A stretch of 63,166 nt of DNA, filler included, from Perkinsus chesapeaki ATCC PRA-425 (lineage: Eukaryota; Protista; Perkinsozoa): the NCBI GenBank assembly GCA_013115145.1. It is 5 parts of 5 records of this genome, joined end to end, with 100 filler letters (N's around TTAATTAATTAA, not from the genome) between each part and the next. Parts side by side here need not be neighbours in the genome. Positions count along the whole stretch, not along the records: positions 56,549 to 57,611 come from JAAPAO010002233.1; 4 more parts are not named here. The stretch is one strand, 5' to 3'. The number at the start of each line of letters is the position of its first letter. The stretch's first letter is position 1. A model generated the notes under the pieces. That model made no database searches and was not told the origin of the DNA. It saw nothing but the letters and a program-made list of their open reading frames with translations. The position numbers and the translations under genes are program-made. Shown in pieces: positions 1 to 63,166 of this stretch.

Positions 1-93
1 TTACTAGCCTAGCCTGGGGCGGGCGCGACGGACCCTCTCAGACACAATGGGAGACACTATCATAACAGCGCACCAGGTGATGCCTCATCATGA

Positions 94-352
94 GGGGCTC
101 TTTCACAACAAACGTGAGCTTGGATTTTTCGAAGCGGGTGCAAAGTTTAGCGACTCGAAGTGAGCAGGGAGATACACTTCAACACGTAAGATCGGGGCAG
201 GGTGGTTCACCGGTATGTTAAGTAAGTGTTAAGTACTAACTTAATCGTATTTACTAAGATATCACCCGAGAAGGGTTTAAGGCGGGTGCCCCTCTAACCT
301 GGTAATAGGAACGATTTTAAGCTCTAAAGGGAGTTGCTTGTGAAAGAGCCCC
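94..352. mobile_element. Candidate MITE with 15-bp terminal inverted repeats
   Basis: GGGGCTCTTTCACAA (94-108) and its exact reverse complement TTGTGAAAGAGCCCC (338-352) bracket a non-coding 259-bp segment; no target-site duplication seen. Confidence 0.4.
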
Positions 353-795
353 GATAACTCCGCTGCCAACTCGAACAGTGATCATCCCCATCATCAGTGA
401 CCTTATACAGTGATCATCAAGAGCAGTAATCCTTCGGTCAGGTAGCCATGTTATCGAACTGGTGTTGGGATTAGGGAGATAGCATTTGGGCTATACATTC
501 TGGACTCTGCCTGTCTTTGCTCTAACTAACAACTGCTCAAGGCCTCTTCTCGCTTGAGTTGGTAATCGCCTATATGGCCTACGAAAGTGCCTCAAGGGAA
601 CAGTTCCCAGCATATGTCGATAAATCCTCCAAACTCAACACTAACGAAAAATGCTAATGGGTGTTACCTTTATAACATGCATACATAACATTCATATCAG
701 TAACAATGTCCCTAGTAGAGAGTCAGTGCTCTTGTGCAATCCTTTTCTTACAAGCTGCTGCTGGATTGCCTGAACAGCTATCCCCTTTTACTACC

Positions 796-2696
<1,901 letters not shown>

Positions 2697-2804
2697 ATTT
2701 AACATCTGTATAACACCATCATCTGGGATTTATCAATATGAATGCTTCTAGACTATGCCTATTGAGTTTGCCAGTACGGGGGAGCTGACTACTTGAGAGC
2801 AGCA

Positions 2805-3625
2805 ATGGCGACAGCATTGGACGCAGCTCTGCTGGACCCCCTCCTAACCGGGTCGCCAACAGATGTCGGTCTAGCGGTGACTCCGGATGATATATTCTGC
2901 CAGAACGTACTTGCCCATGCTAACTTGAATACCACGTTTGAGCTGTCGCAAGTAGGCTAGTGCTTGGCTTGATTGGGCTGGCGATGGTTGTGGTGGTCAG
3001 ATAGTAAAGGGCTTCCGTAATGCTGAATATGACCCTTCCAAGTTCCCATGTGTTCGGATACGATACTGGCGGCCACAATGTAAGCTATCATAGTGATATG
3101 AAGTGGTGATGGTGTCAGCAGGCACAATAGCAGTCTTTCGCAGTGGTAAGATCCAGGCTACTGGTGCGAGCAGCCCGGAAGATGCTCGCTTGGCAATGCA
3201 TCGGACGGCAGCCAGACTGAAGGCAAGAATGAGGTAAGGTGCTTGTGAGGCGTGTGTCCCTTCATACCCTCTTCAGCTGCGAACGTGTGAAGTTCTCGGA
3301 CTTTACTTGTGATAATATCCTTGCCACATATGACTTGGGTTCGACCATGAACTTGCTTGGTCTGTCAAGAGCTCCTGTATTCGCCAATGTTGTGGCCTAC
3401 GAGCCCAGTCGATATCCAGCTGTAAGCTCTCCTTCGTCGACGCTCTCTACTGTATGCCTTTTCTTCCAGGTTGTCCTTCGTGACCCAGCAAGAGGAGTCA
3501 CGGTTGATGTGTTCTCCACTGGTCGAGTGAGCATGAAGGGTAAAGGAAGTATCGAGAATCTTTGCAGTGCGCTGAACGAGATGCTCCCCCACATCCTCGA
3601 GTACCGCTGCGAATCATTGATGTAG
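2805..3625 (+). CDS. TBP: TATA-binding protein family member (divergent TBP / TBP-like factor)
   Basis: Spliced reading gives both TBP repeats: QNVLAHANL...NAEYDPSKFP...IAVFRSGKIQATGA and DNILATYDLG...AYEPSRYP...VDVFSTGRVSMKG. Confidence 0.85.
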
Positions 3626-3714
3626 TCTTAAGTCGAGTTAACTCTGTATACCCGTTTTGTGTTCCTGTCTCTGCTGGGTGTGATGACATTGTCAGTTTTG
3701 TTACTGCCGCTGAT

Positions 3715-5246
3715 ATGGCTGCTTCTGGAGCCGTGTTACGTTCCACTATGAAGAGGCTCTTGAGGCCTTTCTATTTAACAGTGCATCCTGATATCACGTC
3801 AACTAACATGCCTCGTACGGTATAGGCGACAGGCCGCTCAGCAGGGATTTGTGTGTTAGGTGAAGCTGCAACAGTGAACGCCAAAGCTCTTCAGGAGGTC
3901 AATGCCTACGTTGAGGCTCTGGCCGCCGTAGTGTGACAGTTTTCATACCATACTTCTCTCAAATCGTATGTTGTAGACCCAATCTTACCCTGTGGTAGCA
4001 AGGACTGTTACGTTCTTCAAGCCCCGTGTGAAGGGTGGTGGGCTTGCTCGGTCGTCTACTGGTAGCAGTGGAGGACTGCGGCCTGTTGTGCAGTGCAACT
4101 TCGAGCTCAGCTCGGTAGCTTCGGTCAGCGTTCCTCTATGGTGCCTCCCCCGTTTCAGATACCGCCAGACGCCGATTTCCCCACACGAGAGGGTTTGGCA
4201 GCGAGATTGATCCGAGATATTGAGGCAGCCTTGATAGCCGAGGGCCCTTCGATGTTCAGCGCCAAGCCGAGGAAAGGCAGAGAAATCGAAACTCTGATGA
4301 AATCCGGAAGTATCCAGCCGGCAGCTCGGTCGTCCCGGCGCGTTCCTGTAGGTGTGCCGACCTCCAAGGCCGACGACCCGTGGAAGAAGCTTTGGGATGA
4401 TGAGACGCAAGAAAGGATGTTCAAGATGTCACTTTATGATGCGGAAACTGAAGAGGAACGACGGAGTCGCGTTTACAGGGAGGAGCTCTTCAATCGATAC
4501 CTGTATATGACTAACTATGGAAGAATATTGGATTTATGTTGGCAGATATCGGGTGGCAAGGAAAGCTGTGAAAACTAAAGGCGAAAAGAGGAAGATGGAT
4601 CGATTGATGGACGCCGAGAGAGTGGCGATGCAAATGGTCGACGAGAAGCTACGAAAACAAGAAAGCGAACAGCAGAAGATTCAACAGGAAGTCGGCGCGT
4701 CGAGCAATAGTACCGAGGCTGATGATGAGGAGGAGACGCCCACAGAATTCGTACAAGCTTCAGTCTCGGCAGCTGTACGTATCGGTGTTAGGTTCAACGC
4801 AAAGCCAGAGTTATAGAGGGAGGTTATCATCCCGACTTGGTATTTTATTCTCCGAAGTTGACAGATCCCGTGAAGCGTCAGGAGGGGATTTCACGGATAT
4901 GTGGTAGGCGGCCGCTCTAGTGAAGAGGTGCTGACCTTAGATGACAGGTTTAGAGCTAGAAAATGATGGGGATATGTGGCTACTTGAGAACATATGGCGA
5001 GCAGTCAGAGCACCACCAACTCCACTACCAGTGGTGATTGGAACCAAATTCGAGGCGGTGCACGATAAAGGATACTTCGAGGTAAGAGCTGCGCATCAAG
5101 CTAAGATACGCCCCACACATATCTTACCGCGAGTTCAGATTCCCTACAACTTTGAATTGAAAGAGCTAGTGGATTTCTTAGAGGAGCATATGGATGCACT
5201 CAAAGGGTCTCGCGCTAAACTTATAGAAGACCTTTATATTGTATGA
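3715..5246 (+). CDS. TCAIM-like (DUF4460/DUF4461) mitochondrial protein, multi-exon
   Basis: N-terminal LRPFYLTVHPD...VNAKALQEVNAY matches the DUF4460 J-like motif; downstream exons are charged and helical. Confidence 0.65.
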
Positions 5247-5681
5247 TAGACTTCAAACGTTTCATAAGCATGTTTCACGATAACGAATGATTTGGGTTTA
5301 TACATCGCTTAGAAGACCAGACCAGAACAAGTAACGAGTGACTCGATCATGGACAGCAGCAGCCTGGAGGACTTATATGCCCGCGTTTGGTGTCGAGGCG
5401 TTAACTCGTCGATGCGGCGATACTTTTGGGCTACAAGGATACCTTTGTCAAAGTTGGCCGTACAATTCGACATGGTCTTCTACAAAGTTTTCATGTCGAC
5501 ATAATCTCTATACTTCCCAAACGTCCGAACTATTGTTGTGGAAAAAAAACTAACCAACACAAACCTCATAATTGATACAGATACGTTGAGTACACACATA
5601 GCTAAAAATAAGTAATACTTCACCGAATATATAGATAGGAAACGACTAACTGAAACCTCATACGCGCGGTGAGAAATAATA

Positions 5682-6932
5682 TTAAAACTGAGACATCTTA
5701 GCTTCAAGATTGCGCGCCAGAACATCCATGAAAGCTTCGGAGGTGAGATACTGAGTCTCCTTGATCTCTGATGGTGGGCAGTTATACACACACAACGCCA
5801 AGTCTTTAGTCATGGCGCCATTCTCGATGGATTCTACACAGACTTCCTCTAGCGCGGTGGCGAACTTTGCTAGCCTTTCATTGTTATCAAGCTTAGCACG
5901 ATGGGAAAGTCCTCGGGTCCAGGCAAAGATAGAAGCCACTGGATTAGTAGAGGTCTTCAAACCCTTCTGATGTTGACGATAATGACGAGTAACAGTACCA
6001 TGAGCAGCCTCAGCCTCGATAGTTTTACCATCAGGGCAAACCAAGACGGAAGTCATCATTCCCAATGAGCCATATCCTTGAGCAACAATATCAGATTGTA
6101 CATCACCATCATAGTTCTTACAAGCCCACACAAAACCACCAGATGATTTAATTGCCTGAGCAACCATATCATCAATTAATCTATGCTCATACCAGATACC
6201 AAGCTCTTCAAACTTTGACTTATACTCTGTATCATACATCTCCTGGAAAATATCCTTAAAGCGTCCATCATACTTTTTAAGGATTGTATTCTTAGTAGAG
6301 AGATAAAGTGGCATCTTCATATCCAATGCATAAATGAAACAGGAACGAGCAAAACCATAGATAGACTTGTCCGTATTGTACATGCCTTGAATCACTCCAC
6401 CGTCTTTATCAAAGTGGAAAACCTCAACGTTGACGGGCTCGCTACCATCATCGGGCGTGAATGTCATAGTGAACTTACCAGCGCCCTTAACAACATGATC
6501 TTGGGCTTTGTACTGGTCACCATGACCGTGACGTCCAATGATAATAGGCTGGCTCCAACCGGGCACCAATCTAGGTACGTTCTTACAGAGGATGGGGGCA
6601 CGGAAAATAGTACCATCAAGAATGTTCCTGATGGTACCATTAGGTGATCTCCACATCTTCTTTAAGTTGAATTCCTTTACACGAGCCTCATCAGGAGTAA
6701 TGGTAGCACATTTAATACCAACATTATACTTCTTAATAGCATTAGCAGCATCAATAGTAACTTGATCATCAGTAGCATCACGGTGTTCAATAGATAAATC
6801 ATAATATTTAATATCAATATCAATATAAGGTAGGATTAACTTCTCCTTGATCCAAGCCCATATAATTCTGGTCATCTCATCACCGTCTAATTCAACAACG
6901 GGATTCTCAACTTGAATCTTCGGAAAGGACAT
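5682..6932 (-). CDS. IDH: NADP-dependent isocitrate dehydrogenase, copy 1 (intronless)
   Basis: 416-aa ORF with [42 protein letters not shown] and [12 protein letters not shown]. Confidence 0.98.
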
Positions 6933-7107
6933 TGGGGAAGTGTTAAATGAACTAAAGAGATTGTACTTTCTAAAATGGTTCGGCCGTCCCTATTTGACGC
7001 TGCATCATCAAAATACTAGCCTTAAATTGAAGCACCCATCACCAGCAGCTGCTAGTCTTCCAACGCTACCAAAGTCTTCGGGTGCTTCAAAAATACCCTT
7101 TTTTCGA

Positions 7108-7183
7108 AAATCTTATTGTTATCCATTGTCACCTATACCAATCCTTAGTGGATCGGTCTACCAGGCTTAATGGATCCTGCGAT
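7108..7183 (-). promoter_or_regulatory. Conserved 76-nt non-coding element, copy A (upstream of IDH copy 1)
   Basis: Ungapped 67/76 match to 59405-59480 on another contig; function unknown. Confidence 0.55.
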
Positions 7184-7838
7184 CAAAAACACCCAACAAC
7201 TACTGCGAGTCGCGGGAAGCTTTCCAACTGTGGGAACTCGGCACCGTACTACTTAAGTACCGACCGTTTTTTCGTTACATTCGTATGCGTTTCTTATATA
7301 TGGCCGAGCGTTTCATGAACGCCTCTACTTCGACATCGTAAACAATTTAGTACGCTTATTCTTAAATATGTTGGTTATGACTGTTTCAAGCATGGGTTGC
7401 ACTTCATATCTTAAACGAAACTAACCCTTTTGTTTAGGAGGCATTGACTACTTCTTAACGTAACAATCTAATGATACACCTCAAAAGTTTGACCAACCAC
7501 ATCAACCGTGTTGGCGGTAAAAATAAACAGAACTCGACGCAAAGATGATGCAACACTGTTACAGTCGGTTATCACGAGACTTGGATGCATTTGCGACAAG
7601 GACTCGCTTCTTTCGACTGATAATAATATACCGCGAACTACCGTACCCTCGATGCTCATATCTTTTGGCATCAAGCTCGACCATCGCGGATACTACAAGG
7701 CTATAGTTACAACAACACAAACTAGCTTATCTGAAACGGGCCACGGATGCCGATAGAAAAAAACAATAGTAGCAGAAAACTGGTCCACTCACTGCACGTT
7801 CCGGTATCATTAACTTCAATATTGAATCAAACTGATCA

Positions 7839-9086
7839 TTAGAATGTGGCCATCTTGCGCTCAAGATTTCTGGCAAGCACGTCCATGAAATCTTCAGAAG
7901 TTAGATACTGTTCTTCCTTGATTTCACTTGGACTGCAGCCGTACACACACAGAGCCAAGTCCTTGGTCATGGCACCACTTTCGACAGTCTCAACACAGAC
8001 TTCCTCCAAAGCCTGGCTGAAGCGAGCTAGCAGCTCATTGTTATCCAGCTTAGCACGATGGGAAAGTCCTCGAGTCCAGGCAAAGATAGAAGCCACTGGA
8101 TTAGTAGAGGTCTTCAAACCCTTCTGATGTTGACGATAATGACGAGTAACAGTACCATGGGCAGCCTCAGCCTCGATAGTTTTACCATCAGGGCAAACCA
8201 AGACGGAAGTCATCATTCCCAATGAGCCATATCCTTGAGCAACAATATCAGATTGTACATCACCATCATAGTTCTTACAAGCCCACACAAAACCACCAGA
8301 TGATTTAATTGCCTGAGCAACCATATCATCAATTAATCTATGCTCATACCAGATACCAAGCTCTTCAAACTTTGACTTATATTCCTTATCATACATCTCC
8401 TGGAAAATATCCTTAAAGCGTCCATCATACTTTTTAAGGATTGTATTCTTAGTAGAGAGATAAAGTGGCATCTTCATATCCAATGCATAAATGAAACAGG
8501 AACGAGCAAAACCATAGATAGACTTGTCCGTATTGTACATGCCCATAACAACACCACCACCATCCTTGAATTCAAACACCTGCTGCGTGATAGGTTCAGT
8601 GGCTCCTGCTGGAGTGTAGCTAATAGTGAATGTACCAGGGCCAGCAACAGCATCGGTGGCCTTATACTGATCACCATGACCGTGACGTCCAATGATGATC
8701 TGCTCAGTCCAACCGGGCACCAATCTGGGTACGTTCTTACAGAGGATGGGGGCACGGAAAATAGTACCATCAAGAATGTTCCTGATGGTACCATTAGGTG
8801 ATCTCCACATCTTCTTCAAGTTGAATTCCTTTACACGAGCCTCATCAGGAGTAATGGTAGCACATTTAATACCAACATTATACTTCTTAATAGCATTAGC
8901 AGCATCAATAGTAACTTGATCATCAGTAGCATCACGGTGTTCAATAGATAAATCATAATATTTAATATCAATATCAATATAAGGTAGGATTAACTTCTCC
9001 TTAATCCAAGCCCATAGAATTCTGGTCATCTCATCACCGTCTAATTCAACAACGGGATTCTCAACGTGAATCTTGGTGGCGGCCAT
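7839..9086 (-). CDS. IDH: NADP-dependent isocitrate dehydrogenase, copy 2 (intronless tandem paralogue)
   Basis: 415-aa ORF with the same motifs; long tracts are near-identical to copy 1 at the nucleotide level. Confidence 0.98.
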
Positions 9087-9325
9087 GGGTGAAAAAGTTC
9101 GGAAAATCCTATCAAAAACGACTAATTCTCCAATTCATATAAGGTGATCCACTCTCTCATTGCCACCAGAGACTTCCAAGGGTAGCCGAAAACAACACAA
9201 AGTAGCACTAGTAGACTAGCGAAGCAACTAGCGCACTGGTATAGAGACGGATGAACACAACCCTGACCCATCGGCGCGAATAAATATAGCGCGCGCCCAA
9301 GTGATCGATTATTTTGCCATCTAAA

Positions 9326-10198
9326 ATGGATCTTCTCGGAGGTGGGCAAGAGCAAGCGCAGTTGACGTCGACTCAGCGGGAGATGATGGCGACTGTCAAG
9401 TCGACCATGGCTAAGGCTCATGATACTGATGAAGTCTCAGGTTAGAAATTTATAATGGTTTTATTAGCCACAACAGGAGGGATAATATGCCGTGATAAAG
9501 TGGTGTTCAGCTCGAACAGCGGAGATAGTACAAAGTCAGGGGGAACAGATAGATCGGATTAATGAGAATAGTCAACAGGTATCAGTGGAAAGCAGCGGGT
9601 TGTCGAAATTGTTAATGGCAGATAGAATCTAACCTTGACACTTCATCCTGGTTGTTGAAAGGCCTGTCATCTTGGGGTGGTCGAATGCGTAATGCTTGGA
9701 CTGGTCAACCTAAGAAGGATCTTCCCAAGCCTCCTAACAGCACTAGCACCTCAAGCAGTAGTGAACGTACACCAAGTCGGGATGTAGCAAGCTCCAAGGT
9801 ATCCAAGGAGCCTTTTATTAGTCAGTCATACCGTATCTTCAGCCAACGGCCTCGAAAACTAGTGTACCCCCCTCCCATAGCGATGCGAATCAAGGCACAG
9901 CTTCTGGAGCTCAGCAGCAGCAACAGCAGCAGCAGAAGTCGCAGTTTGACTCTGACTTGGACAAGCATCTGGACGGTCTCAGTAATATACTCGGCGGCAT
10001 TCATGCCAGGTAGTACCGGGGCTCGAGGCAGGCTGCTGCTGCTGGAGGAGGAGGAAGAACATATCTTTCAGAACCGTCGAAATGAATAGGGAGATCAATC
10101 GTCAGAATCAAACCCTAGATGAAGTCCATACCAGGACGGACAGGTCTGCCCAGCGTATAGAGGAGCAACGGGCACAGATGAGAGATATGCTTCGATAA
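9326..10198 (+). CDS. SNAP-25/SNAP-29-like Qbc SNARE, multi-exon
   Basis: Spliced reading gives two SNARE helices: TAEIVQSQGEQIDRINENSQQIESNLDTSSWLLKGL and DLDKHLDGLSNILGGIH...EINRQNQTLDEVHTRTDRSAQRIEEQ, separated by a S/Q-rich linker. Confidence 0.75.
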
Positions 10199-10793
10199 AT
10201 ACCCTCTCTGTATATATCCACCGCAATAGTTCCTTACAAGCCTCAATTGTGTTGCGCAGTGTCCCTTCTAAGCACGTCATGTTAGTTTTTGTTATAGATG
10301 TCACCTCCAAAGCCTTGGCAGGTGCCGTCATCTTCAGGATCTACCGTGGCCACTATTACCCCGGAGGTTGCGCAGGAGATCCCCGAGGCTCATGACGTAG
10401 ACACTGCCGCGCATGCAGCGGTGCCAGCAGTGGGATGTAATAATACTTGCTATAAGAGAGTTATAGGATCTCTTGAGCAATTTTGGGCTCTCAGTGAGCT
10501 TGAGTGAGTTTATCAAAATGAGACCAAGTACGGGTGCCATCCAAAGGCTTTAGGAAAAGCAGTTCCCCGCTTGAAATCCACTGTGAACTGAATAGGATAG
10601 CGCCGGGAGATAGGATGGTCCAGAATTATCCATTAATTGGATCCCAACTACATCCATAGATTCTTTAAATGCATTATCCACTATTAGTAATCCTAGAAGG
10701 GATTCTACTGTCCATCCAAACCGAGGGACTAGAACTGTTGAGAATGCTCTAAAGCAAAACGGCCGCTTTCACGAGGTTCTGCAACTCCCCTCT

Positions 10794-11787
10794 ATGTTGC
10801 TGATCGACCTTTGTGGTTTACTCCTATACGCCCTGCAACAACCAGTAGCAGGGTCTGTGGCCTCTCCGCTGTTAACAGAATCACAAATTTTTCAGTCCTT
10901 GTTTTCGGGATCACTCCATGGTTTGTCCAAGGCCGGTGCTGATGTGTTCTGACATCCTGCTGTTCCATTTCAGCCTCCTCTACCGTTCCTTCTTCCAATC
11001 TCTATCCTAGCGCTTATGGCATGTACGGCGGTGGAGGCACTGGATTGTAATACCACCACGTGAATGACGATATTATACCTCGTCAGATACGGTGGCACTG
11101 GTGGACTCTACGGTTCATCAATGTATGGCGGCTACGGAGGTTAGTGTTGCTGTGCGCCCTTCTGGCTAGCTCTCTTGCAGGTGGTCTTTATAGTGGTGGT
11201 GGCTACTACCCTGGTGGCCTCCAAGGCATGCCTGGCCAACAGGACTTGTGGTTCACTCAAACGGCAGAGTCCTTGGGGCGGTTTAATCAGATGCTCGAGA
11301 TGCATACCATGTTCTTGGATCAAATTTATCACCATTGTGGAATGATATACGCCCGCGCCACTGATCTAGTGTCATGGCTTAAGGGGGTAGCAGCGACGCC
11401 TAGGCGATTTCCCAAGCTCAAGAGCATGGTGCTAGGTACTCAATTACGTTAGATCTGGGAAGCTTGAAGAGAAGAATATAGAGCTTGTGTTGGACAGGCT
11501 TGGTCAGCTGCATCGGACGCCTCAGGAGGAACTAGCCGTACGCTCAACCCTTTTTCTCCGACAATCGACTCTACCCGACTTAGGGTATCCGGCGACGAGT
11601 GCGAGTGCTGATGGGCTTTGCGGCGCTGGTCGGCCTTTGGATCGTATGGAAGCGTCATCGCCGTCAAGGTAGAGTGCCTCAGTTTTGCCTCTGTCTAGTA
11701 CGTCCATCGCAGGCAGTACTGCTGGAGTTGGGCTCCAAGCCGCTTGGGACTCCGTTCACCGTCGTAGCTGATACGTCTTCCCTGTGA
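10794..11787 (+). CDS. PEX13: PEX13-like peroxisomal membrane protein (boundaries approximate)
   Basis: YG-rich region (YGMYGGGG...YGGYGGGLYSGGGYYPGG) followed by TAESLGRFNQMLEMHTMFL, resembling the Pex13 'GFAQMLES' helix, then a hydrophobic segment. Confidence 0.55.
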
Positions 11788-12959
11788 ACATTACCCTTCA
11801 CGTTACATTTATTCCAACATTGCTCCCTTATTTTATCATGCCCTCTTTGCAAGTGTGAGTTAAGTCGTTCAATCGGGTGTGTTAGTTCTAGAGAATGCTA
11901 CTAGCTCAGCAGGGCCTCCGAGCGAGCTTCGTCCAGCCAATCAGCCGGCTGCTGGCCCCACTGGCGTGTATGTCGCCAGGTTACGACTCTCTAGGAGGCT
12001 CCTCTGTAGCGGGGGTGTGGCTCTTCGTGGATGTCTAAGTGTGGTGCTGTCAGGGCCGGCGGTACAAGTTTTATATACCCCGACGGAACTGGTGGCCATG
12101 GAAGCAGAAGATAGCTCATAAAAATCAAGCCATTACACGCCGGAAGAAACACATTTGGCCACGCTATAGCGATCCGGACGAGCAGAGGGCCGGCGACGTA
12201 TCTTAGCTCGGAGCGCGGTTCATCTGTGTGGAGCTTCCGTGTAGATACGATCGGATCCTGGGCCGTCGGTTCGGTTCAAAGTGCATGACATGAATTTATC
12301 TCTAAAACGTCTGTGGGTCTATGGTCGACTTTTGAGGGTAAAAATGGGGCAGGGGGTACGCGGGGGGAGCCAGTGGTGGACAGGGGCAGTTGGGAATGGA
12401 GGCACCATACCTCAAGGGCTGACCGAGAGCTATAGGTTAAAGGTTCGTGTAGTGTTGAGCCCCATGAGTAATGTGGTCTCCAGTGGATGGAAAAAGAGGT
12501 TTACCGGCGATAATGAATCCCTTACGAATGCTGAAAAATAATAGTAGATTGATAGGGAATATATCTTTGACAAGCAACGGAAAAGCAACGGAAAATGTGA
12601 AATGTGTTGGTCGGGGGAACATGAGATGGTCTAGTCAACCTGGCCCTCCTCCTAGACTCAAGCAAATACAAGTGGTCAGTCGGTAGATTAAGTCGGGAAA
12701 ATAGCAATACACTCATTTGCTTGATTGACTCCCATCGTTTTAACATAGCTCACTTCTTCGGTAGCTTCCGTTGCAGTAGTGTACACTTTATTGTTCAGAA
12801 GAAGCAGCTTCAAGATGCCATCGACTGGATGGAATCGCTCTGTCGTCCAAGTGCCAAGCCAGTCCGGGATTTGGTAACCATTTAAGCCTGGTCTTATCTA
12901 CCCCTCTCAACTGTGTCAGTTGTATCGGGCACGCACGCGAATGGTGGATCATCACGGTT

Positions 12960-13603
12960 ATGATCCAGCAAGGCTCTATATAGGTGGGCGGCGGTGACCG
13001 CTGGCCCTGGCAGAGGCTGCTTCTGGTCAGCTCGCATCTGGACAGAGCGTGGCCCGAGGGTTATGAGTATCCATCAACAGCGAGCTGGGTACTATTTTAG
13101 GAAGAAGAAGCTGCAGAATATGATGCAAGTGGTGGTGCGGGAGGTAGGCTACTATTTGTCCCCGGGCCTGGGCACGCACGGGCCGGCTGGGCTTAGATGC
13201 CGATGAACGAGTACTTCCATAAAGTATATATAATGAAGGAAGTGCCAAGGTCTGTTACACTGGACATGAGGATGGCATTAAGAGATGGGAGAGCTCCGAA
13301 GTCCTATGAGAGGGAATGGGCACCGTAAAACAGCGGGCAGGAATCCTGAGGGTGCGACGGCAAATGACAGGTACATCACAGCAGAGTCGAGGATATGGCA
13401 CCGACGAGGGATGCAATATGAAGATCAGATGAGACGCTTCGATTACTATCAAGTTAGGAGGTAACAAAGCCTTCAATCCGCAGTGTCGATATGGCTATGG
13501 TAGGGAGTGGATAGATAAGTACGCCAGTAGCTTCCATAGAGACGAACAGGAAGCTCGGGAGGCTCGAGGACTGCCGCCGCTGGCTCCCACTGAGCTGTAT
13601 TGA
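12960..13603 (+). CDS. Hypothetical multi-exon protein
   Basis: Coherent exon chain (MPMNEYFHKVYIMKE...SRIWHRRGMQYEDQMRRFDYYQ...WIDKYASSFHRDEQEAREARGLPPLAPTELY*) with short GT-AG introns; no family recognised; start uncertain. Confidence 0.4.
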
Positions 13604-13697
13604 AACCCATGTGACACGTTGTTTCTGGAAAGGTCTATGTTGTGTGGTCGAGTGGAGGCGGATGTGGGATAGTATGAGTTTTTGATCTGAGGTGACA

Positions 13698-16602
13698 ATG
13701 CCAAAAGGGGGCAATAGTTCATCGAAGGAGACCAACGGCAGCAGCAACAACAACAATGCATCGCAGCAGACCATGGGACATGGAGACCAGTCCTTGGTTG
13801 TCCATGTTGGGAGTTTAGAACTACTCTGTCAGAATCTGCCGAGGCCTAGACTTCTACCTAGTGCCGAACCTGGAAGTAAGAAAGAGGGTCTGTTGGGGGT
13901 CTGTATAGAACATGGACCATTATACAGCGACTTATTACCTTACTTTTATGTTACCTCTTTAACCTTCTATTAACACTACCTTACCTTTTACCTTCTATTA
14001 ACACTACCTTACATTTTACCTTCTACTAACACTACCTTACCTTTTACCTTCTATTAACACTACCTTACCTTTTACCTTCTATTAACACTACCTTACCTTT
14101 TACCTTCTATTAACACTACCTTACATTTTACCTTCTACTAACACTACCTTACCTTTTACCTTCTATTAACACTACCTTACCTTTTACCTTCTATTAACAC
14201 TACCTTACCTTTTACCTTCTATTAACACTACCTTACCTTTTACCTTCTATTAACACTACCTTACCTTTTACCTTCTATTAACACTACCTNNNNNNNNNNN
14301 NNNNNNNNNNNNNNNNNNNNNNNNNNNNNNNNNNNNNNNNNNNNNNNNNNNNNNNNNNNNNNNNNNNNNNNNNNNNNNNNNNNNNNNNACCTTACCTTTT
14401 ACCTTCTATTAACACTACCTTACCTTTTACCTTCTATTAACACTACCTTACCTTTTACCTTATATTAACACTACCTTACCTTTTACCTTATATTAACACT
14501 ACCTTACCGTTTACCCTTGTGAGGAATCCTTGTTTTACTGTTGGAGCTATGAACATGTTAAGCTGTATTATGTATATCAGTTCATCCCTTGGATCATCTC
14601 AGGTCTGGTTGATAGTGTGGCCTCGGCAGCTGCTCAATACTATATGACAGATGATAACATATACCTATCCTTCCAGCCATATACTGCTGCTGCCTCTGAC
14701 CCGAATACAGCCCAGGGCACAACTACTACCAATCAACCTGCTGTGGAGACTGTGGTGAAGACCCTTCCCAAAAATGTGAGACCCACGCCTCGGAAGTGTA
14801 CCGATATTTAACCATACAGATGAAAACGGTCGAGTTCAATTGTGATGTTGCGCTGTCATTGCCAGCCAGCCTCGGAGATGTCCGTCAGTAAGTCCGCTGC
14901 CATATGGACTTGCTATTCATTTCTCCACTTCTTCTTTTAAGGTTCAGAGTTTGCCTCTATCGCCGTGGAATTATCGATAACGAGCTTCTGGCTGATGCCT
15001 TAGTTGAGATACCCATTACCACTGAAGTGTCCGAGTCCAATGTGAGAAGCCTCGTGAGAGCGCATGGAAGACTCTTTCAGATCATTATGGTGTCGAGAAG
15101 CGACGGCACGCCTATGGTCCGCGTGACGCTGTCGATTCAGCTGGTGAGGGCCCACGCTTCCAGTACAGTGGAGTAGTCCCCGGTGTTAGGTCGTCACAGA
15201 GCGGCTTATAATGGTACATTTTGCGGAAGAGTTGAGGAAACTTGTGACTGCACAGACCCTCAGTTCGGGCAAAGATGACAATGGTAGCCCAGCGGAGCGT
15301 TCAAGGGATACAGTGGAGGCCATACAGAGGTGAGGCTTATAGGATACGTACGCATCTACTGCGCGAGCGAAGGGCGTCGAGAATGCAACAAGAAATATTA
15401 GACGTGTTGTCGCTTCGAGCCACCACCGTGAGCATCATTGTCTCAGATACGTGTATGCGTGCAGTGCCATCCGTCACTTATGGCATTTCGTATATGATAT
15501 CCTAACCTGGAAGTCAGGCTACACCAGGACCTGGCTATTCCTCATCGCTATAGTTTACAGTGAATATTTATGGTACCTCCACCACAGCTGCACAACATTA
15601 GTTTGGCCCTCTCAGGTTGGTCTTCTTACTCCTCTGCTGTCATATAGTTCTATCCGCGTCCAGTACATCCGAGTTCACTTCGCCAGATGAGGTCGATGCC
15701 AACCTTGCATTTGTCAAGCAGCAGGCTGATGGTCTATCGTATGAACTCCTTTCTGCCCAAGTCACCACGCCTCCGCACTAGGTACATCAGCGAACTCCTC
15801 GCCACCCGCGTATCCTATCGAGTGGGTATGTTGGTGTGCGCATGCGTGCTGTTTTTAACCCCAAGGCCCCACGTTACAGTCTGTGTTATCATCATCCTTT
15901 GCCGTACCTATTGGGCCCAGGCTCTTTACCAGACGATAAGATGCAGACGCGAGACCAAAAGGCGCAAAGGCTCTATGATGTCAGCGAAGCCTCGGTTCCC
16001 AGAGCCTCGATAGCCTGATTCTCGCAGGTTCACCTCAGCTGCGTCATCTCAGGATTGCGCGCCTGGCAATCGGGCCATCACAGTGGAGGTTTATGAGAAC
16101 CAGCGATGGTGGGTTGGCAAGTGGTCGGATAACCTACTGGCTGTCGAGCGTTACGCTTGGAGCGATGAAGCCGGTAGGAATGGTAACAAAATAACAGTAG
16201 ACTTCTTTTCGACCAGGGACGTCTCGGCGCACCAAAGAGGATGTCCATCTGCCTCCGCCTGTCGGTGATAATATATGGCAATGGTCTTCGCTTTGGCGAG
16301 TAGATGCCCGCCCTGAAACCCATGAGACTGATGCTGATGGTTGGACTTATGCCAGGGACTTCGGTTCAGGTAGGCCACACCATGTGCTTTGGCCTCGAGG
16401 GTGTCCACCCATTTCAGGCCAGTGGTCGGCCACTAGAGGCATGGGGGATTTCGTAAGGCGAAGGCGTTGGACCAGAACGGCCCGCTTGGTAGCTGTCAAC
16501 AGCACGCATAACTCTGAGGGAGACGGCAACGGCAATACGGCTGGGGATGAAGGCGTGAGACAGCGACCGCAGAAGAGTGTTGAGGCAGCACCATTGGAGT
16601 GA
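13698..16602 (+). CDS. Dysferlin (DysF)-domain protein, Pex23/Pex24-like, multi-exon
   Basis: C-terminal VEVYENQRWWVGKW...WQWSSLWRVD...DADGWTYARDF...DFVRRRRWTR is the DysF signature; a hydrophobic region lies upstream. Confidence 0.7.
13936..14516 (+). repeat. 28-bp minisatellite (TAACACTACCTTACCTTTTACCTTCTAT)n, intronic, spans an N gap
   Basis: Head-to-tail units with no spacers; a variant unit carries ACATTTT and TACTAAC. Confidence 0.95.
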
Positions 16603-16705
16603 TGCTTTTTACGACACATTTATCTGTTGTTTAAGTGTTGTGAACATGTAGAGTTGCGTTGCCAAGTCGCCAGAAGGTCTCCAAGCTGAAGTGCTCATCA
16701 TCACC

Positions 16706-17864
16706 ATGGCGCGCAGCAGAAGTCGTTCACGCGATAGGCGCCACAGCCACAGGCATCGAAGCAGGTCTCGAGACCGCCGGAGCCGATCTAGGGATCGGTC
16801 GAGACGAGACGACCGCAGAGGTCTGTAGCCCAATCGCTACGTTGTTATCTGACTTTGTTGTAGATTCCAGGAGGAGCTCGGACAGCGGCGATGTGGATGA
16901 GCTGCGTCGAAGGATAAGGCGGCTGGAGGAAGTGAACAAACAGCTGAGGAGTGAGAACCTCGAACTGATGCGTCAATTGGTGGCGATTAAGGAGAAAGGA
17001 GGTAAGAAGGCGCTCCATCAAGTATTGAACGATAATGACATCCCACAGGTCAGCAGGAGACAGCTACGCCCGAGAGAAGCTCATCACCTAGGGGAGGCCC
17101 ACAGCCAACAGAGGTGTGGTGTGGGGAACTGTAGGGTGCAGGTGGATACTTTCAGTCGAAAAAAGAGAACGAACCGAATGGGGACGAGCAAATGACAATG
17201 ACATTCAACTGCTGCCAACTTGTTAACTTCTCCGGGGAGGTTTTCAATCAGAAGATACCCAACAACGTGCCTATCGAGCATCGAGGCAAGTCTTTGGGGT
17301 TTCGCCACGATGAGGTAACCGCGTGCAGGACCAACAATCGAGAAGAAGCTCGCAGAATTCTGCCAGTTTTTCGCGAAGGACGCCATGGTGAGCTTGGTTG
17401 TTGAGCTGATGGTGAATACTGTGGTCTCAGGTGATAGATGCTAACACCAAAAAGCCGATTCTCGAGGACCTCAGGGATATCCGGACTCGTTACCAGACGG
17501 TTTTCAGGTTCTGCTGTTGTCGAGCTGTATGCATGGTACAGCATCACTTTCAGGGAGTCTGGCAGCGATCTCGAGATAAAGACACTTAGGCGATGGTACT
17601 TCGAGGCTGATAAAGAAGGTAGAGTGAAGATCTGGAAGGTTGTTTCGGCTCTACTATTGCTCGTCAGGTGACACCGAATACTGTATAGACTTCGAGCAGC
17701 ACCTGCACATTGTGTCGCCAAGGCCTGGCCTCCGGCTGGATGGGGCACTTGGCGTTGTTGGCCCGCGGGATGTCGTAGGGTCGTCCTGGGCAGAATTGGT
17801 ATGCTGGACGTCCTGTCTGGTTAGGACCTCATTACACTGTACAAGTCGTCACATGGAAAGATAG
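16706..17864 (+). CDS. Protein with an RS-rich N-terminus and a coiled coil, multi-exon
   Basis: MARSRSRSRDRRHSHRHRSRSRD... followed by VDELRRRIRRLEEVNKQLRSENLELMRQL; the C-terminal domain is not recognised. Confidence 0.45.
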
Positions 17865-18263
17865 ACTGCATGTGGCTTTTACCAGACAAGAATCGAATAG
17901 GACAAGATAAAGTAGCATCTTCAGAGCTCACGATCGTTACGCACTGTGAAGATTAAAGATACTCGGCCAAGCCGACTTGGAGGAATCACAAGCGTATGAA
18001 TCATTACTTGCGATCATCAAAGAGGATGCCAAGAAGCACAAATCGGCTGTGCCGACCAAGGTGGGATGCTCATCCGCATTTGGGAGAGCATATCCTATCA
18101 GGTGCATTACTACGACTACAACAAAGTGGAGACTATCGGCTAAGTTGTGTTACGTTATGACGGCTCCTGTCAAGTTGTTGAGTTTATAATAGTAAACGCA
18201 AGGCCATATAAATCACATCAAACAATTATACATCATCATCGACAGGAGCCACACATGCAATAG

Positions 18264-21176
18264 TTAGGATGGCCCCTCAACCAGGCCTTGCCGTTGACGC
18301 AGTCTCGACGGATGAACTTTGCGCGGCGGTCGGGAACGACCCTCGCCAAAAATAAGTTGTTGTATGGCATGATAAAGTCTGCTAGCAATCATCGAAGGGC
18401 TGCTCCAACCTTCTATCTCTATACCTTCCGACAATGAGGATCGCAACCCAAAGGATTCTTCGACGTGAGCAGCCGCATCCGCTACTTCCCATGGCACATT
18501 AGGATGCACTCCAATAGTCATGCCTAGGCTACTATTCTTACGATGACGCCGATGGAGTCCAACGGTTCCGCGTCGCTTGGAGCGTCGCGGACTGGATGTC
18601 GGTGAAGGCGCGTCTTTCATAGATGATCGATGTATAGTCGGAGGTGTGATGCCGATGAGGTCCATGAGCTTTGATATGCTACGAGTTCTTCCCGGTATAT
18701 ACTGCGCCATATTGACAGCAGTGTCCAAGGCAAGGGCGGTAGCGGCACCGAGGAGTCCTGCACGTTGCGCTTTGTTGACCAGAGCCCGCTGTTTGCTGAC
18801 ACCCCACTCTTCGAGCATCATATTACCGTGCTCTCGAATCGCCGTGTACGCTATGGATTGGAGGCGCTCGTACTCCCCCTTTGGTAGATTGCCCAGAGCT
18901 AGCTTCACACGCGAACCAACATCATGGAACATAAACACCTCAACGAGCTCCGCTCCGCCCTGAAGCTCCTCAGTCGGGACTTGTCCGTCCTTGAGGAAAT
19001 GTGCGACCCTCTCGCCAAGCCCAAGTGACTCTGACAGTAGTTTGTATGCCGTCCTTGATGAAGGTGGATGGTCACATAACTGTTGAAGGACGTCTTCTCG
19101 TTGCTTTGGAGTCCATGACGTTACAGCGCAGTCTAGCACTTTTAACAGCCCCGAGGCTTGGATCTGCGAGTTCGCCCTAAAGGCAAACACCACTCATAAC
19201 AAATGGCCTTAACGATTGCGATCTATCTTGCATTATTAAGGGCAGTTGGTGCTCTGGATATATTTCATTGATTTCATCATACTCCCACCATGGCGTTTTC
19301 TTGGCGCCGCAGGAACGTAATGTTTGCGCGATTTCCACGAGTATCTTCCCAACACCACCGGCATCGCAAGTCGCCTTGTCTCTCACCGTTGTCTAGCTTC
19401 CATGCTATCCTTCACAGACCGATTCATCTCGGCACTGGTCTCTCGTAGAAGACTGAGGACTTGATCGATGGACCAGGCCGTCAGCTCCGGTCCCGACATC
19501 AACAGTACCGCCTCTTCCAGCTGAGATGAAGCCGGCCGGGTTACTTCTGTCATTTCTCTACACCCATCTCGTATTAGCTCGACCAACTGCACCCGCTAAC
19601 TCGGTGACAAACTCAACACTATCATCGCTCGTATGACACCTCTTCAGAGTATCTCACAAAACTTAACCTTACGACAATCCTCGAGGACCTCCGCCGATTG
19701 CCAAAGCCTAGATATGTGATCGTAATAGTAGCCCACCTGATGGAAGACTTCATCTACACCGGCAAAAAGTAATCTAGATCAGAAGAGACGTCTCAATCGC
19801 CCCTGGCAAGCCCCTACAATAGAAGTGTCGATAGGAAAGGCGAGCATCCCGATCATACGGCATTCCAAGCCTTCCTTCCAGGACTCACCCCTCCAGCGTG
19901 CAGTTTCTGCCAGAAGCAGACGTACTCCTCGTTGAGCCCCTCCAACCTATTCAAGTGCTTCTTTGAATGAAGATGTTCCTTCCATTGTCCCCAACTCTGT
20001 GGCGTCGCATCACAGACCTGCGTGCATCAACTCGCGTAGAGAGTACAAGCCTGGCCGATTACTTCACACATTAGATACCCGTCGTTTAGCTGTTCATTTG
20101 GATAGTTGCATGGAGCGCTGTCGATGTCACCACTAATAACCCCAGCCACAGTAGCGACATCTTGACCATCCTCACGACGATAAAACTGTTTGCTGTAGGC
20201 AGCATCATAGTCGGGCTCGTCTGTCTGCTCGGCGGTGTCCGAGTTCTTCCTGATGAGCCACTAGATTCGAAGCTGCAAGGTGAGATGGTCTGTCACCATT
20301 TAACGGCCTTCACATGAGTTTTGCTCTCACAGTGCACTCTGGCCTCTCCGATGTCGTAGAACTGTTTGTCGCAAAGGGGACAGCTAATTGTGTTACCGCG
20401 GATCTGAAGAGACCAACAGACATGACATTGCCTTCGCGAGATACCTACTTGAAGGTAGTTAGTGTCCACGAATGCCCGGCCCTCCAGTGTCATCTGCCCG
20501 GTAGCCGTGTCCATCAAACGGCAGTTCCTACACACAAGTCTCGAGGTTATCGAGGCAGTGACGTTACTCTTCATCCCATTCGAGATTCTCCCGATGCTTC
20601 TTTGAGTCACAGTGTGCTTTGGCGCTATCGAGGTCGAAGAACTTCTTATTGCACAGCGAGCAAACCACCCAGTCATCCTCCATCTGTTTAAGCTGTCAGC
20701 TACAAGCCGGAGCCAAGTAGTAGTTACCTTCAGCCTCTGAGCCCTCATAAACTCATCGTCCCCAGCCAGCGGGTGAAGAGGACTCGGGTCACCTCTGAGA
20801 TGTATACTATAGAATGAGAAGTGCCTCCAACGTTACATGTGCCCAGCAGACGTGATGGGTTCGCAGCCGATGTTGGACTCGGAGGAGCTGGATTTGGTGG
20901 CCCATGCTAGGTTGCGCTTATGCTTGTCACTGGTGCAGTGGCTCTCTATTATCATATCGAAGCCATAGGCCTTCTTGTTGCAAAGTGTGCAGTGGAACTG
21001 GTTATCCTCACCCAGCTAACAGTGAAGACTGTCTCTGGACCGTGGAGTGCCTGCATGCTTACTTCAACCGCATTAAGCTGCATTAGCCGCTCCCCGTCCG
21101 GGTACTCTTTCACCGACCGCCGCTGCTCGGCTCTGAAGTGCATGGCAACGTTCCCTCTATGATGGCGACTGTGCAA
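18264..21176 (-). CDS. Multiple matrin/U1-type C2H2 zinc-finger protein (may be two genes)
   Basis: At least three fingers: CTLCNKK...ESHCTSDKH, CPLCDKQ...RVHCESKTH and VCDAT...KEHLHSKKH; boundaries approximate. Confidence 0.6.
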
Positions 21177-21599
21177 ATGCTCCGCCCAGTAGTCGGCTTC
21201 GACGATCGCTCCACAGTACTTACCTAAACAGGTTTCGGGGGGTGACGCAGTTGCAGTATGATTTGCTACAGTCTATTGTATCATCCGGCAGACACTCTAA
21301 CATCTCCGGAGCCTCCCCATTCGGGGTTTTGCCGATGTAGGGGCCCACGGATGACATCTGGCAACGCTAGGCGATAAATAAAGGTCGAGTTAACACAACA
21401 ACTGAGACCACCACATGAGACGAGTATCACCGCACCTTGGACGTTTGCTGAGGGACGGGGAGGCTGTGAATGAGGGAATGGATAGATGAACTGTGTAGAT
21501 GGTGACGAGCCGAGCCAAGGGGATAATTATGATGTTCAAAGATATTCTCATACATAGCAGCAGCAGCAGCAGTCTGCTGGTTCTAGTAGCACTGTGGGA

Positions 21600-22700
21600 C
21601 AGACACGCTCAGGCCTTGCAGGAGGACAGGTGAGATCCATGAGATCTGATGATGGTTAGAATGCTGCGAATGACCCTCAACGGGTGCCTCCTCAACTTCT
21701 GTACTCTTCTGATGGTGACTAAAGAAGGATTCTTAATCTGGGCCTCATTAAGGATGCTGTAGTAAGAGGGTGGGAGACTATCGCCCGAGAGGGCTAGACT
21801 TCAGCTCAGACCGTGGTCCTATCTCAGTAAGTTAATCCTGTTTCGAATGGTAATGGCCGACGAACTGCTTTCAGGGAGCGGGCTTCAACGCAAAAGCGAG
21901 AGACAAGAGAAACTCACTACACCACACAGTGGTACTACAGAAAGCCTCAATCTTGCTTTCCACTCGGATTGGTCACTCTGGTGTCCAATGCCTGTCGGGC
22001 CAGCCAGAGAAGTATGGCGGCTGAAGCCAGAGTGAATCCCATAACGATGTGAACCTACAGCCACCACAAACTGGTCCAGGTAGGAAGAAGAAAACAACAA
22101 CGCCTACTGGCAATAGAGTCTTCCTGACAATCACAACCCACTCCTCAGGGGTCCTGTTGGGGCAAGCTGAATGGACCGTCATAAGGGAGAGCCCCATAGT
22201 TCCACACCCTAAAATGATATTAGCTCTCAGAGAGGCCATCCACCGTACCAAGCAATATGAGGAGGACCATTGCAATAGCTTGGAGGCTCACACAGTGCAT
22301 CGGTGCCAGTTTGTTGTTAGCATTCAAGTAGTAGTCTTTGAGAATAATAACACCTGCTACTGCTGTAGGTATGAACACCTGATTCCACCACCGCCATCAT
22401 CATACCAAACCCCTTCCTTCCTCGAAGCCTACCCTGGCAGCTCCCATTGGCGTCTGGAGATTATCGAGTTGATGACAGTAATAGACCTTGCATTGCTCTC
22501 CATCCCCCTGGATGTCGAATGTCATATCAGCGATGAGCATTCCTATCATATATCTAACCCAAACACTGTCATTCCGGCCATCACCGCATCAGCAGCCTTA
22601 CATGAGTATCAGTATTGGTACCAGAGACACATAGGGCTTATTCTTGTCTGCTCCACTTTTCTTATCGGAAGGCATGATCAGGTACAATGCTACTACGACT
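21600..22700 (-). CDS. Hypothetical multi-pass membrane protein
   Basis: Several hydrophobic exons (VFIPTAVAGVIIL, AIAMVLLILL, LLPVGVVVFFFL, VHIVMGFTLASAAILLWLG); family not recognised. Confidence 0.35.
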
Positions 22701-22749
22701 AGGGCCGCCGCACCACTTTTTAAACTCAAATCACTGACGGTAAGCACAA

Positions 22750-25389
22750 CTCGGGTCGATGACAGTCATCATCATCACAGCATGACTTAAGGAGCCATAA
22801 GACTCAAAACAACAACAGTCTCGGTTGTGGAAGGACCTTCGAGTACGTAGAGGGTGTTCTCGACATAAACTTCGTCTGTTGCTGCTGCTGCTGTTGAGGT
22901 GCCGAAAGCGTGTATGGTCCCGGTGGTGAGTACACCCCAACAGAGGTACTACTAGCGTTGTATTGCGGTAGCATCGGTCGGGCTAATCCTGCTGCATTGA
23001 CGACCCTAGTGGGAGATGACGCGGCTCTCGAGGGCACTGGAGGGTTAACTTTCACTTGCACACCCTGCTGAGGCCCTCCTGGCATCCCGACTGTGTTCTG
23101 AGCTTGCTTAGTGTCCACTGCACTGGACACTCGCCGACTAGGCCTTCGATGGCCACTATGAGACACTCGCGATGCCCTCGAACTCTGTCCCGATGGTTGT
23201 GTCGCCGCGGATGCTAGATCCCGGAATGTGACCAGTCCTATCCTTTGAGTGTCCAGAAGGCGAAATAGCCTTCTGCCCTCCTTTGGTGTCATACCGACTT
23301 GCTCCACTATAGCAGCGAAATCTATCGGCTCGAAGCGTGTAAAAAGGTTGAAGGTGCCTTCCCCTTTACAAAGAGCTTCGATGCAGTCCTCCAAAGAGCC
23401 GTATCTGACAACAACGGCAAAGCATTCCGACACACTGTCCCGTCGTTCTAGGGTAAGCTACTTGGAGATGATCCTCGAGTAGGTCTCCTTGACAAGATTC
23501 TCCGATGTCACCATTGCTGGGCCACCGCCATCTTCACACTGCAGCAGCGACTGGCTCTGCTCTTTTCCTGGGGGAGGCGACCGTGGTGTCTGACAGAGCC
23601 AGGAAGATGAGACTGTCGAGCTGCCCGGGAACACTACCGGTGATGTTGCGGACCTTCGAGGTGACCTGTTGCCTTCTCGAGAGAGGCCCCATCCAGGACT
23701 CCCTGCACTCACGAACAGCTGAACAAGCAGTAAACACTTCACTTCCCTCAGGAGCCTACCCGAGAGCCTTTCACACGGGGAGAGCTCAGCCTGTGGGCTA
23801 GAGATGACCGAGGTGAGATCGACCGCTGAAGGCTATTACGAGGAGACACGAGGGCAGGTGTGCTGATTCGCCAAAGCCTGCCGATTACTGTAATACACAG
23901 GTCCGCACTACCTAGCCCTCTTCGCGCCCTCTCCAGCAACAACAGCCTGTGTAGCATCACGGTGCAGTGGCGGCAAGCCCGCTGAGGGGAGACTGGCGAA
24001 GCTCTGCGGATGGCAAACTCCAGGGACAGACTTCGGGACACTTCGGAGAGTACCTCCCGCACTTGCGGTGCTCCACGTATTTCCTGTCCCTTCGTTCCCC
24101 ATAGCCCGCCGCCTGCTGAATGTGAATATCCAGTACGCAGGAGTGTCTTACCAGTGATAGGAGGGACAGGTACTGTGTTACTCGGACCAGCTGCTGCGAA
24201 GGTCGAACCAACGACCGAAGAGGATTGTCTTGTTATTCCCGCTGTGCTCCTACGCTGCTTACGAGAACATATCTCTCTGAGTAACACGACCGTGAATTTA
24301 GCAAAGGGAGCTACCAAATGCTTTATAAACTACGGAACGGCGATGATCCCCCGGAAGTTCGTATTATGTACGAAGTTGCTGATAAGAGATGGTCTCGGGT
24401 CGTTCCTCCCGCCACGGTATAAACGAATTTTCATATTTCAATTGCGCGCCATTGAGCAAACTGAAGAAATTGATGAATACACTGAGCCGACTTTGCACTT
24501 TAACTACCACACGAGCCACCAAGCGAGACACCATATCGAGCCATGATCTATATACCCATGAGAGGATCATGACATCCGAGGCACTCCAGGAGGAGACACC
24601 AGCCCGCGAACTTTCAATACGACGGCCATGATATCTCAGCACCCTCATGATTTCATCAATTCGTTTCCGTCCTGACCGTACCCCTCGTAGCCTTATTACC
24701 CCAATGCCTCCTTCACTATCTGCTCGGCAACAGATAAAGCATCATCATCGTTATCGCCAATAACTCCTGGAAACGGTGAATCTGCCAATGTCCATCATCT
24801 CCACTACTCCACCAATATTACCGTAATTTTCACTCAGCGACACCACACCAGACACGCCTTTTCCCCCCGCCTGTGAGGTGGCGTTCTTAGGTTCCCACAT
24901 ATCGCCATCGGACGGCTTGCCAATCGGCGAGCCAGGCGGTACTGGAGTCGGAGGTGCCGCATCGGGGGCCGGGTGAACCCCCGAGATTCGCTTTAATTCA
25001 TAACAAAGCTGAGCAACCTGAAATATCATCGAAATTGAGGATAGACGAGAGAGATTCACATTACGGTTGAACGGAGCTCGTGGAGTTCCGAGGCGACCTG
25101 AGTATCCCTCGGAGGAGGAGCACTGGTGACTGACTTGGCATCCGGGACACTTGCACAAAGCCGGCTGACCTGTCAGAGCGATAATTATGGTGTGCTGTGA
25201 TGAGCTATATGGACTTACTTGGGCCTGCAAGGACCTCACTTGCCCCTCGAGCAGTCCGAGTCTGTCAGAACTAACAGGAGACGTGATGACTCTCGGCGAC
25301 GGCGAGGACTGCGGCAACAGGGGAAATGAGGGGAATATGGTGGTTGCCGAATATATACTGACACAGCCACGGTAGTAGGGATATGACAA
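22750..25389 (-). CDS. EF-hand-containing, Pro/Ser-rich protein, multi-exon (boundaries approximate)
   Basis: EGRRLFRLLDTQRIGLVTFRDL is an EF-hand-like loop; surrounding exons are low-complexity. Confidence 0.45.
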
Positions 25390-25586
25390 TAACGCAACAG
25401 GAGAAGTGGCGTGTGGTCCTAGTATGGCGAAACACTAGCAACACCTCGGTAGTACAATAACAACGAGATGACGACGACCAAGTGTGAGGACGGAGCTGGA
25501 GGTTTACTGGTGGAGGGCGAAGCCCGCCAGTAAAGGATTAAAGCCTATTTAAATAATAATGTAAATCCATGATATGAATGCTGCTG

Positions 25587-26519
25587 TTATGACCAAACTG
25601 CAAGTACAGCCATGAAGGCATAACCCAGAAGGAGCATAATACCCTAACAACATACCTCAACTGCAGTGGAGAGAGGACTTACCTTCCCCAAGGTCTGAGT
25701 AGTATGCTCCTCGAATGCCATTGGTAAAAACTCAATAGTACAGACGTAAATGAAGGTCCCAGCGGCAAGTCCGGAGAAAATAGCTGATACCAAATCTGGC
25801 AAAGGCAATATGGAAAATCTCCCCCGGTGGCCTATCTTACCCGCCGTAGCCTCGACCGTCTGGGAAATTATCATACCGAAAGCAATACCCAATGGCGTGG
25901 ATAAAGCGAAGGCCACCCATTGAGCCCATGTAGCCTGTTTGGTCATACTTGCGCTTGCAAGGGCAACCCCGAGAGCGTAAGCTGCCAATCCTTTATGAGC
26001 AATTGATGCTACAGAAATGGCTAGAGTAGATTTAACACCAACTGCACTGCCCAGAGATAAACCCTCGGCAAGAGAGTGAATGGTCAAGGCAACAAATACA
26101 AGAATAGCTGAAAAGATCCCCTTCGGGGATGACTCGGAGACGGCTGCCGCTGGCCCCTCAGATCGCACAGTGTCGCCGGCATTAACCTTTGATGCTTCTT
26201 CATCTACCTCCCCATCCTCGGATATGACTTTGGCAACCGAGTAAGTATGGATAAGTTTATCAAGTAAAAAAAGTAAGATAAATGCATTGCCAGCAAGACA
26301 CTGTCCCAGAGGGAAATCTAAGTATGCTTTTAGGGTAGTCGAGGCACCATCAAGCATATGATTGAATGCCACAGAAAGCATCACACCACTTGCTAAGGCA
26401 CAGCCACAACCGAACCAGAGTGACCCTCTACCAGCGACAGACGCCAGTAGCAAACCGACAAAGGCCACTACGACTTCGACAAGTATGACAACTATCTTTA
26501 TTATTAAATCTGGTGACAT
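25587..26519 (-). CDS. ZIP (SLC39) metal transporter A
   Basis: ASGVML...HML, ALTIHSLAEGLSLG, HKGLAAYALG, TPLGI and AAGTFIYV motifs; last exon GIMLLLGYAFMAVLAVWS*. Confidence 0.92.
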
Positions 26520-26704
26520 GTAACGAGAACAAAGGCCTAGTACATAGTCGAAATAACATTTAAAGATAACTCAATAACTCTATGAAGGGAATCAAACAGG
26601 ACGTATTCAAGATGTATCTATCGATCACAAGGTTCCTGGGGACACCACGGCAGTCGCGGATTAAATAACAAAGAAGGAAAGATGAGGTTGAACAATGTAG
26701 CAGA

Positions 26705-27723
26705 TTAATGATCATGGCCATCATCGAGCTCGCCATGATCATGTACATCAGACCATATTGGAAGAATAGCCATCAAGGTGAAGCCAATTATAAACATTAG
26801 AGCCTGAAAGAAGACATGATTCTACAACAGTGATGACGAAAGGACTCAAGCGGCGGCGGTGGTACTTTGATTAGAAATCTATCTCGGTTGGACTTGAAGG
26901 TTAGTGGCATGAACTCCATCGTGCTTACATATATGAAGGTACCAGCTGCAAGGGAATTGGCAATACCACCAAATATCCCTAAAATAGAGCATATATAACA
27001 TTATTAATAATAATACTACTTACCTGCACTATCTTCACCAAGACTACCAAGCCAACCAATAATAATACCGATAGGTGTACCAAGAGAGAATATGCCACCG
27101 TAAAGGATTAATCGATATGTAGCAACTTCAGCTTCAACTAGACTAGCACCAAGAGCAAAGGCTGCTAACCCTTTATGAATGAGTATAGCTATCAATGTTC
27201 CATATAGACCATCGACATCACTGGCAGCACCAGTAGCCATACCCTCCAATATAGCATGAATTGATAGAGCTAAAAATACAAAGACCGCAGAAGTCTCAGT
27301 GAGCGCGTCCGGATGGATATGATGATGATGGTTCTCCTGCAAAGACTCTTGCTCTTTAGGAACCTCAGCTTGGCTCTCGGCATCAAGCTCGGGACCATGT
27401 TCACATATAGCAGGTTGATGTTTATGCTCGAAATAAGAGTGAATCCCTTCTTCAAGTAAAGCAAGGAACCCGATAGACAATGCAGCTAAGAGGTAGGCAA
27501 ATGGGTAACCATTTAAATAATCACTTGACCAAGACTCTAACCCTTCTACACCTTCAGGTAGACTATGTGTTAGGCCAGTAGCTAGCAAAACACCACTGGC
27601 AATAGCACAACCGATTGTAAAGAACTTAGACTTCCTAAAGTAAAAGGATATCCAAATACCCAAGATAGCCGCTAATAGAGTAGTAAATATAGACACGAGC
27701 TTCCAGACGCCTATGGAGTCCAT
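26705..27723 (-). CDS. ZIP (SLC39) metal transporter B with His-rich loop and tail
   Basis: ALSIHAILEGMATG, HKGLAAFALG, HHHHIH loop, AAGTFIYVSTMEF; ends WSDVHDHGELDDGHDH*. Confidence 0.92.
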
Positions 27724-28289
27724 TACAATAAAATGGAAGGGACAAAGGTCTGATTAACAGTAAGCGAGATGCCATACCATCCACCACGACGATTATTATC
27801 AAGACAAAACGTGCTCGGATCAATCTCGCTAGACAGCAGCTTGTGTCGAGCGGTTCAATCAACTACTAGCCTAGAGTCAGTTGTCTAGCTCGAACTACTA
27901 GACCTAGACGCGGAAAACGCACCCACAGGATTCATCATCTCAACGGTGTTGGGTATGTTCTCAAAAGCGTTTATTTAGAATTCATCCCATAGGAGGACGT
28001 TCTGGATTAGGTCTTGCCCCCTGCAGGCCCCGTCTAAGTCGTGTCATTAGTCGACACTGAATGTACCACCCAATACGCCACAACAAGAGACGTATGTAGT
28101 TTTAGTAGGAAACTTGACAATATTGATGATTATTATAACCCTGTCGGGGTTGAGTAACCGCGAGAATAATCACAACACTATCATCTGCAGTGTGCAGATT
28201 ACAGTATTAACGCTCACTAAGCGAGGAAAAATGAATGATGAACCTTGTGGATACGACGACAATGCGACGGGAGCACGTCGTCACAATAA

Positions 28290-28729
28290 TTAATGGTCAT
28301 GGTCATGATGGTCATGATTATCACTATGATCATGTACCTCTGCCCAGATAGGGAGGATGGCCATAACAGCGAATCCCGCGATAAACATGAGGGCCTACGA
28401 TTGGACATAGATAGAGTATAATGTGATGTGCGTAAGTTACCTTGATTAAGAATCTGTCGCGGTGTAGCTTGAAAACAATGGGCATGAACTCCATCGTGCT
28501 TACATAGATGAAGGTACCAGCTGCAAGGGAGTTGGCAATACCACCAAATATCCCTAAAATAAAGCGTATATAACATTATTAATAATAATACTACTTACCT
28601 GCGCTATCTTCACCAAGACTACCAAGCCAACCAATAATAATACCGATAGGTGTACTAAGAGAGAATATGCCACCGTAAAGGATTAATCGATATGTAGCAA
28701 CTTCAGCTTCAACCAGACTAGCACCAAGA
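28290..28729 (-). CDS. ZIP transporter C, 3' part only (5' end beyond the contig end)
   Basis: Near-identical to ZIP B over 28480-28729 including an intron; ends WAEVHDHSDNHDHHDHDH*. Confidence 0.85.
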
Positions 28730-28829
28730 NNNNNNNNNNNNNNNNNNNNNNNNNNNNNNNNNNNNNNNNNNNNTTAATTAATTAANNNNNNNNNNNNNNN
28801 NNNNNNNNNNNNNNNNNNNNNNNNNNNNN
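28730..28829. other. Artificial contig linker N44-TTAATTAATTAA-N44
   Basis: An identical 100-nt linker with six-frame stops also occurs at 56449, 57612 and 61858. Confidence 0.97.
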
Positions 28830-28927
28830 TTGTTGTACTGTATTTATGGCAACGCTTGTCCGTCTAACTGATCTGAGTTAAAATGGGTAAAAAGACGGCA
28901 CACTATTGACTTCTTATTCTTCTTGTT

Positions 28928-29602
28928 GGCCTCGGATCACCCCGTCACTAAATCGTCTCGGGTGGTACTAGGGCGGGGGGTCCCGACGGAGGCACTTTCC
29001 GGTCCCGGTGGAGGCAGTCGGTAAAAAGTGCGCATTATTGAGTATGAGAGGCGGGCCTTCGGCCCGCCGTATGTCGGAACACACGGGAGTCGACTGTTAG
29101 CATTCCTTCCTAACACATTCACCATAATCAAAAATTGTAGAAAACCCCTGGCTGCGGCTCGAACCTTGGACTACGCATGCGTTCAGATACTTGTGCATGC
29201 GTACGGGTTACGAAGTCGACGTTTCATGTTACTACTTGAATGTAGTAGTTATATGGTATAACTTGTGCATCTTGATTTACAGCTTGTGTTGAGCTCTATA
29301 ATACATCCGGGGCTGAACTATTGTTAGCCGCACATACACCACCACAGGGCTTATCACGAAAAATCTGTGACAAATTATATGATAGCTAAACTCACGATAA
29401 CAATGCACTGTAGTGCAAACTTTTAGTGTACGTCGCTTACAACAACTACTACTACTATGGGTACAACTAACTTCAACTAACTACAACTAACTACAGCTAA
29501 CTAGAACTACACTGGACAACAACAACAACAACAACGAGCGGAGTTTTTTTTATCTATTCTAGTACCACCCGAGACGATTTAGTGACGGGGTGATCCGAGG
29601 CC
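28928..29602. mobile_element. MITE-like element with perfect 44-bp terminal inverted repeats
   Basis: GGCCTCGGATCACCCCGTCACTAAATCGTCTCGGGTGGTACTAG (28928-28971) and its exact reverse complement (29559-29602); GC-richer than the flank; no TSD recognised. Confidence 0.8.
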
Positions 29603-29709
29603 CTAAGGTTGTAGTACTAGTTACTCATAATAATAGGATATGGTTGGGAAGACGAGAGTGCAGCCGCGCGTAGTACTTTGTTGATGATGTTGTAGTTGGC
29701 AGGCTTATT

Positions 29710-30533
29710 ATGTCATTATTTAAAGATGACGATGTTAAGGAAGAGGTTAGTGGTATATCAGCATGGTATTTACCAGATAATGATAGTATTATTGATCATT
29801 ATTATCATTGATAGTAATATCATTAGATATAGTTAAAGCTAATCCTGGTTTATCACATGAAACTAATAATAAAGTAACAGTTGAATATTTAAATAATTTA
29901 GGGGTAATAATAATATTCATAATATATAATATTATATATAAAAGATATTAACAACTAATATTGATATTAATAATTGGGACAATGATAATAAATTAAGTAA
30001 TATAAGGAAGACTAGAGGGTAGTAGTAATAATAAATGTATATAATCTACTATAATATTATTAATAGGTATCATAATTATGATCAAGTTGATTGTAGTGAT
30101 TTATCTCATGAAATTCAAGATAAATTCTTTACAGAACATTTACATATTGATGAAGAAATAAGACTTATATTAAATGGAAAAGGGTAATAAGCTGCTTATC
30201 ATAATAATATTTATAAAGTTATTACTATATAGTTATTTTGATATAAGAGATAATAATGATAAATGGATAAGGATTAGTGTTACTAGTGGTGTATTAGTTG
30301 TAAGTGTAATATTGTATATTACTAATATAGTATATTACTAATAGATATTCCCAGCTGGTATATGGCATAGATTTGCTGTATCTAAGGATGATAATAATAA
30401 TCTTAAAGCTATTAGATTATTTACTACTGAACCTAAATGGACAGCTTATAATAGACATGATAAAAAAATATTGGATGATAATAATGTTGTCAAAAGTATA
30501 TATAATGATTATATTAACAAATATCATCATTAA
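29710..30533 (+). CDS. ADI1: Acireductone dioxygenase (methionine salvage), AT-rich, multi-exon
   Basis: SAWYLPD...[27 protein letters not shown]...IPAGIWHRF...[16 protein letters not shown]; cupin H-x-H/E/H metal ligands intact. Confidence 0.9.
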
Positions 30534-30724
30534 CTAGTACTACTTTCTTATTATTATTTATATTGTTTATTGTCGTTGTTAATTGTATTTATGGTATACA
30601 ATAAAAGGAATAGGTAATAGATGATGATGATGACAAGGCAACACGTCGTTATTCATCAACATCATTTTTACTATAAACCTACTACGACCATCCCTCTTGT
30701 ACATGTTATTATTAATATCTGTCA

Positions 30725-31393
30725 TGACTACTAAATCATCATCATCATGTTCATCATGTAGTGAATATACAGCTAATAGTTATTATTGGATAACACCAAG
30801 AACAACAACATCAACATCATTAAGAAATAAGGGAATAATAACACCATATAAAGATTATGCATTTGCTGAAGCATGTAAAGCAGTAGCAGCAGAAGTGGGG
30901 ATAACAAATGAGAAGATAGGGGTTGATAATAATAATTATAATATAACTACTAAAGAGATCTTCTCAGCAGTTAGAAATGGTAGTAATACTGGTATTGTTT
31001 ATAATAATATTATTTATAGGTCATCATGATATAATAAAATATTATTTATCAAATGGTTATTATAATGTTAATGAATGTGATAATATACATAATAATACAT
31101 TATTTATAGTAGCATGTCAAAATAGATGTAAAAATGTTATTAAATTATGTATTAAATATGGTGCTAATATAAATGCTAAAAATGTAATATACTGTATATA
31201 TTATTATTAATAATATTATCATTAGATTCATGGTAATACTGGTTTACATTATTTATTTAGTTATCGTTATTATGATATAGCTAATTATTTAATAATTAAT
31301 AAAGGTGCTAATATTAATATAATAAATAATCAAGGTAAAACATGTAAAGATATGATATTACCTAACACCATTGCTACCACCACCACCACCTAA
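30725..31393 (+). CDS. Ankyrin-repeat protein, AT-rich, multi-exon
   Basis: IFSAVRNGHHDII...NNTLFIVACQNRCKNVIKLCIKYGANINAKN...HGNTGLHYLF...KGANINIINNQGKT. Confidence 0.85.
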
Positions 31394-31700
31394 TAATAAT
31401 AATAATATTATTGACTTGTTTAGTAATAATACATNNNNNNNNNNNNNNNNNNNNNNNNNNNNNNNNNNNNNNNNNNNNNNNNNNNNNNNNNNNNNNNNNN
31501 NNNNNNNNNNNNNNNNNNNNNNNNNNNNNNNAATTATATACATTTAATAATAATAATATTATTGACTTGTTTAGTAATAATACATTATATACATTTAATA
31601 ATAATAATATTATTGACTTGTTTAGTAATAATACATTATATACATTTAATAATAATATTATTGACTTGTTTAGTAATAATACATTATATACAATAATTAA
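31394..31700 (+). repeat. 51-bp AT-rich minisatellite spanning an N gap
   Basis: Units ATTATATACATTTAATAATAATAATATTATTGACTTGTTTAGTAATAATAC; one unit lacks one AAT. Confidence 0.9.
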
Positions 31701-31874
31701 TATATCAATAATTACATTATTAATAATAATATTGACTTAATTAAGTTTATAAATAATATTTTATTAGCGAATATCTAACCTGTTGTGTTGTTGTTGTTGT
31801 TATAATGTTAAGTATGTTGTAGTCGCAGTCATCATCATCATCATCGTTATCAATCTTACCCCTCTTACTTTTTA

Positions 31875-33189
31875 ATGGATTGTTTTGATAATCCTTTTGC
31901 TGATTTGGAATATGATTTGGAATATGAAAATGATACTATGAGACAGTTAAAATTATCACATAATAAGGAGAAGGAGGCTGATAAGGAGGAGGAGGAGGAG
32001 GAGGCTGATAAGGAGGAGGAGGAGGCTGATAAGGAGGAGGAGGAGGCTGATAAGGAGGAGGAGAAGGAGGCTGATAAGGAGGAGGAGGAGGCTGATAAGG
32101 AGGAAGAGGAGGAGGCTGATAAGGGGTATAATAATAATGGCAAGGTAATACGTAGTAGTATTAATAATAAGGTAGTAGTACTATCATAAATGGTAAGGTG
32201 TCATTATTATTATCATCAATTAATTTGGAGGATCTTGAAAATGATGCAATGAAAGATGAAAATATAAGAATACAAGGTAGAGAAAGGTATAATAATATAA
32301 TAAATAATACTAAATATAATAATATGTTATTATGGACTGATAAGTAATAATAATATCAATTGCATGAGCAATCGCTGCTGGTGCTACTGCTATTATTGTT
32401 GTTGTTGTTATATTAATAGATATTCACCTAAACGATATACCGATCTTATTACTGATGAAAAGGTTAATAGAACGGTATTAGAATGGCTTTATAAATGGAA
32501 GAATGATATAGTAATAATAATACTATATAAAGTAGTATAATAACAACTATTGTTATAGTAGATAATACAAAAAGAAGAAAAGGGGAATAGTGCGGGCAGT
32601 AGACGACGACGAGGAAGAAGAAGAGAAGGAGGAGGAGTAGGAGGAGGAGGAGTAGATGATGATAATAATAATGATGTACTAGAACATAAAGTCGTTATAT
32701 TATAATTATTATTAATTAGTAGTTATTATAGGTATTATTAATTAGGTATTATTGATTGGTGCTTGTGGTAAAAATAATGGTGCTTGTGGTAAATCATCAT
32801 TAATAAGAGTATGTGCTGAACAAGCAGGTTTTAAGATAATAGAATATGATGTAATAATAATAATAAATATTTAGATATATGATGATCATTATTATTAGAG
32901 TAATAATATTGGTGATGATAATAATAATGTTAAAAGATTTATTGAAGATGTTACTAGAACTAATGAAACTTGGGATCATAATAATAATAATAAACCACAA
33001 TTATTATTATTTGATAATGTAGTTAATTCGTTATTAATAATATGATTAACTATATAAACTAGTTAACATCATCATCAGCAACAACAAGAGATTCATTATC
33101 AAATAAAATTATTGATAATATAGTTAATATTATATCATCATATAATAATGATAATAGTGGGACGATGAAATGTATTAAACGTCCAGTAA

Positions 33190-33220
<31 letters not shown>

Positions 33221-36157
33221 TTTTGTTGTTTTTGTTTTTGTTGAGGATGATTATTGGTTGGTATTAGTATATTTATTATTATTATGTTATCAGATTGTAT
33301 GCATATGTGATTGTGATATATGGGATATTAGGACTAAATTAAGATTAATATCCAAAGGTATAAATATACCACCAATAAATAAAACTAAACTAATAGTAAT
33401 AATAATAATAATAGTATTATTATTATCATATTATTTATGTTTAATATGTTAGAATAGACTTCATTATATATTTAAAAGAGAGGTTAATGAACTAGTAGTA
33501 GATAATAATAATAATAAATTAATGATAGAAAATAAAGGTTTATCAAAAATAATAGATCTATCAGAATGTGATATAAGATTATCAATAAATCATTTACAAA
33601 CAATAACAAAAACAAAAATAAGAGAAATAATGATGTCGATGGGTGATGGTTTAATGATAAGAGAGTGGTAATATAATAATATTAATAATAATAATAAAGT
33701 CAGTGATGATACTGTTAATAATTATTATCATACTATGTTATTAGTGTTGACAATAATAACAATGACAACAGAAATAAATGCAATAAGATAAATTATATAA
33801 CAATTGATGATATTAATAAAAATAGTATAATAAGAGTGGATGATAGTAATGGTAATATGATAATAAATGTGATAATAATATTATTATTATAATATTATAG
33901 GTTACAATATGTTATTAAAAGATAATGCTGGTAATGGTCTTATTAAAGAGTTTGAAAATGATGTATTAAACTATATATTCAATAACAAGAATAACGACGA
34001 TGACAACGACGACGTCAAGAAGAATGATTATAGTAATAATAATTAGAATAACAATGTTAGATTAATGATGTTAAGATAATATAATAATGAAATATAGTAA
34101 TAATAAGGATATACAAGATCATCATAAAGAGCAATTGATGGATTTATTAAATGATTATTTATTGTCTATACCATTATATGATTTATATAAGCTTAATAAG
34201 CTTACTGGTAGTAATAGTAATGATAAGTATTATTATCATATTTAATATTATTAGATATTCTAAATATAATATCATTATCAATTAAAATAACAAGGCCAGA
34301 ACTAGGCATAACCAGTAGCACTATACCCATTATATTGTAGTATTATTATTGGTAGTAGTAGTATCTTATGTAGTACTATTGTAGATATATAAAAGAATAT
34401 TATAATGCATCTAACAGCAATAATCTAGTATCCTCATCATCATCAGCATTAGAATATAATAATATAAATAAGATGACTAAACATGATATAATAACAAAAC
34501 TAACTGATGTACCATTGAGGTAGTATTATTATTATTTTATGTTTATATTGTTGGTATAGTCATGATGAGGATGAAAAAGTGCAACTCTTTTTGTTGTTGT
34601 TGTTATTTTAGAGAATCTAAGAATATAATGAATGATTTAAAACATAATATTACAACAGTAGATGGGGTAATAATAACAATGATAATAATAATAATACTTA
34701 ATTATTAATGATGGTAGAGTAATGAATGGACTATTATTAGGGTAGGAAGATGTCTCATTCTTCAATATTTCGTACATCATTATTACCACTTATTTATCAA
34801 ACAATGACACCTATTAATAAACAACAAGAAGAAGAAGAATCTCATATGAGTAATGTTGATGATAATGTAATATCATTAATAACATCATTCATATACAATA
34901 TTGAATATATTATTACCATCATCGTCATCAGCAGGAATTATCACAATTAACGGAACGATTCCTTCATTTTGGTATCAAATATTCATTACATGATAATATA
35001 CCCTCAAATAATGATAATACTACTGCTGCTTCATCAATGACGAATAAGAAACACATATGCTTCACAACAGCAAGAAGAACAGCAGCGATGGGGTAATAAT
35101 ATTTTAACACTTAATACCGTATTATTATTCAACTATAAAGGGTGTCCCATAACTTTTCATCCAATTTTGAATAAGAGTTTCTCACCAACCAAGAAGTATT
35201 TGATAATGAAATTTCGAAGGTATATTCGGAGGTGTTTCAGAATTATACTGACGGAGTTTCGCAGCAATACTCGACCTCTGGCCTAAACACGAGCTCTGCG
35301 CGTGAAAATTTCCCGGGAGGTCAAAAACTCGTGAATTTTGACCCATTTTTTTCATCGCGATCGTTTAGTACCCAACCTTCGAAATTTCATTATCAAATAC
35401 TTCTTGGTTGGTGAGAAACTCTTATTCAAAATTGGATGAAAAGTTATTGGACACCCTTTATTTAATTATTATTATTATAGGTCGCCATTATATTGTTATT
35501 ATTATGTGATGGATCCTGATATATCACATCTTATTTATTTATCAAATACATCATCATCATCAAATAAGGGAACAATACGAGATTATAATAAAAATGACGA
35601 GTCTATCATGCTTCATATTAATGATTCAGTAATAATAATAATTATGATATTTGATACTCATTACTATACTACGGTTACCGTTCTAGGTTAATAAGTTAAT
35701 ACGGTCAAATGGTAAATATAATGATCCTTTAATAACATACATTGAACCAAATGATGCAGTAAAAGGAAGGAAACGTAAAAGCTGTATTTCATCCTCCTCA
35801 TTTCAAGGAGATGAGATTATTAGTGATAAGAATGATAAGATTGATGAAACCAAAGTTGAATACGATGATGATGATGCATTAATAATTGTTAATGATGGAC
35901 CATCTAATAAACGTAGCAGAATTGATATTAGGGGATGGTTAGATGGTGTTAAGGAATATGATAACAGAATCAATAATGTAACATCACCAAAAGAAGGAAT
36001 TAATAAAGTTACTATTAATATTGATGATATTAATGGAATAAAGAGTAAGCCGACTTTTGAATTCAATTTCAATGAAGGACATACTAATGCTGTAAAGACG
36101 ATGGTGTATGTTAAAGATTTACTATATTATAACAACTTATTTAAAATGCATGAATAA
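31875..36157 (+). CDS. CTF18: Chromosome transmission fidelity protein 18 (alternative RFC clamp-loader subunit), AT-rich, multi-exon
   Basis: LLWTDK|YSPKRYTDLITDEKVNRTVLEWLYKW, a degenerate P-loop region, CDCDIWDIR, and C-terminal FNFNEGHTNAVKT; N-terminal EEEEADK repeats. Confidence 0.85.
35138..35458. mobile_element. Tc1/mariner-type MITE in a CTF18 intron
   Basis: 83-bp TIRs (35138-35220, 35376-35458; one mismatch) starting AAGGGTGTCC and flanked by a TA duplication. Confidence 0.9.
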
Positions 36158-36330
36158 TAATAATTCTTATATTGTTGAGTTTTACTTGTTAATAATAACA
36201 CTGCTGCATACTATTTAATAAAAAGATTGAGTTTTGTTGTATATGTTCATAAAACGATCATTATAACTTATATTCTTATACTGTGATTAATTGGCATAGT
36301 AAACGATAATGATTAAAAATATTTACAAAT

Positions 36331-36600
36331 CTATGGTGTTGTATGACTTGAATTAGTTGTGATACTACCACTACTACCAGGATAACATTTTATAATAGAG
36401 GATCCATGACAAATAGGATATGGTAAAGAATGATTTAAATTATAATATGCTCCATTATCTCTGGGTGCATATCTATTACAAGTTCTAATTTGCAACTTGC
36501 CGCTTCTTTTCCGAGTCCCTCCCAAATGAGTTGTCAACACAATTCTGCCTCCCTTGGCGATCAAATCCGATCATGCTTCTACCGAGTGTTAGTCTGTATA
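36331..36600 (-). pseudogene. 3' fragment of a sister YR retroelement
   Basis: 36520-36590 is a diverged copy of 36985-37055; both read ...GRSM.GF(M)IAKGGRI.LT.HLGG. Confidence 0.55.
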
Positions 36601-37154
36601 AACTGTCAACTTTTGTGACCATTCTCTGCCAGATTTGCGACCCTGTGCCCCAAACTCAGAGAATTTCGTTCTTATAGGGCATTAAATATACCACTCAAGT
36701 TTCAGCATCTAAAAACTTACTGGTTATTCAGAACTGAGAAATCGGCACGGAAAAGTTGCCAAATTAACTTAGAATATTGTCGCTTGTCCCTCGTTCATAT
36801 GGACGAACACAAGACGAGAAGGAAGTCTACAAAGGCTTCTCCTTACTTGGCTTACTTTCGCAGGGGGGATTAGCTGTGCACGCATGTATAATGGAGCGGG
36901 CGGCGCACAATGGATAACATTTTCCCCTCCGAATAGAGAAATAACTCAGATTACAACTGGTTCTGCTCTATTCCGGGATCCCACCCAAATGAATTGTTAA
37001 CTCAATTCTCCCTCCCTTGGCGATCATAAATCCGGTCATGCTCCTACCGAGCGTAATCTCTCAAGATAGTAATGACTCTTGCCCAACTTGGACTTTCCAC
37101 AACTCATGAACGCTCGGTGGGATCTCCTCCCAAGCAGCATGACCCGGGTTTTGA

Positions 37155-38333
37155 TCACCAGGCGGAGTAGCTTTGTGGGTGTAGGAGCCATCCATCTCTG
37201 TCGTCAACTTCTCCCGACGCCCTCACCGCTTTCGTGTTCTCCTTCCGGTCCCCTCTATTGCCGGGGTCCCTTTCGACCTCGGGTTTCTGCTCCCCTCCAT
37301 ACTTGCTTATCTCCCTTCTGCTATTAATCTGTCGGCCTCCATTGTGGGTGTCGCCGAGTTTGCCCGTCACTCTCTGTGTATAGCTCTTGGAGTCTGCTAT
37401 GTAGCTCTCTCTAGCGTACCTGTCTATTACATTCGAGCGCCATCTTCCAAATACCTTTGTGCTCTCGGTTGACACCCCTGCTTCAATGTGACCTTGTGTT
37501 CCTCCCACTCGGAAACTATGCAAGGAGTATTGCTCTGCCTCCTGTATGCCGCTATTTCTTAGATCCGCCTTCAATGTTTCTCTTAAGCTTCCTTGGTCCC
37601 ATGGTTGACCGTCATTATTCACAAAGAGTAAATCGTTCTCTTCGGCTCCCTGGCCCGCTCGATACTCTAATAACTGCATCATGGCGTGTACCGGGCAGTA
37701 CCCTTCAATCTCCTCTTTACACGCACATTGTTGGGATCTCTGACATCCCTGACCTTTCTGGTCGTTCTTCGTTACCTCAAACTTTACTGTGGCCACCGCA
37801 CCGCTTAGTGCCACCTGACCGATTTTCAACTCAATTAGCTCACCACCTCTCAGCATGAACCGCCACGCTATTGTATACGCTGCCGATCTCACTTTCTCCC
37901 GTATTTTTCCCTTCCGCAAATATACTGTTAGTTTCCTTAATGTCTCCAGTGTCAGAGGTTCTGCACCTTCATCTGGGCCAATGCCTCTCACACATGCCCG
38001 TTTTATCCTCCGCAAGTTACTCTTCTCCACTGCAGTGAACTCCACCCCCATCATCTCCGCTTTCGCTGTTACCGCATCAATGTAGACACACACCGATCTA
38101 TACTCTGCTTTCCTTAATGCGGCTGCCATTAACTCGATCTTCTTCATCTAAATTGGGTACGGATCCTCTCCCGCTCTGATCATCATCCGCTCAAACGTGT
38201 TCAGCCTTACCTTCATCGATTTTGCAGTACTGGTAGCGTAAAACTTACCCCTCAATTCATCCACAGCTGTCTCTCTTCCACTTGCCGTAGCAATTATCAT
38301 GTCGGCCTTCCGTTGCTTCTCGCGATAACTCAT
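37155..38333 (-). CDS. Tyrosine recombinase of the retroelement (in-frame TAG at 38148-38150)
   Basis: FMLRGGE (R), KND (K), HSFRVGG (H-x-x-R), GRWRS (W) and DRYAR (Y) catalytic set; the upstream 61-aa ORF is in frame across one TAG. Confidence 0.9.
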
Positions 38334-38747
38334 AACTGGACGAGGGGGCTTTGCTGGCCTCCGGACAATTGGTTAGAAAACAACTAACTAAAACAACTAA
38401 CGAAGTCTGCTGAGTTAAGGTGTTAACCAAACTGAAGTACGAAACATAGGACTTGAAAAGGACCCGCCCCCCACCCCAACCACTGGGAGAGGGCACTCAG
38501 CCCGCCTAACAGTGCGGGTGTCAAGTCCACTTATCCTGTTGCCTCTTCTAATTGGCACACTTAGCGCGAACTAACTTAAGATACTTCAACCCTAGGCATA
38601 GGTGAAAGAACATTAGCTCAGTCCAACTCGGAGCTTAAGCTATTAACTATGGCCAACTCGACCCTTGTATCTATAAACTGAAAGTAGACTGTAGCCTCTA
38701 GTATGCAACTTCCCTATCAGAGGCTAATAAGAACAATGCTCGCCACC

Positions 38748-40980
38748 TTAACTTCTGGAACCAAACCCAGCTTTCTTCAGGTAGCTGACAGCTCGTAATG
38801 CATTAAGCTTCCAAAACCCAGAATCCCTCACAGGGCAAACTCTCCCCGGGATCTTCTCCAACTCTTTGGGAAAAGCAGCCCCTAACTGTAACCGACTAAG
38901 TGCATCCGCCCAGCAATTACTAGCTCCTGCGATATGTTGGAACTTCATATCTAGAACCTTACTCGATCTGGCACCGTCGTAAGCTAGCTCCATAGCAATT
39001 CTGTTAATAACCGCCGATTTTGACTTCATTTTCACGGCTGAACTTATCGCTACGACTGAATCCGACCGCACCAACACCGGTACATCGTCTGCCCACTGAT
39101 TCGACCATAATCGAGAGCCCACTAGTATAGCTAATAGCTCGAAGGCATTCTGGTAATGGGAAATATCTTTAGATCTATCAATACCAAGATACTGCACATC
39201 TAGATCCGATATAATATCCGCAAACCACTCTTTAGGGTGGTTATTCTCCACCAATACCCCACCAATTCCGCTCCAACAAGCATCCACTACCATGATTCTA
39301 ATACACGGATTGCGACCATTAGCCTTGAGTGGGAATCTCCTCACCAAATATCGGCCGTCACCGTCTCGAGCATCACTAATGAAGTCCATAATAACTTTTT
39401 GCAACCACCTGATAGCCCACTGACATGAACTGATAGTACTTGGCGCCATTCTTCTCAGCCGCCGCTACCGCCGCCCACATCGGTGCAACAAACGGAGCCA
39501 TCTGCTTGGCAACTTGGCTCATCCAAGTCAGCCGTCCGCACAAACTTCTCAACGCAGACACCCTTGTGACCTGCTTATCACCGATCCTTTCCATCATTTC
39601 CCTAACCTTCTCCAACTTTCCTACAGGAATATAGAATATGATAGCATCGTCGGATATTTCCACTTCTCTTCCTATCCACTTGACCCTTCTCCCGCACTAA
39701 CCTTTCCTAATCGAGAAAGGGGCACCAAGAGCCTCCCATAGCAGTAAAGGTAAACACGACACCTGCCTCCTGCGGACATCCCCCTTAACGTAAACGGAAA
39801 TCAGGGGGTCGTCCACGTAGGTGTTTATTCTGCCCTCTGTCCCATCCGGACTTAGGACCAGCTGCCCCATTCTCGCCAATAGTGCCGCCTCACGGCCCCA
39901 CACCAGAGGAGAGGATCTATACCCGAACTGCAATGAGTCATATAGGATGAAAGTGCGATTGAAATAACAGACGCCCCATTTTAATTCCTGCCTCGCAATA
40001 GGAATCAGCTTAAAGGCCGCACGAAAATCAATGACCACAAACATACCATTACATTTCTCGCCACTCCCTTCGACCATTTCCTTCCATCCATCCACTACAT
40101 CCGAAACCCTCGGCAGCTGCACCGCTTCTGGTGTATGTAAAATGCTGTTAACACCACTCTCAGATCCGTCAACTATCATTCTATATCGCATCATCCCTTC
40201 ACTGTCGGGGCCTTTCTCAGCTAAAGCCACCTTCGACACCACGAACGGCTCACCATTTAGCTCTTGTGATAGAGCCTCGAATGAGTCGAAAAAGCGGCAG
40301 AACCCTTCCTTCCTTTCTTCCTCGAAAAGCTTCATAGTAGCCTCCGGATTATCCTCTGCCGATGGGTAATTCACCATCATATCACTCGAACGAGCAAAGC
40401 GGACCTTCTTACCTGCCTCCGCGACGTCGACTTTCTCCTCCCCTGTTCTGGGGAAAACTCCACACGACACAATTGGTAGATCCGCACCGATAGGCGCCCC
40501 ATCGCCATTGATCCACCGGACCGCCTCCAAATCCCAATCATCACATTCAACGGCCAAACCCTGCACAAGCCTACCCCTTAACGGGGAATTGGCCATTGTC
40601 CACGACACTTCTCGATAGTCAATATTACACTCCTCAGCTAATATTTCCCGGGCCTTCTCTATGACCGACGGTGTAAACAGAGTACAGTAATCACCACCAA
40701 GTTTACTCAAAGCTTCCCTAACAGTATCTTTAGATAAGATAGACAAAAACCTCGACCTAATTCGACTGAAAAGGACGCGACCACGTGGCAGAAAACGAGA
40801 AGACTCATAGGCACTCCGCAAGCCGCCTAGGTACATATCATTGACAGCATCATCCACTTCAACATTCGGCTGCAGAATCAACTGACACCAGCTTTCATTC
40901 TCAGCTTCATTCGTCAAACTAGATGACGTCGTACTAGACCCAACCTCCTCGTCCTTACCGGCGCCGCGCCCTTCACCCAA
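38748..40980 (-). CDS. RT-RNase H (pol) of the YR retroelement, with one in-frame TAG (39697-39699) and one frameshift near 39440
   Basis: YRMIVD, IDFRAAFKLIP, LQFGYRSSP, YVDD, then VKWIG; RNase H VVDACWSGIGG, FELLAIL, RSDS and NCWADALSR. Confidence 0.92.
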
Positions 40981-41043
40981 TCACATGCCTCCCTCACGCT
41001 TACGGGAGACAGGTGAATTCTTTCCCACCTTAGTTGCTGCATC

Positions 41044-42265
41044 CTACATACAGTCGCGGTTACCTCGCGGCAACTCATGGTCTTTGCGACATCTCAGGCA
41101 CACGTGCTTGCGCTTATTAGGGCACACTTTATCGCTACAAGACCCATTCTGATAAGCATAACATATTTGGTCCCGAATGTCGGTGACACGGCGCCCTTTT
41201 CCCTTCGCTCCTCTTCCTTGACCCTCGTCTGGCACTCTCTTGTTCTTCTCCTTCTCTAATCTGATGCGGGTCACCACCCTATCGACATTGGCCGTCCAGT
41301 AATTACTATCACACGCCGCAATCGTAAAGGCTTGTCCCCATGTTGCTTGAGGACCCTCAGGCTTATAGCGACCCAAGTACATTGCCCTCATGGCATCATC
41401 AGCAAGATAAACCTCTGCCCAGTTCTCTCTGTACGTCAAGGCCAAACTCTCAATCATACTCTGATAGCGTTCCATCTCCGCTTGGGTAGCCACTCCTAGC
41501 ATCGTTAAGCACAATCTGAACGTCTTGAAGGCACTCTTCCACTCTTCCCAATTGGGAACCTTACTGGTCGACACCTGCGTCGGAACACCCAGTTCGTTAA
41601 GAACCCAAGGCTCCTGCTTGGCACTACGCAACCGCCTCCTTTGATGAGGTTGAAAGATGGCCAGGTCAGCATAAGGAATACATCCCTCCTGAACCTGGGT
41701 CTTCACCGCCGATATTTGCTCGCGAGAGGGCAACTCCATAGGGTCAACTGTCCCATACACTGCAGTGAAGCATGATATCAAATTGTCGTACTCGACAGCC
41801 GGCATCAGGGCGAACATGCTGTCATCTAACGTGTCCGCAAACAGGGACATACGAACCCTCTTCACAGCCGGTTCCCTTACAGAACTGCTTGCCTCCTCTC
41901 CGATCGCACCCAAAGCCTTCCCCTCCGTTGCGCTCGAAGCCTTCTCCGGAGCGGTCGGGACACCCTTGGTGCTCAGAGCTTGTTCCACATTCGGAACGGC
42001 ACATCTCATAAAGAACACTCACTCGCGATTTCTCAAATGCAAACTCGAGCTCATTCAGGCACCGTACCATGTCTCTGGGGTTAATAAAAGCCAAGTCGGA
42101 TACCGTAGCTATCCCGCCCCCAACGCCAGCCAACATCTCCACTACCTTATCCCATAAGGCGTCATCCACTTTAGCTACTAAGCGGTTCTCGGCAATGTCT
42201 ACGTCGCCCTTCAACCAATGCTCGATAAAAGAACCAAATTCGACAGACATTAATAAAATTGGCAC
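41044..42265 (-). CDS. Gag-like protein of the YR retroelement (two overlapping frames)
   Basis: C-terminal Cys/His knuckles CYAYQNGSCSDKVCPNKRKHVCLRCRKDH; the 147-aa upstream ORF lies in another frame. Confidence 0.75.
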
Positions 42266-42439
42266 GTTGGGTGCACGAACTTAATCAACTGAATACAACA
42301 CGTGAATCTGACGCCGTCTTATTACCATCTTCCCCCTCTGCGCCTGCCCTAGCGCCTGGGCCGCTTCGCTCGCCCTAACTGACACAATCCTTCTTGCGCT
42401 TCCCAGTTGTACTGCACAACACTTCGTGTTCTTTCAAAC

Positions 42440-44580
42440 AAATTGTTATTAACAATGGGCTTACTATGATGTTGACGAATGATGTATCAATGAATAACCA
42501 AGTAGAGAAAACTCTGTTTCCAGAAATGGTCTTGATGCGAAAGGGGCCGATCTAGGGTGGTGCTAATTTTGGAATACCACCGACTTGTTAGCTTGTTGGT
42601 TTAGCCAGAGTAGGTCAACAATCTCGAGTTCATCATTGCGGTACTTCTGGAGAATTTCAGCTCGATCACGTCGGCGTTGTGGGACTTGGTTGGGCTTGTT
42701 GTCAATGATGTCGTGTTGTAGCAAGTCTCGGAAGGGGCTTTAGTGAAATAGCAGATTGTGGGGGCAATGAGCTGTAGAAGGGTCGGTAGATATTGTAGCA
42801 GACGAGAAATCGTTACAAAACGAAATATTCTATTTCATTGGGGAGGGCTGTATCATACAGCCTGTATTTGGGTCTGCAGTGGGACTCGTGTAACACGAGC
42901 AATGTATGCCATCAACACGAGTCGTGTTGATGGCATACATTACACGATCGCAGAGGGTAGTCCACTTAGCAGTATTGTCAGTGTTATTTGCTTCACACCA
43001 ATCGACTGGAAAGAGTAGGTATTCAGATTGGATAGACTGTATATGATTGTTGAAGAGGGTTCAAGTGAAGATAGAACCTCTGTCTGTAAGTATTTTAGAC
43101 CAGCAGGATGACGATGGTTGTAGCGTTGGATTGTAGTGAGGGCATCAATAGCTTCTTGAGATGTAGGTGTTGATGTAGTCGGATAGATAATGACCGATGA
43201 AGAGTAGCTGTTCATGACAGTGATAGGCTATCACTGATAGCATAGTGAGGTTTGTCGTCAAAAGTATAAGGACCGATAGCATCCATGTAGATAATGGACC
43301 ATGCTTGTGAACTACTCGTTGCTTGGAGTATAGTAGATGGTGGGGATTTTAGTGATCGGTCTTGAGGATAATTGATTGTAGCTTGGCATGTATGACATTG
43401 CTTGGTGAGTTTGTTGATCTCATCGGCGACGTTGGGCCATGATATGTTGAATGCACGAACACGCTTGTTGACAGTTGTAGCACCTTCATGTCCGTAGTCA
43501 TGATGTAGTATTTGTTGTCGTTCAATTTTACTGACAGTAGCACCTGGTCGCAGAATTTGAAGCAGTGATGTATCAAGAGGTGGGCAAGTAGTAGTTGGTA
43601 AGGATAGGGGGGGTGCCACCCCGGGGTGGTAGTTGAGTTAGTTTTTGGATGTTTAGCACTCGGCTAAGCAGTTTCTTCTGTGGGTCGTTTGATAGCCATT
43701 AATGGTAGGGTGGGATTAGTGGTAGTAAGCGGGAAGTTAATATCATTATAGTGGTCGTGGTTAGTGAGAATAGCTAGTAGAGGATGGCGGGTATAGACAT
43801 CGGCTCTGTTGATCGGGCCAGTGCAGTGCAGAATAGTGAATCTTTCTAAATTGTCATCAGTTGTGTCTTGTAGATAGTGTAGAGTCTTGAGCAAATAGAT
43901 AGTTTGTTTTCCATGAACTGAAGATACACGTTGGTTTATCACAATAGATTGAGCAGCCGTGTTGTCAGTGTAGATGGTGACGTGCTTCAAGTGTACTCGG
44001 CGGTCAGTTTCAATGCGGCGAATAGTCTCGATGGCAAAGGCGATACCATGAAGTTCTTTAGTGTTTGTGTGGTAAAGGTCTTTGGCTCGAGGTGATAGGA
44101 CTTGTTGTCGGAGTAAGACGGGTTGATCTTTTTGGTAGGCTACTAGAGCAATGCAGTAGGCTGATGCCTCTGTATAAATCTTGATGGGGATGTCGACGTC
44201 AATATGGCGTTGTAGGACAGGTAGTTCGGAGTTAGAGCAGAGTTCGAGAAAGTACTTGATGAGAGCGATGAGAGATTTGTCAGCAGGCGCATCCCAGTGA
44301 GTATTATTGGCAGCGACAGCAATTCGGGACTGTGATACATTTTTACAAGGCTCAACAAAGGGTGGTAGTGGTGGCAAGTCGGGTTGATGACTCATCAATG
44401 ATGAGTTATAAGGGCGACCACAGAGAGTAGGTGTCGTAGAGTAGGTTCTGGAGGTAGTGTTGTGTTGAGCAGTTTTCGCCATCTGTCGTAAGAGTAAGAG
44501 ATGCATTTATCGCCATCGGATACTGTAACTCCATAGAATGTAGCTTCGTCTTCGTCGGCAGTCAAGGGTAGAGTCCACCC
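42440..44580 (-). mobile_element. Degenerate LTR retrotransposon pol (RT thumb remnant, RNase H, integrase)
   Basis: IYTEASAY / KELHGI / IYTDN / NRADVYTR RNase H, then HHDYGH...CHTC zinc finger and WSIIYMDAIGP integrase core; RH-then-IN order as in Ty3/gypsy or BEL; stops and frameshifts. Confidence 0.85.
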
Positions 44581-44871
44581 GGTAGACCTTGGGGTGCAGT
44601 ATACTGGTTGAGGTCGAAGAAGTCGTCTTGGCGTTTTGCTAGTTGTGCTACGTCATCTACACCGCGCGTCAAATTCTTATCTTCAAAATTCTTCTTCAAA
44701 ATAAGTATATCCTCCAAGTTTCAGAGCCAAACTCCTTATCAGTAGTGAGTAATTGAAAAATTTGTGCAAAATCGGTGCGACACATTCTTAAAAGAAGCCA
44801 CAGCTAAAAAATGCACGCAAAATTCATGTTTTTGTTAGGGGAGTATATTAACGCAGTTAATTCAGACCTAG

Positions 44872-46950
44872 TCACATACACCATTGGAAAGCTATTCCTT
44901 TCTTCACTATATGACATGAGTTTGGAACTGCGCAACACCTCAAAACAGCAGGCATCATTTTGCTCAATTGCGCCGCGTTGAAGTTACACAACAGAGGCTT
45001 TATGAATGGGCACACTTGAGCACACCACTGTAGACGGCCTGTTAATTGCTGTAAGCTACGCAGCGATATTCCTTTAATTTTAATAGCAGTAACCATCTTC
45101 AGTTGTTCCATTACTAGATCTAACTTGGGTTTTGGTATTGATATCGATACATTAGAGTCGGCTTTGCTATTAACCATAAAACCTAAGACTCTGACCGAAA
45201 CGTTTCCCTCGTGGTATACCGCCACTTTGGGCCATACAATCTTTCCTCCAACCAAAGACCACAAAACCATAATACAAGCCATAGCCAGATCGATAGTTTC
45301 CCGCTCCAGAACATGCTGCATTAATATCATCAATATACGTGAAGGAGCCTAGACCCATACATATACCACCTTTTCACTTGTAGAAAGACTTTTATATCTG
45401 TGAAAGAGGGCAGAGGCCAGTTCTCCGTCTGTTTCAGTTTTTTATTAAGACCACTCCTGTGATCTTCAATTAATGTAAGTTAGATTAATTGAAGATAGAT
45501 TATCTAACCGTAGACTTCCCGTTTTTTAATTTCGGGATAGCGCCAATCTTACATCTGTGGAGGATAGTATCATAAGGAACCTCTTCCAGGAATCCCTGTG
45601 CCAATCACCTCTGAAACCAAATGACTGACCGCCGGATCTTCTGCGGATCTATAGTTGCCCTCAGACCAGATCAAATTCACCGGTTCTTCCTCGTGGTGGT
45701 GAGGAATAAACGCTGGTAATAGACCGATCGGCGATATGCTACACCTCAGACCAGTGTTTACACCCATATTTATATACTGGAACAGATCTACGTCCACATC
45801 TCTGATTTCCTTGGTTAACGCCTGAACCACAAAAGGGCGAATATAGCCTCCTACCATGGAGGTTGAAGTGTTTACACCGGATGATTCCCATAGATGCAAT
45901 ATATCACTAGTAATCTCACTGACCTGAGTCTCCACGTGAGCTTGTGGTAAGTTTGATAGACTACCGTTAACCGTCCGAAGGAGGCTCGGCAAGGGTGAAT
46001 TGATAACACATGTTAGTAACATCAATAATAGGGGATAACCAGTCGCTCGGGTCGGGACGGTAAACGAGCATCAAAACCCTAACCATCATGATAGTTGCTC
46101 TTAATCTGATGCAGCTTCTCACTTAGTAACTCCTGAGACCCCAAAACGACTCCTTTAACATGAGCCAGTATCCAGTTTGGGTCACTTGGCAGTTTACTAG
46201 TTAGATTAGTTTCTTGTATTCCACGAGGTACTCGTGATTTGGGATAGCTCATTTATAATGATCAAACCAGGGAAGTAAACTACAGACATAAACTGTATAT
46301 TTCAAATGACAGGGACGCGTGGTCGCTGCATTAAGTCCATATATCAATATTCATGGCTAAGCTTTAGAACACGAGGTTCTTAATTTTTAACAGATAAGAG
46401 GTAAACTGACGATAAGACTCCCTATAGTCTAGTACACAGTTCCTCACAGACCGCCGCTCACATGTAGCGGTCTTGAGTGTAACTGACACAAATTACTTCA
46501 ACAGATTTGACCCCCACATCATTTGGGTTACCTGAGTTAACTCGACTGTTACAGACCGACATTGCCCAGTACAGGATTTGAGCCCCGCCGACTCGTCACA
46601 CTATCGACCACACATGCCTCTGTGCTGAAGACTCGGTGATACGCACGTCTGAATAGATTGGATTATTTCTCAACCGCCTAAGCGTTTTGAGATCCATTTT
46701 CAGGCTTGGTAGATTTTGCCTCCTTAGCTGGAGGGGCCTCACAACTATCCTTCCTGTTGAAGTCGTGAGAATAATGGCAAGCCTCTCCTAACTTGCAGCT
46801 CCCACCAAACTTAAGAGCATAACATATCTTGCGCTTCATATTGGATACATTGCGTATTATATCATATTACATCCGCCGACATACGTTTACGTGTCCACTG
46901 GGGAATCTTCCAGCTGTTTCAACAGCGACAGTTTGCGTCTACAAATTGAT
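44872..46950 (-). mobile_element. Second, degraded YR-type retroelement (CCCH gag finger and RT remnants)
   Basis: CYALKFGGSCKLGEACHYSH at ~46760-46840; GNYRSA, YIDD and LQQLTGRLQWCAQV fragments in shifted frames. Confidence 0.75.
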
Positions 46951-47039
46951 CCGAGTGAGTAATTAATTGTGTGACAGATAAACAGATATACAGTCTACTC
47001 CAATCATTGAATAGTACCGTCATGGAATGCAATCTTCAT

Positions 47040-47560
47040 CCGATTCCACGATGAAACACTTCGTTTTGTGGTTGATTCTCTGTCTATTTATTCTGCTTTG
47101 CAATCCAATGATCCGTATAGTATGAGTCCGGATATTATTCCCTTATGGCTTTTACTATCCAGTTTATCACACCCCGTATGCTGTTGTGAGTTTGTGTGGA
47201 CTAGTTCCCATTTTGGGATTACACGCAATGATTTTGTTGATGAATTGGCAAAGCGTGGAAGTTCGACGGTGGAACTATCTTGGATCAACATGAATGCCAT
47301 TTGTTCCCTTCTGTTGTTAAATCATATGTTAATCATGATCGTGTTCATATTACGAACTTCGTAAGCCTGTGATTGACATGCCAGACATTTTGCCAGGTTT
47401 AGACAATCATGTGACTTTACCAATGCGATATATTCATTCGGATATTAACCAGATAATAGCTGCTCGTCATTGGTCTGTCCGTCGTGATTATTTATTCAAA
47501 ATAATAGGGAAAGTAGACATTCCCTTGTGTACTCTATGCATGTTGCTGGCGCGCGCGCTC
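47040..47560 (+). mobile_element. Non-LTR (LINE) RNase H / 3' remnant
   Basis: VDSLSIYSAL...WTSSHFGITRNDFVDELAK matches LINE RNase H; a CTLC zinc motif follows. Confidence 0.7.
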
Positions 47561-48431
47561 CATCCTTAAATGATGTCACGTCACCCCCCATCAGTCCGTT
47601 CATTGCATCCATTGCAATCTTATCCATATTCCGCCACATGTCAAGTTCGTCAATTGGGGATTTCGCCGGCGATGCCGACGACAATGCACTAATCCTAATA
47701 ATGATATAATCGATGAAATTGAGCATAGACTTATGCCGAAGATGCGAGAATACCCGAATTCAATGTTTTGCTTAGTCCCCTATTATGGCAGACTATAAAG
47801 ACGACTTTATTCGAAGTAATATTAGTAGTGTCGCGCGGTTTGTTGCTTTAGCGAGAAAAAGGTAATTACTACTATTATCCACGGCCTGGTGCACTCGCTT
47901 GGATGGTTAATGGACCGTAAAAAATCTAAATGCTAACTTACCAATAGTTTACATAACTCAGTACTATATAAATCACATTCATCATATAACATAACATTCT
48001 TGTTCTTGTTCTTGTTCTTGTTCTTGTTATTGTTCCATTAACCTTCTTACTCTATTACTTTTACTTGAATATAATATTAAACGATGCGGAGGAGAAGGAG
48101 GAGATTGTAGTATTACTATTCTGAAGTATATAATTATTATTATCATAACTTCTCATTTCTGTTAGTAATTTATTACTCATTTTCATTGAATGTACTGTTA
48201 TTCTATTATTCATTACAAATGATACCACAGTCCATTAACATAAGTGCTTACGTTTTAACAACAGCAATACTGTATTTACGGCAACATTTAAATAGTGTGG
48301 CAATGTAATGAGTCTCATCATCATATTAATTGATATTAACTATAATTATTATTGACAACAATAACAATGACATTATAAATAATTATTATTTGATAATATT
48401 ATAATAGTAACATGAAAAATATTATACATAG

Positions 48432-50933
48432 CTATACTTCTTCTTCTTGTTCTTCTTCTTCGCCCTTTTGTATATTATTATTGTTATTCCTCCATGATGT
48501 CTTCCCATCTCTTACTGTTGTTGTTGTTTTGTTATTAACTACTTTATTAACAATAACATTATTTGGTATAATATTCTTGAATGATACTTGAGATATATCA
48601 CTAACTACATCACGTACCTAATAATACATATAACTAGTATTATATAATAATATTTATTATTACAGAGTGTTGCAAAGCTCTACTTATACCATGTCTATTA
48701 TTATCAATCACAATCCGGGACAACAGTAATGATGATGATGATGATGAGGAACATGTTGTTGTTGTTGTTGTTGTTGTTGTTGAATGTGTTATATCCTCAT
48801 CATTACACTGCTGCTGTGCTGCTGCTGCTGCTTCTCCTTGGCGATTGTCTATCTCGTCCATATCTTTATAAGGTTCAACAGTGAATGCAACTCTATGTAA
48901 TATTGATGCTATTAACATTTCTATGCATATTAATGTATTTTGTAGTGATGTTTTAACATTAATACTATTATAACTCCAATTTGGTATATCAGATAATAAT
49001 CCAAATTCAACAAGGATATTGAGTATAACAGATTGCCAGAAACTAACAAAAACAATAACAATAATATTATTATTAATATTACTACCTGGCAAATAGTATA
49101 GCTTTGATGCATAAGAACTTTGGTACTGGTTTGTATGGTTCAAGTGATTTCTTAGTCGCTATATAAAACATTATCAACCAATATCTGAGTATCATAATAA
49201 TGATACTACTTTATTATTACAATCCTTACAGTGATATTGATATACTAATATTAACACATATACAAATATATATATAACCATTAATTAATGAGAAGTTACC
49301 CTCCTAATAATATAATGCTATAATAATACTACTTTATTATTATTATTACTTCATATAAGCCTATATTATGTAATAGTAATGCTATAATTGTTGTTAATGG
49401 TTTAACTATTAGAAACTGTAATACCTAACAACAACAACTATCGACAATAATAATAATACACTATTATTACAAATGTTTTACATGATATTAGAAACTCTTT
49501 AGGTGTTCTTGGATACCATAAATTAATATTATATTCATTTCTATTACTAATCATTATTTCTCGACCACCACCATCACCATCATTCCCTGTCGTTATTATT
49601 ATTATATTATTATCCCCCCCATCATCCATCATTGGTATATTTAAGGATGATGATGATGATGATGTATTATTATTATTATTAATGTTATTATCATTTATAA
49701 TTATATCACTCCTTGTGTTCCTTAATGATATTGGTGGTATAGTGTATAANNNNNNNNNNNNNNNNNNNNNNNNNNNNNNNNNNNNNNNNNNNNNNNNNNN
49801 NNNNNNNNNNNNNNNNNNNNNNNNNNNNNNNNNNNNNNNNNNNNNNNNATCATTTATAATTATATCACTCCTTGTGTTCCTTAATGATATTGGTGGTATA
49901 GTGTATAAATCAAGTGCCTTAATATTATTATTATTATTACTAATAATATCATCATCATCATACATCATCACATCCTCGCCATCACCATTATATCCTAATA
50001 TATTACTACTTCTTATTCTTATTATTCTTCTTGATGATGTTGTTGTTGATGATGATGTTACTAATAATATAGTACGATTAATAGGTTTCATAAAATATGA
50101 TATTGGAGGTAAATGACGTATATATGCTTTATCTTCTAATACTTTTATTATCTTGTTATGATCTAATAAATAGGCATTATCATCGATATTGGTTATATAA
50201 CAATATGTTAATGAAAAGAACGTATATATAACGAACCTATAATAATAGTAATAACTACTACTATGTTAATACTAATATTAATTATTATTATTACGATTCA
50301 TAAGTATCTCTTATCATATCAAGATACATACTATGATTTATAAACCTAATAATAATTAACAATTAATAATGATAATGATGATATTGTTATGATTAATTAT
50401 TATAATAATAATTTTACAATAGACTTAACCATGATGTAGTTGCATATACTGGTACCATTAATAATATACCAATGATTTTATGTTGTATTATTGGTTTACT
50501 AAATATTATCAATAATATACAACCTTATTATTATCATCAATATTATTATTATTACGTTAAATATGTAAGATGCTCTTTTATACCTATCACTGATATTAAT
50601 ATTGATGTAAATGCAAATATAAATGATATAAACCATAATGTATATAAATAATAAGTAGATGAAGATGATGACGATGATGAAGATGATGATGTTATCATAA
50701 TTAATAATATTACTAATTATTGGGCCCTCATTTTTCATGCACCACCACCCTGTATCATCATAATACATACCGATATGGTAGTAGCAACAGTCACAGCAGG
50801 AAGAGCAGGAAGAGCAGGAAGAGCAGGAACAACAAAATAATATCAACGGGCTCAAGATCATTAATATATTCGTTTGTTCAAAAATTGATAATACTGATAA
50901 TACAATATTATTATTAATAATAGTATAATACAA
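48432..50933 (-). CDS. TMEM184/OST-alpha family transporter, AT-rich, multi-exon
   Basis: YLDMIRDTYES, FVIYTFFSL, PRTPKEFLISCK and FVSFWQSV...LQNTLICIEMLIASILHRVAF; start approximate. Confidence 0.85.
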
Positions 50934-51149
50934 AATTATTGTGTTTTATTATTATTATTATTATTATTTGTTGTTGTTGTTGTTGAGCTGCTGCTGCTGC
51001 TGCTGCTGCTTGTTCATCAATAATGCATTATATTTAATTCTAATATTCATCACATCTCTTCTACATTCCTACATTGATGATGTTGATGATGTTGATGATA
51101 TAATTAATATATATTATTATTACTACTTGTAATTGTAATCTCATATTTA

Positions 51150-51780
51150 TATTATCTTCTTTTAATATTTTAATCTCTTCCCATTCATTATCATTTATTA
51201 TCCTATTATTATTTACTATCCATTCTTCTTTCCTATTATATTAATAGTATTATAATACTACTATAACTATAATAATAATTATCATTATTACTCTCTTCTT
51301 TCTTTAAGCTCTTCTCTTACTTTATATATTTCATCTAATAATACTTTATTAATATTTTTATATTTATTTAATTCCTTTTCAAATACTTTAATTTTATTAT
51401 CACCACACGCTACCTGCTATTATTATTATCATCAATAAATAATAATAATACTACTATTATTATTACTTGATATTCCAATAATCCTATATCTTTATTATTA
51501 TTATCATAACTATTATAAATTCTTCTTCTCGTTGCCTCCTCTTCCCCTTCTTCTTCTTCTTGTTGTCCTATTATTACTGCCTCTCTTTCCTTTTTTATTA
51601 TAAACGATATACTAGGATCATATAATATACCAGCATAGCTAGTACTACTACTAATACTATAATTATCGTAATAATAATAATAATAACCATTATTATTATC
51701 ATCTTCCGCATTATCATCATCTATTACTTTAATTCTGCTCCTTACTGCTGTGGGTGATGTTGATGATGTATCCATTATTA
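51150..51780 (-). CDS. Hypothetical AT-rich protein
   Basis: Charged, low-complexity exons between TMEM184 and IBA57; family not recognised. Confidence 0.3.
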
Positions 51781-52067
51781 TTATTAATCATATTACCATC
51801 ATTATAATATAACAACTAGAGACAATATAATAATTATACAGAAAAGTATATGATAATAACAATGGTACAATAATATTTAATAATGCTAGTAGTAAAGTAG
51901 TTAGTATATCAATAATTATAAACATATGATGGTANNNNNNNNNNNNNNNNNNNNNNNNNNNNNNNNNNNNNNNNNNNNNNNNNNNNNNNNNNNNNNNNNN
52001 NNNNNNNNNNNNNNNNNNNNNNNNNNNNNNNATATTTAATAATGCTAGTAGTAAAGTAGTTAGTATA

Positions 52068-54014
52068 TCAATAATTATAAACATATGATGGTACAATAAT
52101 ATTTAATGGTATTTTATTATTATCTGTATTAATATATAATTTATTAATATAATTATTTATTGATTTAATAATAGCATCTTTAGTATTCATTTGCATACCT
52201 CTCTCAGCATGTATTTCTGCAATACCATATATAACACCATCATCATTTGGTGCTGATAATGATATTATCTTACCAATAACATTACTACTACCATCATCAT
52301 CATTATCATCCTTGTTGTCCAATAATATCTAACAATATCATTATTAAACCTAAACCCATCTTCCTATTATTATTAAACCTAAACCCATCTTCCTATTATC
52401 ATTATTAAACCTAAACCCATCTTCCTATTATTATTATTAAACCTAAACCCATCTTCCTATCATTATTAAACCTAAACCCATCTTCCTATTATCATTATTA
52501 AACCTAAACCCATCTTCCTACACCTATCTAATGTATTACATTAATTCCTGGTTTAATAATACTATTATATATTCTTGTTATTTGTATACCAAATAATCTC
52601 TTTCTTATTGCTAATCTCTTTGCAGTACGTGTTGTTAATTCTTGCCCAATGTAACTGTGTATTATTATTACACACATCTCTTCTTCTTATGCTTATTACC
52701 ATCCTTTATTAAATGCTATATCATTTATTAAGTCTAAATTATAATTTAATGGTAATATTTTATCAGGTATAAATTCATTACACCCTTCAGGTATAACTAA
52801 TTTCATACGTAATAGCTTATAGAAATCATCATCATCATTATTGCTTCCTAATGATCCTGAGGATAATGAAATATTACCAAATAATATGGTTATTATAGTA
52901 TGAATAATAATAATTATACTTAATAATAATATTATTACTATTATTATCATTTATTAATAATGTTCTTATACCCATATATTTACATCTTGGATCTATATAT
53001 CCTAATACCATATTATTATCTGATAATGCTGCTGCTGCTGATAATGGTGCTGCTGCTGATAATGGTGCTGCTGCTGCTGATAATGGTGGTGGTGGTGTCC
53101 AATAAACACTAACATCATCCATTATATTAATATTTAATTGTAAATGTATTCTATGTCTTATTAATAACTTAATAACATTATTAACCACATTACTATCAAC
53201 ATCTAATAATATACTCTCTTCGGGTTCACCATCAGTACCATCACCGTCTTTATTATTCATAATATCTTTATACCTATTATTATTATTTATATATAATTAT
53301 ATAACAATTATTAATCATATAATTATTATTCATATTATTACATTATACAATCAAATAATACTCTACCTTTTGGTGATAAAAATGCAGCCGCCAACGCCGC
53401 CGATGATGATGATGCCGGCGGCGAGATGTCGGATAATTTATGCCCAGACGTATCATCATTATTATTATTCTTATCATCATTCGATACTATCAATTTATAT
53501 ACATTCTGAGTACCTAATGATATGAACGGGTTATATCATTATTAAGATGATATGGGATATTATTATTACATAGCCCTTGTAGGAATTTATATGTACCATT
53601 ACCATTTATTTTAATAATACTTCTATTATTCAATGGTTTTAATAAATCTTTATTAATATATATTGCATTCCCTTCTTTATTACTATTGGATAATGTATGA
53701 TTATATCGGATACCTCGATTATTATTGAATAATAACACTCCACCACCACCACCACCACCTCCACCAACTCCTTCTACACTCCTTCCTCTTCTTCCTGCTA
53801 TTATTCTATTACTTGATAATATTCCACCACATAATAACCACGTAGAATAATAATGACTTGATGATATCATAATAATATTATTATTATTATTATTCCTACC
53901 AATATTATTACCAAACCTACTACTACTTATACGACTATTTATTAATAATTTATAAGCTAATATACGTAATATTAAGAATAACACAATAGTAATATTGTAT
54001 AATAGAAACAACAA
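52068..54014 (-). CDS. IBA57: IBA57/CAF17 (YgfZ-like) Fe-S cluster assembly factor, AT-rich, multi-exon
   Basis: RSIIKINGNGTYKFLQGL, then LPLNYNLDLIN..AFNKG|.YIGQELTTRT (KGCYxGQE motif); boundaries approximate. Confidence 0.85.
52341..52520 (+). repeat. 29/32-bp intronic minisatellite with an AAACCTAAACCC core (6 copies)
   Basis: Unit lengths are not multiples of 3; the array lies between a GT donor and an AG acceptor on the minus strand. Confidence 0.85.
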
Positions 54015-54059
54015 TAATAATAAGTGCTACACAACTGCTTTATTAGAAACAACACATTA

Positions 54060-56093
54060 TTATTATTCATCAAAACCTGATAGTATGATGATAATGATAT
54101 ATATATCAATTAATAATACAATTACCTCTTTGGTGTCCCAAATCCAGTTGTTGTACGGTTATTATTGAAGCTTGTTGATGATGGGAATCCTCCTCCTCTA
54201 TTAGTAAATGCTCTAATAATAATAATACATAATAATAATAGTTAATAATAATACATAATAATACCTCCCTATTGATCTTCTATGTTCAACCGCTTCTTCT
54301 TTTTCTTTTTTCTCTATTAGATATCTTTTACCAATATTACCATCTAATCCTCCACCATATTTATTAATAAAGTCTCTTAAATCATCTTGACTAACTGCTG
54401 CTGCTTTTAAGAAATCAATCAAGTCATATAATTCTCTATCATCCGGGTCACCATTATATGGTTTAATAAGTACCTAATAATAACACCACCACCACCATCA
54501 ACCTTTCTTCTTCTTGTTATTATTATCATTATTACACCATTAGCTTTATTCTTTCCTAATGCAACTTCCTCATGATCTAATTCAATCATCTTATCACTTT
54601 TTCGTCCAAGTTGACCTTGTTATATTATCATTTATTAATGACCTCCTCCTCCTCCTCCTCCTTATTATTATTATTATTACTTATATCTTTAACATAACCT
54701 TTTCTTGTTTTTCTACAGAAATCTCTATGTAATACTCCTGTACATGGTACTTCCCATTTCATCATAACATCTGATGCAACTGGTATAACATCATCTAATA
54801 ATAACAATAACAACAGCTATTTAAGCTATTAATAATAATTATCACCTGAATAACATACTAACTCATAATAATGTTGTAACTCTTTAAAGAATTTATCAGC
54901 ACCAGGACGTTTAACAACTTGCCAACCAGTTTTACGCTAAAAATAATAAAGTGCATTCTCCACAGTGCAGCCATTATTACATCATATTCAAGATGACATA
55001 CAACCTTATCAAGATCAAATACCAATGTTGGCACATACTCTGGATAATGCATAGTCTCTAAATCTAATAACCATGGACCTGTTATTATTATTAATATTAA
55101 TAATAATATATTTATATTATTACCCTTTTTCATTGGTACTATTTTATCACCAATAATCTGAAACCATTCTCTACTTGTTTCATTAAAGTTCTCAAAAGCA
55201 TCCAATGCCTTATAATAACATCATCATTTATTACCTTATACACGATGCCCTCTAACAACTTTATATTACCTTTTCACCAATACGTTTCAACAATGATGTT
55301 GATGTTGTTGATGTTGATGTTCCATTATCTTTGTTATTATTATTATCATCCATAATTGATAAATAATATCTAATAATATTAATAATGATTCATTATCATA
55401 GTACTATTATAATTACCCGCTAAAACCAGCTAATAAACCAGCTACACTAGTATAACCAATAATCTAAAATACTATTATTATTGTCATAAATAATATTAAT
55501 TACTTATTACTTTCCATATACTATTATTTCTCTTAATTGGCTTCGCTATCCTTCTATTACTATCCATCTTATCATCTTTATTATTACTATCCATCTTATC
55601 ATCTTTATTATTACTATCCATCTTATCATCTTTATTATTACTATCCATCTTATCATNNNNNNNNNNNNNNNNNNNNNNNNNNNNNNNNNNNNNNNNNNNN
55701 NNNNNNNNNNNNNNNNNNNNNNNNNNNNNNNNNNNNNNNNNNNNNNNNNNNNNNATCTTTATTATTACTATCCATCTTATTAATATTTGTTACTGTACTA
55801 AAAGCTACATTACACATACTAGTAGATGATGATGATGATATATAACCTAATGACGATAATAGATATTATTAATACCATAACATTCAGACTGTATAACCTT
55901 TATTATTGTATAATAGGCTATTATTCATCAATCTTGATTGAGTATGTATTAACATTTTACTATTTTGCATTCTTCTATTATTATAACCACCACCACAACA
56001 ACAACAACATAATAATGGTGTCGAACTTGCTCTTGCAATAATTCTAAGTATTCCTTCTGACGATGTATTTAGTAAACTCATTAACAACAACAC
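54060..56093 (-). CDS. TIM50: Mitochondrial import receptor TIM50, AT-rich, multi-exon
   Basis: TM segment then PTLVFDLDKVVCHLEYD...GWQVVKRPGADKFF...LHRDFC...YVKDI...LIKPYNGDPDD (NIF-like fold); contains a 27-bp NNKDDKMDS repeat at ~55545-55780. Confidence 0.85.
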
Positions 56094-56260
56094 CTATATT
56101 AGTAATTATCGTTAGGGTCAAATCCATTTGTGGCTCCCCTAGAACTACTCGTAAGAGAAGGGATGTATTATAGCCTCCGCCTCCCTTTTGTTAGGCCTTT
56201 ACGCGCCTTTGAACCCTGAGCATAGTCTGTGCGCATGTCCAATATAATACTTCCCTCTGG

Positions 56261-56448
56261 TACAGTAAAACCCAGTAAATGCCCGTGAGTGGGGGGGGCA
56301 TCATCGAACCGCATAAGCTCGCTGCCCCCAATTATCCTATCTGCCCCCCTAAAATGGTGGTGGCCCCCCGCTAACCGGTCCCGACGTGGGCAGTTTCCGG
56401 GTCGAACGTAGACAAACCGCTAGGGGGATGAATATGAAGCTTGTACGC
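56261..56448 (+). mobile_element. Possible left end of a pogo-like DNA transposon, truncated by the contig end
   Basis: TA|CAGTAAAACCC resembles pogo/Tigger termini and opens a GC-rich segment; the partner TIR is not in the window. Confidence 0.3.
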
Positions 56449-56548
56449 NNNNNNNNNNNNNNNNNNNNNNNNNNNNNNNNNNNNNNNNNNNNTTAATTAA
56501 TTAANNNNNNNNNNNNNNNNNNNNNNNNNNNNNNNNNNNNNNNNNNNN

Positions 56549-57611
56549 TATACTAATAATATATATAAATATGTATAATCTCTAATCTTATGATATTTAT
56601 TATACTATATATGATATTAAGATATAAATAGATATACATTATTTAATATTATAAATTATACATTATTAATAAATCTAATCTATAAAGTATTAATTATCTA
56701 TTCATTATATATACATCTTATCATACTTAATATCATACATTAATATCAACATATAGTATATATAACCTTAAATTATAGTAAATACAATATATTAATTATA
56801 TAAAGATATTATAAATATTACCATAATCTAATGATTAATCTATATATAAAGATCTATATATATTCTTATCTGATATAAATATCACTATTGGTATATAAAC
56901 TACAGATAATATAATATATAATAATAGCATATAGTATAATATAATATAAAGGTATTAGATATAAATAATTTATAATATACCAATCCTTAGATATAATAAT
57001 ATAATATTGATATAATTACAATAAATATTATATACTATAGATCAATAATATGTATAATAAACTAATAGTTATCTGGTTATATTTAATACTATTATATTTA
57101 TTAAATAGTGTATATTATTCTATAGTATATTATATTTATTGTAATTATATCAATATTATATTATTATATCTAAGGATTGGTATATTATAAATTATTTATA
57201 TCTAATACCTTTATATTATATTATACTATATGCTATTATTATATATTATATTATCTGTAGTTTATATACCAATAGTGATATTTATATCAGATAAGAATAT
57301 ATATAGATCTTTATATATAGATTAATCATTAGATTATGGTAATATTTATAATATCTTTATATAATTAATATATTGTATTTACTATAATTTAAGGTTATAT
57401 ATACTATATGTTGATATTAATGTATGATATTAAGTATGATAAGATGTATATATAATGAATAGATAATTAATACTTTATAGATTAGATTTATTAATAATGT
57501 ATAATTTATAATATTAAATAATGTATATCTATTTATATCTTAATATCATATATAGTATAATAAATATCATAAGATTAGAGATTATACATATTTATATATA
57601 TTATTAGTATA
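56549..57611. repeat. Whole-contig palindrome: 492-bp arms with a 79-nt spacer, ~11% GC
   Basis: 56549-57040 is the reverse complement of 57120-57611 at 491/492 positions (T/T mismatch at 57029/57131). Confidence 0.97.
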
Positions 57612-58652
57612 NNNNNNNNNNNNNNNNNNNNNNNNNNNNNNNNNNNNNNNNNNNNTTAATTAATTAANNNNNNNNNNNNNNNNNNNNNNNNNNNNNNNNN
57701 NNNNNNNNNNNCAAAGAATTCTTTCTGTGCATTGTTGTACAGAGAGGTAGGATTCCCCACGCAATCACGTTCTCATATATCATGGAATTGTTGTGTTATT
57801 AGTTTTGCCATAATAAATTCTGCTGTTAAGAGGTATATGAGGGTCCTCACAACTTGGCCTTGCCGATAGCGTATATCCTTGGTGCATAGCAACTGCAGTA
57901 TTACACGGTAGTTGTTACAATAGTAGACAGTAAAACCGTCGCTGAAAGCCAGATTTGGCCAATTTCTGTTTTTCTCAACCTGTGTTGGTAATTCTTTCAA
58001 GTTTGCCATCGCTGTGCTAACAATAACATCAGATAAGATTACTTCGAGGCACAGTTCTAGTCGGATTCGGTCCACTTGCTCATTTGTGTTAGTCCCCAGA
58101 ATCCTGTGCGATGCACAATGTTCGTTTTGCAGTTGCACGGGGAAGATGGTTGTAGTCGCATCGTTTATTTGGGATATCTCGGCTAATGATTGAGGGAAAG
58201 TATTGCTATCTGTAAACTTATCTGTCCTTAGAATCATCGTTCAACCGTCATGCACCGGACATGTACATGCCTGCATTATATGTACAGTACTTATCATAGG
58301 CATGTTGTGTATACCGATACCCGTCGTACATTTGATACTCAAAGCGTTTGCCTACGACTGCACCATTCGATTGGCTCGAGACCTTCCGGAAATCAGACAG
58401 CTAACATAACTCATGTTACATGAGTGTTTTATTGACAGCGCACGAATTGCTGGAGCGCGCACGAGAACTTCCAACCCACCCTCGTGAGATTGGGGCGATA
58501 ATAAAGTTTTCCATCGAAGCTGTCAGGCTTCACGTACTGTACGATCTTTCGTGACTGATAACTCAATGCTCCTGCGATAGAGTACTGTGCTTCATATAAT
58601 ATATGCATGATGCATCACCAAATGCAATACTTTACTAATAAGCAGGACTGAA

Positions 58653-59177
58653 TTACAATGCAGCAATCCCGATTGCCACGGCAATGAATGAGCTAACAGC
58701 AGCGGCAGCAGTAGCGCTGGAGGTCGGCCCGGCAGTAGTCTCAGCTGCGGTGGTGGTAGCTCCAGCACTAGTAGCAGCAGCTGTAGTAGCAGCAGCTGTA
58801 GTGGTAGCGGCAGCTGTAGTAGCAGCAGCGGTAGTGGTAGCGGCAGCTGTAGTAGCAGCAGCTGTAGTAGCGGCAGCTGTAGTGGTAGCGGCTGCAGTCG
58901 TAGCGGCGGCTGTAGTAGCGGCTGCTGTAGTGGCGGCGGCTGTCGTAGCAGCAGCTGTAGTAGCAGCAGCTGTAGTAGCGGCAGCTGTAGTGGTAGCGGC
59001 AGCTGTAGTAGTAGCGGCAGCTGTAGTAGCAGCAGCTGTAGTGGTAGCGGCAGCTGTAGTAGCAGCAGCTGTAGTAGCAGCAGCTGTAGTAGCAGCAGCT
59101 GTACTGGTAACTGCGACAGTGGTCGTCTGAGCAGCAGCAGCCGTCAGAGCAGATAAGAGAGTGATGACACGCATCAT
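58653..59177 (-). CDS. Thr/Ala-rich mucin-like surface protein, probably GPI-anchored (long paralogue)
   Basis: Signal-like MRVITLLSALTAAAA, a run of AA(A)TT(T) repeats, and hydrophobic tail AVSSFIAVAIGIAAL; intronless. Confidence 0.85.
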   Translation of the reverse strand: MMRVITLLSALTAAAAQTTTVAVTSTAAATTAAATTAAATTAAATTTAAATTAAATTTAAATTTAAATTAAATTAAATTAAATTAAATTAAATTAAATTTAAATTAAATTAAATTTAAATTAAATTTAAATTAAATSAGATTTAAETTAGPTSSATAAAAVSSFIAVAIGIAAL

Positions 59178-59404
59178 AGTTGGATAACAAAAGCTTATGG
59201 AAACGGCTCTCAGTCATGATAGGGGTTACATTACGAATCCAACGACCGGCCCGCCACTGCGTATTCGCCAGTTCAGCGCATATCGTACAAGCGAATGAAT
59301 CTTGACGCATATCTTCGTTCGTCTGAACCGTTTCAGATATGTTCCTGTTCAGATGCGTTTGCGACTCCCAGCGCACATAGCAGATTTCTTGTGCAATGTT
59401 TGGG

Positions 59405-59480
59405 AAATCTTATTATTATGCATCGTCACCTATACCAATCGATAGTGGACCGGTCTACCAGGTTTATTGGATCCTGCGAC
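59405..59480 (-). promoter_or_regulatory. Conserved 76-nt non-coding element, copy B (upstream of the long mucin)
   Basis: 67/76 ungapped identity to 7108-7183. Confidence 0.55.
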
Positions 59481-60245
59481 ACCTCAGAAAGATGTCTCGA
59501 TGCCGCCGGTCCATGAAAATTAGACAAGTGCTGGAGCACAGAGTTGTGCCACGCTACTTGTGCAATGTTGAAAGTACGCAGATTGTCAAACAAAGCAGCA
59601 TGGTATGATTTTGTGAATCAATAACTAGCAAGGGTTGCTGATTAAGTGCGTGTAAAGTTGAAGCCTCCTTCTGAAGTCAATTAGCAAACGTGACTTTCCA
59701 TTTGCCCAATGGCATCACATCGACCGGTTTGGAGCAAGGATGGGAACGCATGACAACTTAGACAGCTCATTATTTTCGGTTGTCGTTCAGTGCTGGCAAA
59801 ACAACAAAGTTTTCGTGTTCTCCTATTTGCATGAGTCTTCATCAGATATGTGGGCAATATGCAACGACATCGTGTCCTCCTAACTCGAGCAGTATAGTTG
59901 GAACATGCTCCCACATTGATCCATAAGATGAGTGTTCCATTTCCAAAGCGCCTGGGGGAGGCAAGCATTCTATCGTTTGTCAATATTTCCGATCCGACCG
60001 CTGCAACTCGTCGTAAAGCTTTTAATCCCCGGGTCCTATGTTAGTCGTACATAGGTTCGTTACGTAGACGTCAGCACGAATTCAACGTATCTTGTATGTC
60101 TTCCACCATGATGTAAATTGGTCAGTATAACATATCGAGGGGTTCGACCAGAAGTCTGTGACACAGAAATTCTAGCAGAGAACGTTCTAGTTGTTCTTAG
60201 TAGTGGCATGGGACGAGGAACCATAGCGTATCAATGTTAACATTC

Positions 60246-60324
60246 ATTCCGTGCAAGGATTGAACCCGCGACTTCGCGGTCGCAAGATGATCGGCGAGTG
60301 CTCTGCCCATTCACCTACATAGCA
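60246..60324 (-). pseudogene. tRNA-derived sequence (tRNA pseudogene or SINE head)
   Basis: A-box-like TAGGTGAATGGGCAGAGC, B-box GGTTCAATCC within a GCGGG/CTTGC T-arm; the acceptor stem does not pair and the anticodon loop is oversized. Confidence 0.5.
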
Positions 60325-61016
60325 ACTCGATTACATTTTGCTCGTTTAAACAAGATCCAGTTTGAAACTAGACCTACCGTGAGACTTTTGAGTTGTTCCC
60401 GGTAAAGTGATTACGGCTAGACATGGCTCAGCGCACAATAGGAAGTCATCAATAATGACTCATTATTAAAAACTAATAAAATACAAGTGCAGAATGCAGT
60501 CAAGCTATTAGTAGACACTACTATCTGTTGTGCTGTTTTGGGGTAGTAGATGAGGTGTTGTGTATTATTATCGACCGATTTTCGTATGAAGCCGACAACT
60601 TGCTAGACACACTTCGGCACCTGGTTTATTTGCGCGAAGTCCGATATTGAATTCAGCAAGTCTGCTCTTTTGTATCACAGTTACTACTCTATTGCTTACT
60701 TTCACATATCCGGTTTTCGCATATATGTGAAACTAATAATAGCAGTGCGACAGTAGTAGTAGCTATTTTACATTGTAAAATATTAGCGCTGTTTTTGCGA
60801 TTTGCTTTCTTGCTCTTCCATGACGGAGCTCGCAGTTCCATCCAAATCTTCGTTAGCGGAAAATTCCCGTGTGGTTCGATTTACAAGGAAGAGTACCTCT
60901 CCTCATCACTATCAACTCAACAGAAGTTCGCATTGACATGTTCTTCGCTATCATAAATACGTTAATACGTATCCGATATCACAAAATGCAATACTTTACT
61001 TATAAGCAGGACTGAA

Positions 61017-61310
61017 TTACAATGCAGCAATTCCGATTGCCACGGCGATGAATGAGCTAACAGCGGCAGTAGCACTGGAAGTCGGCCCGGCAGTAGTCTT
61101 GGCTGCGGTGGTAGTAGCTCCAGCACTAGTCGCAGCGGCTGTAGTAGTAACACCTGCTGCAGTGGTAGCAGCAGCTGTCGTAGCAGCGGCAGTCGTAGCA
61201 GCGGCAGTCGTAGCAGCTACAGTTGTCGGAGCAGCCGTGGTAGTTACCGCGGCGGTGGTTGTCTGAGAAGCGACGGCGGTGAGGAGAGCGAGGAGAGCAA
61301 TAACACGCAT
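61017..61310 (-). CDS. Thr/Ala-rich mucin-like surface protein (short paralogue)
   Basis: Same signal-like N-terminus, same TTAGPTSSATAA...SSFIAVAIGIAAL tail and a shared 3' flank, with fewer repeats. Confidence 0.85.
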   Translation of the reverse strand: MRVIALLALLTAVASQTTTAAVTTTAAPTTVAATTAAATTAAATTAAATTAAGVTTTAAATSAGATTTAAKTTAGPTSSATAAVSSFIAVAIGIAAL

Positions 61311-61957
61311 TGTAGAGAACGTGAGAAGCTGACAGGAACACGAGGGATACTGAGGAAAAATCGTATCAGATAAAAACGTATCTATATAATGAAAGCAAGA
61401 ATTCCATCCAACAGCGCGCTGCTGAGCAATATGTTGAATTGTGCTACATTTTGCAGTGCATAATTGTCATTAGGTGTTATCGTGCTCACAGCAAGCAGTT
61501 GCAACCGTTTCAGATGCGTATGACGTAGCTCGCCCGAGCAAGAGAAAAACTGACTTTCTATAGCTCGGCAGTGACTCTCACTGCATTAACTATCGAGTAT
61601 CTTGATTTAAGTGGAGTTTTCGGGCTCAGTTGATGAGGAAAGTTTCAATTTGACTGAAACGACTAAGTTGGGCCCTGATGGTAGAAGACATTTCGATTGA
61701 TAATTAGTTCGTGTTACTCCCGTACGTCGTAGAGTTGTTCTTGTCTGATCCCCTTCGTAGCCCTTGAACCTGATCTTTTAAATCATGAGCGCTGAAGCCG
61801 CAGCTGCCGCCACCACTATTCAGCAACCCCAGACTGTTAACACTTACTCCATGGCCCNNNNNNNNNNNNNNNNNNNNNNNNNNNNNNNNNNNNNNNNNNN
61901 NTTAATTAATTAANNNNNNNNNNNNNNNNNNNNNNNNNNNNNNNNNNNNNNNNNNNN

Positions 61958-63166
61958 TAATTTCAGTACTGTTGATGAGTACGCCACTACCATAAATAGA
62001 TTGGTGAGGCAGACGTGCCCTAATACCCATAGGACATGTCAAGGTGAATGGAAGAAAATATTCTTCTATCGTGGTCTTCCCCATAATCTTCCTGCCAGCT
62101 CTTCCATTAAGCCGTTTTGCTTGGACCCTACGCTCAGCTTCGAGCAAGTCCTTGAAAAGGCCAGACTATACTTCGATAGCAACTCGGATGCTCGAGTAGC
62201 TGCTCCGGGAGTCCGAAGAAGCATTGGCAAGGGCGGCAAAGGTAGAGGTAAAGGCAAAGGCAAGGGAAGAAGAGGTAACCACTATTTTACTCAAGCAGAC
62301 CCTGGTAAAGACAAGGTCCATTGTGATTTTTGCCATAGGCATAATCACACAGTCGAAAACTGTAGAGACCTCGCAAGGGCAAAAATGCTATTAAAGGTGA
62401 GCAAGCTGGGAAATCGTTTTACTCCAGTCAGTTCATCAGTACCTTTGCTGGTTGAATCTGAATATGGGTTTACTTGTCTTGTTGATTCAGGATCCAGCGA
62501 CACAATCATCTCCCAAACAGCCTTAGAACGAATCTATGGTAACGCAATCCCAAATACCCGACATTCAGTCGTCATTTCTACTATTAAGGGACCACAACTA
62601 TGTGAAGTCCACAAAATACCTTCCTTCGTGTTGAGTTGTAATTTTTGTGAAAATGAACACCTGGAAGTATTAGTAGTCGAGGCAGACCATGTTCTCGACG
62701 TTGGCGACCGAGTGATCGATGTGATCCTTGGCTGTGACTGGATAAAGAGACATTCACCAGTTATCATAAAGAAAGACCAAGATAGTAACCATCTTGTTGT
62801 TGTTCCCAATTCACAATCGACAATTCCGCACGCAGCAACTGCTGTCGCTACCCATGATGACCAGACAAGTGCAACTTCTGACGGTCTCAAAGAAACTGCT
62901 GTAATTGATGATACTGACTTTAGGGCAGTAAGACTAACTAAGCCAGACGGAACTTCGAGATGGAGAGTTCAATGGAAATGGATAAGCAAGGTACCTCCAC
63001 CTCGCGTATTCCGTCCAGCTATATATGAGAAGCAGTTGCAATCTCTGACCACAGCTCAACGTGAACTTTGGCGTAAAGAGCTAAAGAACTGGGAAGATCA
63101 GGGGTTCATAGAAGAAGTACCGCGCTATGAGCTAAATGGAACCCTAACGCTCATGGCTGCAGTCCA
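61958..63166 (+). mobile_element. LTR retrotransposon gag-protease-RT start, open frame truncated at both ends
   Basis: CDFCHRHNHTVENC (CCHC knuckle), CLVDSGS (aspartic protease), ILGCDWI, then WRKELKNWEDQGFIEEV (pre-RT); no stop seen in frame. Confidence 0.9.

Follow-up and report, generated by a model that had tools for sequence, protein, structure and literature searches.

AT-shifted silent sites in the homogenised tracts of a tandem isocitrate dehydrogenase gene pair of Perkinsus chesapeaki

Two tandem genes of Perkinsus chesapeaki, a parasite of oysters and clams, that are predicted to encode NADP-isocitrate dehydrogenase (IDH) were found to share tracts kept near-identical by gene conversion, and the silent sites of these tracts have shifted towards AT in the P. 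chesapeaki lineage. The shift was confined to near-identical tracts both at this pair and at a second tandem pair, the zinc-transporter genes ZIP-B and ZIP-C, while the corresponding IDH tracts of P. marinus and P. olseni had the composition of their background. The comparison drew on three assemblies of P. olseni along with P. chesapeaki and P. marinus. The pattern was noticed post hoc and is drawn from two loci only, both lying within one 29-kb portion of the window (the whole stretch of DNA analysed, 63,166 nucleotides). It may be that an AT-directed process tied to conversion acts in P. chesapeaki; this reading is put forward tentatively, as having somewhat less than an even chance of being right, with the two loci providing a lead and not proof.

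The two IDH proteins were 89% identical, with the Iso_dh domain (PF00180) matched over the full length of both (8e-65 and 2e-64, residues 8-381). Comparison with solved structures gave an end-to-end match to IDH2 (5h3f, E 1.8e-201, residues 1-412 against 1-411), with IDH1 entries also being matched (upstream copy E 1e-201). From these matches the pair is predicted to be of the eukaryote-type homodimeric NADP-dependent class (IDH1/IDH2 type), in activity as in cofactor. Exact RNA contigs were found to span positions 7672-8941, including private tracts of the upstream copy, and almost none were found for the private tracts of the downstream copy, which has orthologues in P. marinus and P. olseni. 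The pair is an old tandem duplicate that arose before P. chesapeaki, P. marinus and P. olseni diverged. A dispersed high-copy repeat is located in the spacer (approximately 7008-7275). Both genes are without introns, amid neighbouring genes that are rich in them.

Table 1. Coordinates in the window of the predicted genes, their tracts and the spacer
Feature	Position	Strand	Description
Upstream NADP-isocitrate dehydrogenase gene	7839..9086	-	415 aa, intronless ORF; PF00180 at 2e-64
Downstream NADP-isocitrate dehydrogenase gene	5682..6932	-	416 aa, intronless, intact ORF; Iso_dh
Spacer between IDH copies	6933..7838	.	GC 0.418, not homogenised
S1, upstream copy	8709..9065	-	Partner 6555-6911, 98.9% identical; GC 0.387, GC3 0.34; groups by species, not gene position
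S1, downstream copy	6555..6911	-	GC 0.381, GC3 0.34; holds ancestral low-GC3 patch (columns 121-240)
D1, upstream copy	8544..8708	-	aa 127-181, aligned to clasp region of IDH1/2; GC 0.497, GC3 0.40
D1, downstream copy	6387..6554	-	GC 0.482, GC3 0.46
S2, upstream copy	8037..8543	-	Partner 5880-6386, 98.8% identical; GC 0.402; GC3 0.36 vs 0.59-0.65 in relatives
S2, downstream copy	5880..6386	-	Strongest lineage-specific AT3 shift; GC3 difference down to -0.42 (columns 721-780)
D2, upstream copy	7839..8036	-	C-terminal ~65 aa; GC 0.49, GC3 0.55
D2, downstream copy	5682..5879	-	GC 0.48, GC3 0.56
ZIP-B zinc-transporter gene	26863..27723	-	Exon 1 27016-27723, 44-nt intron, start of exon 2
ZIP-C tandem paralogue	28438..28729	-	Ended by contig end; 97% identical to ZIP-B

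Tract limits were taken from a DNA alignment of the two IDH copies and are given as alignment columns. This alignment bore out the mosaic of near-identical and diverged tracts reported in the preliminary description, silent sites included. The shared tracts S1 (columns 22-378, 98.9% identical) and S2 (columns 547-1053, 98.8%) were found to alternate with the diverged tracts D1 (columns 379-546, 64%) and D2 (column 1054 to the end, 69%). In the shared tracts, 282 of 288 residues were identical between the copies and only 0-5% of codons differed at the third position.

The same mosaic was identified in P. marinus and P. olseni. Identity across S1 and S2 was 0.96-0.99 within species compared to 0.83-0.90 between species, with third-position differences of 0-0.05 between copies and 0.25-0.60 between species. 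For D1 and D2, orthologues (upstream with upstream, downstream with downstream) shared 0.73-0.87 identity as opposed to 0.61-0.70 for paralogues, the downstream D1 sharing 80-85% with the downstream copies of the other species and 61-68% with any upstream copy. Shared tracts thus cluster within species and diverged tracts according to position in the tandem pair. This indicates concerted evolution of the shared tracts by interlocus gene conversion, in keeping with the homogenisation first described; as the identity reaches silent sites, it is not the product of purifying selection on the protein. The likeness to known interlocus (ectopic) gene conversion includes the near-identical and diverged mosaic, the grouping of identical tracts by species and of diverged ones by orthology, the homogenised silent sites and the independent recurrence in three species. 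No difference was seen in the homogenisation mechanism, what is unusual being that tract boundaries are nearly conserved across species, together with the compositional outcome. Recurrent conversion keeps the two tracts identical. Selection, together with insufficient homology, presumably explains why the tract aligned to the clasp (dimer) region, the one at the C terminus and the seven opening codons remain different.

Over whole tracts, GC was 0.38/0.40 in shared and 0.48-0.50 in diverged tracts, with GC3 of about 0.35 and 0.50, respectively. GC1 was 0.45-0.47 in shared compared to 0.52-0.64 in diverged tracts, a gap due to amino-acid make-up, while GC2 was roughly the same in both and GC3 was 0.34-0.36 compared to 0.40-0.56; silent sites therefore carry roughly half of the GC contrast. 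Four GC counts made by hand in the preliminary description (0.350, 0.275, 0.517 and 0.500) proved exact, but were from extreme 120-nt windows, whole tracts being milder. One of its examples (6721-6840, columns 93-212) is AT-rich as claimed, but lies mostly in a patch (columns 121-240) where GC3 is low (0.05-0.30) in all three species and which is therefore ancestral. Apart from amino-acid composition and this one patch, the AT shift is specific to the P. chesapeaki lineage.

GC3 of the shared tracts was 0.35 in P. chesapeaki and 0.57 in both P. marinus and P. olseni, confirming a shift that runs against the classical GC bias. The corresponding values were 0.50, 0.52 and 0.59 in the diverged tracts and 0.51, 0.56 and 0.63 in flanking single-copy genes. 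Low GC in the relatives, which would have refuted the preliminary description, was not found, their orthologous tracts having a GC3 of 0.50-0.65, including those of a single-copy P. marinus homeologue, with a GC3 equal to that of the P. marinus tandem pair. When the mean of the relatives was subtracted from the P. chesapeaki value, GC3 differed by -0.21/-0.23 in shared tracts (95% CI -0.29 to -0.15). The difference was -0.09/-0.02 for the diverged tracts and -0.095 for the flanks (971 codons), giving an excess shift of approximately -0.12 (permutation p ~1e-4). Judged at the silent sites that are the same in P. marinus and P. olseni, S>W change in P. chesapeaki was 0.43 in shared tracts, 0.31 in flanks and 0.33 in diverged tracts, while W>S change was 0.13, 0.30 and 0.24, respectively (48-51 S>W and 7-10 W>S in the shared tracts). 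The S>W excess at IDH is confined to the converted tracts, and ZIP-B/ZIP-C agrees. Faster evolution of the shared tracts towards a new equilibrium was ruled out by their lower total silent change (0.32 vs 0.41).

Because the tree is rooted on the branch leading to P. chesapeaki, the direction of change rests on indirect arguments, namely the stasis of P. marinus and a contrast between haplotypes within species. Counts for the lineages of P. marinus were 6:4 (tandem) and 13:6 (single-copy), no bias being seen in this contrast. A second P. chesapeaki haplotype (runs X2, X6 and X7), approximately 6% diverged, was more AT-rich in the shared tracts, and in run X2 was found to have its own homogenised IDH tracts at 2x depth. 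Among the haplotype variants listed, from assembled contigs, there were 15 S>W to 7 W>S in shared tracts, whereas the ratio was balanced (4:5) for D2 together with the 3' flank. Three-taxon parsimony gave a W>S excess on the P. marinus (28:7) and P. olseni (29:11) branches, which was rejected as an artefact of an AT-rich outgroup, as silent sites are near saturation (~30-50% differ) and parsimony is unreliable there. The nearest non-Perkinsus IDH (P0005) had 79% amino-acid identity.

The AT shift was also seen at another near-identical tandem pair, in line with the process proposed in the preliminary description, with an intron included. The 97% identity of ZIP-B and ZIP-C covers the tail of exon 1, the intron and 73 nt at the start of exon 2, with divergence after, the homogenised stretch being measured over 292 nt, up to the contig end. 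This tract had a GC3 of 0.20 (45 codons) compared to 0.47-0.60 in orthologues. Across ZIP-B exon 1, GC3 was 0.32 compared to 0.51-0.54 in orthologues, with that of the last 87 codons being 0.16-0.20. The 44-nt intron had 18% GC, compared to 49% in P. marinus and approximately 61% in P. olseni, and is a single case, the IDH tracts being without a non-coding part. An inverted ZIP pair of P. marinus, 95% identical, had a GC3 of 0.51. A protein search for the rest of ZIP-C with the N-terminal 150 aa of ZIP-B gave no match, and no orthologue of a further gene, ZIP-A, was found within the loci compared. Conversion mediated by cDNA, suggested by the intronless IDH genes, is not general, the ZIP tract containing an intron.

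The link to homology would be coincidental if base composition in P. chesapeaki were regionally patchy and unrelated to paralogy, the IDH shared tracts and ZIP-B/ZIP-C sitting in AT-shifted patches. Single-copy Aldedh exons (970-1302), which have no known paralogue, speak for this and against the link to conversion, with a GC3 of 0.33-0.38 compared to 0.47-0.68 (a shift of -0.15 to -0.30) and AT-rich introns (33-35% GC). The GC3 of ZIP-A (0.42), the 9.7% of 119-codon flank blocks that reach -0.16 and a GC content 3-4 points below that of the relatives across the whole genome are likewise consistent with patchiness. However, the shift was found to turn on and off at conversion boundaries inside one gene, twice, in both IDH copies, and the shifts of the three shared tracts did not overlap those of the six diverged tracts. 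No contiguous 288-codon flank block fell below -0.156, none being close to the shared-tract shift, and the spacer and the exons adjoining the pair were shifted no more than the flank average, ruling out a regional effect around the IDH locus. Coincidence is regarded as unlikely, though a serious contender. It is improbable that the shared tracts of both genes were instead converted by an AT-richer donor, be it a lost or unassembled third IDH or a divergent homeologous haplotype. Perkinsus genomes do hold divergent homeologous IDH loci (6% diverged in the shared tracts at locus L003 of P. marinus), and the AT-richer second haplotype of P. chesapeaki fits such a source. Against it, assembly-unitig depth was 1.9-2.0x in the shared tracts, not 3x, and 1x elsewhere (in X1, 187 for S1 and 195, or 2.0x, for S2, with ~97 in the flanks), and neither a protein search nor the 90% clusters gave another Perkinsus IDH with more than 80% identity. 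Depth and searches together rule out, in the present genome, the third AT-rich IDH copy that had been suggested as donor. A donor would need to hold at the ZIP pair as well, and would merely shift the question to why it was itself AT-rich.

Selection on codon usage, by which T-ending codons would have become optimal in P. chesapeaki, most strongly where a highly expressed gene encodes its conserved catalytic core, fits poorly as the cause of the shift and is considered decidedly improbable. IDH is strongly codon-biased in every species (four-fold G 0.03-0.13, ATA avoided, AAG/GAG preferred), so its silent sites are not neutral; the shared tracts are its conserved parts, the upstream copy is expressed, and the shift is mainly C3>T3, with T-ending two-fold Y codons at 0.80 compared to 0.52 in the flanks. 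Yet diverged tracts of the same expressed mRNA were unshifted, with these codons at 0.50 (p=0.011), A-ending two-fold codons had also increased (0.30 vs 0.09-0.13), against the preference of the relatives, and conserved and non-conserved codons of flanking genes had near-equal GC3 (0.50 and 0.525). The shift of the ZIP intron within its near-identical tract (18% vs 49-61% GC) argues for a neutral process rather than codon selection. Cytosine methylation targeted to repeats, with duplicated DNA then losing C by deamination, chiefly at CpG, appears highly improbable. CpG depletion is a weak hint of it: CpG o/e in the P. chesapeaki shared tracts was 0.48 (16 CpG), compared to 0.77 for the window as a whole and 0.64-0.88 for the same tracts of the relatives (32-43 CpG), ZIP-B had 0.50 compared to 0.77-0.80, and third-position C had become T in 12/14 cases before G and 15/28 in other contexts. 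However, CpG accounts for only about one third of transitions, its loss is partly a consequence of that of C3 and G3, and values of 0.58-0.64 were found in the single-copy Aldedh region (1-3000) too. One diverged IDH tract had a CpG o/e of 0.42. Nothing on 5mC in Perkinsus was found in the literature searched, and the signature of repeat-induced point mutation (RIP) was absent. The RIP-like process first proposed would resemble fungal RIP in shifting duplicated DNA from C to T in a homology-dependent way, and was judged on TpA/ApT above 0.89, (CpA+TpG)/(ApC+GpT) below 1.03 and C>T in CpA context. It was ruled out by negative indices (0.73-0.76 and 1.41-1.44), by the lack of a CpA>TpA preference (third-position C of IDH changed before A in 8/14 cases, compared to 4/8 before C and 3/6 before T) and by copies that are identical with intact ORFs, not degraded.

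Under the preferred reading of an AT-directed process linked to conversion, this process would have acted on converted DNA in the P. chesapeaki lineage only, raising S>W and lowering W>S change at silent sites and, at the second gene pair, also affecting the intron, in addition to a weaker drift towards AT across the genome. We infer that the cause most likely lies in the conversion or repair event, which would itself be biased. Mismatches in heteroduplex might be corrected in favour of AT, or single-stranded recombination intermediates might suffer C>T damage that is carried into both copies by conversion. We know of no AT-favouring repair mechanism in P. chesapeaki. The wider proposal that P. 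chesapeaki evolved a recombination- or homology-linked AT-directed process (correction of mismatches with an AT bias, or deamination of DNA that is repeated or converted) that acts genome-wide on duplicates, is lacking in P. marinus and P. olseni and contributes to AT-rich gene patches is unlikely, though a serious possibility; such a process would be a nuclear counter-example to GC-biased gene conversion.

The common view is that paralogues gain GC through gene conversion, and isochores, codon usage and spurious selection signals are interpreted on that expectation. GC-biased gene conversion has been described as raising the GC3 of converted paralogues such as histone and Hsp70 genes and duplicates of yeast, Arabidopsis and human. 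The P. chesapeaki tracts resemble such cases in that the compositional shift is limited to conversion tracts, at silent sites, but are opposite in sign (GC3 0.35 vs 0.50 background), with P. marinus and P. olseni being without any shift. Neither a W>S excess nor an enrichment in GC3 was found in the converted IDH tracts of the three species. Interlocus conversion in human is the subject of PMC3790853 and PMC4467073. AT-biased gene conversion has been proposed for organelle genomes, namely plastomes (PMC4524490) and yeast mitogenomes (PMC7846184). Recombinational repair of repeated copies would tend towards AT there as here, but those cases are organellar, whereas the present one is nuclear, concerns tandem protein-coding paralogues and is limited to one species of its genus.

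If correct, the preferred reading would caution against presuming the sign of conversion bias in protists. It would also offer a natural comparison of three species, with the same converted tracts unshifted in sister species, through which to study the repair step that decides which way conversion is biased. Transformation and CRISPR methods are available in P. marinus (PMC8062965). For multigene families of Perkinsus, silent-site composition that is both lineage- and tract-specific affects phylogenetic markers and codon-based inference in these shellfish parasites.

Two genes for isocitrate dehydrogenase (IDH) were identified in tandem in Perkinsus chesapeaki, with 906 nt separating their ORFs. 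Both proteins matched PF00180, and the upstream copy, which was the one searched, aligned over its full length with IDH2 and IDH1 of solved structure (E ~1e-201); on these matches both ORFs are predicted to be eukaryote-type NADP-isocitrate dehydrogenases. The IDH sequence of the window has exact matches among contigs of two DNA studies and an RNA study, which confirm it. The two proteins share 89% identity, and the DNA alignment was found to be a mosaic of shared (S1, S2) and diverged (D1, D2) tracts. Third positions differ in only 0-5% of codons in S1 and S2, and the identity of these tracts is thus not a product of protein constraint.

Features of the tandem IDH genes and of other loci in the window
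Feature	Window position	Alignment columns	Description
Upstream IDH copy	7839-9086 (minus)		intronless ORF, 415 aa
Downstream IDH copy	5682-6932 (minus)		intronless ORF, 416 aa
First 7 codons		1-21	67% identity between copies
S1		22-378	98.9% identity between copies
AT-rich patch	6693-6812, 8847-8966	121-240	low GC3 in three species
D1	8544-8708 / 6387-6554	379-546	64% identity between copies; aa 127-182
S2		547-1053	98.8% identity between copies
Segment of low silent divergence	6333-6392, 8490-8549	541-600	start of S2
D2		1054 to end	69% identity between copies; C-terminal 65 residues
Spacer repeat	7008-7275		dispersed, high copy
Aldedh stretch	970-1345		exons 970-1302
Tandem repeat array	13902-14588		C/T-rich 28-nt unit, 15 register copies counted
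Assembly gap	14290-14388		99 N, flanked by the array
ZIP cluster	25644-28729		zinc-transporter genes
ZIP-A	25644-26519
ZIP-B	27016-27723
ZIP-C			cut at contig end (292 nt visible)
ZIP-B/ZIP-C repeat	26863-27154, 28438-28729		sole other long repeat of the window

Five orthologous loci were compared, with tandem pairs present in P. marinus ATCC 50983 (L001) and in three P. olseni assemblies (L002, L004, L005), and a single upstream-type IDH at a homeologous P. marinus locus (L003). The mosaic is common to all tandem pairs, with nearly identical boundaries. Within a species the shared tracts have 96-99% identity, falling to 83-90% between species; in diverged tracts, orthologues have 73-87% identity, and upstream and downstream types 61-70% with each other. 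This pattern indicates that the duplication is older than the three species and that conversion has gone on independently in each. On these alignments the mosaic is ordinary concerted evolution, well documented across the three species.

The homeologous locus (L003:6001-7251, P. marinus GG673069.1) is 6% diverged from the P. marinus tandem locus in shared tracts and 10-19% in diverged tracts; neither a second IDH nor a DUF4460 gene was called there, and a second long IDH ORF was not found. In one P. olseni assembly (L005:6001-7252, GCA_013115135.1), an extra nucleotide inserted at column 199 of the alignment throws the upstream IDH out of frame; an error of assembly and an inactivated allele are both conceivable causes.

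The preliminary description held the homogenised tracts to be AT-shifted. Its four hand counts of GC were reproduced exactly, but were found to be extremes, the shift being smaller over whole tracts (GC 0.38-0.40 in shared versus 0.48-0.50 in diverged tracts). GC2 is approximately equal in both classes, and GC1 is 0.45-0.47 versus 0.52-0.64, a gap due to amino-acid make-up; GC3 is 0.34-0.36 versus 0.40-0.56. Furthermore, one AT-rich example, correctly counted, lies largely within a patch, columns 121-240, whose GC3 is 0.05-0.30 in each of the three Perkinsus species even though their third positions have diverged by 25-40%. This patch is therefore ancestral, and its AT-rich composition is actively maintained and older than the species split. 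The shift as first described is real, if smaller than counted and partly ancestral or amino-acid driven, and its remainder is lineage-specific.

Base composition of IDH, flanking and ZIP sequences in three Perkinsus species
Sequence	Measure	P. chesapeaki	P. marinus	P. olseni
IDH shared tracts	GC3	0.35	0.57	0.57
IDH diverged tracts	GC3	0.50	0.52	0.59
Flanking single-copy genes (1,600-2,500 aligned codons)	GC3	0.51	0.56	0.63
ZIP-B/C exon-1 tail	GC3	0.20	0.47-0.49	0.58-0.60
ZIP-B/C whole exon 1	GC3	0.32	0.51-0.52	0.54
ZIP-B/C whole exon 1	CpG o/e	0.50	0.79-0.80	0.77
ZIP-B/C intron in near-identical tract	GC	18%	49%	about 61%

Diverged IDH tracts follow the rest of the P. chesapeaki genome, which is mildly AT-shifted, with shared tracts shifted by an extra -0.12 or so. 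Relative to the mean of the relatives, the shared tracts are displaced in GC3 by -0.21/-0.23 (CI -0.29 to -0.15), the diverged tracts by -0.09/-0.02 and the flanks by -0.095. No contiguous 288-codon block of the flanks lies below -0.156, and the permutation p was ~1e-4. The shift peaks in mid-S2 (down to -0.42) and weakens toward the tract ends. Shared-tract GC3 of the single-copy P. marinus homeologue is 0.55-0.62.

ZIP-B and ZIP-C share 97% identity from the exon-1 tail through a 44-nt intron to nt 73 of exon 2, beyond which 15 differences occur in 43 nt; this near-identity probably caused the contig end. Here the AT shift reaches non-coding DNA (the one 44-nt intron) and recurs at an unrelated pair, again specifically in P. 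chesapeaki. Putative short introns of flanking single-copy genes show a small interspecies GC difference (0.47-0.48 versus 0.50-0.53). At both available loci the residual shift is lineage-specific and confined to converted DNA. In P. marinus, the ZIP-B orthologue exists as a 95%-identical inverted pair (L006:3638-4604(-) and 6001-6967(+)) with a GC3 of 0.51 and no AT shift.

Silent change in P. chesapeaki was scored at silent sites with the same state in P. marinus and P. olseni. G/C to A/T (S>W) and A/T to G/C (W>S) changes were 0.43 and 0.13 in shared tracts, 0.33 and 0.24 in diverged tracts, and 0.31 and 0.30 in flanks. Total silent change is lower in shared tracts (0.32 versus 0.41); change there is more directional, not faster. 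The commonest shared-tract changes were C3>T3 (27) and G3>A3 (14), and a similar ratio in flanks indicates that the strand asymmetry is not peculiar to these tracts.

Among the three species P. chesapeaki is the outgroup, which places the root on its lineage and leaves parsimony unable to polarise change there. An apparent surplus of W>S change in the P. marinus and P. olseni lineages is probably artefactual, the sites being close to saturation and the outgroup AT-rich. P. marinus showed no GC gain (6 S>W : 4 W>S in the tandem lineage, 13:6 in the single-copy lineage), its IDH composition being static with or without a partner gene. Run X2, from an independent P. chesapeaki sample, contains two shared-tract versions, each at approximately twofold depth (173, 170), the alternative differing at 13/223 nt. 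Among the best-supported variants listed, small in number, this version is more AT-rich in shared tracts (15 S>W : 7 W>S) and balanced in D2 and the 3' flank (4:5). The static P. marinus composition and this second haplotype make an AT shift in P. chesapeaki more likely than a GC gain in its relatives.

An AT-directed process linked to conversion is tentatively taken as the best explanation, with somewhat less than even confidence, for two loci noticed post hoc in one window. Regional heterogeneity that coincides with the converted tracts by chance is a fairly unlikely alternative. The exons and spacer adjoining the IDH genes are at the flank average. Caution regarding the conversion link comes from the aldehyde dehydrogenase gene (Aldedh), a single-copy stretch without a known paralogue that is also AT-shifted (exon GC3 0.33-0.38 versus 0.47-0.68 in orthologues; introns 33-35% GC), and from ZIP-A, with a GC3 of 0.42 and only 31% identity to ZIP-B. 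That an AT-rich donor converted both copies is improbable. The third donor copy once proposed is not supported as an extant gene: unitig depth in X1, the source sample, was 187-195 in shared tracts, 83-103 in diverged tracts and 96-99 in flanks and spacer, so that shared tracts stand at 1.9-2.0x, not 3x, and protein searches revealed no further Perkinsus IDH cluster.

Codon selection, rated slightly less probable than a donor, does act on IDH silent sites, which is a further caution to the conversion link. Codon usage of IDH is strongly biased in all of the species, with G and A avoided at 4-fold sites, ATA avoided and AAG/GAG preferred. P. chesapeaki shared tracts gain T (0.80 at two-fold Y codons, 0.62 at 4-fold sites), and also gain A at two-fold R codons (0.30 versus 0.09-0.13), against the family preference. 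Repeat-targeted methylation-deamination is considered the least probable cause. A shared-tract CpG o/e of 0.48, versus 0.64-0.88 in relatives, and change of C before G in 12/14 cases versus 15/28 otherwise hint at a CpG component without proving it. Repeat-induced point mutation (RIP) is not supported, nor is the RIP-like process suggested initially, RIP indices being negative.

The IDH spacer contains a dispersed repeat with a unitig depth of ~1,400-1,600 (versus ~97 in flanks) and many differing loose ends. An X2 contig of single-copy depth runs directly from 6960 to 7547 and so lacks 586 nt, indicating that the spacer insertion is polymorphic between haplotypes. At columns 541-600, interspecies third-position divergence is unusually low (0.15-0.25 versus 0.3-0.6 elsewhere), and additional constraint at the RNA or DNA level may be the reason.

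Contigs from RNA runs X6 and X7 match the upstream copy exactly over 7672-8941, private tracts included, while private tracts of the downstream copy (5682-6554) have almost none. The isoforms seem to be very unequally expressed in these cultures, though the ORF of the downstream copy is conserved across the three species. D1 aligns to IDH2 residues ~127-183, the clasp, through which the dimer interface is formed. The escape of D1 and D2 from conversion across species suggests that the isoforms may be functionally distinct there, and a conversion-free D1 in three species suggests that the two paralogues are either barred from forming heterodimers or adapted to do so.

Follow-up and report, generated by a model that had tools for sequence, protein, structure and literature searches.

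The short palindromic contig at positions 56549–57611 of the window (the whole stretch of DNA analysed, 63,166 nt) is, judging by its base sequence, Perkinsus chesapeaki mitochondrial DNA (mtDNA) that has already been published, and we conclude with good confidence that it arose as a fold-back (snap-back) chimera of this mtDNA and does not represent a structure of the mitochondrial genome. In all likelihood the palindrome itself is a fold-back artefact of sequencing or assembly, and neither a chromosome end nor a genuine inverted repeat.

The piece is 1063 nt in length and palindromic along its length, with a measured GC content of 12.8% (87% AT), where an earlier note on this DNA had given ~11%. 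An inverted-repeat search returned a dominant repeat at 56549–57047 and 57113–57611, with 499-nt arms that were 99% complementary and separated by a 65-nt gap, and when the piece was set against its reverse complement, pairing was perfect over 480 nt (56549–57028 with 57132–57611); a perfect inverted repeat of this length rules out chance by a wide margin. The arms abut both ends of the piece exactly, with only N outside, so the description of the whole contig as a palindrome stands, as does that of 492-bp arms with one mismatch, which resolve into 480 perfect pairs, a T/T mismatch and 12 further pairs (492 of 493 nt). Inside the 12-bp stem, DNA folding placed a 3-nt bulge, 7–8 A/T pairs and small inner stems in the central fold, in keeping with the 3-nt bulge, eight more pairs and inner stem that had been noticed previously.

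On its minus strand, the window from 57611 to 57027 was identical at 585 of 585 bases to positions 12263–12847 of mtDNA molecule 1 of P. chesapeaki (ATCC 50807; Pche_mt_01, 21,282 bp), taken from Supplementary File 4 of Gornik et al. (2022, Mol Biol Evol 39:msac191) and corresponding, going by the order of the data-availability list, to GenBank ON035649. Mitochondrial coordinates (mt) are given throughout as 69874 minus the window coordinate. The arm was located via 8-mers containing G or C, chosen so that in any 10-base GenBank register one or more would lie wholly within a block, while the 585-base identity was established by eye rather than with an aligner, from register-aligned 60-base lines, every line being checked twice; all ten full 60-base lines of the window minus strand agreed with the reference. 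The two also resemble one another in composition (87% AT for the contig, 86.3% AT for the genome). Perkinsus mtDNAs are circular-mapping and 82.2–86.3% AT, with two molecules in P. chesapeaki, for which the published mtDNA was built from PacBio and Illumina reads (PMC9550989). The organellar origin put forward in the earlier note, namely from Perkinsus mitochondria, is therefore borne out by the match to molecule 1.

Searches with the arm 8-mers in forward orientation found one location, near 12.4–12.8 kb of Pche_mt_01, so that comparison with Perkinsus mtDNA placed the arm once, at 12263–12847, as single-copy sequence. In reverse orientation, with all ten block registers covered, the 8-mers revealed no inverted copy of the arm in Pche_mt_01 or Pche_mt_02; a single match at ~7.63 kb was surrounded by unrelated sequence. 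The second arm is thus absent from the published genome, and the suggestion of a mitochondrial inverted repeat fails, since the arm in opposite orientation is missing from both mtDNA molecules. Whereas Pche_mt_01 carries one arm and the apex and then runs into unrelated sequence, the contig mirrors mt 12263–12740 after 12847, and the two diverge at mt 12848 (c-t-a-t-a-t-a-g... in the reference, a-t-t-t-a-t-t-g... in the contig). The reference is unique on both flanks: upstream of 12263 it reads …aaatagatatgg, and past 12847 it continues as unique sequence for 8.4 kb, with further annotated rRNA fragments; the apex site lies mid-molecule, 8.4 kb from the closest end of the Pche_mt_01 record. 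The segment mt 12263–12847 is AT-rich and, apart from one weak LSUF-like call, non-coding, and is situated ~640 bp downstream of cox1 (mt 10190–11622).

Features of the palindromic contig in window coordinates, with the corresponding positions in Pche_mt_01 (mt)
Feature	Position	Strand	Basis or remark
Mitochondrial segment, mt 12263–12847	57027..57611	-	8-mer look-up and line-by-line match, 585/585
Fold-back copy, exact reverse complement of mt 12263–12740 (window 57134–57611)	56549..57026	+	Script reconstruction; orientation absent from published mtDNA
Junction, 2-nt AT microhomology (mt 12846–12847) common to natural sequence and start of fold-back copy	57027..57028		Switch after mt 12845, 12846 or 12847
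Arm mismatch, T/T with 57131	57029		Natural A12845 opposite A12743, flanking natural stem
Natural 12-bp stem, 3′ half in mtDNA orientation	57030..57041		mt 12833–12844; pairs with 57119–57130
Natural imperfect apex, 77 nt	57042..57118		mt 12756–12832; single orientation, that of the reference
Natural 12-bp stem, 5′ half in mtDNA orientation	57119..57130		mt 12744–12755
Weak LSUF-like rRNA-fragment call	57280..57313	+	Published annotation, mt complement 12561..12594, score 25

Reconstruction by script showed that the minus strand of the contig equals mt 12263–12847 followed by the reverse complement of mt 12263–12740, exactly and with 0 differences over 480 nt. The join sits in the two bases of AT microhomology, at the outermost pair of a natural hairpin whose stem (mt 12744–12755 with 12833–12844) is followed by an A/A mismatch and two pairs; past these two pairs the natural sequences diverge and complementarity ceases. 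The mismatch in the arms is inherited from single-copy sequence, with no divergence between two copies of a repeat; like the bulge and the asymmetric apex, it is natural single-copy mtDNA. A missed SMRTbell adapter was considered as the cause of the apex and rejected, since the whole apex is natural mtDNA.

The natural 107-nt hairpin has a folding energy of -12 kcal/mol (z = -2.3), a value equalled by 5 of 200 shuffled sequences, and inverted repeats with stems of 8, 10 and 12 bp were no more frequent in the segment than in shuffled sequence. The possibility of a special, selected hairpin at the apex was rejected on these two grounds, the z-score of -2.3 being only modest and inverted repeats being as common in shuffles. 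The apex hairpin is an ordinary feature of 87%-AT DNA. The earlier note had taken the imperfect apex as a sign of a closed hairpin end, an argument that loses its footing here because the apex consists of natural mtDNA surrounding a 12-bp short inverted repeat of an ordinary kind.

Taken with the absence of a second arm from the published genome, a fold-back artefact is a better fit than either a hairpin end or a mitochondrial inverted repeat. The apex and one arm are collinear with the reference, the second arm is the exact reverse complement of the first, and the strand turns back at a short inverted repeat native to the mtDNA, the junction showing microhomology. The contig shares with known fold-back or inverted chimeric artefacts (PMC10908179, PMC12870357, PMC9455707) both the union of a collinear half with an exact reverse-complement half and the further features of a turn at a natural short inverted repeat, a fold at the midpoint and arms that end together. 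Chimeric reads arising at natural inverted repeats have been documented in sonication and end-repair (PMC10908179), long-read foldback artefacts have been documented with a fold within 10% of the read midpoint as the flag for an artefact (PMC12870357), and whole-contig palindromes in assemblies have been judged to be errors (PMC9455707).

In the mechanism that we propose, a single strand spanning mt 12263 to at least 12847 would fold at the ordinary natural short inverted repeat, its unpaired 3′ tail would be trimmed back to the last paired bases (...AT, mt 12846–12847), and the paired 3′ end would prime synthesis along its own 5′ arm up to the fragment end at 12263. The product would comprise an arm, the natural apex and a perfect mirror arm, and would begin and end at the same genomic coordinate. 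Candidate in-vitro steps are library end-repair or polymerase steps acting on easily melted 87%-AT DNA. Alternatively, a hairpin-ended insert may have been read repeatedly as a long-read molecule: such an insert has a single open end, so that the full insert is palindromic with both ends at one coordinate, and repeated reading of this kind would yield a tiny, clean contig on assembly.

Assembly of the chimera as a separate small contig would probably reflect the enormous depth of the mtDNA. Illumina depth of P. chesapeaki mtDNA reached up to 66,225x, with near-identical copies and no heteroplasmy detected (PMC9550989), so that even chimeras amounting to a fraction of 1% would have coverage in the tens; from whole-genome Canu assemblies, ‘redundant, low G+C contigs’ of partial mtDNA were obtained (Gornik et al. 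2022). From the near-identical mtDNA copies without heteroplasmy, the deep coverage, the redundant contigs and the documented classes of artefact, we infer that the fold-back took place in vitro and not in the cell.

Repair of a break in vivo predicts the same product, and sequence alone therefore cannot separate the two origins. A minor but genuine in-vivo form of the mtDNA, which we regard as unlikely, would have arisen from a break just downstream of mt 12847, followed by resection, folding back of the short inverted repeat and fill-in, the outcome being a hairpin-capped end that is replicated into a palindromic sub-genomic mitochondrial molecule. The natural short inverted repeat, the microhomology and the perfect arms are what the fold-back priming model predicts (PMC7999016), and myzozoan mtDNAs are said to show extensive recombination (PMC9550989). 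In the cases of in-vivo fold-back priming reviewed (a 42-bp inverted repeat on a yeast minichromosome and 79/229-bp inverted repeats in CHO cells; PMC7999016), a natural short inverted repeat with its spacer likewise lies at the centre and the arms are perfect and formed de novo; those cases, however, concern nuclear chromosomes with induced breaks, whereas here the stem is of 12 bp and the molecule is known from the contig alone. Weighing further against such a form, no heteroplasmy but near-identical copies were reported at very high depth (PMC9550989), the arms extend for just 480 nt and share their end coordinate, beyond which the mtDNA goes on, and the hairpin is one among many ordinary short inverted repeats, at a site that is unmarked. 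It is doubtful that the contig stands for a real low-abundance molecule; in that case breaks in the mtDNA would be repaired through short AT-rich inverted repeats that prime fold-back synthesis, giving palindromic or hairpin-capped sub-genomic mtDNAs beside the circular-mapping main genome, a pathway in keeping with the recombination noted above for Myzozoa.

Far less probable, and contradicted by the reference, is a structure of the main mitochondrial genome itself, be it a large inverted repeat or a covalently closed, poxvirus-like hairpin serving as the telomere of a linear mtDNA. The contig does resemble hairpin telomeres, as known from poxvirus termini and some linear mtDNAs and plasmids, in its AT-rich, incompletely paired apex and its long perfect arms, and Gornik et al. 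remark in their introduction on the primarily linear nature of organelle genomes and on the false in-silico circularisation that inverted end-structures may bring about (PMC9550989). The reference built from PacBio and Illumina reads nevertheless crosses the apex and carries 8.4 kb of unique sequence on its far side, with no second arm, which leaves the hairpin telomere of the earlier note without its defining feature, a replicon end: from mt 12848 the molecule simply continues. Unlike hairpin telomeres, the site is internal to the replicon and has no resolvase or telomere-resolution context; in the contig the apex is seen in one orientation only, that of the reference, with no flip/flop form, and the apparent mismatch between the arms is natural flanking sequence. 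A nuclear insertion of mtDNA (NUMT) integrated as an inverted duplication has least of all to commend it and is hardly credible, for although integration sites can give rise to inverted duplications, neither end carries a non-mitochondrial flank, the 585 nt compared match mtDNA at 100%, the arms are perfect, and both ends fall at the same mt coordinate.

On the fold-back chimera as the preferred explanation, the genome most likely lacks such a palindrome, the underlying sequence being part of the published mtDNA molecule 1, and the observation bears mainly on quality control. When a draft eukaryote assembly contains a tiny contig that is palindromic throughout and organellar in composition, a fold-back chimera of very deeply covered mtDNA should be presumed until reads say otherwise, and annotation of the contig as a telomere, inverted repeat or separate replicon should be avoided. 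Were the in-vivo origin true instead, hairpin-capped or palindromic mtDNA intermediates would occur in Perkinsus, which would be relevant to the maintenance of mitochondrial genomes in Myzozoa but would introduce no new principle.

A coding or RNA function of the piece at 56549–57611 was rejected, since it contained no ORF longer than 46 aa, a tRNA search found none and an Rfam search gave zero matches, even at E ≤ 10. A tandem-repeat search of the piece revealed low-complexity AT periodicities only. No record was returned by an exact-product look-up of the 46-aa ORF at the apex and the 31-aa ORF in the arm in public assemblies, and the exact 23-mer just before the junction was absent from JGI metagenome and IMG/VR viral contigs, where Perkinsus is not expected. 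The LSUF-like call in the published annotation looks weak, given its score and the lack of an Rfam match at E ≤ 10; its artefactual mirror copy is found at 56847–56880 on the minus strand. GC skew on the plus strand of the left arm was -0.85 to -0.71 over 56649–56798 (mirror 57349–57498), equivalent to a large excess of G over C on the mtDNA reference strand at ~mt 12376–12525, where G/C bases are few; the skew may represent asymmetry between the mtDNA strands in this region, or may be due to chance with so few G/C bases.

The supplementary record of Pche_mt_01 is labelled ‘linear’ and dated 2016, whereas the paper describes the mtDNA as circular-mapping, and the true topology of both P. chesapeaki mtDNA molecules may be worth a closer look, quite apart from this contig. 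Outside the window, in flanking non-coding mtDNA, small hairpins with G/C-rich clamps and AT-rich loops were observed in Pche_mt_01 at ~9190–9235, 12955–13011, 13306–13338, 15300–15347 and 15497–15535, with clamps such as cccctgc…gcagggg, ggggtg…cacccc and ccccagc…gctgggg; these GC-clamped hairpins look like a family of dispersed palindromic elements, reminiscent of the GC clusters of yeast mitochondria.
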